Source: Eledone cirrhosa
Lineage: Eukaryota
Assembly (NCBI GenBank): GCA_964016885.1
Contig: OZ024740.1
Location: 112,716,001-112,780,000 of the forward strand
DNA length: 64,000 nucleotides
Direction of reading: 5' to 3'
In this document: positions 1-64,000 of the stretch, piece by piece
Numbering within the stretch: the stretch's first letter is position 1
Layout of the letters: each line of letters starts with the position of its first letter
The notes under the pieces: model-generated
Database searches by the model: none
Told to the model about the DNA's origin: nothing
Seen by the model: the letters and a program-made list of their open reading frames with translations, nothing else
Translations under genes and position numbers: made by a program

Positions 1-790
1 GTTGGAGATGGTGGTGATGGAGTTGGTGGTAGATGTTGTGTTGTTGTTGTTGGTGGTGGTAATGGTAGGTGTTGTGTTGTTGTTGTTGGTGGTGGTAATG
101 GTAGGTGTTGTGTTGTTGTTGTTGGAGGTGTTGTGTTGTTGTTGTTGGTAGTGGTGGTGGTGGAGTTGGTGGTAGATGGTGTGTTGTTGTTGTTGCTGGT
201 GGTAATGGTAGGTGTTGTGTTGTTGTTGTTGGAGGTGTTGTGTTGTTGTTGTTGTTGGTAGTGGTGGTGGTGGAGTTGGTGGTAGATGGTGTGTTGTTGT
301 TGTTGGTGGTGGTAATGGTAGGTGTTGTGTTGTTGTTGTTGGAGGTGTTGTGTTGTTGTTGTTGGAGGTGTTGTGTTGTTGTTGTTGGAGGTGGTGGTGG
401 TGGTGGTTATTGTTGTGGTGGAGGTGGTTATTGTGGTGGTGGAGGTGGTTTTATTGGTTACGGGTGGGGCAGTGATTGTTGGGTGTTGGTGATGGCGGTT
501 GCAGGGTGGTGATGGTAGTGGTAGTGATAGTGATGGTAACATTGATGGCTGTAAAATACTCGTGGTAATAGTTGTGGTGGTGGTAGTAGTGGTGATAGCA
601 GTGGCAGTGGTAGTGGTGGTGGTAGCGGTGGTAGTGGTAGTTGTGGTGGCAGTAGTGGTGGTGGTAGCGGTAGTAGTGGTAGTGGTGGTAGTAGTGATAA
701 TGGTAGTGGTAGAGTTAGTTGTGGTGGTGGCAGTGGTGGTGGTGGTAGCGGTGGTAGTAGTGGTAGTGGTAGTGGTAGTGGTGGTGGTGT
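1..790. repeat. Low-complexity GGT/GTT/GTA trinucleotide satellite with short higher-order repeats
   Basis: Direct reading; the overlapping ORFs are V/G/C/P homopolymer artefacts. Confidence 0.9.
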
Positions 791-1060
791 GAAACAGGCA
801 GCCATACCTAAGCTTAATACGTGACAGCAGCTTAAATAGGCGTCATTATTGTCATGGAATTGGTGATGGTTATGCCTACTCCACATCCACATCCTACTCT
901 TACTCATCATCATCATCATCATCATCATCATAATCTTTTCGGCTAACTGTATATTTACAGCCACCAACATTATTATCATTAATTACCAACATGAAAGACT
1001 GCATTAACAAAATCCACCCCACCCCCTCACACACACCCAAACCCGAATCCTCATCAATAC

Positions 1061-1113
<53 letters not shown>

Positions 1114-1255
1114 GTTGTTGCTGCTGCTGCAGGTATTGCTGCTGCTGTTGCTATTGCTGCTGCTTCTGCTGCTCTACTGCTAATAATACTATTATCGCTA
1201 CTACTACCACTACTGCTGCTGTTGCTCTACTACTACTATTATTATTCCTACTAGA

Positions 1256-1444
1256 GGGCGGTGGATTGGCAGTATCGGTAGAGGGTCAGATGCCATGCTT
1301 TGCAGCATAGAGTTAAGCCCCTTTACGATGTGAGTTCAAATCTCGCCGAGGTTAACTTTGCGTTTCATCCTTACGGGGTCGATAAAATAAAGTACCAGTA
1401 ATGAACTGGGTAATTGCTGGCCTTGTGCCAAAAGTAGAAAGAAT

Positions 1445-1446
<2 letters not shown>
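1256..1446 (+). mobile_element. tRNA-derived SINE, family A (Meta-domain-like)
   Basis: A-box-like tggcagtatcggtag, B-box gagttcaaatc, core tttcatccttacggggtcgataaaataaagtaccag; many copies in this window. Confidence 0.85.
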
Positions 1447-1517
<71 letters not shown>

Positions 1518-1749
1518 ACTATTAACCATCACCATCAGAGCCTTCACTTTGTTGTTCATATGCTAGAAATGGTAACTAAATATCCTTTGTAAAAGAGGAC
1601 ACATTGGCTGATCCAAATACAGAATGTCTGATTAAACGACGTGGCGTGGTCACAGCTGGACCTCACTAGTTCATCATCATGATCATCATCATCGTCGTCG
1701 TTGTCACCACCACCACCAACACCATCACCATCACCATCATCACAATCAC

Positions 1750-1781
<32 letters not shown>

Positions 1782-2041
1782 GAAGAAGAAGAAGAAGAAG
1801 AAGATATCGGTAATAATGGGATAGGTAATATTTGGAGTGGTGCAGCATGGTTGAATCGTTTTATCTCCCTGGATCAGTTCCAGTGAAGTGTATGTTGTAA
1901 TTTAACATAGCCTCGAGTCGACCCAAGCTTTGAGAGTTAAATTAGGTAGACGGAAAATATTTGGAAGCCCATCGAATGATCCGTATTTGTAATTTAAATG
2001 TGCAGGATTGTTACATACTGTGTCACGGTGAATCTTACTGA

Positions 2042-2393
2042 AAGCTGGGTACACATGTCTGTGGAATTCTCAGTCAATTACACTGTAATTTCAGGAAGGG
2101 GAGGATGTTTCGTTGATCGAACAGTTGCAATACGCATCGTCGAAACCGATAGAGGTCCATTGATCGATATTAATGCTGGTGGTGGCATTAGATATAGAGG
2201 TGAACGCTCTAAGAAGGTAGCTTCTTTGAGCGTTCACCTCTATATCTAATGCCACCACCAGCAGTAATATCGATCAATGGACCTCTGTCGGTTTCGACGA
2301 TGCGTATTCCAACTGTTCGAGCAACGAAACATCCCCCCCTCCTGAAATTAAAGTGTAATTGACTGGGCATTCCACAGACATGTGTACCGAGCT
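2042..2393. repeat. Fold-back inverted duplication, about 175-bp arms, gtag loop at 2217-2220
   Basis: The arms are reverse complements with scattered mismatches; ORFs 1998+ and 2209- translate near-identical peptides. Confidence 0.9.
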
Positions 2394-2681
2394 TCTTTGA
2401 GCTCAATTCCCATAACATATAGAAGAGTTATGTACTGCTTAAAATAACAGCTTCTTAGCGTATTCTAGCAGAACACATAAAAACAGCGATATACACATGT
2501 ATACATACATCCAAACGGGAATACACGCGCACAGATGCATGAGCACATATGTCTACCTGTCTATTTATCCCTATCTATGTATCTATCTACATATGTCTAC
2601 CTGTCTATTTATCACTATCTAGGTATCTATCTACATATGTCTACCTGTCTATTTATCCCTATCTATGTATCTATCTATGCA

Positions 2682-3770
2682 GGCTGCGGCATCTCTACGT
2701 ATTCCTCACCGGACAACCGGTGTGGGCCCCGTTCGTGAGGCGAGCCTTCCCACGACTCGTCTCGCTGACCGAGCTGCAGTCCTGGGTCAAGCAAAGACCG
2801 AGGAAAATGGGCGACTGGCACATCGAATGTGCTCAGGCACTCACAGCCATCTGGCAGGCGGACCCGGCGATCAGTGGAGACTCCACTTCGTCATTCTATA
2901 GAGGGCTGATCCGCAGCAAGTGCGACGACGCGCTCGGTGAAACTCTAGGCGTAGAGGTAGACGAACTGGCCAGTCTGTTCGGTAGGACCTTCCGCCCGGG
3001 ACCGATGGACAACTTCCAAAAGTCCCTGGCCTGGCAGTGCTACCGAGGAGCTCTACCAGTTCGAGACAAGCTCTACAGACATGGGCGCCCGGGCAGGGAC
3101 CCTGCAAAAAAGATCTGTCCGAGGTGCGTGCGAGACGAAGAAACCGTCGCGCACGCATTCATATACTGCCCGGGCATCACCAACCTGTGGGGCTATGTAG
3201 AACGACTATTGTCGTGGGTGGGACCAATCCGGTTGACCACCGAGTCCATTGTCATGATCAAACCGCCACCCTCCTTCAAAAACGAAGGAGAGGCGGTTTT
3301 CCTTTGTGTGATAGCTATGGCGAAAGAGGTTGTAAGGTGGACAAGGTTGAAAGGGCTGAGGTCAGACACCTTTCTCTCCGGCCAACAACTGATTCTTTTT
3401 TTCAAATACCACTTTGGAAGAAGAATCAGGATGGAGAGAGAGGTGCTGTACTCCAGCAAGTTTTATGAAAGGTGGGTGAAAGTGGCGAGAATGGCCCGAG
3501 TGAATGGGCTTTCTCTCTATATCAGCCTGTAGGTTGAGGAAAAAGAGGAGGAGAGGAAAGGAGTACAAACTCTTCGTACTCCTGAAGATGAGGGTTGCAC
3601 ATTTTTTTCGGGGGTATGTGTTACCCATATGTGATGTCTCCCCCCATTGGGGAAAATCGACTAATTTTTAAATTACATTTGTGATAATATTTTACACGTT
3701 TTTATTGTATGTAAACTTCTCCCTTTGTATTTGTCCCCTTCTTTTGTGCCCCTGTGGCTAATAAAGAAAC
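2682..3770 (+). mobile_element. 5'-truncated Tx1/L1-like LINE (ORF2 C-terminus with zf-RVT-type CCHC, plus 3' UTR) in (TATC)n
   Basis: CPRC...EETVAHAFIYC, stop at 3532, ends aataaagaaac then (tatc)n. Confidence 0.8.
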
Positions 3771-3834
3771 ATATCTATCTATCTATGTCTACCTATCTAT
3801 GTATCTATCTATGTATCTATCTGTATATGTCTAC

Positions 3835-3909
<75 letters not shown>

Positions 3910-3950
3910 CATATGTCTACCTATCTATGTATCTATCTGTATATGTCTAC

Positions 3951-4017
<67 letters not shown>

Positions 4018-4023
4018 CATATG

Positions 4024-4072
<49 letters not shown>

Positions 4073-4282
4073 ATCTATCTATCTCTGGGATGGACACACG
4101 CGTATAACTTGCTGAGTAAGTTCTGTTTAAATTTCTATAGAAATTCTTGTCTGATAACTTTAATTTTTGTACCATTTTGTAGAGGGACTGCCAGGTCAAA
4201 CTTTGATCTGGTCAGTCTCTCAAAATATTCTACGCCTTTAGGCGAAATAGTTAAACAAAAAAAAAGTTTTTTCTTGTTGAAA

Positions 4283-5136
4283 GCCCTAGACATGGAGGAG
4301 GACGAACTGGCCGGCCTGTTCGGTAGGACATTCAGCCCGGGACCTATGGACAACTTCCAGAAGTCCCTGGCCTGGCAGTGCTACCGAGGGGCTTTACCCG
4401 TTCGAGAAAGGCTCTACAGACACGGGCGCCCGGGTAGGGACCCCGCCAAAAAGATCTGTCCCAGATGCGTGTGCGACGAGGAAACCGTTGCACACGCATT
4501 GGTACACTGCTCGGGCGTAGCCGATCTGTGGGGCTATGTCGAACAACTGCTGTCAAGGGTGGGACCGATCCGGTTGACCACCGAGTCTATTGTAATGATC
4601 AAGCCGCCTCCCCCCTTCAAAGATGAAGCAGAGGCGGTGTTTCTGTGCGTAATAGCCATGGCGAAAGAGGTTGTATGGTGGACGCGTCTGAAAGGACTGA
4701 GGTCAGGCACCTTTCTCTCTGGCCAACAACTGGTCCGTTTCTTCCGATATCATTTCGGAAGAAGGATCAGGATGGAGAGAGAGGTGCTGCACCCCAGTCG
4801 TTTTTATGAAAGGTGGGTGAAAGTGGCGAGAATGGCCCGTGTGAATGGGCCTTCTCTTTACATAAGCCTGTAGGTGGAAAAGAGGAAGGAACGAGGGAGC
4901 ACCCCCTCTCTGTGCTCCTGAGGAAAAGGGTTGCACACTTTTTTCGGGGGTGTGTGCGACCCCCCAAGGCGCCTCCTCTCTATTGAGGATTTTGTTAAAA
5001 ATTTTATTTTTTGTTATATCTTATTTTATTTTTATATTTTGTTATTGCCTCCTCCTTATTGAGGACGCCTTTTTGTGTAAACTCCCCCCTTTGTACTTGT
5101 CCCACTTTTGATGCCCTAGTGGCAAATAAAAGAAAC
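4283..5136 (+). mobile_element. Second 5'-truncated Tx1/L1-like LINE of the same family
   Basis: Peptide paralogous to 2682-3532 (GPMDNFQKSLAWQCYRGALPVR; CPRC..EETVAH..HC); ends aataaaagaaac then tatc repeats. Confidence 0.8.
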
Positions 5137-5398
5137 TTATCTATCTATCTACACATGTCTACCTATCTATGTATCTATCTGTATATGTATCTAACTATCT
5201 ACTTACCTATCTATATATCTATACCTAACTATTCATCTATCTACATATATAACTACATATCTCTCTATCCCTATCTATGTAACAACCTATCTATCAACCT
5301 ATCTGTCTACCTGTTTACGTATCTATCAACGTATCTATCTATGCATCTATCTATCTAATATAATAGGACAGACATACACGTTAACACATACAGAGATG

Positions 5399-5718
5399 AG
5401 GCACTCCGTCGGCTACGACGAGTGTTCCAGTTGATTCGATCAACGGAACAGCCTGCTCATGTAATTAACGTACAAGTGGATCAGCATTCCACAGAAACAC
5501 GTACCCTTAATGTAGTTCTCGAGGGGATTCAGCGTGACACAAAATGTGTCAATGCTGGCCATTTAAACTACAGTTACAGCTCATTTTTGTCAGCTGAGTG
5601 GACTGGAGCAACATGAAATTAAGTGTCTTCTTGTTCAAGAACACAACCCACTGCCGGGAATCGAAATCTCAACCTTACGATTGTAAGCCGAACACCCTAA
5701 CTACAAAGCCACGCGTCT
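5399..5718 (-). mobile_element. tRNA-derived SINE, family B
   Basis: Reverse-complement homologue of 15671-16000 (B-box ttcgattccc; aagacactt...gctccagtccactcagctg). Confidence 0.8.
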
Positions 5719-6366
5719 TTATACAAAGATACAGACACGCAGACACCCATACACAGATACACACATGAAAACACACACACACACACACACACATTATGAT
5801 AGACCATATAATTCCACAAATATAGTACCTGTAAATATACCTACAAATGATATACAAGTGTGAAGAAATTTTCAATAAAATGGGTGTTTGGTTACTTTTC
5901 TTTCATGATTTCCTCGGTCTCACACACCTTGTATGCACTCTCGGGTCTACACTTTCCGATGGGGCCGTATGTGCGCCGTAGCGATATATGGCATGTCTTG
6001 GACATTTAAACCACCCAAGACCTCTCCCTATCCAATCTGAACCCAGCCAATTTCTTCTTCTTCTTCTTCTTCTTCTTCTTCTTCTTCTTCTTCTTCTTCT
6101 TCTTCTTCTTCTTCTTCTTCTTCTTCAGTTAGAGAAGTTGATGATGAAGTAAAGACGGTAGTTAAGCAGAGACAAAGCTTATGAGAGATGGATTCATTTG
6201 AACACAGAATATATATATATGTACTGTATATGTAAGATAGAACAAATAAGGTAATAGAAGTTTATCCAACGAGCAACAGAGTTTACCATTCCAGTACTTC
6301 TCACTAAATATTGAGTCCTCATTACTTCCTGGTATATGTTGCAATCATGGACTGAAACACACACAC

Positions 6367-6418
<52 letters not shown>

Positions 6419-7010
6419 GCGCGCGCACACACATATACAAACACATATACATACACACATATTGCACACACATATACACACATCGCACACAGATACACAC
6501 ACACACACACACACACACACCACATACACTCACACACGCACATACACACATATATATACACAGACACATATATATATATATATACATACACACGCATAGA
6601 GACACACACATACATACACACATACACACACGCATAAACACACACAGCACACAAACACACGCAAACACATTCACATACACACACACGCATTCGCAGACAC
6701 ATACACAAACACACAAAACGTACATATATACACACTCACACGCACACACGCATACACAAAAACAGATGTATGAATACACATATAGGTGGAAAAGAATATA
6801 TTGAAATAAGAAGTGATGTTTTCTGTTCTCTGATTTCAAATACGTCATATCCGTTTTGAGAAAGTGTTTAAACTGCTTAAATAGGTTACACTCAACATGG
6901 AATAGCTCTCAGCCAAACTGTTTCATGCTCCTGGAAATATTCCAACTCACTCAAGCTCACATGTAAAGATAGATAGATAAATGAATAAATAAATAGATAT
7001 TGACACACAT

Positions 7011-7128
<118 letters not shown>

Positions 7129-7155
7129 ATGTGTGTGTGTGTGTGTGTATTCATT

Positions 7156-7237
<82 letters not shown>

Positions 7238-7535
7238 TATACTATAAAGTATATCCATAGAATCATTTGATAATATATATACACCATTTCCTCTCCCAAT
7301 TAGCATAATCAACCACACAAAAAACCAATTAAACCAGGCTATAAGATTAAAAGGCACCTATGAAGAAATAGTAGATAAATAAACGACAGCAATCTATTCG
7401 CGATCAACCGCTATAGAATATTTACCCAACATTTCAATAGCACGTGGAAATCGATTAAATATACCGTCAACCATACACAATTAGGTATAAAATTAAAGTT
7501 AGAAGAAAAAATGCATATACACATACCAGGATTAC

Positions 7536-7616
7536 GTTTCTACCCTTAGGGTTTCGTTCGCTTTCGGAAATATCCTATCAAGGATAAATTCTCGAGCTTC
7601 AAACTCATCAGGAAAC
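7536..7616 (-). ncRNA. Type I hammerhead ribozyme, canonical core
   Basis: Minus strand: GUUUC CUGAUGA GUUUG..long stem II..CGAAC GAAA CCC UAA GGG UA GAAAC; all three stems pair. Confidence 0.85.
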
Positions 7617-7944
7617 AAACTAACTTGGACAAAGATTTTTCTTAAAAGATCCCCACCAGAAACGAATTCAAAATGGCTAAGAACTGTGACGTGGCAGTGG
7701 TCAAGTCAGAAAGAACGTGATTGGGGCCTCACGGCGAGTGGGCTGGTTGCTATAAAGCGCAGCCCAATATTGCCCAAATTGCATCTCAACCTTATGGGAG
7801 ATTATCAAATATAAAGATTTACATATACACAAACTAGACAAAGTCACAGATATATATGTTTTGGCAACCATTCACGATGTGGCTCAATGATGAATTAATA
7901 AATTAAATAATCAGAGCAATATACTATAAAGTATGTCCATAGAT

Positions 7945-8023
<79 letters not shown>

Positions 8024-8209
8024 TTTGTTGGTTCACCACAGGATAGAACTGGTCATTCCGTATAGTCAACCTCGATGTAATATTATGGAGAGCACTCAAC
8101 GTAATGCAACTCACCCGTCTTCGTTTGTGTTGTTGCTGGTGCGAGTACGGAGTTAATTATTATAAAATTACAGGAGGCTGGACTGGTGTAATTCCTTAAA
8201 AGGTTTATT

Positions 8210-8267
8210 ATACTATGAACATTTCAATGACCGGGTTCAATATGAATCCGGTGACATCATCAGGTAT
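8210..8267 (-). ncRNA. Type I hammerhead ribozyme (short stem III)
   Basis: Minus strand: AUAC CUGAUGA UG..CCGGAUUCA UAU UGAACCCGG..UU GAAA UGUUCA UA GUAU. Confidence 0.6.
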
Positions 8268-8412
8268 TCGAAATATAACAAAATCCATGGGGCTGAAAAT
8301 CAGAGACATGAGGGCGGCCGAACATTTAGCAGATTCTACCCCGGTCGGCTGCCCTCTAGTAAAGATAGATAAATGAATAGATAGATAGATATTGACACAC
8401 ATGCACATATAA

Positions 8413-8475
<63 letters not shown>

Positions 8476-10399
8476 GGTGTGTGTATTCATTTATATAATA
8501 TATATATATATATATTGATAGATAGATAGAGAAAGAGAGAGATAGGAAGAGAGAGAGAGAGAGAGAGAAGGAGAGAGAGAGAAGGAGAGAGAGAGAAGGA
8601 GAGAGAGAGAAAGAGAGAGAGAGGGGGGGGGGGGGATAAAAGAGTTATCAATGTGATAAATACAGTCGACTACTTAATCTTTCTAAGGAGTGATACATCT
8701 TTCATCAAGTAACGAAACCTGGTTTCACCGGATTTGGTATGGATGTTGTAATGTCCATGCCATTTCCAAAGACATCAACAAACTAAATGGAATATATTTA
8801 TAATGTCCTCATAGATACATATAGAATACAGTAACACATTGATTTAAAGTAAAGGAATTTTATTGATTCAAGATTTCCTATTCAAATGTATATACACGTA
8901 GACACAAGAAGAGACACAAATGGAAAAACGGAGATCCTTCCCCGGATGAAATGCCTTCCTCCAGATTTGACGGAGGAAAGCAAGATTTCAGGGACCAGAT
9001 GCCGCGAGGGCAACCGGCACAAATATGAAACAGTTAGACTATTCGATATTACAAAAATGTCGGATGGTGGAATGGCGGAATTGGAAGAGCGTAAGAAAAA
9101 AATTGCATTGCGGTTTTTTGTCCCGACTCTTTACATTCTGAGTTCAAGTGCCACTGTGGTCAACTTCGCCTTTTATCCTTATGAGGTAGATAAATTAAAG
9201 TACCCGGTACTTTATTTCATTTATTTCACAAGAATAAAAGGCGACGTTGATTCAAACAAATTTGCCCTTTACTCCACATCTGTTGATCATGGCGTCTAAA
9301 TTCGAACTGTATATTAGAAGAAAGTAAAAAATACGTGAGAAAAGGTTTAGTCTTGAGCGCAATTGATTGATTCATTTGTTTTATTAACTTTGGATGCACG
9401 TAAGGCAAAGTCATAGATGAGGTACGGACTGGGATTCGAACTGGCACTGAGAAAGTGTCATGGACACAGTCACATCCATCAACCACAATTAATTTTTTCT
9501 TTGACAAATTCGTATGATAGTATCACGTTCGAAGAAGGACACCCGTGAGATGGAAGGCTAGGGCAGCGGATGTCATTGACTGTTCTCTGCAGAAAAGTAA
9601 GTTTTCACAATCCTCTTAACGGAGCGAGCTGAAATATTCTGCCCAACCAAGGGTGTAGATTTTTACACCCTCAACATTTCACAACCCACCATGTTTCTTT
9701 TTCTCTTCATTTGTTGTCTTTTAATCATGTATAGGATTACGGAAGTATGGAGAAATAGTATACTTGGTAAATCTGCTGGATGCATGTATAAATGAATACA
9801 AATATTCATACATATATATGTACTTACATAGCAAGCGGAATTTGTCGATCTCGGATTTACAGAAACCTAGCGTGGATGTTGTATGTTATATGTGATGTAT
9901 ATTGTATGCTATACGTTATGCGTTATGTGTTGCATTCGATGTCCACGCGATGGTCCAGGTCAGTCAAAATCTTTTCCTGACTTCAGTTATTTTCGTTGCT
10001 ATGGCAATGCGGCCGGACTGTCGGTCGCTATATTTTATTTGCAAAGCTGTCTAAACGTATTGTTATAACTCTGGGGTAATATTCTCCATCGAGTGCTAAT
10101 GCATTCCGAATCTGCATTCGTTAGCTTGGCCGCAGCCAAAAGCTTCGTTGATGCTGTACTAAAATATGTACTTACATACATAGATACACACACTATGTAT
10201 ATACATGCAAACAATATATATACATATATATATATTAGAAATTGGAATAAATGCTCTGAAATAGCGATATATATGTGAATATAGACATAGAATATTCGAA
10301 AATATTCTGTATGTTTATAATAAACATTTTGAAGACCTAATCGCTATAGAATAGAATACGTCACGTATTACAATTAGATTCTCGATAAAAGCAAGGGAA

Positions 10400-10442
10400 G
10401 TAATCTACGCGTTTCATTCTTGTTAGAAATCATCAGGACCAC
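10400..10442 (-). ncRNA. Type I HHR of the 310-bp unit (also 10710-10752, 11020-11062, 11330-11372, 11640-11682)
   Basis: GUGGUC CUGAUGA U UUCU AACA AGAA U GAAA CGCG UA GAUUAC; palindromic stem III ACGCGU. Confidence 0.8.
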
Positions 10443-11964
10443 ATATCCAGTGCTTTTATCGAGAATGACACAGCTAGAGACTTATAGAATACTTAGCTGT
10501 GTACAGGAACTGGTTTGAAAGAGCGGTTGCCGGTCCGGCAGAGATTAGAAATTGGAATAAATGCTCTGAAATAGCGATATATATGTGAATATAGACATAG
10601 AATATTCGAAAATATTCTGTATGTTTATAATAAACATTTTGAAGACCTAATCGCTATAGAATAGAATACGTCACGTATTACAATTAGATTCTCGATAAAA
10701 GCAAGGGAAGTAATCTACGCGTTTCATTCTTGTTAGAAATCATCAGGACCACATATCCAGTGCTTTTATCGAGAATGACACAGCTAGAGACTTATAGAAT
10801 ACTTAGCTGTGTACAGGAACTGGTTTGAAAGAGCGGTTGCCGGTCCGGCAGAAATTAGAAATTGGAATAAATGCTCTGAAATAGCGATATATATGTGAAT
10901 ATAGACATAGAATATTCGAAAATATTCTGTATGTTTATAATAAACATTTTGAAGACCTAATCGCTATAGAATAGAATACGTCACGTATTACAATTAGATT
11001 CTCGATAAAAGCAAGGGAAGTAATCTACGCGTTTCATTCTTGTTAGAAATCATCAGGACCACATATCCAGTGCTTTTATCGAGAATGACACAGCTAGAGA
11101 CTTATAGAATACTTAGCTGTGTACAGGAACTGGTTTGAAAGAGCGGTTGCCGGTCCGGCAGAAATTAGAAATTGGAATAAATGCTCTGAAATAGCGATAT
11201 ATATGTGAATATAGACATAGAATATTCGAAAATATTCTGTATGTTTATAATAAACATTTTGAAGACCTAATCGCTATAGAATAGAATACGTCACGTATTA
11301 CAATTAGATTCTCGATAAAAGCAAGGGAAGTAATCTACGCGTTTCATTCTTGTTAGAAATCATCAGGACCACATATCCAGTGCTTTTATCGAGAATGACA
11401 CAGCTAGAGACTTATAGAATACTTAGCTGTGTACAGGAACTGGTTTGAAAGAGCGGTTGCCGGTCCGGCAGAAATTAGAAATTGGAATAAATGCTCTGAA
11501 ATAGCGATATATATGTGAATATAGACATAGAATATTCGAAAATATTCTGTATGTTTATAATAAACATTTTGAAGACCTAATCGCTATAGAATAGAATACG
11601 TCACGTATTACAATTAGATTCTCGATAAAAGCAAGGGAAGTAATCTACGCGTTTCATTCTTGTTAGAAATCATCAGGACCACATATCCAGTGCTTTTATC
11701 GAGAATGACTATCGAGAATCTAATTGTAATACGTGACGTATTCTATTCTATAGCGATTAGGTCTTCAAAATGTTTATTATAAACATACAGAATATTTTCG
11801 AATATTCTATGTCTATATTCACATATATATCGCTATTTCAGAGCATTTATTCCAATTTCTAATTTCTGCCGGACCGGCAACCGCTCTTTCAAACCAGTTC
11901 CTGTACACAGCTAAGTATTCTATAAGTCTCTAGCTGTGTCATTCTCGATAAAAGCACTGGATAT

Positions 11965-12007
11965 GTGGTCCTGATGATTTCTAACAAGAATGAAACGCGT
12001 AGATTAC
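11965..12007 (+). ncRNA. Type I HHR of the 310-bp unit, inverted arm (also 12275-12317, 12585-12627)
   Basis: gtggtc ctgatga tttctaacaagaat gaaacgcgta gattac, read directly on +. Confidence 0.8.
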
Positions 12008-12747
12008 TTCCCTTGCTTTTATCGAGAATCTAATTGTAATACGTGACGTATTCTATTCTATAGCGATTAGGTCTTCAAAATGTTTATTATAAACATACAG
12101 AATATTTTCGAATATTCTATGTCTATATTCACATATATATCGCTATTTCAGAGCATTTATTCCAATTTCTAATTTCTGCCGGACCGGCAACCGCTCTTTC
12201 AAACCAGTTCCTGTACACAGCTAAGTATTCTATAAGTCTCTAGCTGTGTCATTCTCGATAAAAGCACTGGATATGTGGTCCTGATGATTTCTAACAAGAA
12301 TGAAACGCGTAGATTACTTCCCTTGCTTTTATCGAGAATCTAATTGTAATACGTGACGTATTCTATTCTATAGCGATTAGGTCTTCAAAATGTTTATTAT
12401 AAACATACAGAATATTTTCGAATATTCTATGTCTATATTCACATATATATCGCTATTTCAGAGCATTTATTCCAATTTCTAATCTCTGCCGGACCGGCAA
12501 CCGCTCTTTCAAACCAGTTCCTGTACACAGCTAAGTATTCTATAAGTCTCTAGCTGTGTCATTCTCGATAAAAGCACTGGATATGTGGTCCTGATGATTT
12601 CTAACAAGAATGAAACGCGTAGATTACTTCCCTTGCTTTTATCGAGAATCTAATTGTAATACGTGACGTATTCTATTCTATAGCGATTAGGTCTTCAAAA
12701 TGTTTATTATAAACATACAGAATATTTTCGAATATTCTATGTCTATA

Positions 12748-12790
<43 letters not shown>

Positions 12791-12794
<4 letters not shown>

Positions 12795-12980
12795 GTTTCT
12801 ACTTTTGGCACAAGTCCAGCAATTGTCTCAATGTATTACTGGTACTTTATTTTATCGATCCCATAAGGATGAAAGGCAAAGTTAACCTCGGCGGGATTTG
12901 AACTGAAACCGTAAAAGGCCGTAACAGTATGCTGCAAAGCATGGAGTCCGACCCTCTACTGATACTGCCAATCCAACCAT
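12791..12980 (-). mobile_element. SINE family A
   Basis: ctggtactttattttatcgat...gttaacctcggcgggatttgaact. Confidence 0.85.
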
Positions 12981-13384
12981 ATGTATATGCGTGCGTGTGG
13001 TGTCCGACTTAACAAGTTCTACTCGATGACCGAAAGAGTTAAAATAATCAAAATAATTAAAATAACTCAATGATCAGGACTATTTATCAAATTACAATAT
13101 TTGAGGAAATAATAGACAAAAATATTTTTGTCTATTATTTCCTCATAATTTGTAATTTGTTATATATATATATATATAGATATAGGAAAATGTTCAAGAC
13201 CCCGACGGTAGAACGCAAATATCGTCCCAGGATGATATTTGTTTTTGAAATGCGCATAATAAAATACATGGAACTTTTTTAACCATCTTTTAATTTCTTA
13301 TATATACTCCAGTCCAATAAACTGTTGAGTGCTACTTATCCGATATTTGCATTGCTTTATTGTGCTACAATAAAACTCACCTCC

Positions 13385-13446
<62 letters not shown>

Positions 13447-13504
13447 ACCTTCTCCTACCACCAGATAAGGAAAGACATAAATACTACCATTTACTTGGAT
13501 AGCC

Positions 13505-13555
13505 AGCTTCCTGATGATTTCTCACGAAAGAAACAATTCTAGTCCTGTAGAAGCT
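13505..13555 (+). ncRNA. Type I hammerhead ribozyme in a 130-bp island between (TA)n runs
   Basis: AGCUUC CUGAUGA UUUC UCAC GAAA GAAA CA..UG UA GAAGCU; 6-bp stem I, 4-bp stem II. Confidence 0.8.
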
Positions 13556-13569
13556 CTTCTATATTAAAA

Positions 13570-13679
<110 letters not shown>

Positions 13680-13850
13680 TATAATATAATATATATAATA
13701 TGATATATATAGCTTTATCATTGATGATATCATTTGCATGGTGATAAATATTGGCAACCATCTGGAGTTTATATGATAAAGACTGTACGCTACGAGAGAA
13801 TAAAGACTGTATGTATATTACTATAGGGAATATGGTGATATGCGACACAC

Positions 13851-13884
<34 letters not shown>

Positions 13885-13909
13885 GTGTGTGTATGTGTAT
13901 ATATATACG

Positions 13910-13940
<31 letters not shown>

Positions 13941-15670
13941 ATGTGTGTGTATATATGTATATATATATATATATATGTGTGTGTGTATACCTCTGTGTGT
14001 GTATATGCGTGTGTGCATGCCTCAGTGTGTATGTAGCCTGTTTTAATGTAGGGAGGATACATGGTTGGGTTCAAACGGTTAAACCATATTGGCAATGTTC
14101 TCGTGTTCCACTCATCATATATACTGAGGAATATCACAGAAGCAATGTTGAAATATTAATTACGTTATAAATGTCACGAAGTCCACTGAAATTCCTTCAG
14201 ATCATTCTGTCCTTATCATTCATTCTCTAAGAGATGTCTTCTTCTTCTTCTTCTTCTTCTTCTTCTTCTTCTTCTTCTTCTTCTTCTTCTCCCCCCCCCC
14301 CCCCTCACCCCTTCTCTACATTCTTCTTCGTCTTTTTCTTCATTAACAAATAGAGAAATTGATGATGAAGTAAAGATGATAGTTAAGCACAGGCAATAAA
14401 AAAATGGGTTAAGTCGGTACATAAGCCAGGAGCTTGTGAATATATGATGTTCTCTCCCTAACTTAAAAAGCATTTCAACCCCCTTGAATTTAGAATACCG
14501 ACAGCAGGCTTATTTTCCACCATGCAAGATTTCTTTCAGCGAACATGAGCAAATACCTATTTTTTTCGTAATTCTTTCCAGAGAGTTTATATGATAAAGC
14601 CCACCCATCTCCAATGGCTTGGTTAGGGTTTTAAATTGAGTGTCGCAGATTAAAACTACCCACCAAGAGAAGGTATAGTTCATTCGACGGGCATCTTCGC
14701 AGTTTCAGTCTATCTAATTCCACTCACAAATCTTTGGTTTACCCGAGCGTAACGTAGAATACACTTGATTAGTGATGATGTGCCGTGGAGTTGGACCGAT
14801 GTCACGGCAAAAGGAATTTTTATCTTTACGGCCATTTCTTTGCCTATTGATGGCATTGCTGGTGAGGTATCGGTTAGTTTTATAAACTTGTTCAGCCGTA
14901 TTGGTACCACTAGTGAACCCATTTTCATGTGATATTTCATGGATGGTACATCGGGTGATCCCCACTTATCTACTCTGTGGTGCAGCAGTGTAACAGAAAA
15001 CATCCGATTCGATATAATAAAGCTCATCGGCGGACCATATAATTTAAATGTTTTCATGACATACATCGTAGTGTGGGCTGACGGGTATCTCCCCGACCTA
15101 CTTACCACATAGCAAGTCTGAGTTCACTTATGCCTGCCACATATTTTTCATCTGCAGATTAATGACCTACTTCCTGTTACTTCTAATCAAACACTTCGCC
15201 ACAGATGTTTGCGTGGAATCAGTGCAAATATGGAATAAGGAGTCTAGAAAGGTAGTGTGTGGATGATGCCTATGTACAAAAGGTTAACGAGGAGTGACGA
15301 GTTGTAGGATCAGCACCAATATTTCCATGCACAGCATTTTGTTGATATTTAAAATATTCCTTATTCAATTCTTGGTGCAATTAATTGTTTTTAAAAAATA
15401 AAGTTCATGATTATTTTACTTGCAAAGTTAATGAAGAGGGCTTCTAGATCCATATTCTTCAGACAAAGAAAGTGTAATATTGATAGTTACGTATATCACA
15501 CAATTTAGCGAAACCTTTGCCTTTCAACGCGGTTGTTATTTATGGAAATATAAGAGTTATTGTATCATTTGAAGTAGTCACTGATACACTACAATCAGGG
15601 AATTGACATACTATATTTAGTATCGATCTGTATTTCGATTACTTCATCATAGTAATTATGACCAGTAGTA

Positions 15671-16000
15671 GTGAAGGCGTGTGGCTTTGTTGTAAGAGTA
15701 TTCGGCTGACATTCGTAAAGTGGTGAGTTCGATTTCCGGCGGCGAGTTTTGTCCTTGGGCAAGACACTTTATTTCATGTTGCTCCAGTCCACTCAGCTGG
15801 CAAAAATGAGTTGTACCTGTAATTCGAAGGGCCAACCTTGTCACATTCTGTGGCACGCTGAATCTCCCTGAGGACTACGTTAAGAGTACGCATGTCTGTG
15901 GAATTTTCAATCATTACACGTTAATTTCACGAGCAGGCTATTCTGTTCACCGTATCAACTGGAACACTCATCGCCAAAACCGATGGAGTGTCAACAACAA
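15671..16000 (+). mobile_element. tRNA-derived SINE, family B, near full length
   Basis: gtgaaggcgtgtggc head, B-box gagttcgatttcc, tccttgggcaagacacttt core, (aac)n tail; a partial copy also lies at 19960-20116 (-). Confidence 0.8.
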
Positions 16001-16937
16001 CAGTGGTATACACGTCCTCCTAACGACCACAGAATTTCATTGGTAGAAACAGATTAATCCGTGCCGTGCTATATTATAGTATGATGTTCTGATCAGCACA
16101 GATATAATCATTAAATCAGTTTAATGACATTCGCCTACATCTGTACTGAAGCTCTGCTGACGACTGCAGGATTGATACTGCTATAGTGAATAAGATATTT
16201 TATTCCTATCGTTTGGTCTACCCGCTTTGGTCGAAGCTAGCAGGAGCTTGGCTCACGCCAGTATAATCTTCCTGATCAAGAGAATACTCAAACCAATCTA
16301 CCACAACAAGGTACTCAACCATAGAATGGACGATATTCACAGTACCTACATATAAGATAGATCTCTCTTCGTGGTGATGGCGGAGTGAATAGGAAATGCG
16401 TTATTCTGAAAGATAGAAAAGGAAATTCGTTGACAAAGATAGTTCAGCTCACATGACTTTGTTAAGCAACTTTCATCCAGCAGTTTTGAGATAGCGAAGA
16501 AGAACATTGGGAAATGAGTTTTTAAGAAGTTCACTTTCGACTCATAGGATGTTGCTCTCCTCACATTTGAGCACATATCTCAGATGTTTGATTTTGCTGT
16601 TTTTATAACACTCTAAGGCCGCGTGGACAGGTTCTTTTGAGATAGAAGCAGGGAATATCGCCATATATGTGTATGTTAGGTACTATGTAGGTTCAACGGA
16701 GAGGATGTTCGTCAGAGTTACATATACTTCGAAGGCATTGTCATTCTTTACTTCGAAAACTTCGTTCACATATATCAAAAGGTTATTCAGTAAATATTTG
16801 GCTGTTCTATAAACGGGTGCACACAAACCACATCATTTAACACATACATATATATATATATATGTGGGTGTGTGTATGTGTGTGTGTATATCTGTGTGAG
16901 AGTGTGTGTGTGTAGTATATATATGAGCGTATATCTA

Positions 16938-16980
<43 letters not shown>

Positions 16981-17038
16981 GTATCTCTCTCCCTCTCTCT
17001 CTGTCTCTCTGTATATATATATATCATCATCATCACAT

Positions 17039-17107
<69 letters not shown>

Positions 17108-17419
17108 CTGATAAGCACGCACCTCCATTCCACACAAGTCAGTTATAGTGCACAGATGAAGTGAAGTGAACCAAGTAAAGTCAACAGAGTAAGGTCGGCA
17201 TAATTGTAGAGGAAAACCTTCAAACGCACAAATTTGAACGGACAATCCTCTTGCACGTCTGTTACTGGTGGCGCCATTTTGTATATACGTATGTTATATT
17301 ATGGATGGTTGCATGCATGCAGGAATGTATGTATGTATGTAACCATGCACATATCTGTACCCGTTAGTAGATATTTGTGGTTTTATGTGTGTTCCTATAT
17401 AAATATATACCTATACGTG

Positions 17420-17559
<140 letters not shown>

Positions 17560-17560
17560 A

Positions 17561-17694
<134 letters not shown>

Positions 17695-17697
17695 TAT

Positions 17698-17728
<31 letters not shown>

Positions 17729-18049
17729 TATATATATATATTATATATATCATAAATCATGTCTATAGAATTATTAGATAAATAAAATATATACCATTTT
17801 CTCTGCCAATCACCATAATTAACCATATAAAAAATCAATTAGACCACGCTATAAGGATAAAGGCTCCTATGAAGAAATCTCCGACAAACAAACGAAAGTG
17901 ACCTCTTCGCGGTGGCCTCAATAGAGTATTTATCCAACATTTCGACAGCATGTAGAAACTGACCAAATGTACAATCAACCATACACAATTTGGTGTAAAT
18001 TCAAACTTAGAATATATATATATATATATTATATATATTATATATATTA

Positions 18050-18136
<87 letters not shown>

Positions 18137-18286
18137 TATATGTTTGTATGTATGTATGTATGTAGTTAGGTAGGTAAGTATGTATGTCGATGTCTGTTTG
18201 AGAGTATGTGTGCATGCATGTTAGTATGTTAGTAGGCATATGTATACACACACACACACACACACACACATACACACACACACACA

Positions 18287-18388
<102 letters not shown>

Positions 18389-18510
18389 TATATGTTTGTC
18401 TGTGTTCATAGATATACGTATGTATATCAATGAGGAAGAATGCAGTATGGAGAAGAGTAAGCGAGAGAGAGAGAGAGAACGAGATAGATAGTTACAAGGA
18501 GAGAATGAGA

Positions 18511-18590
<80 letters not shown>

Positions 18591-18659
18591 GTGAGAGAGA
18601 ACCATATATATGTATATATATATATATATATATACATATATATATAGAGAGAGAGAACG

Positions 18660-18694
<35 letters not shown>

Positions 18695-18901
18695 TCTATC
18701 GGAGTTTATTTGCACATGTCCTAGTTTAGGAATTTAAAATACAGTTTCATGGTTCATTGGATTTAGTCGTTTGACGAATGTAATGAGTTTGGGGTGGAGG
18801 ATAGTTGGTAGTTTTAAGTTCAATCTAATTTAGGATGATCTTTGCTAGCACTTTAAACAGGCGACATTCAGACACACATATACAAACAATATATGTGTAT
18901 G

Positions 18902-19024
<123 letters not shown>

Positions 19025-19031
19025 CTGAATG

Positions 19032-19603
<572 letters not shown>

Positions 19604-19637
19604 TTATATATACATTTATTTATTTTTATATGCATAC

Positions 19638-19683
<46 letters not shown>

Positions 19684-19693
19684 AACCAGTAAG

Positions 19694-19787
19694 ACCCCGA
19701 CGGCTGAGCTCAAGCCGTTTCGACGGCTAATTCTGGACGAAATGAAAATTTATCCTGGTATTTAAATAGCCGATCTTCTCAAGGGGT
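19694..19787 (-). ncRNA. Type I HHR with variant U3-A8 core
   Basis: Minus strand: ACCCC UUGAGAA GAUCGGCUA..UAGCCGUC GAAA CGGC UUGAGCUCA GCCG UC GGGGU. Confidence 0.7.
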
Positions 19788-20819
19788 AATTCCATATATG
19801 GTCAAAGTGATTGTCAAAAATCAGTAGTAATTCTGTGATTGCAAATTAGTAGGGGAGATGGTGGCTAAACCTGCCAGTAGGAGAAAGAGGGGAGGGGGTG
19901 GAGTAGACCCAATCAAGCGTTGGTAGTGCCAGCTACAGCTACTGCCACCCATTGATTTGGCAGGATCACAACTCATTTCTACAGCTGAGTAAACTGGAGC
20001 AACGTGAAATAAAGTGTCTTGCTTAAGGACACACCACATCACTCGGTACGAGGATCGAACTCACAACCTTTCGATTGCAAGCCCAATGCTCTAACTACTA
20101 AGCCATGCGCCTTCACTCAAGAAATTTCGTAATGCAATAAACCTCAATATTTTAGTGGTGTTTGTGACATAACTTAACACAGCTCCCACATAAAATTATG
20201 AGAGGTTTAAAATTAGATAGGAACACTTTAAATAAGCAGCTTTGAATCGTAGAATCAGGGGCCGTTTCAGGTTACCGGTAGTTTGGTAAAAAAGAAGTTA
20301 ATGAAAGGAGTAAGTATTCAGATACAGAACGATGAGAAGTGTCGTATGCATAATGGAAAGTGAAGAGCTTATTTAGAGAAGAAATAAGATTTGGTATTGA
20401 GGTAACAACATTAAAAGATGACAAGAGTGTATAGAACTTATGAAAGGAATGAATGTATAGCGTTGATGAAAATCTTTTCCAATTAATGCAAGTTTGCCAA
20501 ATACGTAAGTAGCCGTTTGTCTAGATCAAAGTAATGTTTTTAAACTACCTGAGACAAAAAATGGTAAAAAAAGAAGCGAACACTAAAAATTGGGCAACGG
20601 ACCAGATAGTTAGTCTATGTTCTTTTACTTAACTAACCAATATTATTGAGAATCAGACTTCTTATTAGTGTTTTATGGTTACCTATATTCTATGATATTT
20701 TACAGTGTTTAACAATTTATAGCATTTTGGCTACATTCAACACACATTTTGGCTACATTCAGCACACCCACACACGCATATGCATACATACACGCAAACG
20801 GACAGAAAAAACAAAACAA

Positions 20820-20872
<53 letters not shown>

Positions 20873-20947
20873 CAGGGTGTCATAAAATGTATACGCATTT
20901 TGATTCAAATGGTGTTGAAGTGTTTATACACTTCTTGGGACACCGTT
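20873..20947. mobile_element. Tiny Tc1/mariner-like MITE
   Basis: TA-cagggtgtc.taaaatgtatac ... gtttatacacttcttgggacacc imperfect TIRs. Confidence 0.5.
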
Positions 20948-20956
20948 TATACATAC

Positions 20957-21037
<81 letters not shown>

Positions 21038-21632
21038 GTGTGTGTGTGTTTGTGCGAAAATTAAACGGGAACAAAAAGCAAACAACAGTAAAATGTAGAA
21101 TCATATTTTTTTAACGGTCGATATAGTTGGAAAGGAATGTGTATATGTGGGACCTTTCTCCCGCAGCTTTTGTACAAGGCAAGATCTGTTTCTTCACCTT
21201 GTATTCTTTTCGTCGACGGTTCCTAAATATTCCTCTCTTTCTTGCATTACTTTCATCTTTTACACTATAATGTCACTTGTCTTGTGGCAGTCGTAAGGCA
21301 TATTTTCTATTATTTAAAAGTATGCTGCTTTAGCAGTTTTATACTTGTTGAAATACTTTCTCGTTTATATTCATCTGTATTGTTTCTTATTTTGTCCTCG
21401 CTGTTTGTACCGGTTGAAATACTTTTTCGTTTTAATTTCATTGCTCATATGTTGTTTGCATCGTAATTACGAAACTAGCACCGAAAAATAGGTGGCCTAA
21501 TCCTGAAAATAGTAAATTGTGACTGCCCTAATTAACAATCCATCCATTTGGTTTAGGACTTATAGGCATTGAAAACATATTCTGTGTATTTATGTGAGCC
21601 TATTTAAAATATTTGCAGCAATTGTGTGCATG

Positions 21633-21664
<32 letters not shown>

Positions 21665-21668
<4 letters not shown>

Positions 21669-21810
21669 TTTTCCATCCAAAGGAAAATCCTCACTAAATC
21701 GAGATCATACAGAAATGGAGCGAGGTCCTGTAAGTTGTGCATCGATGAAAGAGTAAATATCTTGCAACGATTACGAAATAGTGTTTGCCTTAACACGAGA
21801 GCCAAATTTG
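21665..21810 (+). pseudogene. PLE GIY-YIG endonuclease C-terminal relic
   Basis: Translates FSIQRKILTKSRSYRNGARSCKLCIDERVNIL...CLNTR, matching the end of ORFs 41657-42022 and 53966-55363. Confidence 0.6.
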
Positions 21811-22104
21811 TAATCGTTTCCTTTTTGCTGCGAAATTACTATTGGGTACTGGAACGACCCAGGTTAACCAGAGGTTCAACTAAGACTGAATTATCACAAT
21901 GGATTGTTCTTTAAAGAATGCCCCCCCTTACAATTGTCATACTCACGTTGCCTCCCTTGTCATTCAACTACTGACTTCTATTGTGCAGATTCCAGCCAGC
22001 TCATAGATACTTCTTTTTTTCACTATAACCATACACCAATTGAAGAATCCTTCGGTGAAACGTATATTCTCAAGTATGGTTTGTTAATTTGTTGTGGAAC
22101 TAAC

Positions 22105-22209
<105 letters not shown>

Positions 22210-22278
22210 AGTTCCACAACAAATTAACAAACCATACTTGAGAGCATACGTTTCACCGCAGGATATATATATTTTAGG

Positions 22279-22369
<91 letters not shown>

Positions 22370-22654
22370 GTATTAATTTAAGTCGAGTTATTTTACCTAT
22401 TCATATCATAAAATAACTCGGCTTTGTTGTTATTATTTTCATTGTGATATTAATACCTAATATCTGACACTGTATCTAAGGAATTTATTCAGTTGAACAT
22501 GGAACCTTTCTATGGATTTCACTGGATTACTCGCCAGCAGATTACATTGAGTTCTATCTATGTATATATAAATATATACATAAGCCGGACTGCAATTATT
22601 GTGTTCCAAACTATGCTGAGCTTATCAAAACACAAAAAATATTACACCTTAAGA

Positions 22655-22724
22655 CCTGTCTGATGACAACACATCAAATAATATTGTGCAATCACTATGA
22701 TCTTATTGAAATGCGCATAACAGG
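22655..22724 (+). ncRNA. Type I HHR, stem II degenerate
   Basis: CCUGU CUGAUGA ... GAAA UGCGCA UA ACAGG, followed by aataaa. Confidence 0.65.
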
Positions 22725-22814
22725 ATTATGTAATAAAAACAGATGTATACATGAAACCGTCTCTCTTCTTTATAATATATATAATATTATAATATGTATA
22801 TATTTATATATACA

Positions 22815-22973
<159 letters not shown>

Positions 22974-23447
22974 GTATTTCAATGCCGTTTTAGTTTGTAT
23001 ATATATTTTGAACAACCACGAGACACGTCAGCATAATTTTATCAACAGTCTTACAAACGGGCAGAATTTCTTTCCGGTTGTATGGAATCAATTCATGATA
23101 TTTGGAAATATAATGCATTCAATTACTGGCAAGACACGCTGCATGGATCAAGACACGCACATACACACTCTCATATACGCACACACATGCAAACACAAAT
23201 CCACATGTACTCAAACATACATAGTTAGATAACTGGTAAGAATTTATTCATATTACAAGACATTTTAAGGCATCAAGCCGACACCCGCATGCATTTGTGT
23301 CATACACACACACACACACACACGCACGCACAGACACGCACATACACACACACATGCGCGCGTCCATATATATTTAAACATCGCCACAAATATATTCAAA
23401 TATATACCTATTCTTTTACGCGAATGCAAGATTCGTTGAAGCCTCAA

Positions 23448-23540
<93 letters not shown>

Positions 23541-23665
23541 GCTCCATCTCAAACTCATAACTTACACAAGCGTGCACACGCATAGATTGGGGTATATACA
23601 AAATAATTTACTGGAAAGCAAGATTTGTCGAAGCTTCAACCAATATATATATAATAATATAATAT

Positions 23666-23754
<89 letters not shown>

Positions 23755-24309
23755 AAATATATAAGTTTATATATCTGTACACACACACGCAGACACATAT
23801 ATACACGCTAAATAATTTCTTCCATTCGTGAGGAAATCTAAGCTTTATGTTCTAAAGTTTCAGTATTTAATTGTCGTTGAATGTGCAAAGATTTTCATAA
23901 CCTAAACAAACATTGAGTCAACATTTCTATTTCACTGACCACAAGAGAATTGGCAAATATGAAATATGTTTATATATGCGTCTTTCAACCATTGCTTGTA
24001 ACACGATGATTCAATCATAGACATAAATGTAATTTTATATAACGGCCTTTATTCTTATTGCCAATTGCTACTTACTTTAGAGGCAATACCACACAGAAAT
24101 TGCGAAAAGAATTAAAAAAGAACAAAAAACAAACAAAAAACCATCAACAATAAAGTTCAAAACCTAACGGTCTCTCTAAAAGTAAGTATTTATTAAAATA
24201 TATAATTGAATCTGTATTCTATTTCCCTTTAGTGGTGATGGACAAAACAGGATTGGACTGAAGAGTAAATGAGTGTTTATCTTTTCTAAATAAACACAGT
24301 GGTTTGTGT

Positions 24310-24390
<81 letters not shown>

Positions 24391-24598
24391 TACATATATA
24401 TATATTTAGTCCAAACCCATGCTAGCGTGGAATATGAACGTTAAACGATGATGATGATGATGATGATGATATATATATATATACATACATACATATTCAA
24501 CACAGTGGTAATTACGTAGATGCATCAACAAAAGAGGCGGGAATACGATTCCCTCTAGGCTCTGACAGTCTATCATATAGCCTCATTGTGTGTGTATG

Positions 24599-24630
<32 letters not shown>

Positions 24631-24747
24631 TGCATACACACACATATATCTATATTTGTATATACATACATACATATAGATATATGGATATAGATATATA
24701 GCCACACCCACACATACACACACACACACACATATATATATAATAAT

Positions 24748-24935
24748 AATTGTTTCTACTTTTGGCACATGGCCAGTAATTACCCAGTGCATTACTGGTA
24801 CTTTATTTTATCGACCCCGTAAGGATGAAAGCAAAGTTAACCTCGGCGGGATTTGAACTCAGAATGGCAAGGGCCGTAACTCGATGCATCAAAGCATGGC
24901 GTCCGACCCTCTACTGATACTGCCAATCCACTACA
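24748..24935 (-). mobile_element. SINE family A (a diverged + copy follows at about 24945-25090)
   Basis: Same core as 1256-1446. Confidence 0.85.
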
Positions 24936-25280
24936 TATGTGTACAGATGGCGAACGTTAGAACGTAGAATAGATTGCTTTGCGGTATTCATTGTGGCTCT
25001 TCTCCCTGAGTTCAAATCCCGCTGAGGTAGACTTTGCTCTTTATCCATTCAAGGTTGATAAAAAAAAGTACCAATCTAGTAGTGTGGTCAATTCTTTCTT
25101 TGTGTCTCTTCCTCACTTCCATTCCCTCACTCTCTATCATTTTCTAGAAGAAATCTACTATATTCAAACGTAGAGTTGACTGGATTCTGCCAAGTTTAAA
25201 AATGCTCTAGACACACTGAATATAAATATGGTGCGCCTACGACGATTCTCCCAGGAGTTACGGGTCCATCCATCCATATA

Positions 25281-25329
<49 letters not shown>

Positions 25330-25353
25330 ATGTGTGTGTTTTCATTTTGTCCT

Positions 25354-25739
25354 TACAATTAAGGACAAAATGAAAACACACACACACATAGAACAAACAA
25401 CTAACTAGTAACATGTAAATAAACAAATAAAAACACACACAGACACCCGGATGTAACACATGCGCAACCTAAGCACACAACACACACAAAAACAAGATGG
25501 CATATGACAGAACAAAGGAGAGGCACAACACAAAGAAAAGAATCCCCAGTCACTGAAGAGGTCACAGAATGTGTGACGAAAGAACTTTGACAATATATGA
25601 ACAACCGTCCGGTTATGGAACCAACCAACCAACCGGAAATTTATAAATTCTTAAATTTATAAATTTAATTTATAATAAATTTGAGTGAAAGCAACTGGTG
25701 CGTGTGTTTCTTATTGGCAACATGACCCTCCCAAATCAT

Positions 25740-25745
<6 letters not shown>
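25354..25745 (+). mobile_element. Solo PLE pseudo-LTR with HHR-like motif (25549-25591) and short 5' fold-back
   Basis: Homologous to the reverse complement of 57690-58066, which lies downstream of a GIY-YIG ORF; GUCA CUGAAGA G GUCACA..UGUGAC GAAA GAAC UU UGAC. Confidence 0.75.
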
Positions 25746-25810
<65 letters not shown>

Positions 25811-25861
25811 CACACATATATATATATATTACACACACAAACACAGACACACGCACACACA

Positions 25862-25930
<69 letters not shown>

Positions 25931-26218
25931 ACATATATATATATATATATATATATTTATGTGTGTGTGTGTGTGTATATTTAGTTAATAAAGGAATACA
26001 AAAGTTCACAGTTATATTAGGTTCATGATTGGAGGAAATGGAGGAGGGTTCCACGTTGTTTGACTATGAAAAATAGTCTAACGTGTTGAACATAAATTCT
26101 GGAGACGGAAAGCACAATATTACATGGCGAGACATAGGATTGGAACTGGGGAATACTGAGTGAATGCTAAATATACAAACACAGCATGATTGACTAAAAT
26201 AATTTACAATATTGAATA

Positions 26219-26758
26219 CAGTAGAACCTCGCAGTAGGAGTGCCCCATTGTACGATTAATTTGCTGTACGAGCCGAAGCACATGCGAATTTTTGTCTTGT
26301 AGTATCAGTGGAAATCCGCAGTACGAACGTGTTTCATACAATTAATTGTTTCTACTTTTGGCACAAGGCCAGCAATTATTCAAGTGTATTACTGGTACTT
26401 TATTTTATCGACCCCGTAAAGATGAAAGGTAAAGTTAACCTCGGCGGGATTTGAACTCAGACTATATCTCTTTGCTGCAAAGCATGGCGTCTGACCCTCT
26501 ACAGATACTGCCAAACCAGTTTACATATTTCTTTTGCATTCTCTTTTATTTTGCTTTTATAATTGTCATTTTCCTTGTAACTGCACCTTTTCTGTTTTAA
26601 AACCCATAAAGAATGATTTTTGGTGGCTTTTGCGGGGCTGGAATGGATGATAGATATTTTAATTAATTTCAATGGCGAAAATTGATTTGTAAAACGAGTA
26701 AATCGTAAAACGAGCTCGGTCATGGAACGAATTAAACTCGTACTGCGAGATACCACTG
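26219..26758. mobile_element. pogo/Tigger-like MITE with a nested SINE A (about 26343-26517, -)
   Basis: TA-cagtagaacctcgcagtaggagt ... actcgtactgcgagataccactg-TA. Confidence 0.75.
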
Positions 26759-27095
26759 TATTAAGAAAATATTTTTTAGTAATGTTATGGAATGGGACAC
26801 CTTGGGTGTTGTACTGAATATTCCGGCTAATGTACTGAACATTCCTGATGACGTACCGAATAATCCGAGAGATGTACCCAAATTTCCGCAAAGTCGTGGA
26901 CTGCACGGTGAGACAATCGTACGGAACAAAAATACGATTTAGAATTTTCTTAGATTTTCCCTCTAGTCATATCTCATTTAATTAAGAGACAAGTTGGCAC
27001 CAAAAAGGAGCCTCGTATATATATTTATATTCTTTTGCTTTTATCAATTTATGGGTTTCAGTCATTACATTGCGACCATGCTGGGCATTACGTAC

Positions 27096-27197
<102 letters not shown>

Positions 27198-27521
27198 ACA
27201 TACACATATACATATATGCATACATACATACATCCATACCTACCTACATATATACATATATACATACACTCACACAACACACACACACTTACATACACAC
27301 GCACAAAAGAAACTTACCTGAACATACATGGCAAAAAAAAAAAGGAAAACAATGATGTGCGATAGTTAAGGTGAACTATGAGTGATGAATTAAAGAAATA
27401 TTAGACCCAGAGAGTGAACGAGTGAGAGAGAGAGAGAGGGGGGGGGGAGAAGAAGGGGGAGGGGGAACGATAGAGAGAGGGAGGGAGGGAGAGAGAGAGA
27501 GAAAGAGAGTGGGGGGTGGGG

Positions 27522-27566
<45 letters not shown>

Positions 27567-27763
27567 AAACCATGACGACGCTTTAATCAAAACAATGTAA
27601 TGTACTGAAATACATATTGGGTTTTAGTTTCAGAATTGCTAAGACTTTCCATCACAGCAGGGCATTGAGAAATGTGCAATACCAAAATATATTTATAAAT
27701 ATATTCGTATATCTTCTGACATCTATTCCATATCAAGGTAATGTAATATATACTACCACACTT

Positions 27764-27975
<212 letters not shown>

Positions 27976-28239
27976 GAAAAAGTGCGCTAGCACCCGAAAT
28001 GAATGATAGAGTTATATCTGCATAAATACCGAGTATATAACCGAGACTGCACCAACGTGTATAAATATATGCACAAAACTAATATGCAGACATGTAAGCA
28101 TGCCAGCAAATACGGATTTCTCTGTAAATATATATATACACATACTTGCATACATACATATATATATATATATGTATATATTTATATATTATTACACAAA
28201 TATGACCCTCCCCATGTACAACAATATATATATATATAT

Positions 28240-28646
28240 TCATTAAAATAACAGATTAAAGTTTAAGCAAAGAATCGCTGCTTTCATCCTTAACGGGATC
28301 TCCTGAAACTAAAAAAATCAATCTGTGAACACAGAAGTAAATATTTCGAAAAGCGTTGCAGCCGAAAGAAAACAGGTAGACAATACTTTGGTTCCTGAAG
28401 ACGTTCCCTGGCAAGGAACGAAAAAAAACGAAGATAATACGCCGTTATGTGGTGCGTGGGAACAAATACACACAAAGACAAAACCAGGTTTATGGTATAA
28501 ATGAAGTCGTAGACTAATATTCTATTCAGGAAACCGAATGATTCTCGGCTTCTGCGTTCACAGATTGATTTTTTAGTCTCAGAAGATCCCGCTAAGGGTG
28601 AAAGCAGCGATTATTTGCTTAAACTTTAATCTGTTATTTTAATAAA
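28240..28646 (-). mobile_element. (TA)n-anchored dispersed repeat with inverted copy of its end
   Basis: About 95-bp inverted arms; family copies at about 29312-29430, 39497-39735, 42993-43031, 45073-45276 and 49802-49920. Confidence 0.75.
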
Positions 28647-28742
28647 TATTTGCTCCAGGGTTCTTATATATTTGATATATATTTATCCTTATCAAGCCCT
28701 CTTTGGATTTTAGTCTTCACAATTATTATTATTACTCTTATT

Positions 28743-28798
<56 letters not shown>

Positions 28799-28915
28799 CT
28801 GTGTATGTGTGTATGTATGTATGTGTGTGTGTGTGTGCGCGCGTGTGCGCGTGCGTGCGCGTGCGTGCGCGTGCGCGTGTGCGTGCATGCGCGTGTGTTT
28901 GTGTGTGTGTGTGTG

Positions 28916-28984
<69 letters not shown>

Positions 28985-29033
28985 CGTGCGCGTGCGGGTG
29001 CGATTGTATATGTGCATACTATAAAGCTGTATA

Positions 29034-30372
29034 TCTATACTATAAAGCTGACGGCCGTATGTAGGTAACAAACTTTCCGCCAAGCGGCTGGACCAAACAG
29101 CACCAAATTTGCACCATAGATGTAACTTTTGCCAAGTATTTTTGTCTACTGAATTTTGTTAAAAGATTAAAGACATTATTTAAATATTCACTTCTTTAAA
29201 ATTTCAAATGTCAACACTTCCGGTTATACGTCATTCCTCAGTTTTGCTTATAACGTCGCACAACATTTCCCTCTTTTTCTTAGTCTGTATGTCTGGCTGT
29301 CTGCATTTGATAACGTTTTTCGAAATATTTACTTCTGCGTTCACAGACTGATTTTTTTAAGTTTCAGAAGATCCCGTTAAGGGTGAAAGCAGCGATTCTT
29401 TGTTTAAACTTTAATCTGTTATTTTAATATATATATTCGTGTACAGATACTTTTGCATACACAAAAACGAAAACCTATTTATTTCATGAAAGCACAGACG
29501 ACTTATCGTCATTGTTACTGTTCGAGGCTAGAGGACCACAGTCTTTCCAAGATCTGAGAACCATCAATGACCATCAATGTTCCAATTACCGTTTGGCTTT
29601 CCAGATGCGTGGTATGTTACACGATAGCAACCATTGGCACCTCACCCTACAAGAAGCAGCAACTGCTAAAGTCCCTTCTCAGCTGCGAAAACATTTTGCT
29701 ATTATGCTGCACGACTGCGATCTCGCCGACCCTCTCACAATGTGGAACAACCACCGCGAAAGTCTAGCTGAGGACATCCTCCACCGCACACGCAGACACA
29801 ATCCGAACGCAACATACAATGTCGTTTTCAATGAGGCGCTCATTTGTCTTGAAAACAGTGTCCTGGAGATTGGTCACTACAGCTTACCTGCTCCCGACAA
29901 GAATATCCAGAGGTCAACGTCTACAGAGCTTCTCCGCGAGATGAGCTACGAGATCAGTGATTCTCCCATGGTCAATTGTATGTAGGATGATTTAGGGTGA
30001 GCTCGCCAAACAATCTCTTCCTCTTTGCTCCGGAGGGCCGAGCAAAACAATATTGTATACTCTGAGGCTCTAACAATGTAATTTAAATATTTTCTGTTAC
30101 TTGGAATTTCCATTATGGTTGTACAAATTATTGTTTCTTAAAAGATTTGTTCTCTGTTCAGCCTTTATTGTTGTAACTATCAATTTTCTTTAACGTACTG
30201 GCTGCTGAATTGGGGAATCCTAAAAACTATTCAAACCCAACATCAGAGCACGTTAACCCCCCCCCCCCCTCGCTGACTTGAGAGGGCGTGCGGTATCTTT
30301 GCACTAGAGTGTAGGGAGTTTCCTGAAAAGATAAAATCCCGGTATACCTAGTCAGCCGGACGGGACAGCTAG
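29034..30372 (+). mobile_element. Internally deleted Helitron
   Basis: A|TCTATACTATAAAG 5' end, weak hairpin then CTAG|T 3' end, internal RepHel fragment. Confidence 0.7.
29512..29985 (+). pseudogene. Helitron RepHel fragment (between the Rep and PIF1 helicase domains)
   Basis: RGPQSFQDLRTIN...RGML.D..HW..TL.EAA....PSQLR..FA.ML..C....P..MW......LAED. Confidence 0.8.
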
Positions 30373-30404
<32 letters not shown>

Positions 30405-30439
30405 TGGATAAAACGGTTTGTAACCGAAGAGATTTTGAA

Positions 30440-30960
30440 CATCTATACCTTCAATTCGAGTTAAAGAATTTATTTGAAATGCTCGGTTTGCCGAATTTTC
30501 TACTACCCTAATTCTAAGTTTCAATATATTTAAAGTCCTTTTGAATCTATAAGCTAATTCACCCCAGGGATTAGAACCTAGAAATATCACACCTTGGCTC
30601 CTGATGTTATTATTCCAACAGTTGACCTTATCTGTGTTTTTCCTTATTCTTTATAATCTATTCCAGAATTGTCTCCCATTTGCATCCTTGCTTGTGATAG
30701 TTTCAAACTTTGCCTTTGATCCTTTGTATGCTCAAATCCTATCCTCCTGGTTGTAACCGGACAACTGTACTTGGTGGATACATTTGTTGAGTGTGTCTTG
30801 TTAGTTTACTGGGATGGCACATACGGGAAAAGTTCGTTATCTCCCTTATCAGATCCGCTTTAAGAATGTTTATTTTTATGTCTTTTAATAACGCAGATCT
30901 CCGGAGGAGCTGCTGTGTAATGAAAATGGAGGATTTGTATTTTACTCTCTCTAGTTTGGT
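30440..30960 (-). pseudogene. Decayed PLE RT thumb/linker
   Basis: RSAL..IKINILKADLIR, LSGYNQ, and GELAYRFKRTLNILKLRIRVVEN resembling RRALNKHKLNIKIVERPG at 58.5 kb. Confidence 0.5.
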
Positions 30961-31487
30961 CAACCCGTGATTATATCAAATGACACATGCTAAAAAATGC
31001 CACACACTTGGACCTGACATAAAACGAAATGGTTGCGCAGTAACCTTCTTAACGACACAGCCATGCTTGCATTCTATCACACAGCCACAATTTCTATCTA
31101 CCCTCCTTGGGGTACGTTACTTTACAATGACACATTGGATCTAGTCTGGTTTTCTCTATAACGCCTAACTATCTACCCGCTTAGCATATATAAAAAGCTA
31201 TCTATATCACACATATACAAACACATATCGCACACAAAGATATTGCCCCAAAGGAACATAGAACCTTCCATCAAAGATCTTACCCTATCCTCATGCTTCT
31301 AATTCTTAAATGCTTAGAGTCGTTAGGAGGTAAAGTAATAATAACAATAATACGCATAAAAAGGACACGTATACAACCTTTCTAGTTCTATAATAAGAAA
31401 TACAGAGTGAAAGAAAAAAAAGAAGAAAGGGAGAAAAAGAATAATTTCGTTGACTGATTTAATCTATTGCAATATGTAATATACGCC

Positions 31488-31562
<75 letters not shown>

Positions 31563-31706
31563 GGGTATGAGTGGGGGCAAAGGAATCAACTAGAAAAAGG
31601 GTGGGAAGAAAGGTTAAAAAAAATGAAGACAAGACATTTTTGACTGCTATAAACTGAATACCGTGTTATTCGCAAAGAGTTTGAGATATATATGTATGTA
31701 AGTGTG

Positions 31707-31775
<69 letters not shown>

Positions 31776-31893
31776 GTGTGTGTGTATGTATATATATGTA
31801 TATGTATACATATGTAAGCATATGTATATATCTATTTATATACTCACGTATATATATGTATACATCATTATATATATATATATATATATATAC

Positions 31894-31965
<72 letters not shown>

Positions 31966-32097
31966 CACTATATATATATATATATATATATACATATATA
32001 TAAATATATATATATATAGTGATGTATACATATATATATGTGTATATACATAGATATATACATATGCATGTATATGCACATATATGTATACATATAC

Positions 32098-32193
<96 letters not shown>

Positions 32194-32240
32194 GCACACA
32201 TGTATATGTACATACAACCCCCGCCCCATATATATATATG

Positions 32241-32327
<87 letters not shown>

Positions 32328-33289
32328 TTGTATGGATGTAAACGGAGAGAGAAAGAAAGAAAGAAATATATGAGATGAGAGAAAGGAGGGGCTGTATATA
32401 TGGCGAGAGACAGGTTAATATTCGGTGTTACATCTGCCCGCGCTCATCAGCAGAGAAAGGTCGGAATTCTGACGCCGGCAGCTGTCTGCAAGACACGAAG
32501 GCGAAGTACGTGAGGCGCGTTGCCTAATTAACAGAAACATCTGTAGTTATCTTCAGATCTTTATTATTTTGAAGGCAAGACCAGAGGAGAATATAGAAGG
32601 TAAGAAGAAATAAGCAGAAAGAGGATGAGTAGAAGAAGAAGAAGAAGAAGAAGAAGAAGAAGAAGAAGAAGAAGAAGAAGAAGAAGAAGAAGAAGAAGAA
32701 GAAGAAGAAGAAGAAGACGGAGGGGGAGGAGGAGCAGCAACAGGAGGAGGTGTAGGTGAAGAATGTGGAGAAGAAGAAGAAAAAGAAAGGAAGAAATGGA
32801 CAAATAATAATAAGGAAAGACAGTTTGTGGTATGTGTGTATGTATGTATGTATGTATAGGTATGTATGCATGTTTGTATGTTTGTATTTATGACTATAAA
32901 TATATATATGTATAAATGCATGTATGTATGTTTGTATATATTCATAAATGTGTTCGTACCCATACACTTGCACATACCTAACAGTTTCGATTTTTATTAC
33001 AACTTGTATATTTCAATACAACAATACAAACCATATACTTTAAGTTTGCCCCAGAAAGAAAGGTTAACAGACACAGAGTTATTCCCCAGTAGTTTGTTGC
33101 TACCACATTTGAAGACAGTTTCACTGACGCTGTGGTATTGCATAGTAAGCAGCCGCCGGTAGCGAACATCCATATTCAGCAACTACGTTGTGCACATCAA
33201 TGTGAACAGCAGTTATTGAGTCTCGAACTTCAACAGCTCAGTTCGAGAAGTCCATTTGGGTAATTCTCTATCGCATTGCTAATCATAAG

Positions 33290-33725
33290 AAGGGTGTTGG
33301 ATTGGCTGTGTAGGCACAGCGGTAGACAAAATGCTTTGTATTCATTTACGACTTTCTACGTTCTGTATTCAAATACCATCTCGGTCAACTTTATCCTTCA
33401 TCAATCCGAGGTCGATAAACTATAGTACCAGTCCAATACTAATGTCGGTATAACCGACTTTCCCCATTTCATAAATTACTGGCCATTTGCCAAATAAGAA
33501 TCCATAATTTTGAAGGTCAAGGATTGACATAATCGTTAGAGCGTCAGACAAAATGCTTTGTAGCATTTAGTTTCATTCCGGGTTCAAATCCCGACGAAGT
33601 AAACTTACCCTTTCATCTCTTCAAGGTCGATACAATGAAGTAGCAGTCACTTACTGGGCTCGATATAAACAACTTCCTCTCCACACAAATTGTTGGCATT
33701 GGACCTAAATTAGAAATCATTATTC
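33290..33725 (+). mobile_element. Two adjacent diverged SINE A-related copies
   Basis: B-box ttcaaat(a/c)cc and ttcatc...ggtcgata...gtaccag cores. Confidence 0.65.
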
Positions 33726-34054
33726 ATCACCACAACAGATCTAACGATAATATAATTAAAAGTAAACAGTTATTGATAGTTTATTTTACTTAGATAGAGT
33801 TTAATTTCGAATATCCAAATTAAAATACCTTTTTTTTCTAGATTGTTATTAAATTAAGTGACATTCACTTTTGTGACTTCATTATTACAGTAAATAATTA
33901 CATTATATTAATTAAAATTTTCCTGTTTAAACTTACATTATTTAAAAGAGTAAAGAAAATTACTTTTTATTCGTATATAGCTGGAATAGAAAACGATTAA
34001 ATAAACGGGAATAATTAACGTTTAATCAGCAGTGTACATTTTTCTTATATACAT

Positions 34055-34086
<32 letters not shown>

Positions 34087-34128
34087 TGTATGTATGTATG
34101 TATGTATGTATGTATGTATGTATATATG

Positions 34129-34170
<42 letters not shown>

Positions 34171-34254
34171 AAAAGGATCAGGACCCCGACGACTGAGATC
34201 CAGCCGTTTCGACAGCTAGAACCGAACTAAGGGCTCATTATCACGCCCTCTTTG

Positions 34255-34312
<58 letters not shown>

Positions 34313-34409
34313 GCACACGCACACATAACTATAGATATAAATATGTATTAGAAAGTGAGGTTTTTTTTACAAAATGAAAAATAACCTAGGTGTCCTACAC
34401 GAGTGAAAG

Positions 34410-34795
34410 TATAAAGAAAAAAAGATGAAATCGAAAATGCAACTGGAATCTTATTTTTTAAAAATATATATATATTTATTTGGTTCCTTCACCGGTTTCG
34501 CAGTTCTTCTGCTTTACAAAAGTAGAGTTGAGATCTGGCTTCGGTGGGGCTCTGATCAATTTAGATCAATCGAAAGTATTCGATAGGGTCGACCATCGGT
34601 ACCTGGAGGCTGTCCTCAAGGCGGCTGGCTTCGGCCCCGTCTTCAGATGTGAGAAAGACCACAGACCCTCCATCTCAACTCTACTTTTGAAAAGCAGAAG
34701 AACTGCGAAACCGGTAAAGGAACCAAATAAATATATATATTTTTAAAAAAAATAAGACTCCAGTTGCATTTTCGATTTCATCTTTTTTCTTTATA
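34410..34795. repeat. 125-bp inverted repeat carrying a U3-A8 HHR, with a LINE-templated spacer
   Basis: Arms 34410-34534 and 34672-34795; spacer 34535-34647 matches 36098-36210. Confidence 0.85.
34682..34721 (+). ncRNA. Minimal type I HHR with U3-A8 core
   Basis: CUU UUGAAAA GCAG AAGAA CUGC GAAA CCGG UA AAG, then aataaa. Confidence 0.55.
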
Positions 34796-34853
34796 AATAT
34801 GTATATATATATATATGTGTATATATATATATATATACATGCACACGCACACA

Positions 34854-34903
<50 letters not shown>

Positions 34904-35663
34904 AAGAGCCATATATCGTTCGAGAAACACTATTTTGTACATATATAAAGTACATCATATTTATGAAAAAATACGTAGTTTAAGGTGGAAATTTTTTTCT
35001 TTCCTTATGGTACCATTTTATGATTCGTAAATCATAACAAAAATCGCTCTAAGCAATTGATTACCAATCACTGACTATCGATCACTGACTAACGCTACGG
35101 GAGACGTAAATCAATTATCAGAGGAATTCGTGTTGGGATAAGTTTCAATAGAGTATAGAGTACAAAATACTTTTATATCTGTCGGGATCCAAGAGTTAGG
35201 CCAACACCATAGACAGCATTGTATAAGACCGTTTTAACTGTGGCGGTAGATACAAATATGACTGGACGTTATATCCGCAAGAAAGAGGTAATTTTACCTA
35301 CTTACTCAAATAAAACAATATTACTCTCTGGTCTCGAATAACCACTCACCACATTGAATTTTGCTAATCTATCCCCGGCGAATTTTATTTTTAAGTGGTA
35401 GCAATCCTGCGACAACTAATCTTCTTTAGACATTAAAAAAACATTATACATGAAAAAGAAAAAAGAACATTACAAGAAATCTCATATGTTATAAAATAGG
35501 ATAGGTTGCGGTCTCAATATGTAAACTAAACGACTAATTCGGGTTTAAAAAAAAAATCAAAGGAGACATCCTAGAAAAATTATCGATTGCCAACCCTTCT
35601 GCTTATTCCAACATCCCCTATTATTTGGGACCGAATGTAACCATTGTCTAATATTACTTCACC

Positions 35664-37285
35664 CCACATGCGCTGCGAAAGGCCGATTATTTCAGCCGAG
35701 ATTCAGGATGCCCTTCTCGGCTGCATGAGGCGCAAGTCACCCGGTTTGGATGGTCTGCCCTACGAGCTTTACGTAAATATGCCAGACTTGTTCTCTAATC
35801 TCCTCGAAGCGCTCTACTGCAACTGGCAGCAAAACGGGAGTATTCCCAGTTCTGTGAGCCGAGGCGTAGTGATGCTGATAAGGAAAGACGAGAACAAGAG
35901 GGACACATTAGACAATTTCAGGCCCATAACTCTGCTCAACACAGAGTTTAAGATTTTGGCCAGAGTGTTAGCGAAGAGGTAGGCGCTTGTCGTCGGGCAA
36001 TTGGTTGGGGAGATGCAAGCTTGCGCAATCCCAACCAGGTCCATACACGACAACCTCCACCTAATGCGATACATGATAGAGAGAGTAGGGTGTAAACCTG
36101 GCTTCGGTGGGGCTCTGATCAATTTAGATCAATCGAAAGCATTCGATAGGGTCGACCATCGGTACCTGGAGGCTGTCCTCAAGGCGGCTGGCTTCGGCCC
36201 CGTCTTCAGAAGCTAGATCGCTGCAATGCACAGCGGCACCTGCTCGGTGGTCAAAATTAATGGCCACCTCTCGGAACCGTTTCAGGTCCCCCGATCGGTC
36301 CGTCAAGGGTGCCCTCTCTCCTCCCTTCTGTACGTATTGACTCTCGAGCCTTTACTGCGGAAGCTGGAGCTGTTGCAGGGCATCCCGCTCGAATCGGGAC
36401 GCGGAAAGGCTGTGTCGGCTTATGCAGACGACATCAACATGATGGTGTCGGACACCCCAGAAATCGAGGTGGTCGGCAACTTATTGGAGGAATATGAAAG
36501 GTTGGCGGGAGCAAAATTTAACCCGGAAAAATCGGTGGGCTTGCAACTCGGCACCTGGAGAGGCAAGTCCATGCCGTCCAACAGTGTCGTTAGGCGCTGG
36601 ACGGATGGACCGGTAAAGTTGCTCGGGTTTTGGTTCGGGCCAGACCTCCAGGTGGATAAGAATTGGGACGAGGTGACGGGCAGGGTAGCCAGTCTCACCC
36701 AGAAATGGGCTGGGAGGAAGCAATCACTGAAAGGTCGGGCGGAGGTGGTGAACGCGTACATCGCGTCTGTCATCTACTACCGTCTGACTGTTGTCCCTTG
36801 CCACCGTTCGCGCCTCGCCATCTTGGAGCGGCTCCTCTTCAAATTCTTGTGGAGGGGTCAGGTTCCGCTGGTGAGGCGGTCCATCTGCTGCCAGCACCCT
36901 CTACGTGGAGGGCTGGGAATGCTGTGGCTAATGATGCGCTGAAGCTGCGGCATCTCCAGATATTCTGCCTAAACGGTGAACAGGTGTGGTCGCCTTTGAC
37001 TGAGTTGCAGTCCTGGGTCAAGAAGAGACCGAGACTGGGTGACTGGCATCTGGAATGTTGCCAGGCACTCACTGCCCTCTACCAGGCGGGCAATGTGGTC
37101 AGTGGAACTTCCACTCTCGAGTTCTATAGAGGATTAGTGGTGGGCAAGTACGACGACGTACTCGGTTTCTTGTTACTTTGTTATTGTTATTCATATTGTT
37201 TACTCGATTTTTCTGTAAAACCCCACTGTCTCAGTCTTTTGTATTGTCCCCTATATGTCGGCCCTTGTGGCCAATAAATGAAATA
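35664..37285 (+). mobile_element. 5'-truncated, internally deleted Tx1/L1-like LINE (RT pseudogene) with 14-bp TSD
   Basis: KSPGLDGLP, NFRPITLLN, LDQSKAFDRV, VRQGCPLS, YADD with in-frame stops; TSD aatattacttcacc at 35650-35663 and 37286-37299. Confidence 0.9.
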
Positions 37286-37619
37286 AATATTACTTCACCT
37301 CACCACATAATCATTTCCTGCCTCTATGATTTGAGTCTATTCACTGTGGAGTGAAAAAGGAAAATAAAAACACAAAAGTGGCGCATGAAGCCTCTACATG
37401 ATTGCTTGACATAATAGAGATAGCAGCCAAAACATCCTCAAACCTCACTTCATCGGTTTCAGGCAGTTTCGCTACTATAATCTTACTCATGGCTAAATAT
37501 CAACAATATCAACATCATCAATTTATTTTCCTAGTTTATGGGGTGAAAATCAATGCATAGGCTAAGCAGAAATAAAATTCTTTACGCCGTAATTACTACT
37601 ACTACTACTACTACTACTA

Positions 37620-37655
<36 letters not shown>

Positions 37656-38572
37656 ACAATGATGATGATGATGATGATGCCATTGGTGGTAGACACTCTA
37701 ACAACAGTACCGCACTACAATTTTGAATTACACAGCTAATAATAATGTACTTTAAATCTTCCCTCTTAATAAAAAACGCGATGGCGATTAATTTCAGGAA
37801 GAGCCTACTTAAGAGAGAAAAATCGTTCTCCACACACCTGAATCCTATATTGTACATATGCCAGATGCTAGAAGCACCTGCCAGATAATATACAATATAT
37901 TATTTCTTTCTTTATGAAATAAAATACACACTCATACTTCACTTCTCTCTCTCACACACATACACACATACATATAATTTCTTTCACACACACACACACA
38001 CACACTCACACATATACGTACGAACACACATCCTAACACAAGCACACTAATGCTTATAGTTATGTAAGCATATAAAGTTCAGAGGAGACCACAACGACAG
38101 TCACCTCATTAGTATCTGGTCAACTGCCAATAAGGCCATTTAAAACAAATTTGATTAGTGAATGCGGCTGCTCATATTGTGTGGGATCGATGTCTCCTGG
38201 GGCTGGCACTATAGCCTGGTAAATCAGGGATTCATCTACCCATAAATGTCCAAGGGAACATAACCCTTTATTTTGATAGTTACTATTATCACTGTAGCCA
38301 CTTATGTTGATCAGGTTAACCGGACAACTCTTTATGGACTTAGTTTCCGTTTAATCAGGGGACCACTCAGATAATTTGAGGTATCTACTACCTTCAAGGA
38401 TGCTCTCTATGTTAGTCAGGCAACTGTAGCCACTCATATAAAAAAAGAAAAAAAAGAAACAGTACAGTATTGTCAAGCGATATATGGTATTTGAAAGAAT
38501 CACAACTGTCAAAACCTTAATACCACCCAGTCAATATTACACTTGAGCAACATGCACACTCAATATGCAAAT

Positions 38573-38685
38573 TACTGTCGTTTCTTTATAGAGGAAAAAT
38601 TCTTCATCCTTGCACAAAACAATAGACATTAAACAGAAGAAGAGAACTGATTTCTAAATGCCGTCATGGGAACAAGTTCAAGTAG
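38573..38685 (+). pseudogene. PLE GIY-YIG C-terminal relic
   Basis: YCRFFIEEKFFIL (frameshift) TLNRRRELISKCRHGNKFK*. Confidence 0.6.
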
Positions 38686-39323
38686 ATAACATTAAAAGGC
38701 TATGCATGGCTATTATATTGGAGAAAGAATTTCTAAAATGCATCAAATACTATGACAGTTACTCGGAGAAATGAATGTTTCTCTTTTTGCACAGACGATC
38801 CTTTGTCATTAATGTCATTGCAAACGTAATAATCAGTGACTTGGCTGTTCTAAACCTGTTATCAACGGTACTATTGTCTACAACATTCAATATGAAATTC
38901 AAAAGAAATGCTTAATGTTACATCACTATACAACACTTTTCTACTCGTCACAGAAATAAACCATCGTTTTGCATTTATGCAGATAAGAAGTGTCGAACTA
39001 ACCTTGCCATTCTTTGGCAGGAAGGAATATTAGTATAGCACATAGGGTTATTTATCATCTAATGGGAAGATAAAAATCATTGAAATGCAGGCATTAGGAT
39101 AATCTGTTATGAGTTTCTGTGTACAGAGGAATAGTTGTATGTGTTTTCATCTCACAATTCTTTTCATAGCAACGGGTTTTAATTAAACGCAAGTTATATC
39201 TACATGAAATTAATATTCAGCACACTGGATATTTTTAACACTGTCACACCCACACATTTCCATTGAAAAATAACGATAGTGTGTAACACCTAAATATATA
39301 TATATATATACACACGCACACAC

Positions 39324-39453
<130 letters not shown>

Positions 39454-39911
39454 ACACACATATATATACACACACATATATATATATATATATATTTATT
39501 TATTAAGATAACAGATTAAAGTTTAAGCAAAGAATCGCTTCTTTCACCCTTAACGGGATCTTCTGAAACTAACAAAGTCAATCTGTGAACGCAGAAGTGA
39601 ATATTTCAAAAAACGTTGCAACCGGAGGAAGACAGGAAGACGATACTTTGGTTTGTGGAAACGTTCTCTGGCAAAGAACGGGAAAAAACGAATATAATAC
39701 GTCATTATTTGGAGCGGTGAAAAACAATTACACTTACCTTATGCATATTAACGGCTGAGTAGCCCAATTTGCATATCGAGTGGGTTAATCGGCCGGGTGC
39801 ACCGAAAACCATAAACGGAAAACATGAAACGAAATTTCATTTCCCACTCTTAGTACGGCTGTTACTTAAATATAAGTATGTAGACGTTCATACATATATG
39901 TATACAGGTAT

Positions 39912-39954
39912 ACGTTGCTGACGATAGCTAATAAGCTTGAAACTAGTACAGCGT
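39912..39954 (+). ncRNA. Minimal type I HHR
   Basis: ACGUUG CUGACGA U AGCU AAUA AGCU U GAAA CUAG UA CAGCGU; palindromic stem III. Confidence 0.8.
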
Positions 39955-40061
39955 TCCTTTGTCAGTGTTGAACAAACGAGCAACGATGGTTGCTAGACAC
40001 TACGGCTTAATACGGGATGTTTGTCGGTGAATCCATACGTACATATATATATGTGTGCATG

Positions 40062-40097
<36 letters not shown>

Positions 40098-41656
40098 CTA
40101 CTGTACGTCTGTATACATATATGTATGAACGTGTACATACTTATATATATATACATATATAATAAAGTTAAATAAAAGTCAAATGATTAAAATTTAACTT
40201 CGTTTATTACTGCTATATATATTTCAGTGACAGCCATCTTTGGCTGTGACCTCTTCAGGCAGTTTGAATTAGTATGGTATAGACAAGTACATATGTTGTT
40301 TAGGTGTATGATATTGTCAATACTCTGATATGCCCAGTTCCTTGCTGGGTTGTTAATTCACTGGGGAACTGGAGTCATATGAATTCAAACAAACGAATTT
40401 TCGTGTCACAGGTCCCCTTCTCCTCTCATTGGTCAGTTATTAGTGTTGTCATTGTTGGAGTTAGCTTAAAAATTGATAAAATGGTAGAAGGGACAAGGTG
40501 TTGAAGGAACAAAATATCAAAAAATGTGTCAAACTTCCCATTGTTCAGTTCTGAGAGCATTCCTCAGTCAGAAGTCTATAGAATTCTTTCTGGGGTGAGG
40601 CTCCCTGTAGTGTTTATGCCTGCTATTGTTCAGTACATTTGACCTCCACCATTATTTTGGTACTGTTGTTGTTGTAGTGGTCAGCTTATACCTTGCTGCT
40701 GCTAACAATTTAGAAGTATTCAGTTTGTGTTTTCTCTTCATCCCACCCGCCACCATCGTAGTGGTGGTGGTGGTGGTGGGGGGGGGGGTTCTTTCATGTA
40801 TATGAAGAAATATAAGGCAATAAATGAAGAAAACAGAAGATAAATAAATAATATAATAAAATAAAATAATTAATATAATTTGTGTAATTTGAAAATAAAT
40901 AAATAAATAGAGAATAAAGAATAAAGAGTAAATGAGAGATTGGTGAAAAAGTAATGATAATGTATATGGAGAAGTGAGAAATAATTGTTTCTACTTTAGG
41001 CACAAGGCCAGCAAATTACCCAGTGCATTACTGGTACTTTATTTTATCGACCCCGTAAGGATGAAAGGCAAAGTCAACCTCGGCGGGATTTGAACTCAGA
41101 CCGTAAAGGGACGTAACTATGCTGGAAAGCATGGCGTCCGACCCTCTACCGATACTGCCAATCCACCACCCTGACGTGAGAAATAATGTAGGATAAAGTG
41201 TGTGTGTGTGTGTGCTATAACCAATCTCAAGGTCAGAATATGTTGGATAGATTGGTATGATACAAGATGTTAAGATGAGATATTCAATGTGTTTGTGTTA
41301 TAATCTATCTCAACTTAAAATAAATATAAGGTTATACAGTGAAGAGGGCAGAAAACAAATAACAAATTAATAAAGAGAAATCAAGATTTAAGATTGGAAC
41401 TTTAAAGTCAGAAATCTGGTAAATTAAAAGTGTTTGTGTTATAGATGTTGGCCAGATTATTATGGCTGTGAGCGATTCTATCTCTAGGCTATCATGGTGT
41501 CTGCTCCGCCAGGGTTGTTCCCTATGGCTTGAGGGGAGTTCACAACCTAGGGTGATGTAATTGTCCATATAGCTTGAGGGAGGTCTGGCCGAGAGGTGTT
41601 TTCATGTTCTGTGGAAGTCCCTATAGCTTGAGGGGAGTTCACATCTTCTTGTGTTG

Positions 41657-42040
41657 CTACTGTCCATATATTTTGAGAAAGGTCCCGGCTCTAAGGTGTC
41701 TGCATGTCCCGAAGAAGTCGGTTCTGAGGTTTATCAGGCCGCTTCCACCTCTTAGTATCTCGAGGGTCTCGTTCAGGCATAGTTTGCATATGCAAGATCC
41801 CCCTTTATCGGGTGGTACTTTCCTGATTATGTACCAGGCCAGAGAGTATGGGGTCCTGTCCAGCTTAAGCTTCCAGATCAGGTCGGAGAGAGCTGTGCTT
41901 TTCCTTTTGGCCTCCTTCTTGAATGAATGGCGATGGTTGTACCAGCGGTCCTTAAAGCTCGTTGATGTGGCTCCTATGTAGAGGTGTTCGGAGTTGGGGG
42001 TTTTAACCCTACAACCGTACACTATGTTCTTCTTGAGACA
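41657..42040 (-). pseudogene. PLE GIY-YIG endonuclease domain
   Basis: VYGC....YIGATSTSFKDRWYNH..SF...CKLCLNE...NLRTDFFGTCRH. Confidence 0.85.
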
Positions 42041-42708
42041 TTCATTACCAAGGGGGCTATTCTCTATTTATTTATTTATTTTCAAATTACACAAATTATA
42101 TTAATTATTTTATTTTATTATATTATTTATTTATTTTCTGTTTTCTTCATTTATTGCCTTATATTTCTTCATATACATGAAAGAACCCCCCCCCCCCACC
42201 ACCACCACCACTACGATGGTGGCGGGTGGGATGAAGAGAAAACACAAACTGAATACTTCTAAATTGTTAGCAGCAGCAAGGTATAAGCTGACCACTACAA
42301 CAACAACAGTACCAAAATAATGGTGGAGGTCAAATGTACTGAACAATAGCAGGCATAAACACTACAGGGAGCCTCACCCCAGAAAGAATTCTATAGACTT
42401 CTGACTGAGGAATGCTCTCAGAACTGAACAATGGGAAGTTTGACACATTTTTTGATATTTTGTTCCTTCAACACCTTGTCCCTTCTACCATTTTATCAAT
42501 TTTTAAGCTAACTCCAACAATGACAACACTAATAACTGACCAATGAGAGGAGAAGGGGACCTGTGACACGAAAATTCGTTTGTTTGAATTCATATGACTC
42601 CAGTTCCCCAGTGAATTAACAACCCAGCAAGGAACTGGGCATATCAGAGTATTGACAATATCATACACCTAAACAACATATGTACTTGTCTATACCATAC
42701 TAATTCAA

Positions 42709-42763
42709 ACTGCCTGAAGAGGTCACAGCCAAAGATGGCTGTCACTGAAATATATATAGCAGT
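42709..42763 (+). ncRNA. Type I HHR in pseudo-LTR (mirror copy 40209-40263 on -, sense to the ORF)
   Basis: ACUGC CUGAAGA GGUCACAGCC AAAGAU GGCUGUCACU GAAA UAUAUA UA GCAGU. Confidence 0.85.
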
Positions 42764-42910
42764 AATAAACGAAGCTAAATTTTAATCATTTGACTTTTAT
42801 TTAACTTTATTTTACACTACTCCGGAGTGACCAAACCAACCTGCGCACTTCGTCGAGTGCTCCAGCCTGCATATTGAGGTGTGGTATACAACCAACATAA
42901 ACTCAAAATC

Positions 42911-42994
<84 letters not shown>

Positions 42995-43033
42995 TTATTG
43001 AAATAACAGATTAAAGTTTAAGTAAAGAATTAC

Positions 43034-43101
<68 letters not shown>

Positions 43102-43267
43102 CTATTTATAGTTATGTATATAAACAACTATAAACAGGAAAGGTCAGTGATTTCCTACTACCTTATTACCAGTAAGAATATCAGTTGTTTTACAGAGCAG
43201 GAAAATAAATAAATTAGACAATTATCAAAATGATTTGAACACAACTTTGATAATTGTCTAATTTATT

Positions 43268-43397
<130 letters not shown>

Positions 43398-43826
43398 ATA
43401 TTTATATATATATGTGTGTGTGTGTTTATGTATATATACGTCATATACATCTGTGTGTATGAGTGTGCACGCGCTCTTCTTTTTATTAGCTCCACTTACA
43501 AACAGCCCCGCAGTCCCTGCACTGGATTCCCGAAAAGAACAATTTATTAAATTATTCTGTTACTCACAAAACTATTGTTAGTTAACCTTCTATGCAAATT
43601 TTATGATATAGCTTCTGGTATTTTTAGCTAACTGGAAAATTACTTTTGATTATTGCTAAAAAGCTTGTGGCTAGCAATCTTCTAGCTAGTTAAGTTTCTA
43701 TGTCCTCTAAAATGATATTTTTAAATCAGGCCCCCTATTTACGAGTATTTTTCTTTAAGCCTACATGTTTTCCTTTGCCCCCCACCCCATCCAAGGGCGT
43801 AGTTTCTTAGCTTGCGGTCGTCTTAA

Positions 43827-44026
43827 NNNNNNNNNNNNNNNNNNNNNNNNNNNNNNNNNNNNNNNNNNNNNNNNNNNNNNNNNNNNNNNNNNNNNNNNNN
43901 NNNNNNNNNNNNNNNNNNNNNNNNNNNNNNNNNNNNNNNNNNNNNNNNNNNNNNNNNNNNNNNNNNNNNNNNNNNNNNNNNNNNNNNNNNNNNNNNNNNN
44001 NNNNNNNNNNNNNNNNNNNNNNNNNN
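43827..44026. other. Assembly gap (200 N)
   Basis: Run of N. Confidence 1.
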
Positions 44027-44091
44027 AATATATATATAAATAAATAAATATATATATATATAAATAAATATATATAAATATAAATAAATAA

Positions 44092-44170
<79 letters not shown>

Positions 44171-44336
44171 CAAAGGGATATTTAATTTGTTGGTAATTCA
44201 ACAAATATATATATTTATAACAGATTCGAAGCACTCGACAAGTTTTCTGGAGTATAATATCAATGATATCCAGGTAAAACTTGAACCGTTAAGGTCTCAT
44301 TCCTGGATATGTCAATATTTATAAAACAAGCTTTGT

Positions 44337-44395
44337 ATTTTATCTGATGAGGGCGTACCAAAGTTTTGGTACCCTTTAAATATATATAATAGAAT
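44337..44395 (+). ncRNA. Degenerate type I HHR (GAAA replaced by UAAA)
   Basis: AUUUUAU CUGAUGA GGGCGUACCAAA GU UUUGGUACCCUU UAAA UAUAUA UA AUAGAAU. Confidence 0.55.
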
Positions 44396-44435
44396 AAATA
44401 TGGTTTTATAAATATAGTTTCCATTTATTAATATC

Positions 44436-44514
<79 letters not shown>

Positions 44515-44656
44515 AAAACACGTTCAGACCTAGCTGTCGAAACGGCCGGAGCTCAGACGTCGGGGTCCTGACTCTTTTTCTATTACCATCTCTACTACCC
44601 ATTATCGAGTACTTTGGTGCGTTATGGTCCACCGGCAACTTACGACACTTCCTTCG

Positions 44657-44708
<52 letters not shown>

Positions 44709-45639
44709 TTGGGGAGGCTCATATTTGTGTAATATTGCCAGAATTAATAACAGAACACACTCACTATTTGGTTGGTTTTCGCTTTTCGCTTCTGTGTCTT
44801 TTATATCGGTAATTTAATTTATTCGGTCCTCAATGTTGCCATTGACTGACCAACGGTCAAAAATACAGATACAATATAGACACAAACACATATATATAGT
44901 TTATCAAAGTTCTTTTGTTGCACATCTGCAACATCATTAGTGGTGCTATTGTTTCCTCCTGTTGCATTGTATTATATATATATAGTAATAATAATAAATG
45001 TGAAGACTAAAATCCAAAGAGGAATCGATAAGGATAAATATATATCACATATATGAGAACCCTAGAGCAAATATTTATTAAAATAACAGATTAAAGTTTA
45101 AACAAAGAATTGCTGCTTTCGCCCTTAACGTGATCTTCTGAAACTAAACAAATCAATCTGTGAATGCTGAAGTAAATATTTCGAAAAAAGTTGCAACCGA
45201 GGGAAAACAGGAAGACGATACTTTGGTTCGTGAAGACGTTCCCTGGCAATGAACGGATAAAAGCGAAGATAACTACTTCAGCAGCTAGGGTGAAAACAGC
45301 AAATATGCTCAAATGATTTTATATATCGTTCGCTGTCGAGTATAGTAATATTCGCTATATTACACTAAAAAAAGAGAAATAAATAAAGAAATATATAGAA
45401 ATATATTTTTGGTAATAAGACAATAGAACTGTGTGGAAATGGAAGCACCAATGGAAACATAAGTTTTAAATCTCCGAAGCCGTTTATGAAAGTATTGAAG
45501 AAGACAAGAAAACACACTTCGATCTTCCGACGTGGAAGAGGCTCCTATTAGAAGAAACCGTCACCGAATCATCATTTTTCTTACCTGTTGTACAAACCTG
45601 GCTGGACACAGAACACTGCACAAACATTCTAAACGTTCT

Positions 45640-46047
45640 ATAGAGTTATGAAATAATTGTTTCTACTTTTGGCATAAAGCCAGCAATTATCCAGTATATT
45701 ACTGGTACTTTATTTTATCGACCCCGTAAGGAAAAAGGCAAAGTCAACCTCGGCGTATTGACTTTGCCTTTCATCCTTACGGGGTCGATAAAATAAAGTA
45801 CCAGTAATGCACTGAGTAATTGCTGGCCTTGTGCCTAAAGTAGAAACAATTATTTCATCAGTATCGGTAGAGGGTTGGACGCCATGCTTTTTATCATAGT
45901 TACGTCCCTTTACGGTCTGAGTTCAAATCCCGCCGAGGTTAACTTTGCCTTTCATCCTTACGGGGTCGATAAAATAAAGTACCAGTAATATACTGAATAA
46001 TTGCTGGCTTTGTGCCAAAAGTAGAAACAATTATTTCATAACTCTAT
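45640..46047. mobile_element. SINE A cluster: inverted half, direct half, near-full copy
   Basis: 45640-45754 (-), 45758-45858 (+), 45859-46035 (+). Confidence 0.85.
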
Positions 46048-46799
46048 GAATAAGCCATAGATGACTAACATCATTAAGTAATGTCAGTTTCATGAGGAGA
46101 TAAAACGCCTCCGTTCTTTTGAAGGAAAAAAAAGAAAAATGAGTCTATAAATCCTGGAAAACTGAAAGTCGGGTATTGAAAAGAACAAAAAAACTAAAAA
46201 AGAAAACAAGGGATTGACACTCCAAATTCACTATTCTCTGTTTTTACTTTGCTCCACTTTTCAAATTGAATGACACGACAGTTCAGTTATATTCAAATAT
46301 CGTAAGCGCGTCCATTGAGAATATCGTTACGATGTTTGCGAAAATGTAAAACAAATATTTATATACCAGACAGAAATGTTAACTTTTATTTCTATATACT
46401 TCTTTTATATAATTGTCTGCTGATGGATTTTGTATGTCGCTCTGTATCTTCACCATTAACAAGAGGAAGGCAACGACGACAACAGTGACATTAACAACAA
46501 CAACTCTACCATTAACAAGAGGAAGCCAACCCAGCATCAGTGACTCACCTCCAGCCACAAGGTCCTATGACAAACTGCTAAGTTGCTCGCATGTCTGCGT
46601 GCTATTAATATTCTACCTTCCTGTGTGTCCCTCTCCATGCAGCCCTTTCTTTTCTCTCTTGTTTTCTGACACCTCTATATATATAGGTGAGCTATGAGGC
46701 CCTCTTACCAGCACGTTCCCTTCCACCCACACACGCCAGCCACCCACCCCTGATGCCGCTCGGTGCCCCAGTCCCCGGCCCCACGCCCCATCCCTCAAC

Positions 46800-49684
46800 C
46801 CTCCAAGCCGACATCTGAAGCACTTGCAGCACCACTAACAGACGGAAGAGGGGCCGGAGGTGTTTGGGGTGCAGCTGCTTCCACCACCTCACCTGCGTTG
46901 GCTTGACTCGTCGAGCTTCCAATACCCTCGCAGCGTGGAGGTGCAGGAGCTGCCTCTTCCCTACGTCTTCCCAGCCACGGCCGTTTGGCACACCACCAGA
47001 TGGGACAGAGAGCTTGCCTGATACCCAAGCCGCGCTGGTCAACATCACTCGGTTCAGGCGGCTCCGGATGATCCCACTCAGGATCCCGAGAGCGGCACGC
47101 GTTGCCGGTAGCCGATGCCCTCGCTTCCTCTATTGAGAGCGCTCTGGATTCCAATCGAGGCAGTGACTGGGAGCGGATGTTCTATTTCGCCCCACTCGTC
47201 CTCGGCCTCCCCAGCTCTGGCGCTGACCGGGGTGGCCAGTCAGCAGCAGCCTTCGTCAGGCCAATGTCTCGTCATTTAGGCGAGCGCCCATTCCAAGCGT
47301 GCCCAGGGACGCCACACACCCCACCCAGAGGTACCCCCGAGGCCAGCGCCAAGCGTTTGCGTGACCAGGTAAACGCCAAGTTATCATGGGTGATGTCTCG
47401 GCCGCAGTCAGAGTTGTTGCCTCAGAGGACACTGTGCCCCAACCCACCAAGGAGGTCATGGCTGCTCTGCGACTCAAACACCCTGAGCCACCATCTGATC
47501 TCAAACTCATACCCCCACCCGACCCCCACTTGCTCCTTGTGGCTTCTGATGCAGACATCATGTCCGCCATCAGGTCCTTCCCAGCTAGCAGCTGCGGAGG
47601 TGTTGATGGTCTCCGACCAGGCCACCTCAAGGAGTTGATATCCCCCCTCTCCGCTGAGGCCGGGCGTTGCCTTCTGAGTGCAATTGTGGAGCTCACCAAT
47701 AGGCTCATCCATGGCGCCCTGGAACCTTACACCCGAGGCCTCTTTTTTTCGGCCAGCCTCACCGCTCTCAGGAAGAAAGATGGTGGCATACGCCCCATTG
47801 CTGTGGGCAATGTCTTCCGGAGGCTGGCTGCCAAGGTGATCTGCAAGTCCGTAACAGACGAACTGGGTGAGGAGTTTAGTCCGGTGCAACTGGGTGTCGG
47901 TGTGTCCGGTGGCTGTGAGGGGGCCGCTCATGCAACCAGGCAGTTCTTCAACAGCTGCCCATCGGAACCGGCATCCAGGGACTCCAGGCACCTCATTGTC
48001 AAGCTTGACATGAGGAATGCCTTCAACTCTTTACGCTGGGATCATCTGCTCGAGGCCTGCCTCAGCCGGGCCTCCTCTGCTTACCCGCTGGCCTACCTGT
48101 CGTATGGAGCTCCTTGCTGCTGATACGGTCATACACTCGGCTACTGGGCTCCAACAGGGCGACCCTTTGAGACCCCTCCTGTTCGCCCTTGGTATTGACC
48201 AAATCGCCCGGAGTATCACGGCCCTTTTAACGTTTGGTATCTGGATGATACTACGTTAGGCGGGCCCGTACGGACGGTCTGCCATGACCTTCAATCGGTG
48301 GTTCCTGCCCTGGCGGCAATCGGCCTCCAGGTCAACTCGGCCAAGTCGGAGGTGGTGAATGTCAGCCTCGATGCTGCGAGCTTTGCAGCCTCCGTCTTGG
48401 ACGTGCGGTCCATTCTCCACCAGGTTCAGGTGATCCCCAAAGAGGATGTCCACATCCTCGGGTCACCGATCCACCCGCCGGCCATCCACTCCACCATCAG
48501 GTCCAGGCTTATACAACTCCAGACTCTCACGAGCCGACTGGGCTTGATTGACGGCCACCCAGCTCTCTTTCTGCTGAGGAACTTCTTCGCAATGCCGAAG
48601 CTCCTCTATACCCTCCGCAGCGCTCCGTGCTATACCCAGACATCTCTCCACGCTGACCTCGATACTTGTATCCGAGCTGCAGCCGAGAAGATATGCAACG
48701 TCAAGTTTGACAACATGGGGTGGCAACAGGCCACTTTACCTGTCAGGTATGGCGGCCTTGGCATCCGATCCCCAATCTCACTAGCTTTGCCGGCGTATCT
48801 TTCGTCGGTAACCTCGTGCCGCGTCCTCGTCAGCAGGGTTCTTCAAAACACAACAGAACTAACTGTGTTCAGAGAACGCGAGACCTCTTGTGAGACGTGG
48901 GACCGACTGGGACTTAGCCCAATAGACGTCCCTCCTCCTTCTCCTCCTGTTGACGTCAAGTCCCCCAACGCATTTGGGATGCCATCCAGTGCAGACTGGC
49001 CTCAGACAGGCTCACGCGCCAGCTCGACCAGCACCGCCTGGCTCCATGCCCTGCCCTCCTTCTCCACTGGCACGCAGCTAGACAACCATAGCCTGCGCAT
49101 CGGCGTTTCCCTGAGGCTCGGCCTCCGGATCTGCCAGCCACACCAATGTCGATGCGGTTCTTGTCGCCACAGTGCCGGCCGCATTCCACGCCATGCTGCC
49201 CTCAACGAAGTCATTAAGCATGGCTTGGACGCTGCAGGTTTCCTTCGCAGCTCGAGCCGGTGGGACTGGATCGATGGGAGGGCAAAAGGCCAGATGGCAT
49301 GACCGTCTTCCCGTTCCGCGGTGGCAAATCCCTAGTCTGGATGCCAATTGCACCGATGCTTTCTGCAGTCGCAACCTGGTGCAATCTGCGACTGACACAG
49401 GTTCTGCTGCACGTCGGGCTGAGGGGGCCAAACTCCTCAAATACCGGTCGCTCTCCGACAGGTTTGCGGTCGTACCCCTGGCAGTGGAAACTTCTGGTGT
49501 CCTCCGCCCCAGGGCTACCTCCTTACTCACCACCATAGGCGCTGAGCTGGCCAGCTGCAGGTGTAAGCCCCGCGAGTTGGAGTTGCTTTTCCAGCGCGTC
49601 TCCCTTGCCATCCTCCGAGGAAACGCCTTCTCCATTCTGTCCGCCGGGGATGTGGGTGGGCCTCATCGCTTAAAAGGCGGATAA
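46800..49684 (+). pseudogene. Frameshifted CRE-like non-LTR retrotransposon ORF: PHD finger, RT, CCHC and restriction-like endonuclease
   Basis: CLGC..FHHLTC...WRCRSC; KKDGGIRPIAVG, QLGVG, KLDMRNAFN, QQGDPL, WYLDD, GGLG; RH..LN, KRPDG, K..KY, PLAVETSG. Confidence 0.85.
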
Positions 49685-50077
49685 ATAAAGTACCAATCCG
49701 ACATTGGTGTCGATTTTCCACCCCCCTTTTCTCTCTATCCACACATACACATCTTTGCTCCTAAAGAATATATAATGGCAAGCTTATTTTAACTTTGAAT
49801 AAATACGTCGTTATGTGGAACGATGAGAACAATTACACGCAAAGTCAAAACCACGTTTATGGCATAAATGGAGTTGTAGACTAATATTCTATTTAGGAAA
49901 CCGAATGATTCTCGGCTTCAGAGTTTAGAATAATGTAAATAAATTAGTAGAACGAAAATGACAAAGGTTATTAAAATCATAAAAGTAACAATAATTAAAT
50001 ATATACATACACGCATACGCGAAAACACCCGCCATTCATGCATATACTTGCACGTACACATAAACCCGCATACTGTG

Positions 50078-50132
<55 letters not shown>

Positions 50133-50179
50133 TGTGTGTGTGTGAGAGACAGAGAGAGTGTGTGTGTGAGAGAAAGAGA

Positions 50180-50238
<59 letters not shown>

Positions 50239-51094
50239 ATGTAGTATGCTCAGACGAAGACAACAACTGTAAATACAGTCTCTTGCTATACATAGCTTAG
50301 AAAATCGAGTAAAGACTCCTTATAGATAGAAAATATTGCCAGAGAGATATAAGGTTCGATTCCTCTTAACAGCCACTGTATTACTAAATTTCACTCAGAA
50401 GGTTGGTCAACCCGAGGCTATATATCATATTTGCCCACGATGTCATGCAGCGGGACTGAATCCAGAATAACATGACTGCAAAACGAACTTTTTAGCCCCA
50501 CAGCCATGCCTATATGCATATGTATGATAAGAAAACTGCAAGTGAACAATACTAAATTCTACAAATTATTGGGTCGTCAAGTATGAAATTTGTAGGAATT
50601 TGTTTTTGTTCTAGAAATTTCTAGAAATTTCATACTTGATGACTCAATATATTTGTGTTGATCAATGCGTGTGTAAACAAATGAGAACAGGGAAGAGAAA
50701 ATAAATTGTAGCGCCGTATAAATGTCTTTAGGGATTTCCAAAAGAGACACATAGTATAACAATTGGTACCTTATTCCAATTTTCCTGATGCTTTTTCTTT
50801 AATCAGTCATTTGGAGACATTTGTTTAACGAGAATTTGGAAGCGTATCTGTCGGAAATTCTTCGCTAAATAGAATAGGAAATGTGGAAAATACGTCTATA
50901 TCTATAACTCTGTGATTCTCAGACATCGGGGGTAGGGTAGGACAGTTGGCTCCCAGGAGACAAGTTATAAGAGAGGAATTGAGGAGGAATCTAAACTGTT
51001 AAAAAATAGTGTAAATTGTGTATATATCAAATAAAATACCAATATACCCAACTATAAAGGCGATCAGGAATTATTTGTTCAGAGAGAGAGAGAG

Positions 51095-51263
<169 letters not shown>

Positions 51264-51368
51264 AACTGCTGCTTTAGACATTCAGAGACATATACACTCG
51301 AGCATATATACAGAAATGCATATGGCAAATAGGTAGGAATGAGTGGAAGAGACAATATATATATACAT

Positions 51369-52225
51369 ATATAAAATGAGGTAAATATCTCTCTGGGTAC
51401 TAAGTACCCATAGAGATATATAGGGTGTCTATAAATATAATTGTTGTTCGATGCTACTAATTTGAAATACCAGAACTATAAAAATTGAGATGAGCAGAAC
51501 AAACAAACATTAAACAATTCTTTAAAAAAATTAAAAAATGATTCAAATATTTACCTGTTCATAATGCTACTACCGGCGGTTTCGCTTTACAAAAGATTAG
51601 AAATTCAGAGAATTTCTAACGGAAAGGTAAAGTTCATCATATAGCTATTTCCACTCTATAGGATCAAGTCAGGTAGATATTTGAATCATTTACTAATTTT
51701 TTTAAAGAATTGTTTAATGTTTGTTTGTTCTGCTCATCTCAATTTTTATAGTTCTGGTATTTCAAATTAGTACCATCGAACAACAATTATATTATAGACA
51801 CCCTATATATCTCTATGGGTACTTAGTACCCAGAGAGATATTTACTTCATTTTATATATTCTCCAATCTATGTCGAGAAAAAATTCGTTGTTGCTTACTG
51901 TTATTTTTTAGCAGCAAAGCCAGCAGCACGTCTGTAATATTTCCGCTTTCACTAGCGGACAGTTGATGTGTGGGTCACTTTAACGGCTATAACTCATACG
52001 AGCTGGTAGTTGGCAATATATTTGCAGATTATGGGACTTGATCCTATAGAGTGGAAATAGCTATCTGATGAACTTTACTTTTCCGTTACAAACTCTATGA
52101 ATTTCTAATCTTTTGTAAAGTGAAACCGCCGGTAGTAGCATTATGAACAGGTAGATATTTGAATCATTTTTTAATTTTTTTAAAGAATTGTTTAATGTTT
52201 GTTTGTTCTGCTCATCTCAATTTTT
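51369..52225. mobile_element. 478-bp HHR-containing unit, terminally redundant, with an upstream inverted copy
   Basis: aggtagatatttgaatc at 51671 and 52149; 51369-51670 is the reverse complement of the unit junction region. Confidence 0.8.
52060..52139 (+). ncRNA. Type I HHR (mirror copy 51566-51645 has C3 changed to A)
   Basis: GCUAU CUGAUGA ACUUUAC..GUAAAGU GAAA CCG C CGG UA GUAGC. Confidence 0.85.
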
Positions 52226-52229
52226 AGAT

Positions 52230-52326
<97 letters not shown>

Positions 52327-52373
52327 TATATGTGTGTGTGAGTGTGTGTGTGTGTATATATATACATATATAT

Positions 52374-52432
<59 letters not shown>

Positions 52433-53965
52433 ATGAAATATAAGAATCAAAGAACTGTTCAAAACATTTTTGTGCTTACAACTGTTTCCTCCAAACCGAG
52501 GTTTGGATTCTTCGGAGCAATTTATTAATGAATGGACAGTTATATGACCTCCTTTTCACCCAAGAGACATACAGATACATATGCAAATATTGTGGGTCAA
52601 CATTCATTACAGCATTTAGAGTGGCAGTACACACTTAGAGATTACATTCATATTAAAAGGTACAATCAAAAATCAAAAATACAGGTTAAAATACATGAAA
52701 ATAAGCGGTTATATAGTGCAAATGTTATATGTGTGGCAAGCACGTGCGTCTTGTTTATATAGTGTGGCAGAGAGTTACGTGTAGTAGAAGCACTTAGGTA
52801 GGTAAACAAGAGTGTTAGGTTGGTTGATCTGGTGGCAAATTCGTTATATGATTGTTATAGTCTGTGTGTGGAGAAATGATATAAGCATTAAAAATAGTGC
52901 AAGCATTACAAATATTAAAAGTATTGGAAATGCACAGCGAAGGGATGATATGGACTTCATGTACTTCGACATTTTCATAGTCAGGGGAGTGTATTTTTCA
53001 GATTATATGCCCCTCACATAATCCACGACAATTCGATATTGAGCGTTTGACAATCCAGTTAGAGAATCGTAGTCTGATGTTCTTTAGTTCAATACAGGAG
53101 GCTGTTACGTTTCGAGAATCGACATTGAATACTACCCGGAAGTGTGTGTGTGGCTAAGGGGAGTTAATGCATGAGGGGAGGTAACTCCGAGGTTTCTATT
53201 ACTAGCTATTGAAATGTGTCTCAAAATAGACCCTAATTTCTATGGTTATGCGCAACTTACAAAAATTTCTAAAGCATAAAGTGTTTTAACTATAGAGTAG
53301 TCTATTAAGTTGTGCTGAAGGTGTTCGTATTATTATGGTGAATTAACCCCCATCGTAGGGTGCCACAAATGAATATTATAGACGACGAGCGAGGATTCTA
53401 AATTAATGATCTCTGTGGTTGTAGTCTACTCATAGGACCAGGCGCGGTGATTGCAGAATCACTTCAACACACAATGATCTCTGGTAAGTTCTGGGTCATC
53501 GCTTGCTACATTGGATGCCGAAAGATAATCATCACCAGGGCCGACCAGAGGTCAATCCGCAGTCCTCATGACCCCACTCTGACCATCAAATCATCCATAT
53601 ATGTACAACCCGCACGCCAGTTGCAATACATTCATTCTCTGCACTCAGCGTCCTGGTCCTACTGCTCAACAGCGTTACTAGATTAAATCGTTTTTCATCT
53701 GTCCAAGGAAGGCACTTCCTCCGCACAACACTACCAAGCCAATCAATTCATGCTTAAATTACCTATAGAGCGGTGTAATGTAGTTCAAGCAGGTGGATGT
53801 TGTCACACCTAACGTAGAGGTATAAATGGGTATTCTCCCTGCGAAGGGTTCCAGAGGGATGTCGTTGTTTGTGTTATAATAGATCAGTTAGTGTTGGGTA
53901 TGTGGTATAAGGTGTGCCCCTGGTGTTTGATGCTAGAGGTGGTGTTTGGTTCAAGTCCGACATTG

Positions 53966-55378
53966 CTATATATTGGGCTTAAAGTTCTGGAAGGAATGTC
54001 TGAAGCGGTGCTGGCAAGTTGCAAACACTTCAGATTTTTTGTTAAGTAGGTTACGGTTAGAGAAGATAATATTGTGGGTCTCTAGTATACAGAGGTTACA
54101 AAATTTATTAGGTGGTTTGTACGAAGTCGCGCTGCCTATCACTTCCCATTTGAGTGTGTATGGTTTATTTTTAGTTTTTAGATAGTGTATGTAGCTAGAT
54201 AGTGAGGTGGAGTTGGCTAGGCTGTGCTTTTTGAACGAGTGGATGTGCGAATTATATCTGATTTTGAAGCAGTTAGAAGTGGAGCCTACATAGGTTTCTG
54301 AAGAGTTGCTAGTTGTGACGGTGCATGAGTATATGATATCCTTGGTTAGGCATTTTTTATCTAAAGGGCAGGTTCTATTAGCTCTACAGTTACAATTATC
54401 CTGTGCGTTAGTCTGCTGGTTATAATGCAGTGCAGAAGTCTGGGTGGTAGCTATAGGATTTTGGACATTCGGGTTGTCAACCCCGGTGTTATTTCTTATA
54501 CTAGTGTTATTTCTATTGTTACTGCCGTTACTATGGTTGCTTGCTACAGAGGTATTTAGAAGGTTTGCATCCTGTTGTGATTTCATTTGTTGGAAGTAAG
54601 AATTAATTTTACTTTTATTGCTGCTAGCTATGTGGTATGCTAAGTTAGGCGTCGTAGAGTATGAGATTTTAATAGTGTTTTTGTTTAAAAGGTTGTGGTA
54701 CTTGTGTCCTAGAGGGAAGATTTTATCTAGTAGTGAGAAGAAAGCCCTAGGTATGTTGGTGGAGACATTTAGGTTGAAAGGAGGGTTGAAAAATGTAATA
54801 TTTCTTCTTCTATTTTTGTTTTTAGTGTTTGGTGTGTTGTTTCTTCCTAAGGCACTACAGTAGTTTCCGTGGTAATGGTTACTTCCGGTGGCACCCTCCG
54901 CTTTGGTGTACTTGTGGTTGCTATTATTAGGTTTCCTCATGGACATGTTGTGCGAGATGATGTTGTAGCTATGTGTTTTCTTAGGTAGGAACTCAATTTC
55001 TGTATTATGGCCGGATCTAGCTAATGCTTGATTGTAATATTGTGAGTTTTTGCTAAATATGTTTGCGTCATAGGATAGACTAGAGATTCTATTGGATACC
55101 CCCTTAGAGATAGAGTTTAATATTGATCTAGGGTGATTAGACTTGGTATCTACGTAAATGAGTTTTTTGTTAGGCTTATGGAAAGGTGTATATATTTTTG
55201 AGTCTAGGTATAGTGTGGCGTCTAGGAAGTTAACATTTTTAGAGTTTTTGTCCATGGTGATACTAAGGTTAAAGTTTTTGAATGTCTTGGGCAATTGTTT
55301 TCTAGTTCTTTCTATATTAAATTTTTTATATTCTATAAGTAGAAGTGTATCATCGCGGTACAAACCATCGTTGAGGTA
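53966..55378 (-). CDS. PLE polyprotein C-terminal half: RT (YRDD, FLD, SNHP), CxCx5C linker, GIY-YIG endonuclease
   Basis: Open for 465+ aa; CNCRANRTCPL; IIYSC...YVGST; CNLC..E...LLN.KSE....CQH; truncated at the inversion junction. Confidence 0.88.
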   Translation of the reverse strand, partial: YLNDGLYRDDTLLLIEYKKFNIERTRKQLPKTFKNFNLSITMDKNSKNVNFLDATLYLDSKIYTPFHKPNKKLIYVDTKSNHPRSILNSISKGVSNRISSLSYDANIFSKNSQYYNQALARSGHNTEIEFLPKKTHSYNIISHNMSMRKPNNSNHKYTKAEGATGSNHYHGNYCSALGRNNTPNTKNKNRRRNITFFNPPFNLNVSTNIPRAFFSLLDKIFPLGHKYHNLLNKNTIKISYSTTPNLAYHIASSNKSKINSYFQQMKSQQDANLLNTSVASNHSNGSNNRNNTSIRNNTGVDNPNVQNPIATTQTSALHYNQQTNAQDNCNCRANRTCPLDKKCLTKDIIYSCTVTTSNSSETYVGSTSNCFKIRYNSHIHSFKKHSLANSTSLSSYIHYLKTKNKPYTLKWEVIGSATSYKPPNKFCNLCILETHNIIFSNRNLLNKKSEVFATCQHRFRHSFQNFKPNI

Positions 55379-55930
55379 AGGGAGGTCCTAACTGGATTGT
55401 CAAACGCTCAATATCGAATTGTCGTGGATTATGTGAGGGGCATATAATCTGAAAAATACACTCCCCTGACTATGAAAATGTCGAAGTACATGAAGTCCAT
55501 ATCATCCCTTCGCTGTGCATTTCCAATACTTTTAATATTTGTAATGCTTGCACTATTTTTAATGCTTATATCATTTCTCCACACACAGACTATAACAATC
55601 ATATAACGAATTTGCCACCAGATCAACCAACCTAACACTCTTGTTTACCTACCTAAGTGCTTCTACTACACGTAACTCTCTGCCACACTATATAAACAAG
55701 ACGCACGTGCTTGCCACACATATAACATTTGCACTATATAACCGCTTATTTTCATGTATTTTAACCTGTATTTTTGATTTTTGATTGTACCTTTTAATAT
55801 GAATGTAATCTCTAAGTGTGTACTGCCACTCTAAATGCTGTAATGAATGTTGACCCACAATATTTGCATATGTATCTGTATGTCTCTTGGGTGAAAAGGA
55901 GGTCATATAACTGTCCATTCATTAATAAAT

Positions 55931-55977
55931 TGCTCCGAAGAATCCAAACCTCGGTTTGGAGGAAACAGTTGTAAGCA
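55931..55977 (+). ncRNA. Type I HHR-like motif with CCGAAGA core (mirror copy 52473-52519 on -)
   Basis: UGCU CCGAAGA A UCCAAACC UC GGUUUGGA G GAAA CAGUUG UA AGCA. Confidence 0.6.
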
Positions 55978-56191
55978 CAAAAATGTTTTGAACAGTTCTT
56001 TGATTCTTATATTTCATATAACTGCTCTGTAAATCATCTGATGTTTTTACATTGAGCTACTTAACTTACTGGTAATAAGGTAGTAATATATTACTGCCTA
56101 CCACTATTTAGGGTTTGTATAAAAAAATATATATAACTGCAAAAGGTTTTTGTATTTACATAACCATAAATAGTATAATTAATACTATCAA

Positions 56192-56260
<69 letters not shown>

Positions 56261-56565
56261 CTTTATAACCTATGTTTATTGCTCTGGTCTTTTTTAGCTC
56301 ATGGAGCGCTTGCCAGTATGACTCGGAATTTGCGTTACGTTTCGCTTTTTCTACGCGCCGAAATGTGATTCTCGCTGAATTTATATTTATATATATATAT
56401 ATATTCCGAGTCATACTGGCAAGCGCTCCATGGGCTAAAAAGGACCAGAGCAATAAACATAGGTTACAAAGGCCATATAAAACTGAGAAGGCGGTCAGGA
56501 AGCCATAAACCACCTAAGCCAAAAAACAAGTCAAGCTAAACAGGTCAGACAAAATAAATGACATA

Positions 56566-56668
<103 letters not shown>

Positions 56669-57137
56669 GGGGTAACAAATTATTGTTATAAGTAGTCCAC
56701 TTAGGTGTAGTCCAGTTATGGTACTCCGGGTAGTGGATGATATCAACGCTTGGCTACCCCACGACAGCTTTTACATGTCAACTTTATACATCTGCCTCAT
56801 GTCAGCTAGTTTTACACGCTAAAATCGTAGATATACTATACTTCCCACCTAGATTGAGGTTGTGATTATTTCAAATAATTTATTGCTAACATTGTTAGTA
56901 TTGTTGTTATTGTTCTGATTGAATGCCATTACTACTATATATAGTAGCCATGCCTGTATATTCTTTTCACTCTCACAAGCTCCGATGAATTGACTGGTTA
57001 TAACTTTGTATTGGTGATCGAGTAACGTGAAAATAAGCGGATAGCGATCTCTAGACCTACCAGTTCAGAGAAACAATTGTTATCAATGAGATTTAAAATC
57101 TTTTTTGTATAGCAAACCGTGTCACTCTTCTATCCTG

Positions 57138-57255
<118 letters not shown>

Positions 57256-57510
57256 ATATAAATATATAACAAGCCTGCACCCTTGGAATTGATGGTAAAA
57301 TCCAGTACAGGGTTTCTGTGACACCTAAATCAATAAATGTGTCTGCTTAAAACAATAAGCTTTTGGAATAATGATTGAACGAGGAATATCACGTTATCAA
57401 CGGGTATTTTGTTCTGCGTCAGTGTTGTGGATGACACAGTGTTTTGTAAAAGCACATGCATAACTCACAGGGGAAAAAACCCAGATTTTGGCAAATAAAT
57501 GCAGTATGTG

Positions 57511-57619
<109 letters not shown>

Positions 57620-58541
57620 CGTTTCTGAATTTGTTTAGCAGGATTCTTTATCTGAAATCGTGTGTTGAAACCGATATGATATTGTTATACTTTGGGAGGG
57701 TCATGTTGCCAATAAGAAACACACGCACCAGTTGCTTTCACTTCAATTTATTACAATAAATTTATAAATTTCTGGTTGGTTGGTTGGTTCCACAACCAGA
57801 TAGTTGTTTATATATTGTCATAGTTCTTTCGTCACACACTCTGTGACCTCTTCAGTGACTGGGGATTCCTTTCTTTGTTTCTGTGCCTCTCCTTTGTTCT
57901 GTCCTACGCCATTTTGTTTCTGTGTGTGTGTTGTGTGCTCAGTCTGCGCATGCGCCACATCCGGGTGTCTGTGTGTGTTTATGTTCATTTATCTATTTGT
58001 TTATTTACATGTTACTGGTTGGTTGTTTGTTCTATGTGTGTGTTTTCATTTTGTCCTTAATTGTAAGTTGTGATGTTGCTGTTCCACTCATATTTTCTAT
58101 TTAATTTTGGTTGTAATTCTTTTATGTTTATTGCCTCTGTAATTTGTCTAAACATTGCGTCTTTTCTGTGTGTAGATTCTATTTTTATTTCTATGTTTTC
58201 TAATTTACCCTTGTGTTCTATTTTAGCATGTTGGTAGAGTACAGATGATTCTTTACTATCTTAAAGGTCTCGCCAGTGTTCATTTATCTGTTCCTCTACA
58301 CTACGAGCTGTCTCAACTATGTACACTATATTTTTGTCTCTACATTGCCCTTCAGTACATCTTATGCTATACACTACATTTCTAGTTTCACAGTTAATAT
58401 GGGGGCTTATTTTACAGGTTATACATTTCTTATCTATACATGAGGGTCTTTGAAAAGGGTATGTCTTGCTAATAAGTGTTTTTACGGAGGTACCTGGTCT
58501 TTCTACTATCTTAATATTGAGTTTATGTTTATTTAGGGCCC

Positions 58542-58546
<5 letters not shown>
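57620..58546 (-). mobile_element. PLE 3' fragment: Cys-rich linker, GIY-YIG (to about 58058) and pseudo-LTR with HHR-like motif (57817-57859)
   Basis: NVVYSIRC...YIVETARS...EH; HAKIEH...RQITEAINI...LNRKYEW. Confidence 0.8.
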
Positions 58547-58589
<43 letters not shown>

Positions 58590-59058
58590 GTTCACAAATA
58601 CTTATAGAACATAGATGTACACGAATGTATCGCAAACAATTTGAAAATGATCGTGTCGTAAGGTCGGCCCTAATGACTGACAAGTGAGTGTCACCACAGA
58701 TCAGGCATCTGTCTTTATGTCAGGTGACATCGTTTCATACCACATTGTTTATATGACATGATTAACATATTAATCTCAGTCTTTCTAGTCGCCATCTTGG
58801 CTATAGTCTAGCTTGCTTCAATATCAAAGGGATTGCAGCTGTCATGGCGCGTCTTAACAGATTAGCGAAACCGTATCAAATGATTTTGCAGGATAATAAT
58901 AATGTGTTTAATGTCGACATTATATCGAGCAGCAAGCGTACTTAATTAACCGTACCCGCTTGGAAGTTAGCAACTCTATTTAACGCATCTAATGAACTGT
59001 GTGGTGTTATTTCAATATGTCTGCCTGCCTTTCCGTTTGTCTATCCATCTCACCCCTC

Positions 59059-59104
<46 letters not shown>

Positions 59105-59404
59105 GAGTGGAAGCTTAGTAAAATCGAAGCTTTGGTTGTGGGCAAGCAAAGTTGATCTACAATAGGAATGAGTTAGCAAAGCACTCAATAAGGGTAGGTC
59201 CTTAGAGTAATAACATACGTTTAAATAGCTTGACAAATTGAACATTGCGGTAGGGAAAACCCAACCACACAATACCAAAGTAACGAAAGAACTAACAGGT
59301 TAAAAGATACACCTATATACTGTATGTATATATATATATATTGGAGAAGATAATTAGACTAAGAGAAAGGAAGGCGAAGAATTATATATATATATATATA
59401 CATA

Positions 59405-59781
<377 letters not shown>

Positions 59782-60320
59782 TGTATGTATATCTATATAT
59801 ATAATTCTTCACCTATCTTTCTTATACTCTTATGATCTCCCCCAAAACATTTTGTTGCTTTGTTATCAATGTGTAAAAATATTTAATTCTAAATATCATT
59901 CACTTTGTTCGCACACATAACACACACAATACGCACACATATACACACGTATGGATCAGATTAGATCTGTCGGAATGTGTTGCATTCAACACATATATGT
60001 CTAAATGATATATAAAATACCCCCGTGTCAGTTTTTACCACATAGCAGAATTCTCTGGAGATATATTTATCTTAACAAAAAGATTAGCAAGTCCAAAACA
60101 ATTTCTTGTACTATTTATTCGTTTCATATTCCAATTCATTGGAAGTAATGTCCAGTATTAAGCCGTGGTGTTCCTACCGAGGTAGTGTCGTCAATTTATC
60201 TCTATCTCATTTGTTCATGTCGTGATTTTAGTTATCAGAAACAGGATTAGTGTGTATGTATGTAAAATATGTAATGTAATGTGTCAATGTATGTATGTAT
60301 GTATTTATGTATGTATGTAT

Positions 60321-61170
60321 ATTATCTCTTTCTCTTAATTTCGAGTATATTTTTTGACCGGCCACCTTCCTGGTGGCAAGGTTGTAAAAGAAAAGAAATT
60401 GTCATCCCTTGAATCGCAAGCATGTTTTGCAAATTTTGAAGGTGCCAGCTATCGCAGCCATTTGTAGACTATGAATTAGGGAGCTGCGCTCTTTGTCCGC
60501 AAATCCAAGTTCAGTCATACTTTGGTCCAAGCGGGTTGGTATATAACCCGTAGTTCCAATAATGATGGGTATGAAGATAAAGGTGTATCTTGGTTGATGG
60601 ATTTGTAAACTCCTCATCAATGGTCCGTAGATGTCCTCCTTCTCCTGTATTTTTCTGACAACGTTTACATCAAGTGGGCAGCTGATCTCCACAACAGAAC
60701 ACGTTTTCAATGTGTGGTCCCAAACAACAATATCAGGCCGGTTGCGCTTTAATTTGGTGGCAGTTTTTATTTTCAGGTTCCACCAGTATTCCTTAATCTG
60801 TCTCAATATATTCTTCCTCGTTTGTTGTTAATTTTGTTTTCCGAAGTGCGTTCCAGATGGTTCTAGCTATCCCATCGTGTCTCATAGGGAGGTAGTAGCG
60901 AGATGACATTCTTTCGCAGCTGGCAACAATGTGGCTTACATCTTCGATCTTTGTTTTACATAGCCTACATTTATTGTCAGCTGATGGCCCTCCTCTTTTG
61001 TGCAGCAGCTATTTGGTAGGGAGTTCTTGTTCCTGTATTGCATAGCGATATCCCTCAAGGTGTGATGTCATAAACTTGTCGGAACTCCATGCCAGGCTTT
61101 TTGAGTGGTTTATCCCCTCTGTGGTCTGTGTTTTACGTCTCAAGTATCCATGCACAACTTTTTCTGTAAA
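60321..61170 (-). mobile_element. R4/Dong-like non-LTR retrotransposon 3' fragment (CCHC plus restriction-like endonuclease) between (TATG)n tracts
   Basis: AIQEQ, CRLC...EDVSHIVASC, RHD, RPDIVVWD, VEISCP, EKEDIY. Confidence 0.8.
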
Positions 61171-61599
61171 TGTATGTATGTATGTATGTATGTATGCATG
61201 TATGTATGTATGTATGTATGTATGTATGTATGTATGTATGTATGTATGTATGTATGTATGTATGTATGTACGTACGTATGTATGTATGTTCTTCTGGTTT
61301 TATAATTTCACAAATTTTTTTCCCAATAGAGAGTCGGTTTCTAACATAGACACAAGACTCTCTCATTGGAATTTACACATCAACTAGGTAGATTATGTAT
61401 GCATGCATGTGTAGATATGTATGTTATTGTATGTGTGGATGTGTATGTTTTGAGTTGTATGTGTGCATGTGTATATGCTTTGTATCTGTACATGTGTATA
61501 TGCAGTTATTAGATGCAACATTTTTGGAATGTTTTACATATTTTTACTGTTCCATAAATGGATTGTACTTGTAATTTCTTAAATTATGTATGTATGTAT

Positions 61600-62944
61600 G
61601 GTCAGGTCACCAGTTGGTGCTACTGGTAACATGTATCCCAGTTCAACCTGTCCCATGGTCGGGTCGTTGGCGACTAAATTGGCAACCCCACCAAGGTTTC
61701 TTAGTGAGGAGGGTGACTTTGGACATCCTGCAGGACTAAAAACAAAACCTGTCAAAGCTCTTAAGAGTCAATGGCCATCCAAAATCACCCGGTGAGATGA
61801 CCCCATAGCCTTTTTCAAGGCAGAATTCTAGGAGAAGGAAAACTCTGATATAACACCTGCAACCCTGATGGTATCCAATGATGTTGACTTGTTATTCTTT
61901 TTGGTAAATATCATCTTGGTTAAGAGAGTGGGACTGGCTTTGTGCAGTGCCTTTGCTCACTATAAAAGCTTCACGGCACAGGCATTGCTTTATATCTGGA
62001 GATCTTTCTGCACTTGTCGTCACATGGTACCATGGGCCCAGCACTATGTGTCAATAATTGTCACAAGTTTAGTGTTTGTACCAAAGTTTTCAAGTCGCTG
62101 GCTGGACTAAAAAGCCACACTCGTTCAGCGTATCGGTAGGGGTTCTCCTACATGGATATAAAGTAGTGGCCGTACTCGAAAACGAGTTGGCAGTCACCAT
62201 GTATGTATGTATGTATGTATGTATGTATGTATGTATGTATGTATGTATGTATGTATGTATGTATGTATGTATGTATGTATGCATGCATGTATGTATGTAT
62301 GCATGTATGTATGTATGTATGTATGTATGTATGTATGTCAGGTCACCAGTTGGTGCTACTGGTAACATTATCCCAGTACAACCAGTCTCATGGTCGGGTC
62401 GTTGGCGACTAAACTGGCAACCCCACCAAGGTTTCTTGGTGAGGAGGGTGACTTTGGACATCCTGCAGGACTAAAAACAAAACCTGTCAAAGGGCAAAGG
62501 AGCTCTTAAGAGTCAATTGCCATCCAAAATCACCGGGAGAGATGACCCCTTAGCCTTTGTCAAGGCAGAATTGTAGGAGAAGGAAAACTCTGATATAACA
62601 CCTGCAACCCTGATGGTATCCAATGATGTTGACTTGTTCTTCTTTTTGGTAAATATCATCTTGGTTAAGAGAGTGGGACTGGCTTTGTGCAGTGTCTTTG
62701 CTCACTATAAAAGCTTCACGGCACAGGCATTGCTTTATATCTGGAGATCTCTCTGCACTTGTCGTCACATGGTACCATGGGCCCAACACTATGTGTCAAT
62801 AATTGTCACAAGTGTAGTGTTTGTACCAGAGTTTTCAAGTCGCTGGCTGGACTAAAAAGTCACACTCGTTCAGCGCATCAGTAGGGGTTCTCCTACATGG
62901 ATATAAAGTAGTGGCCGTACTCGAAAACGAGTTGGCAGCCACCA
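61600..62944 (+). mobile_element. Two about 600-bp non-coding copies (61600-62198, 62337-62944) in (ATGT)n, RTE-5'UTR-like
   Basis: Highly similar copies with the same ends, separated by (atgt)n; taggagaaggaaaactctgat resembles RTE-clade leader sequence (from recall). Confidence 0.6.
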
Positions 62945-63227
62945 TGTATGTATGTATGTATGTATGTATGAATGTATGTATGTATGCATGTATGTATGTA
63001 TGCATGTATGTATATATGTATGTATGTATGTATGGATGGATGGATGGATGGATGGATGGATGGATGGGTATATATTATATAACTTTGCCCATCATTTCCC
63101 GTTTAGTGGTTTTATACGCTCCGTTTTTATTAGACTATTTTGTTTCATCAAAGTTATGGCGAAATCTTCTCATTCAATTTACAAGCTCCGCTCACCATTT
63201 TCTAGAGATACGTTCTTTCTTTGTATA

Positions 63228-63790
63228 TAACAGGCCACGGGGGTAGCCATGGGCACAAGAATGGGCCCAAACTATTCCAACCTTTTCGTTGGCCATGTTG
63301 AGGCCCAAATCTTTGCCCGGTATACCGGCCCCACGCCCGAACTGTACGGTCGTTACATCGACGACTGTATCGGAACCACGACCCTCACCCGAGAACAGCT
63401 CGACTCCTTTCTCTCCTTCTTCTGCTCCTTCCACCCCTCCCTCCACTTCACCACCTCTATCTCCACTACCCACGTCCTCTTCTTAGATATCTCCGTCGAC
63501 ATCGATTCCTCCCACCGCTGCCTCATCACCTCCGCCTTCTGCAAACCCACCGACTCCCACTCCTACCTAGACTTCACCTCCTCCCACCCTACACACACAC
63601 TAAACACTCTATTCCCTACTCCCAACTCCTCCGGATCCGCCGCTTCTGTAGCCGAGATGCTGATTTTGAGTCCCAGGCCCTTTCCCTAGTCAGCCATTTC
63701 ATTCGGAGAGGTTACCTCCCCTCGTCCACACCGCCCTCATTCGCGCCCGTGCTGTCCACCGCTCCACCGCCCTCACCCCACGCCACCGCA
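63228..63790 (+). pseudogene. Penelope-like RT fragment
   Basis: GVAMGTRMGPNYSNLF, RYIDD, FLDI, KPTDSHSYL..SSHP. Confidence 0.85.
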
Positions 63791-64000
63791 CACCCACCCA
63801 CTGCTTAACAAAACTAACACCCCCACCCCACCCCACCCCACCCGGCCCTCCCCCAACTAACAATACTAACATCCCCACCCTCCCCCTAGCACCCGCGCAC
63901 CCACACACCCCGCACACACACACGCACCTGTACATATATACACGCACTCACACTGCCCACACACCTACTACCACCACTAACCTCCACTCCGACACCCCAC

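What the first reader, a model, noticed from the sequence alone, without database searches (positions are those of the whole stretch)
10234..12751. Near-perfect 310-bp hammerhead tandem array with central inversion (candidate active retrozyme/circRNA)
Seen: about 4.8 units, then about 3.4 inverted units, almost invariant, with one HHR each pointing outward from the centre. A perfect 16-bp repeat (attctcgataaaagca/tgcttttatcgagaat) extends stem I beyond an internal loop. Inference: transcription would release 310-nt monomers able to circularise. The array looks like a recent PLE-mediated insertion of a multimeric RNA.
Basis: partly seen in the sequence, partly recalled or inferred. Interest (0 to 1): 0.85.

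Follow-up and report, generated by a model that had tools for sequence, protein, structure and literature searches.

The report
Retrozyme array with Penelope insertion footprint
Eight near-identical copies of a 310-base repeat, each with a predicted self-cutting hammerhead RNA motif, lie head to head inside an AT microsatellite in the same layout as Penelope-like jumping-gene insertions nearby, so this is likely a young copy of a known kind of element (a retrozyme) that was likely moved by Penelope enzymes, a link so far only proposed.

Summary
In detail: 4.76 units (10234-11709, hammerhead on minus) abut 3.36 inverted units (11710-12751), each with a canonical-size type I hammerhead inside a 16-bp helix. 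Unit size, 35% GC, no ORF and the hammerhead make it a non-LTR retrozyme by sequence; cleavage and circular RNA are untested. The inversion looks biological: both outer ends abut (AT)n, one arm has a 33-42-bp extra tail, and three other hammerhead- or Penelope-ORF-bearing insertions in the window share the head-to-head layout, all published Penelope-like (PLE) hallmarks. All 8 units carry an allele rare in the family (at most 0.5% of contig depth in the best-matching run), so the array is clonal, not a collapsed consensus. The only internal variant sits one unit in from the left end and is mirrored in both arms. The arm ends lie 130-172 nt from the hammerhead cut, so the template was likely uncut multimer or circle. 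The junction itself was not seen in reads. Near-identical units in 16 other organism labels look like library carry-over. New member of a known kind, giving anatomical support for PLE mobilisation.

The parts
10234..11709 (-). Long arm: 4.76 units of 310 bp, hammerhead sense on the minus strand; outer end = unit position 1, inner end = position 236 (3 nt past the 16-bp helix arm)
11710..12751 (+). Inverted short arm: 3.36 units; exact reverse complement of 10276-11317 (0 of 1042 mismatches); inner end = unit position 154 (inside the partner helix arm), outer end = position 43 (34 if the internal ATATATAT is counted as microhomology)
11709..11710 (.). Head-to-head junction, blunt, no microhomology; 10 nt of the helix arm appear twice, separated by 3 nt
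   Evidence: not seen in reads
10234..10275 (-). 33-42-bp extension present at one end only (PLE 'tail' equivalent, inferred)
   Evidence: compare PMC8557442, PMC11167929
10400..10442 (-). Type I hammerhead (stem I 6 bp, CUGAUGA, stem II 4 bp + U.U, GAAA, stem III 2 bp with palindromic loop, GUA); repeated at 10710-10752, 11020-11062, 11330-11372, 11640-11682
11965..12007 (+). Type I hammerhead, predicted cut after 12001; repeated at 12275-12317 and 12585-12627
11941..12029 (+). 16-bp perfect helix (11941-11956 / 12014-12029) enclosing the hammerhead; one per unit
10543..10543 (.). Only internal variant, unit position 310, one unit in from the left end; mirrored at 12484 in the right arm
10440..10440 (.). 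Unit position 207: allele shared by all 8 units but rare in the family (run X1: the other base holds 460275.6 of 462455.6 summed depth); gives G.U instead of A-U in stem I
10214..10233 (.). Left (AT)n target flank
12752..12791 (.). Right (AT)n target flank, followed by a dispersed repeat (12792-12975, several 85-89% copies in the window)

Best explanation
This is a young, clonal array of a 310-bp hammerhead-bearing repeat (a non-LTR retrozyme by sequence) lying head to head inside an (AT)n microsatellite, likely inserted in one event by a Penelope-like reverse transcriptase/endonuclease acting in trans. Shown: the unit, the hammerhead fold, the head-to-head layout, (AT)n at both ends, the one-sided 33-42-bp tail, clonality, and the same layout at three other insertions in the window. 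Inferred: the enzyme nicked both strands of the (AT)n; each free 3' end primed reverse transcription inside an uncut multimeric transcript at two start sites 33-42 nt apart; both cDNAs stopped at the strong hammerhead-enclosing hairpin and were joined blunt in the centre. The variant mirrored in both arms would then have been present in the template RNA. The hammerheads are predicted to cut only as dimers; whether this locus makes monomers or circles is untested.
For: Layout matches published PLE insertions: inverted 5'-truncated copy next to the 5' end, 30-40-bp tail at one end, (TA)n bias (PMC8557442 passages; PMC3846280 passages). A purified Penelope/Poseidon protein cleaves and extends both strands of AT-rich DNA, starts internally, its two start sites delimit the tail, and uncut RNA is the main substrate (PMC11167929). 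Same layout in this window at 19120-19474 (5 of 177 mismatches), 40158-42814 (759 bp, 99.3%) and 52430-56020 (0 of 633), the last two around RT/GIY-YIG remnants; arms that have diverged 3% are not a read artefact. Arm ends lie 130-172 nt downstream of the hammerhead cut, not at it. In run X1, which has 479 bp of the unique left flank with 0 differences, 10 contigs show loose AT-rich letters before unit position 34, the same end as the right arm. All 8 units share an allele at most 0.5% frequent in X1. All 3 of 3 listed family variants inside the unit keep the fold: G.U/A-U in stem I, U.U to A-U at 10.1/11.1 (21%), a loop II change (25%). Both inner breakpoints fall at the 16-bp helix.
Against: No strand-change joint at the junction places was listed in X1, X3 or X10 (contigs drop rare forms, so weak). 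No target-site duplication can be read in (AT)n and no empty allele was seen. The unit shares no sequence with the window's PLE ends beyond 28 bp of another hammerhead at 13509-13534, so the partner element is unidentified. No genome was held, so no source array or copy census. The likeness between the tails of insertions A and B, used to argue that tails can sit on the short arm, is weak (7 of 300 shuffles as good). Rfam score far below gathering. In one preprint only 1 of 9 predicted retrozyme dimers cleaved in vitro. X1 may be the window's own source and is not independent.
Confidence: 0.6

Rival explanations
1. Same element and same PLE machinery, but the template was one circular 310-nt monomer copied by rolling-circle reverse transcription for 4.76 rounds; the cDNA then snapped back through the unit's own 16-bp inverted repeat and copied itself for 1042 nt. 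The variant at position 310 would be an error made on closing the first round.
For: Right arm is the exact reverse complement of 10276-11317, 0 mismatches, against 1 in the other register. All units share one rare allele. The single variant lies directly next to the left start site, the last base of a first round on a circle; by arithmetic about 1-3 in 310 for that place, but noticed after the fact. Both breakpoints are at the 16-bp helix. Circle-templated tandem cDNA is the published hypothesis (PMC7229834 Discussion; PMC4209133); self-priming at palindromes is proposed for Penelope.
Against: The junction is blunt with a 10-nt duplication, not the clean microhomology a snap-back should leave. 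In vitro, uncut RNA is the main PLE substrate. The variant could be a junction scar inherited from a source array.
Confidence: 0.22
2. The unit family is real but the inversion or the unit number is an assembly artefact (fold-back read or mis-join at a high-copy repeat).
For: Very high-copy family (summed contig depth 2-5.6e5 against 4.3 on the unique flank in X1; not a copy number). Perfect 1042-bp mirror. Junction not seen among listed joints. The window is scaffolded (200 N at 43827-44026).
Against: The mirror stops at unit position 43 and goes into a different flank rather than mirroring the left flank. A collapsed consensus would carry the majority allele at 10440, and none of the 8 units does. 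Three other insertions with the same layout, one with 3% diverged arms.
Confidence: 0.1
3. An ordinary hammerhead-bearing satellite array, later inverted by a DNA-level template switch at the 16-bp repeat, with no retrotransposition involved in the inversion.
For: Breakpoints at the inverted repeat; tandem growth by unequal crossover is proposed for retrozymes.
Against: Does not explain the (AT)n at both outer ends, the 33-42-bp one-sided tail, or the same layout at the window's PLE remnants.
Confidence: 0.05
4. The 310-nt unit is a circle that moves between unrelated species.
For: 20 runs under 17 organism labels in 16 studies hold 0.66-0.90 of 29 sampled words. The two foreign runs laid (X3, X10) each give one 340-letter self-overlapping contig with 2-3 differences.
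Against: X3 and X10 have no flank and none of the flank's high-copy repeats; their listed differences are the majority allele and a 21% minor allele of organism A; raw Hi-C reads of organism K show 0 reads in 1938 Mb, where 1-10 per genomic copy would be expected for a 0.5-5 Gb genome (the tool flags this as no test unless the organism is shown in the run); another sample of organism H holds 0.00. A collapsed tandem array also gives a 340-letter contig. Carry-over of organism A's most abundant repeat between libraries explains all of it. Only 2 of the 16 foreign labels were laid as contigs.
Confidence: 0.03

Closest known systems
Animal non-LTR retrozymes (Cervera and de la Pena 2020, PMC7229834; Li, Clavereau and Pollet 2026 preprint 10.64898/2026.07.22.740005)
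   Same: Tandem 150-450-bp non-coding units, low GC, one type I hammerhead per unit, short helix III as in the amphibian dimer-acting motifs, co-occurrence with PLEs.
   Different: Head-to-head arms, a one-sided tail and a microsatellite target are not described for retrozymes in the texts searched. Those papers link retrozymes to PLEs by co-occurrence and pLTR likeness. No expression or cleavage shown here.
Endonuclease-bearing Penelope-like element insertions (PMC8557442; PMC3846280; PMC11167929)
   Same: Partial tandems with an inverted 5'-truncated copy, 30-40-bp tail at one end, AT-rich target, internal start of reverse transcription, type I hammerhead with palindromic helix III.
   Different: No ORF (longest stop-free frame 59 aa); the whole insert is repeat unit; no pLTR partner identified.
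Canonical metazoan type I hammerhead (PMC4209133)
   Same: Helix I 6 bp, helix II 4 bp, helix III 2 bp with small palindromic loop, full catalytic core.
   Different: U.U at 10.1/11.1 and a further 16-bp helix beyond the internal loop; loop 1-loop 2 contacts not tested; below Rfam gathering.

Membership tests
non-LTR retrozyme | Tandem units of about 150-450 bp | tested here: met
   310-bp period, 4.76 + 3.36 units
non-LTR retrozyme | Type I hammerhead in every unit, two or more consecutive | tested here: met
   8 of 8 motifs intact by pattern and pairing scan
non-LTR retrozyme | Low GC, non-coding, no LTR | tested here: met
   GC 34.5%; longest frame 59 aa; no flanking direct repeat among self-matches of 80 bp or more. 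PBS and PPT were not searched for.
non-LTR retrozyme | Self-paired monomer | tested here: met
   Circular fold -67.4 kcal/mol, z = -4.1, 60% paired; prediction only, and the antisense strand folds as well (-76.0)
non-LTR retrozyme | Expressed as linear and circular RNA | not testable with these tools
   No run usable for this question was available
non-LTR retrozyme | Self-cleavage | not testable with these tools
   Needs an in vitro assay
canonical type I hammerhead | Core CUGANGA, GAAA, NUH; helix I 6 bp, II 4 bp, III 1-2 bp with palindromic loop | tested here: met
   palindrome pairs between two copies at -9.5 kcal/mol; definition
canonical type I hammerhead | Rfam model match at gathering score | tested here: not met
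   HH9 17.7 of 52 bits, E = 1.3
canonical type I hammerhead | Loop 1-loop 2 tertiary contacts | not tested
   Internal loop and 4-nt loop 2 are present; contacts not modelled
PLE-type insertion | Inverted 5'-truncated copy adjacent to the 5' end | tested here: met
   junction not confirmed in reads
PLE-type insertion | 30-40-bp tail at one end | tested here: met
   33-42 bp depending on how the AT microhomology is counted
PLE-type insertion | AT-rich or (TA)n target | tested here: met
   10214-10233 and 12752-12791; (AT)n is very common in this window, so weak alone
PLE-type insertion | Target-site duplication | tested here: inconclusive
   Hidden by (AT)n; no empty allele seen
autonomous PLE | RT + GIY-YIG ORF | tested here: not met
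   No ORF in the array; remnants lie elsewhere in the window

The most novel reading that the evidence does not exclude
The locus is a single-molecule record of rolling-circle reverse transcription: a Penelope-like enzyme primed from an (AT)n nick on one circular 310-nt hammerhead RNA, went round 4.76 times, left one error exactly where the first round closed, then folded back on the RNA's own hairpin sequence to build the inverted arm. Outermost-unit errors at the start site would then be a genome-wide signature of circular RNA transposition intermediates in animals.
Probability: 0.22. Interest if true: 0.78.

Novelty: new member of a known kind. Interest (0 to 1): 0.45.

Why it matters
Which enzyme mobilises animal retrozymes, and whether the template is a circle, is stated as open in the papers read. 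This array shows the PLE insertion signature on a pure retrozyme multimer, beside PLE remnants with the same signature. Its two private alleles turn the circle-versus-linear question into a count that can be run on the assembly. It also warns that a very abundant satellite can appear as a clean 310-nt 'circle' in unrelated species' sequencing runs.

Tried and rejected
No whole genome held: no copy census, source array or partner PLE search. No RNA holder listed. Rfam gathering scan: only a tRNA-like match at 20048-20105; E-value scan: microsatellite-driven miRNA matches and weak HH9. A 31-nt hammerhead pattern: 0 matches in metagenome contigs and 0 in viral contigs. Longer-protein search with the 473-aa ORF: none of 4522 candidates passed. 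Pol III A and B box patterns: none in the unit; the bacterial promoter scan was not meaningful. Tail comparisons: only A/A2 clearly related (0 of 300 shuffles); A/B, A2/B, B/C weak (7, 5, 2 of 300); the array's tail unrelated to any. Run X21 gave 0 reads, flagged by the tool as no test. Cross-species spread rejected in favour of carry-over. Literature: 'retrozyme' + 'head-to-head' 0 papers; 'non-LTR retrozyme' + 'inverted' 2 papers, the word only in reference lists; 'octopus' + 'hammerhead ribozyme' 5 papers and 'cephalopod' + 'satellite DNA' + 'Penelope' 5 papers, none on such an element by listing. The library lacks most subscription papers, and no supplements were read; supplementary figures of PMC7229834 and tables of the 2026 preprint could bear on the novelty claim. 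Earlier-findings look-ups by place, by sequence and by the first word set were empty.

Full report
Observation. The array is as described. The left arm 10234-11709 holds 4.76 units of 310 bp and the right arm 11710-12751 holds 3.36 inverted units. Each arm differs from the reference unit at one place only, the same change at unit position 310 (10543 and 12484), in the outermost unit of each arm. The right arm is the exact reverse complement of 10276-11317 (0 of 1042 mismatches; 1 in the only other register tested). Eight type I hammerheads point outward: helix I 6 bp, CUGAUGA, helix II 4 bp with U.U at 10.1/11.1, GAAA, helix III 2 bp with a palindromic loop, GUA. These are the sizes given for canonical metazoan motifs, which are said to need a second copy to cut (PMC4209133 passages). 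The 16-bp helix is beyond chance (longest in 500 shuffles 12 bp; hairpin z = -6.5). The catalytic fold without helix III scores -25.0 against -31.5 kcal/mol for the minimum fold, which keeps helices I and II. Rfam does not recognise it (17.7 of 52 bits).

What it is. Unit length, 34.5% GC, no frame over 59 aa and a hammerhead in every unit fit non-LTR retrozymes (PMC7229834 passages and Discussion; 2026 preprint, parts 1-3 of 5). The window is animal DNA rich in microsatellites; its dispersed repeat at 12792-12975 reminds me of octopus SINEs, which is recalled and comes from no call. Run X1 holds 479 bp of the unique left flank with no difference at depth 4.3, and the unit at summed depths of 2-5.6e5. 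That is not a copy number, but it shows a very abundant family; X1 may be the window's own source. In X1 nearly all depth at 10440 (460275.6 of 462455.6) has the other base, while all 8 window units share the rare one. The array is therefore clonal and not a collapsed consensus. The 3 of 3 listed variants inside the unit all keep the fold: A-U versus G.U in helix I, U.U to A-U at 10.1/11.1, and a loop II change.

The inversion. Both outer ends, the 3' ends in hammerhead sense, abut (AT)n. The left arm is 33-42 bp longer at that end. The inner ends meet blunt at the 16-bp helix, at positions 236 and 154. Published PLE insertions have an inverted 5'-truncated copy next to the 5' end, a 30-40-bp tail at one end and a microsatellite bias (PMC8557442 passages; PMC3846280 passages). 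A purified Penelope/Poseidon protein cuts and extends both strands of AT-rich DNA, starts inside the RNA, and its two start sites delimit the tail; uncut RNA was the main substrate (PMC11167929 passages and part 2 of the main text). The window gives internal controls: head-to-head arms at 19120-19474 (5 of 177 mismatches, outward hammerhead motifs), 40158-42814 (759 bp, 99.3%, outward motifs, GIY-YIG remnant at E = 0.0005, under the Pfam cut-off) and 52430-56020 (0 of 633; a 473-aa frame 36% identical to a 719-aa relative, among 71 hits, one of which carries Pfam GIY-YIG). In X1, 10 contigs have loose AT-rich letters before unit position 34, the right arm's end. Against: the junction was not among the joints listed for any of the 4 runs laid, no empty allele or target duplication was seen, and no partner PLE shares sequence with the unit.

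How it most likely works. Inferred: a PLE protein in trans nicked both strands of the (AT)n; each end primed reverse transcription at an internal start site of an uncut multimeric RNA, 172 and 130-139 nt downstream of the hammerhead cut; both cDNAs stopped at the hairpin and were joined. The mirrored variant then had to be in the template. The main rival is a circular monomer copied 4.76 times followed by snap-back through the 16-bp repeat. It explains clonality, the exact mirror, and why the single variant sits directly next to the left start site, but not well the blunt junction with a 10-nt duplication. Neither is shown. An assembly artefact is less likely: the mirror ends in a different flank, the rare allele is in all units, and a neighbour has 3% diverged arms. 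No promoter was found. In the 2026 preprint 1 of 9 tested dimers cleaved.

Other organisms. Twenty runs under 17 organism labels in 16 studies hold 0.66-0.90 of the unit's 29 sampled words, although retrozyme sequences are described as species-specific. I laid 4 of the 24 listed runs. X3 and X10 each give one 340-letter self-overlapping contig without flank, carrying organism A's majority or minor alleles; raw reads of organism K gave none in 1938 Mb (flagged as no test), and another sample of organism H holds 0.00. Carry-over of a very abundant repeat between libraries is the simplest reading; horizontal spread is not strictly excluded.

Novelty. The element is a new member of a known kind and the layout is a known PLE signature. 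Their combination was not found in the searches run (PMC7761336 passages), which cover only the open library and no supplements. Earlier AI notes of this scan report non-coding tandem units with PLE-type ends in other genomes; these are unchecked leads and suggest the pattern is not rare. Interest 0.45: ordinary in kind, but it bears directly on an open question and makes it countable.

Noticed in passing
window 19120-19555: Near-perfect palindrome (177-bp arms, 1-nt spacer) with outward type I hammerhead-like motifs (19227 minus, 19367 plus), an 81-bp one-sided tail and (TA)n flanks; a related partial copy at 13212-13387.
   Followed up: partly
window 40158-42912: Head-to-head PLE remnant: 759-bp arms 99.3% alike, hammerhead motifs at 40258 (minus) and 42714 (plus), GIY-YIG remnant 41657-42067 (minus), about 96 bp extra after the short arm.
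   Followed up: partly
window 52430-56020: 5'-truncated PLE (473-aa frame 53966-55387 minus, RT end plus GIY-YIG-like end) followed at once by a 633-bp perfect inverted copy of its 3' end; no hammerhead found there by the pattern scan.
   Followed up: partly
window 11709/11710, 42057/42058, 55387/55388: Three of the four head-to-head junctions read C then TA at or one base from the joint; too few to judge.
   Followed up: no
window 13505-13557 and 39912-39957: Two solo type I hammerhead motifs on plus; the first has an unusually long loop III and shares 28 bp at 86% with the array's motif.
   Followed up: no
window 51479-52226: Another inverted pair (192-bp arms, 96%, 364-bp spacer), not examined.
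   Followed up: no
window 47365-49684: GC-rich (52-54%) RT-bearing element remnant over several frames (RVT_1 E = 1.3e-5), unlike the AT-rich surroundings.
   Followed up: no
runs X3, X10 and others: The unit appears as a lone 340-letter self-overlapping contig in runs of other organism labels; likely carry-over, a caution for searches for circular agents in public contigs.
   Followed up: partly
window 20048-20105: tRNA-like match just above Rfam gathering (32 of 29 bits), probably the head of a SINE.
   Followed up: no
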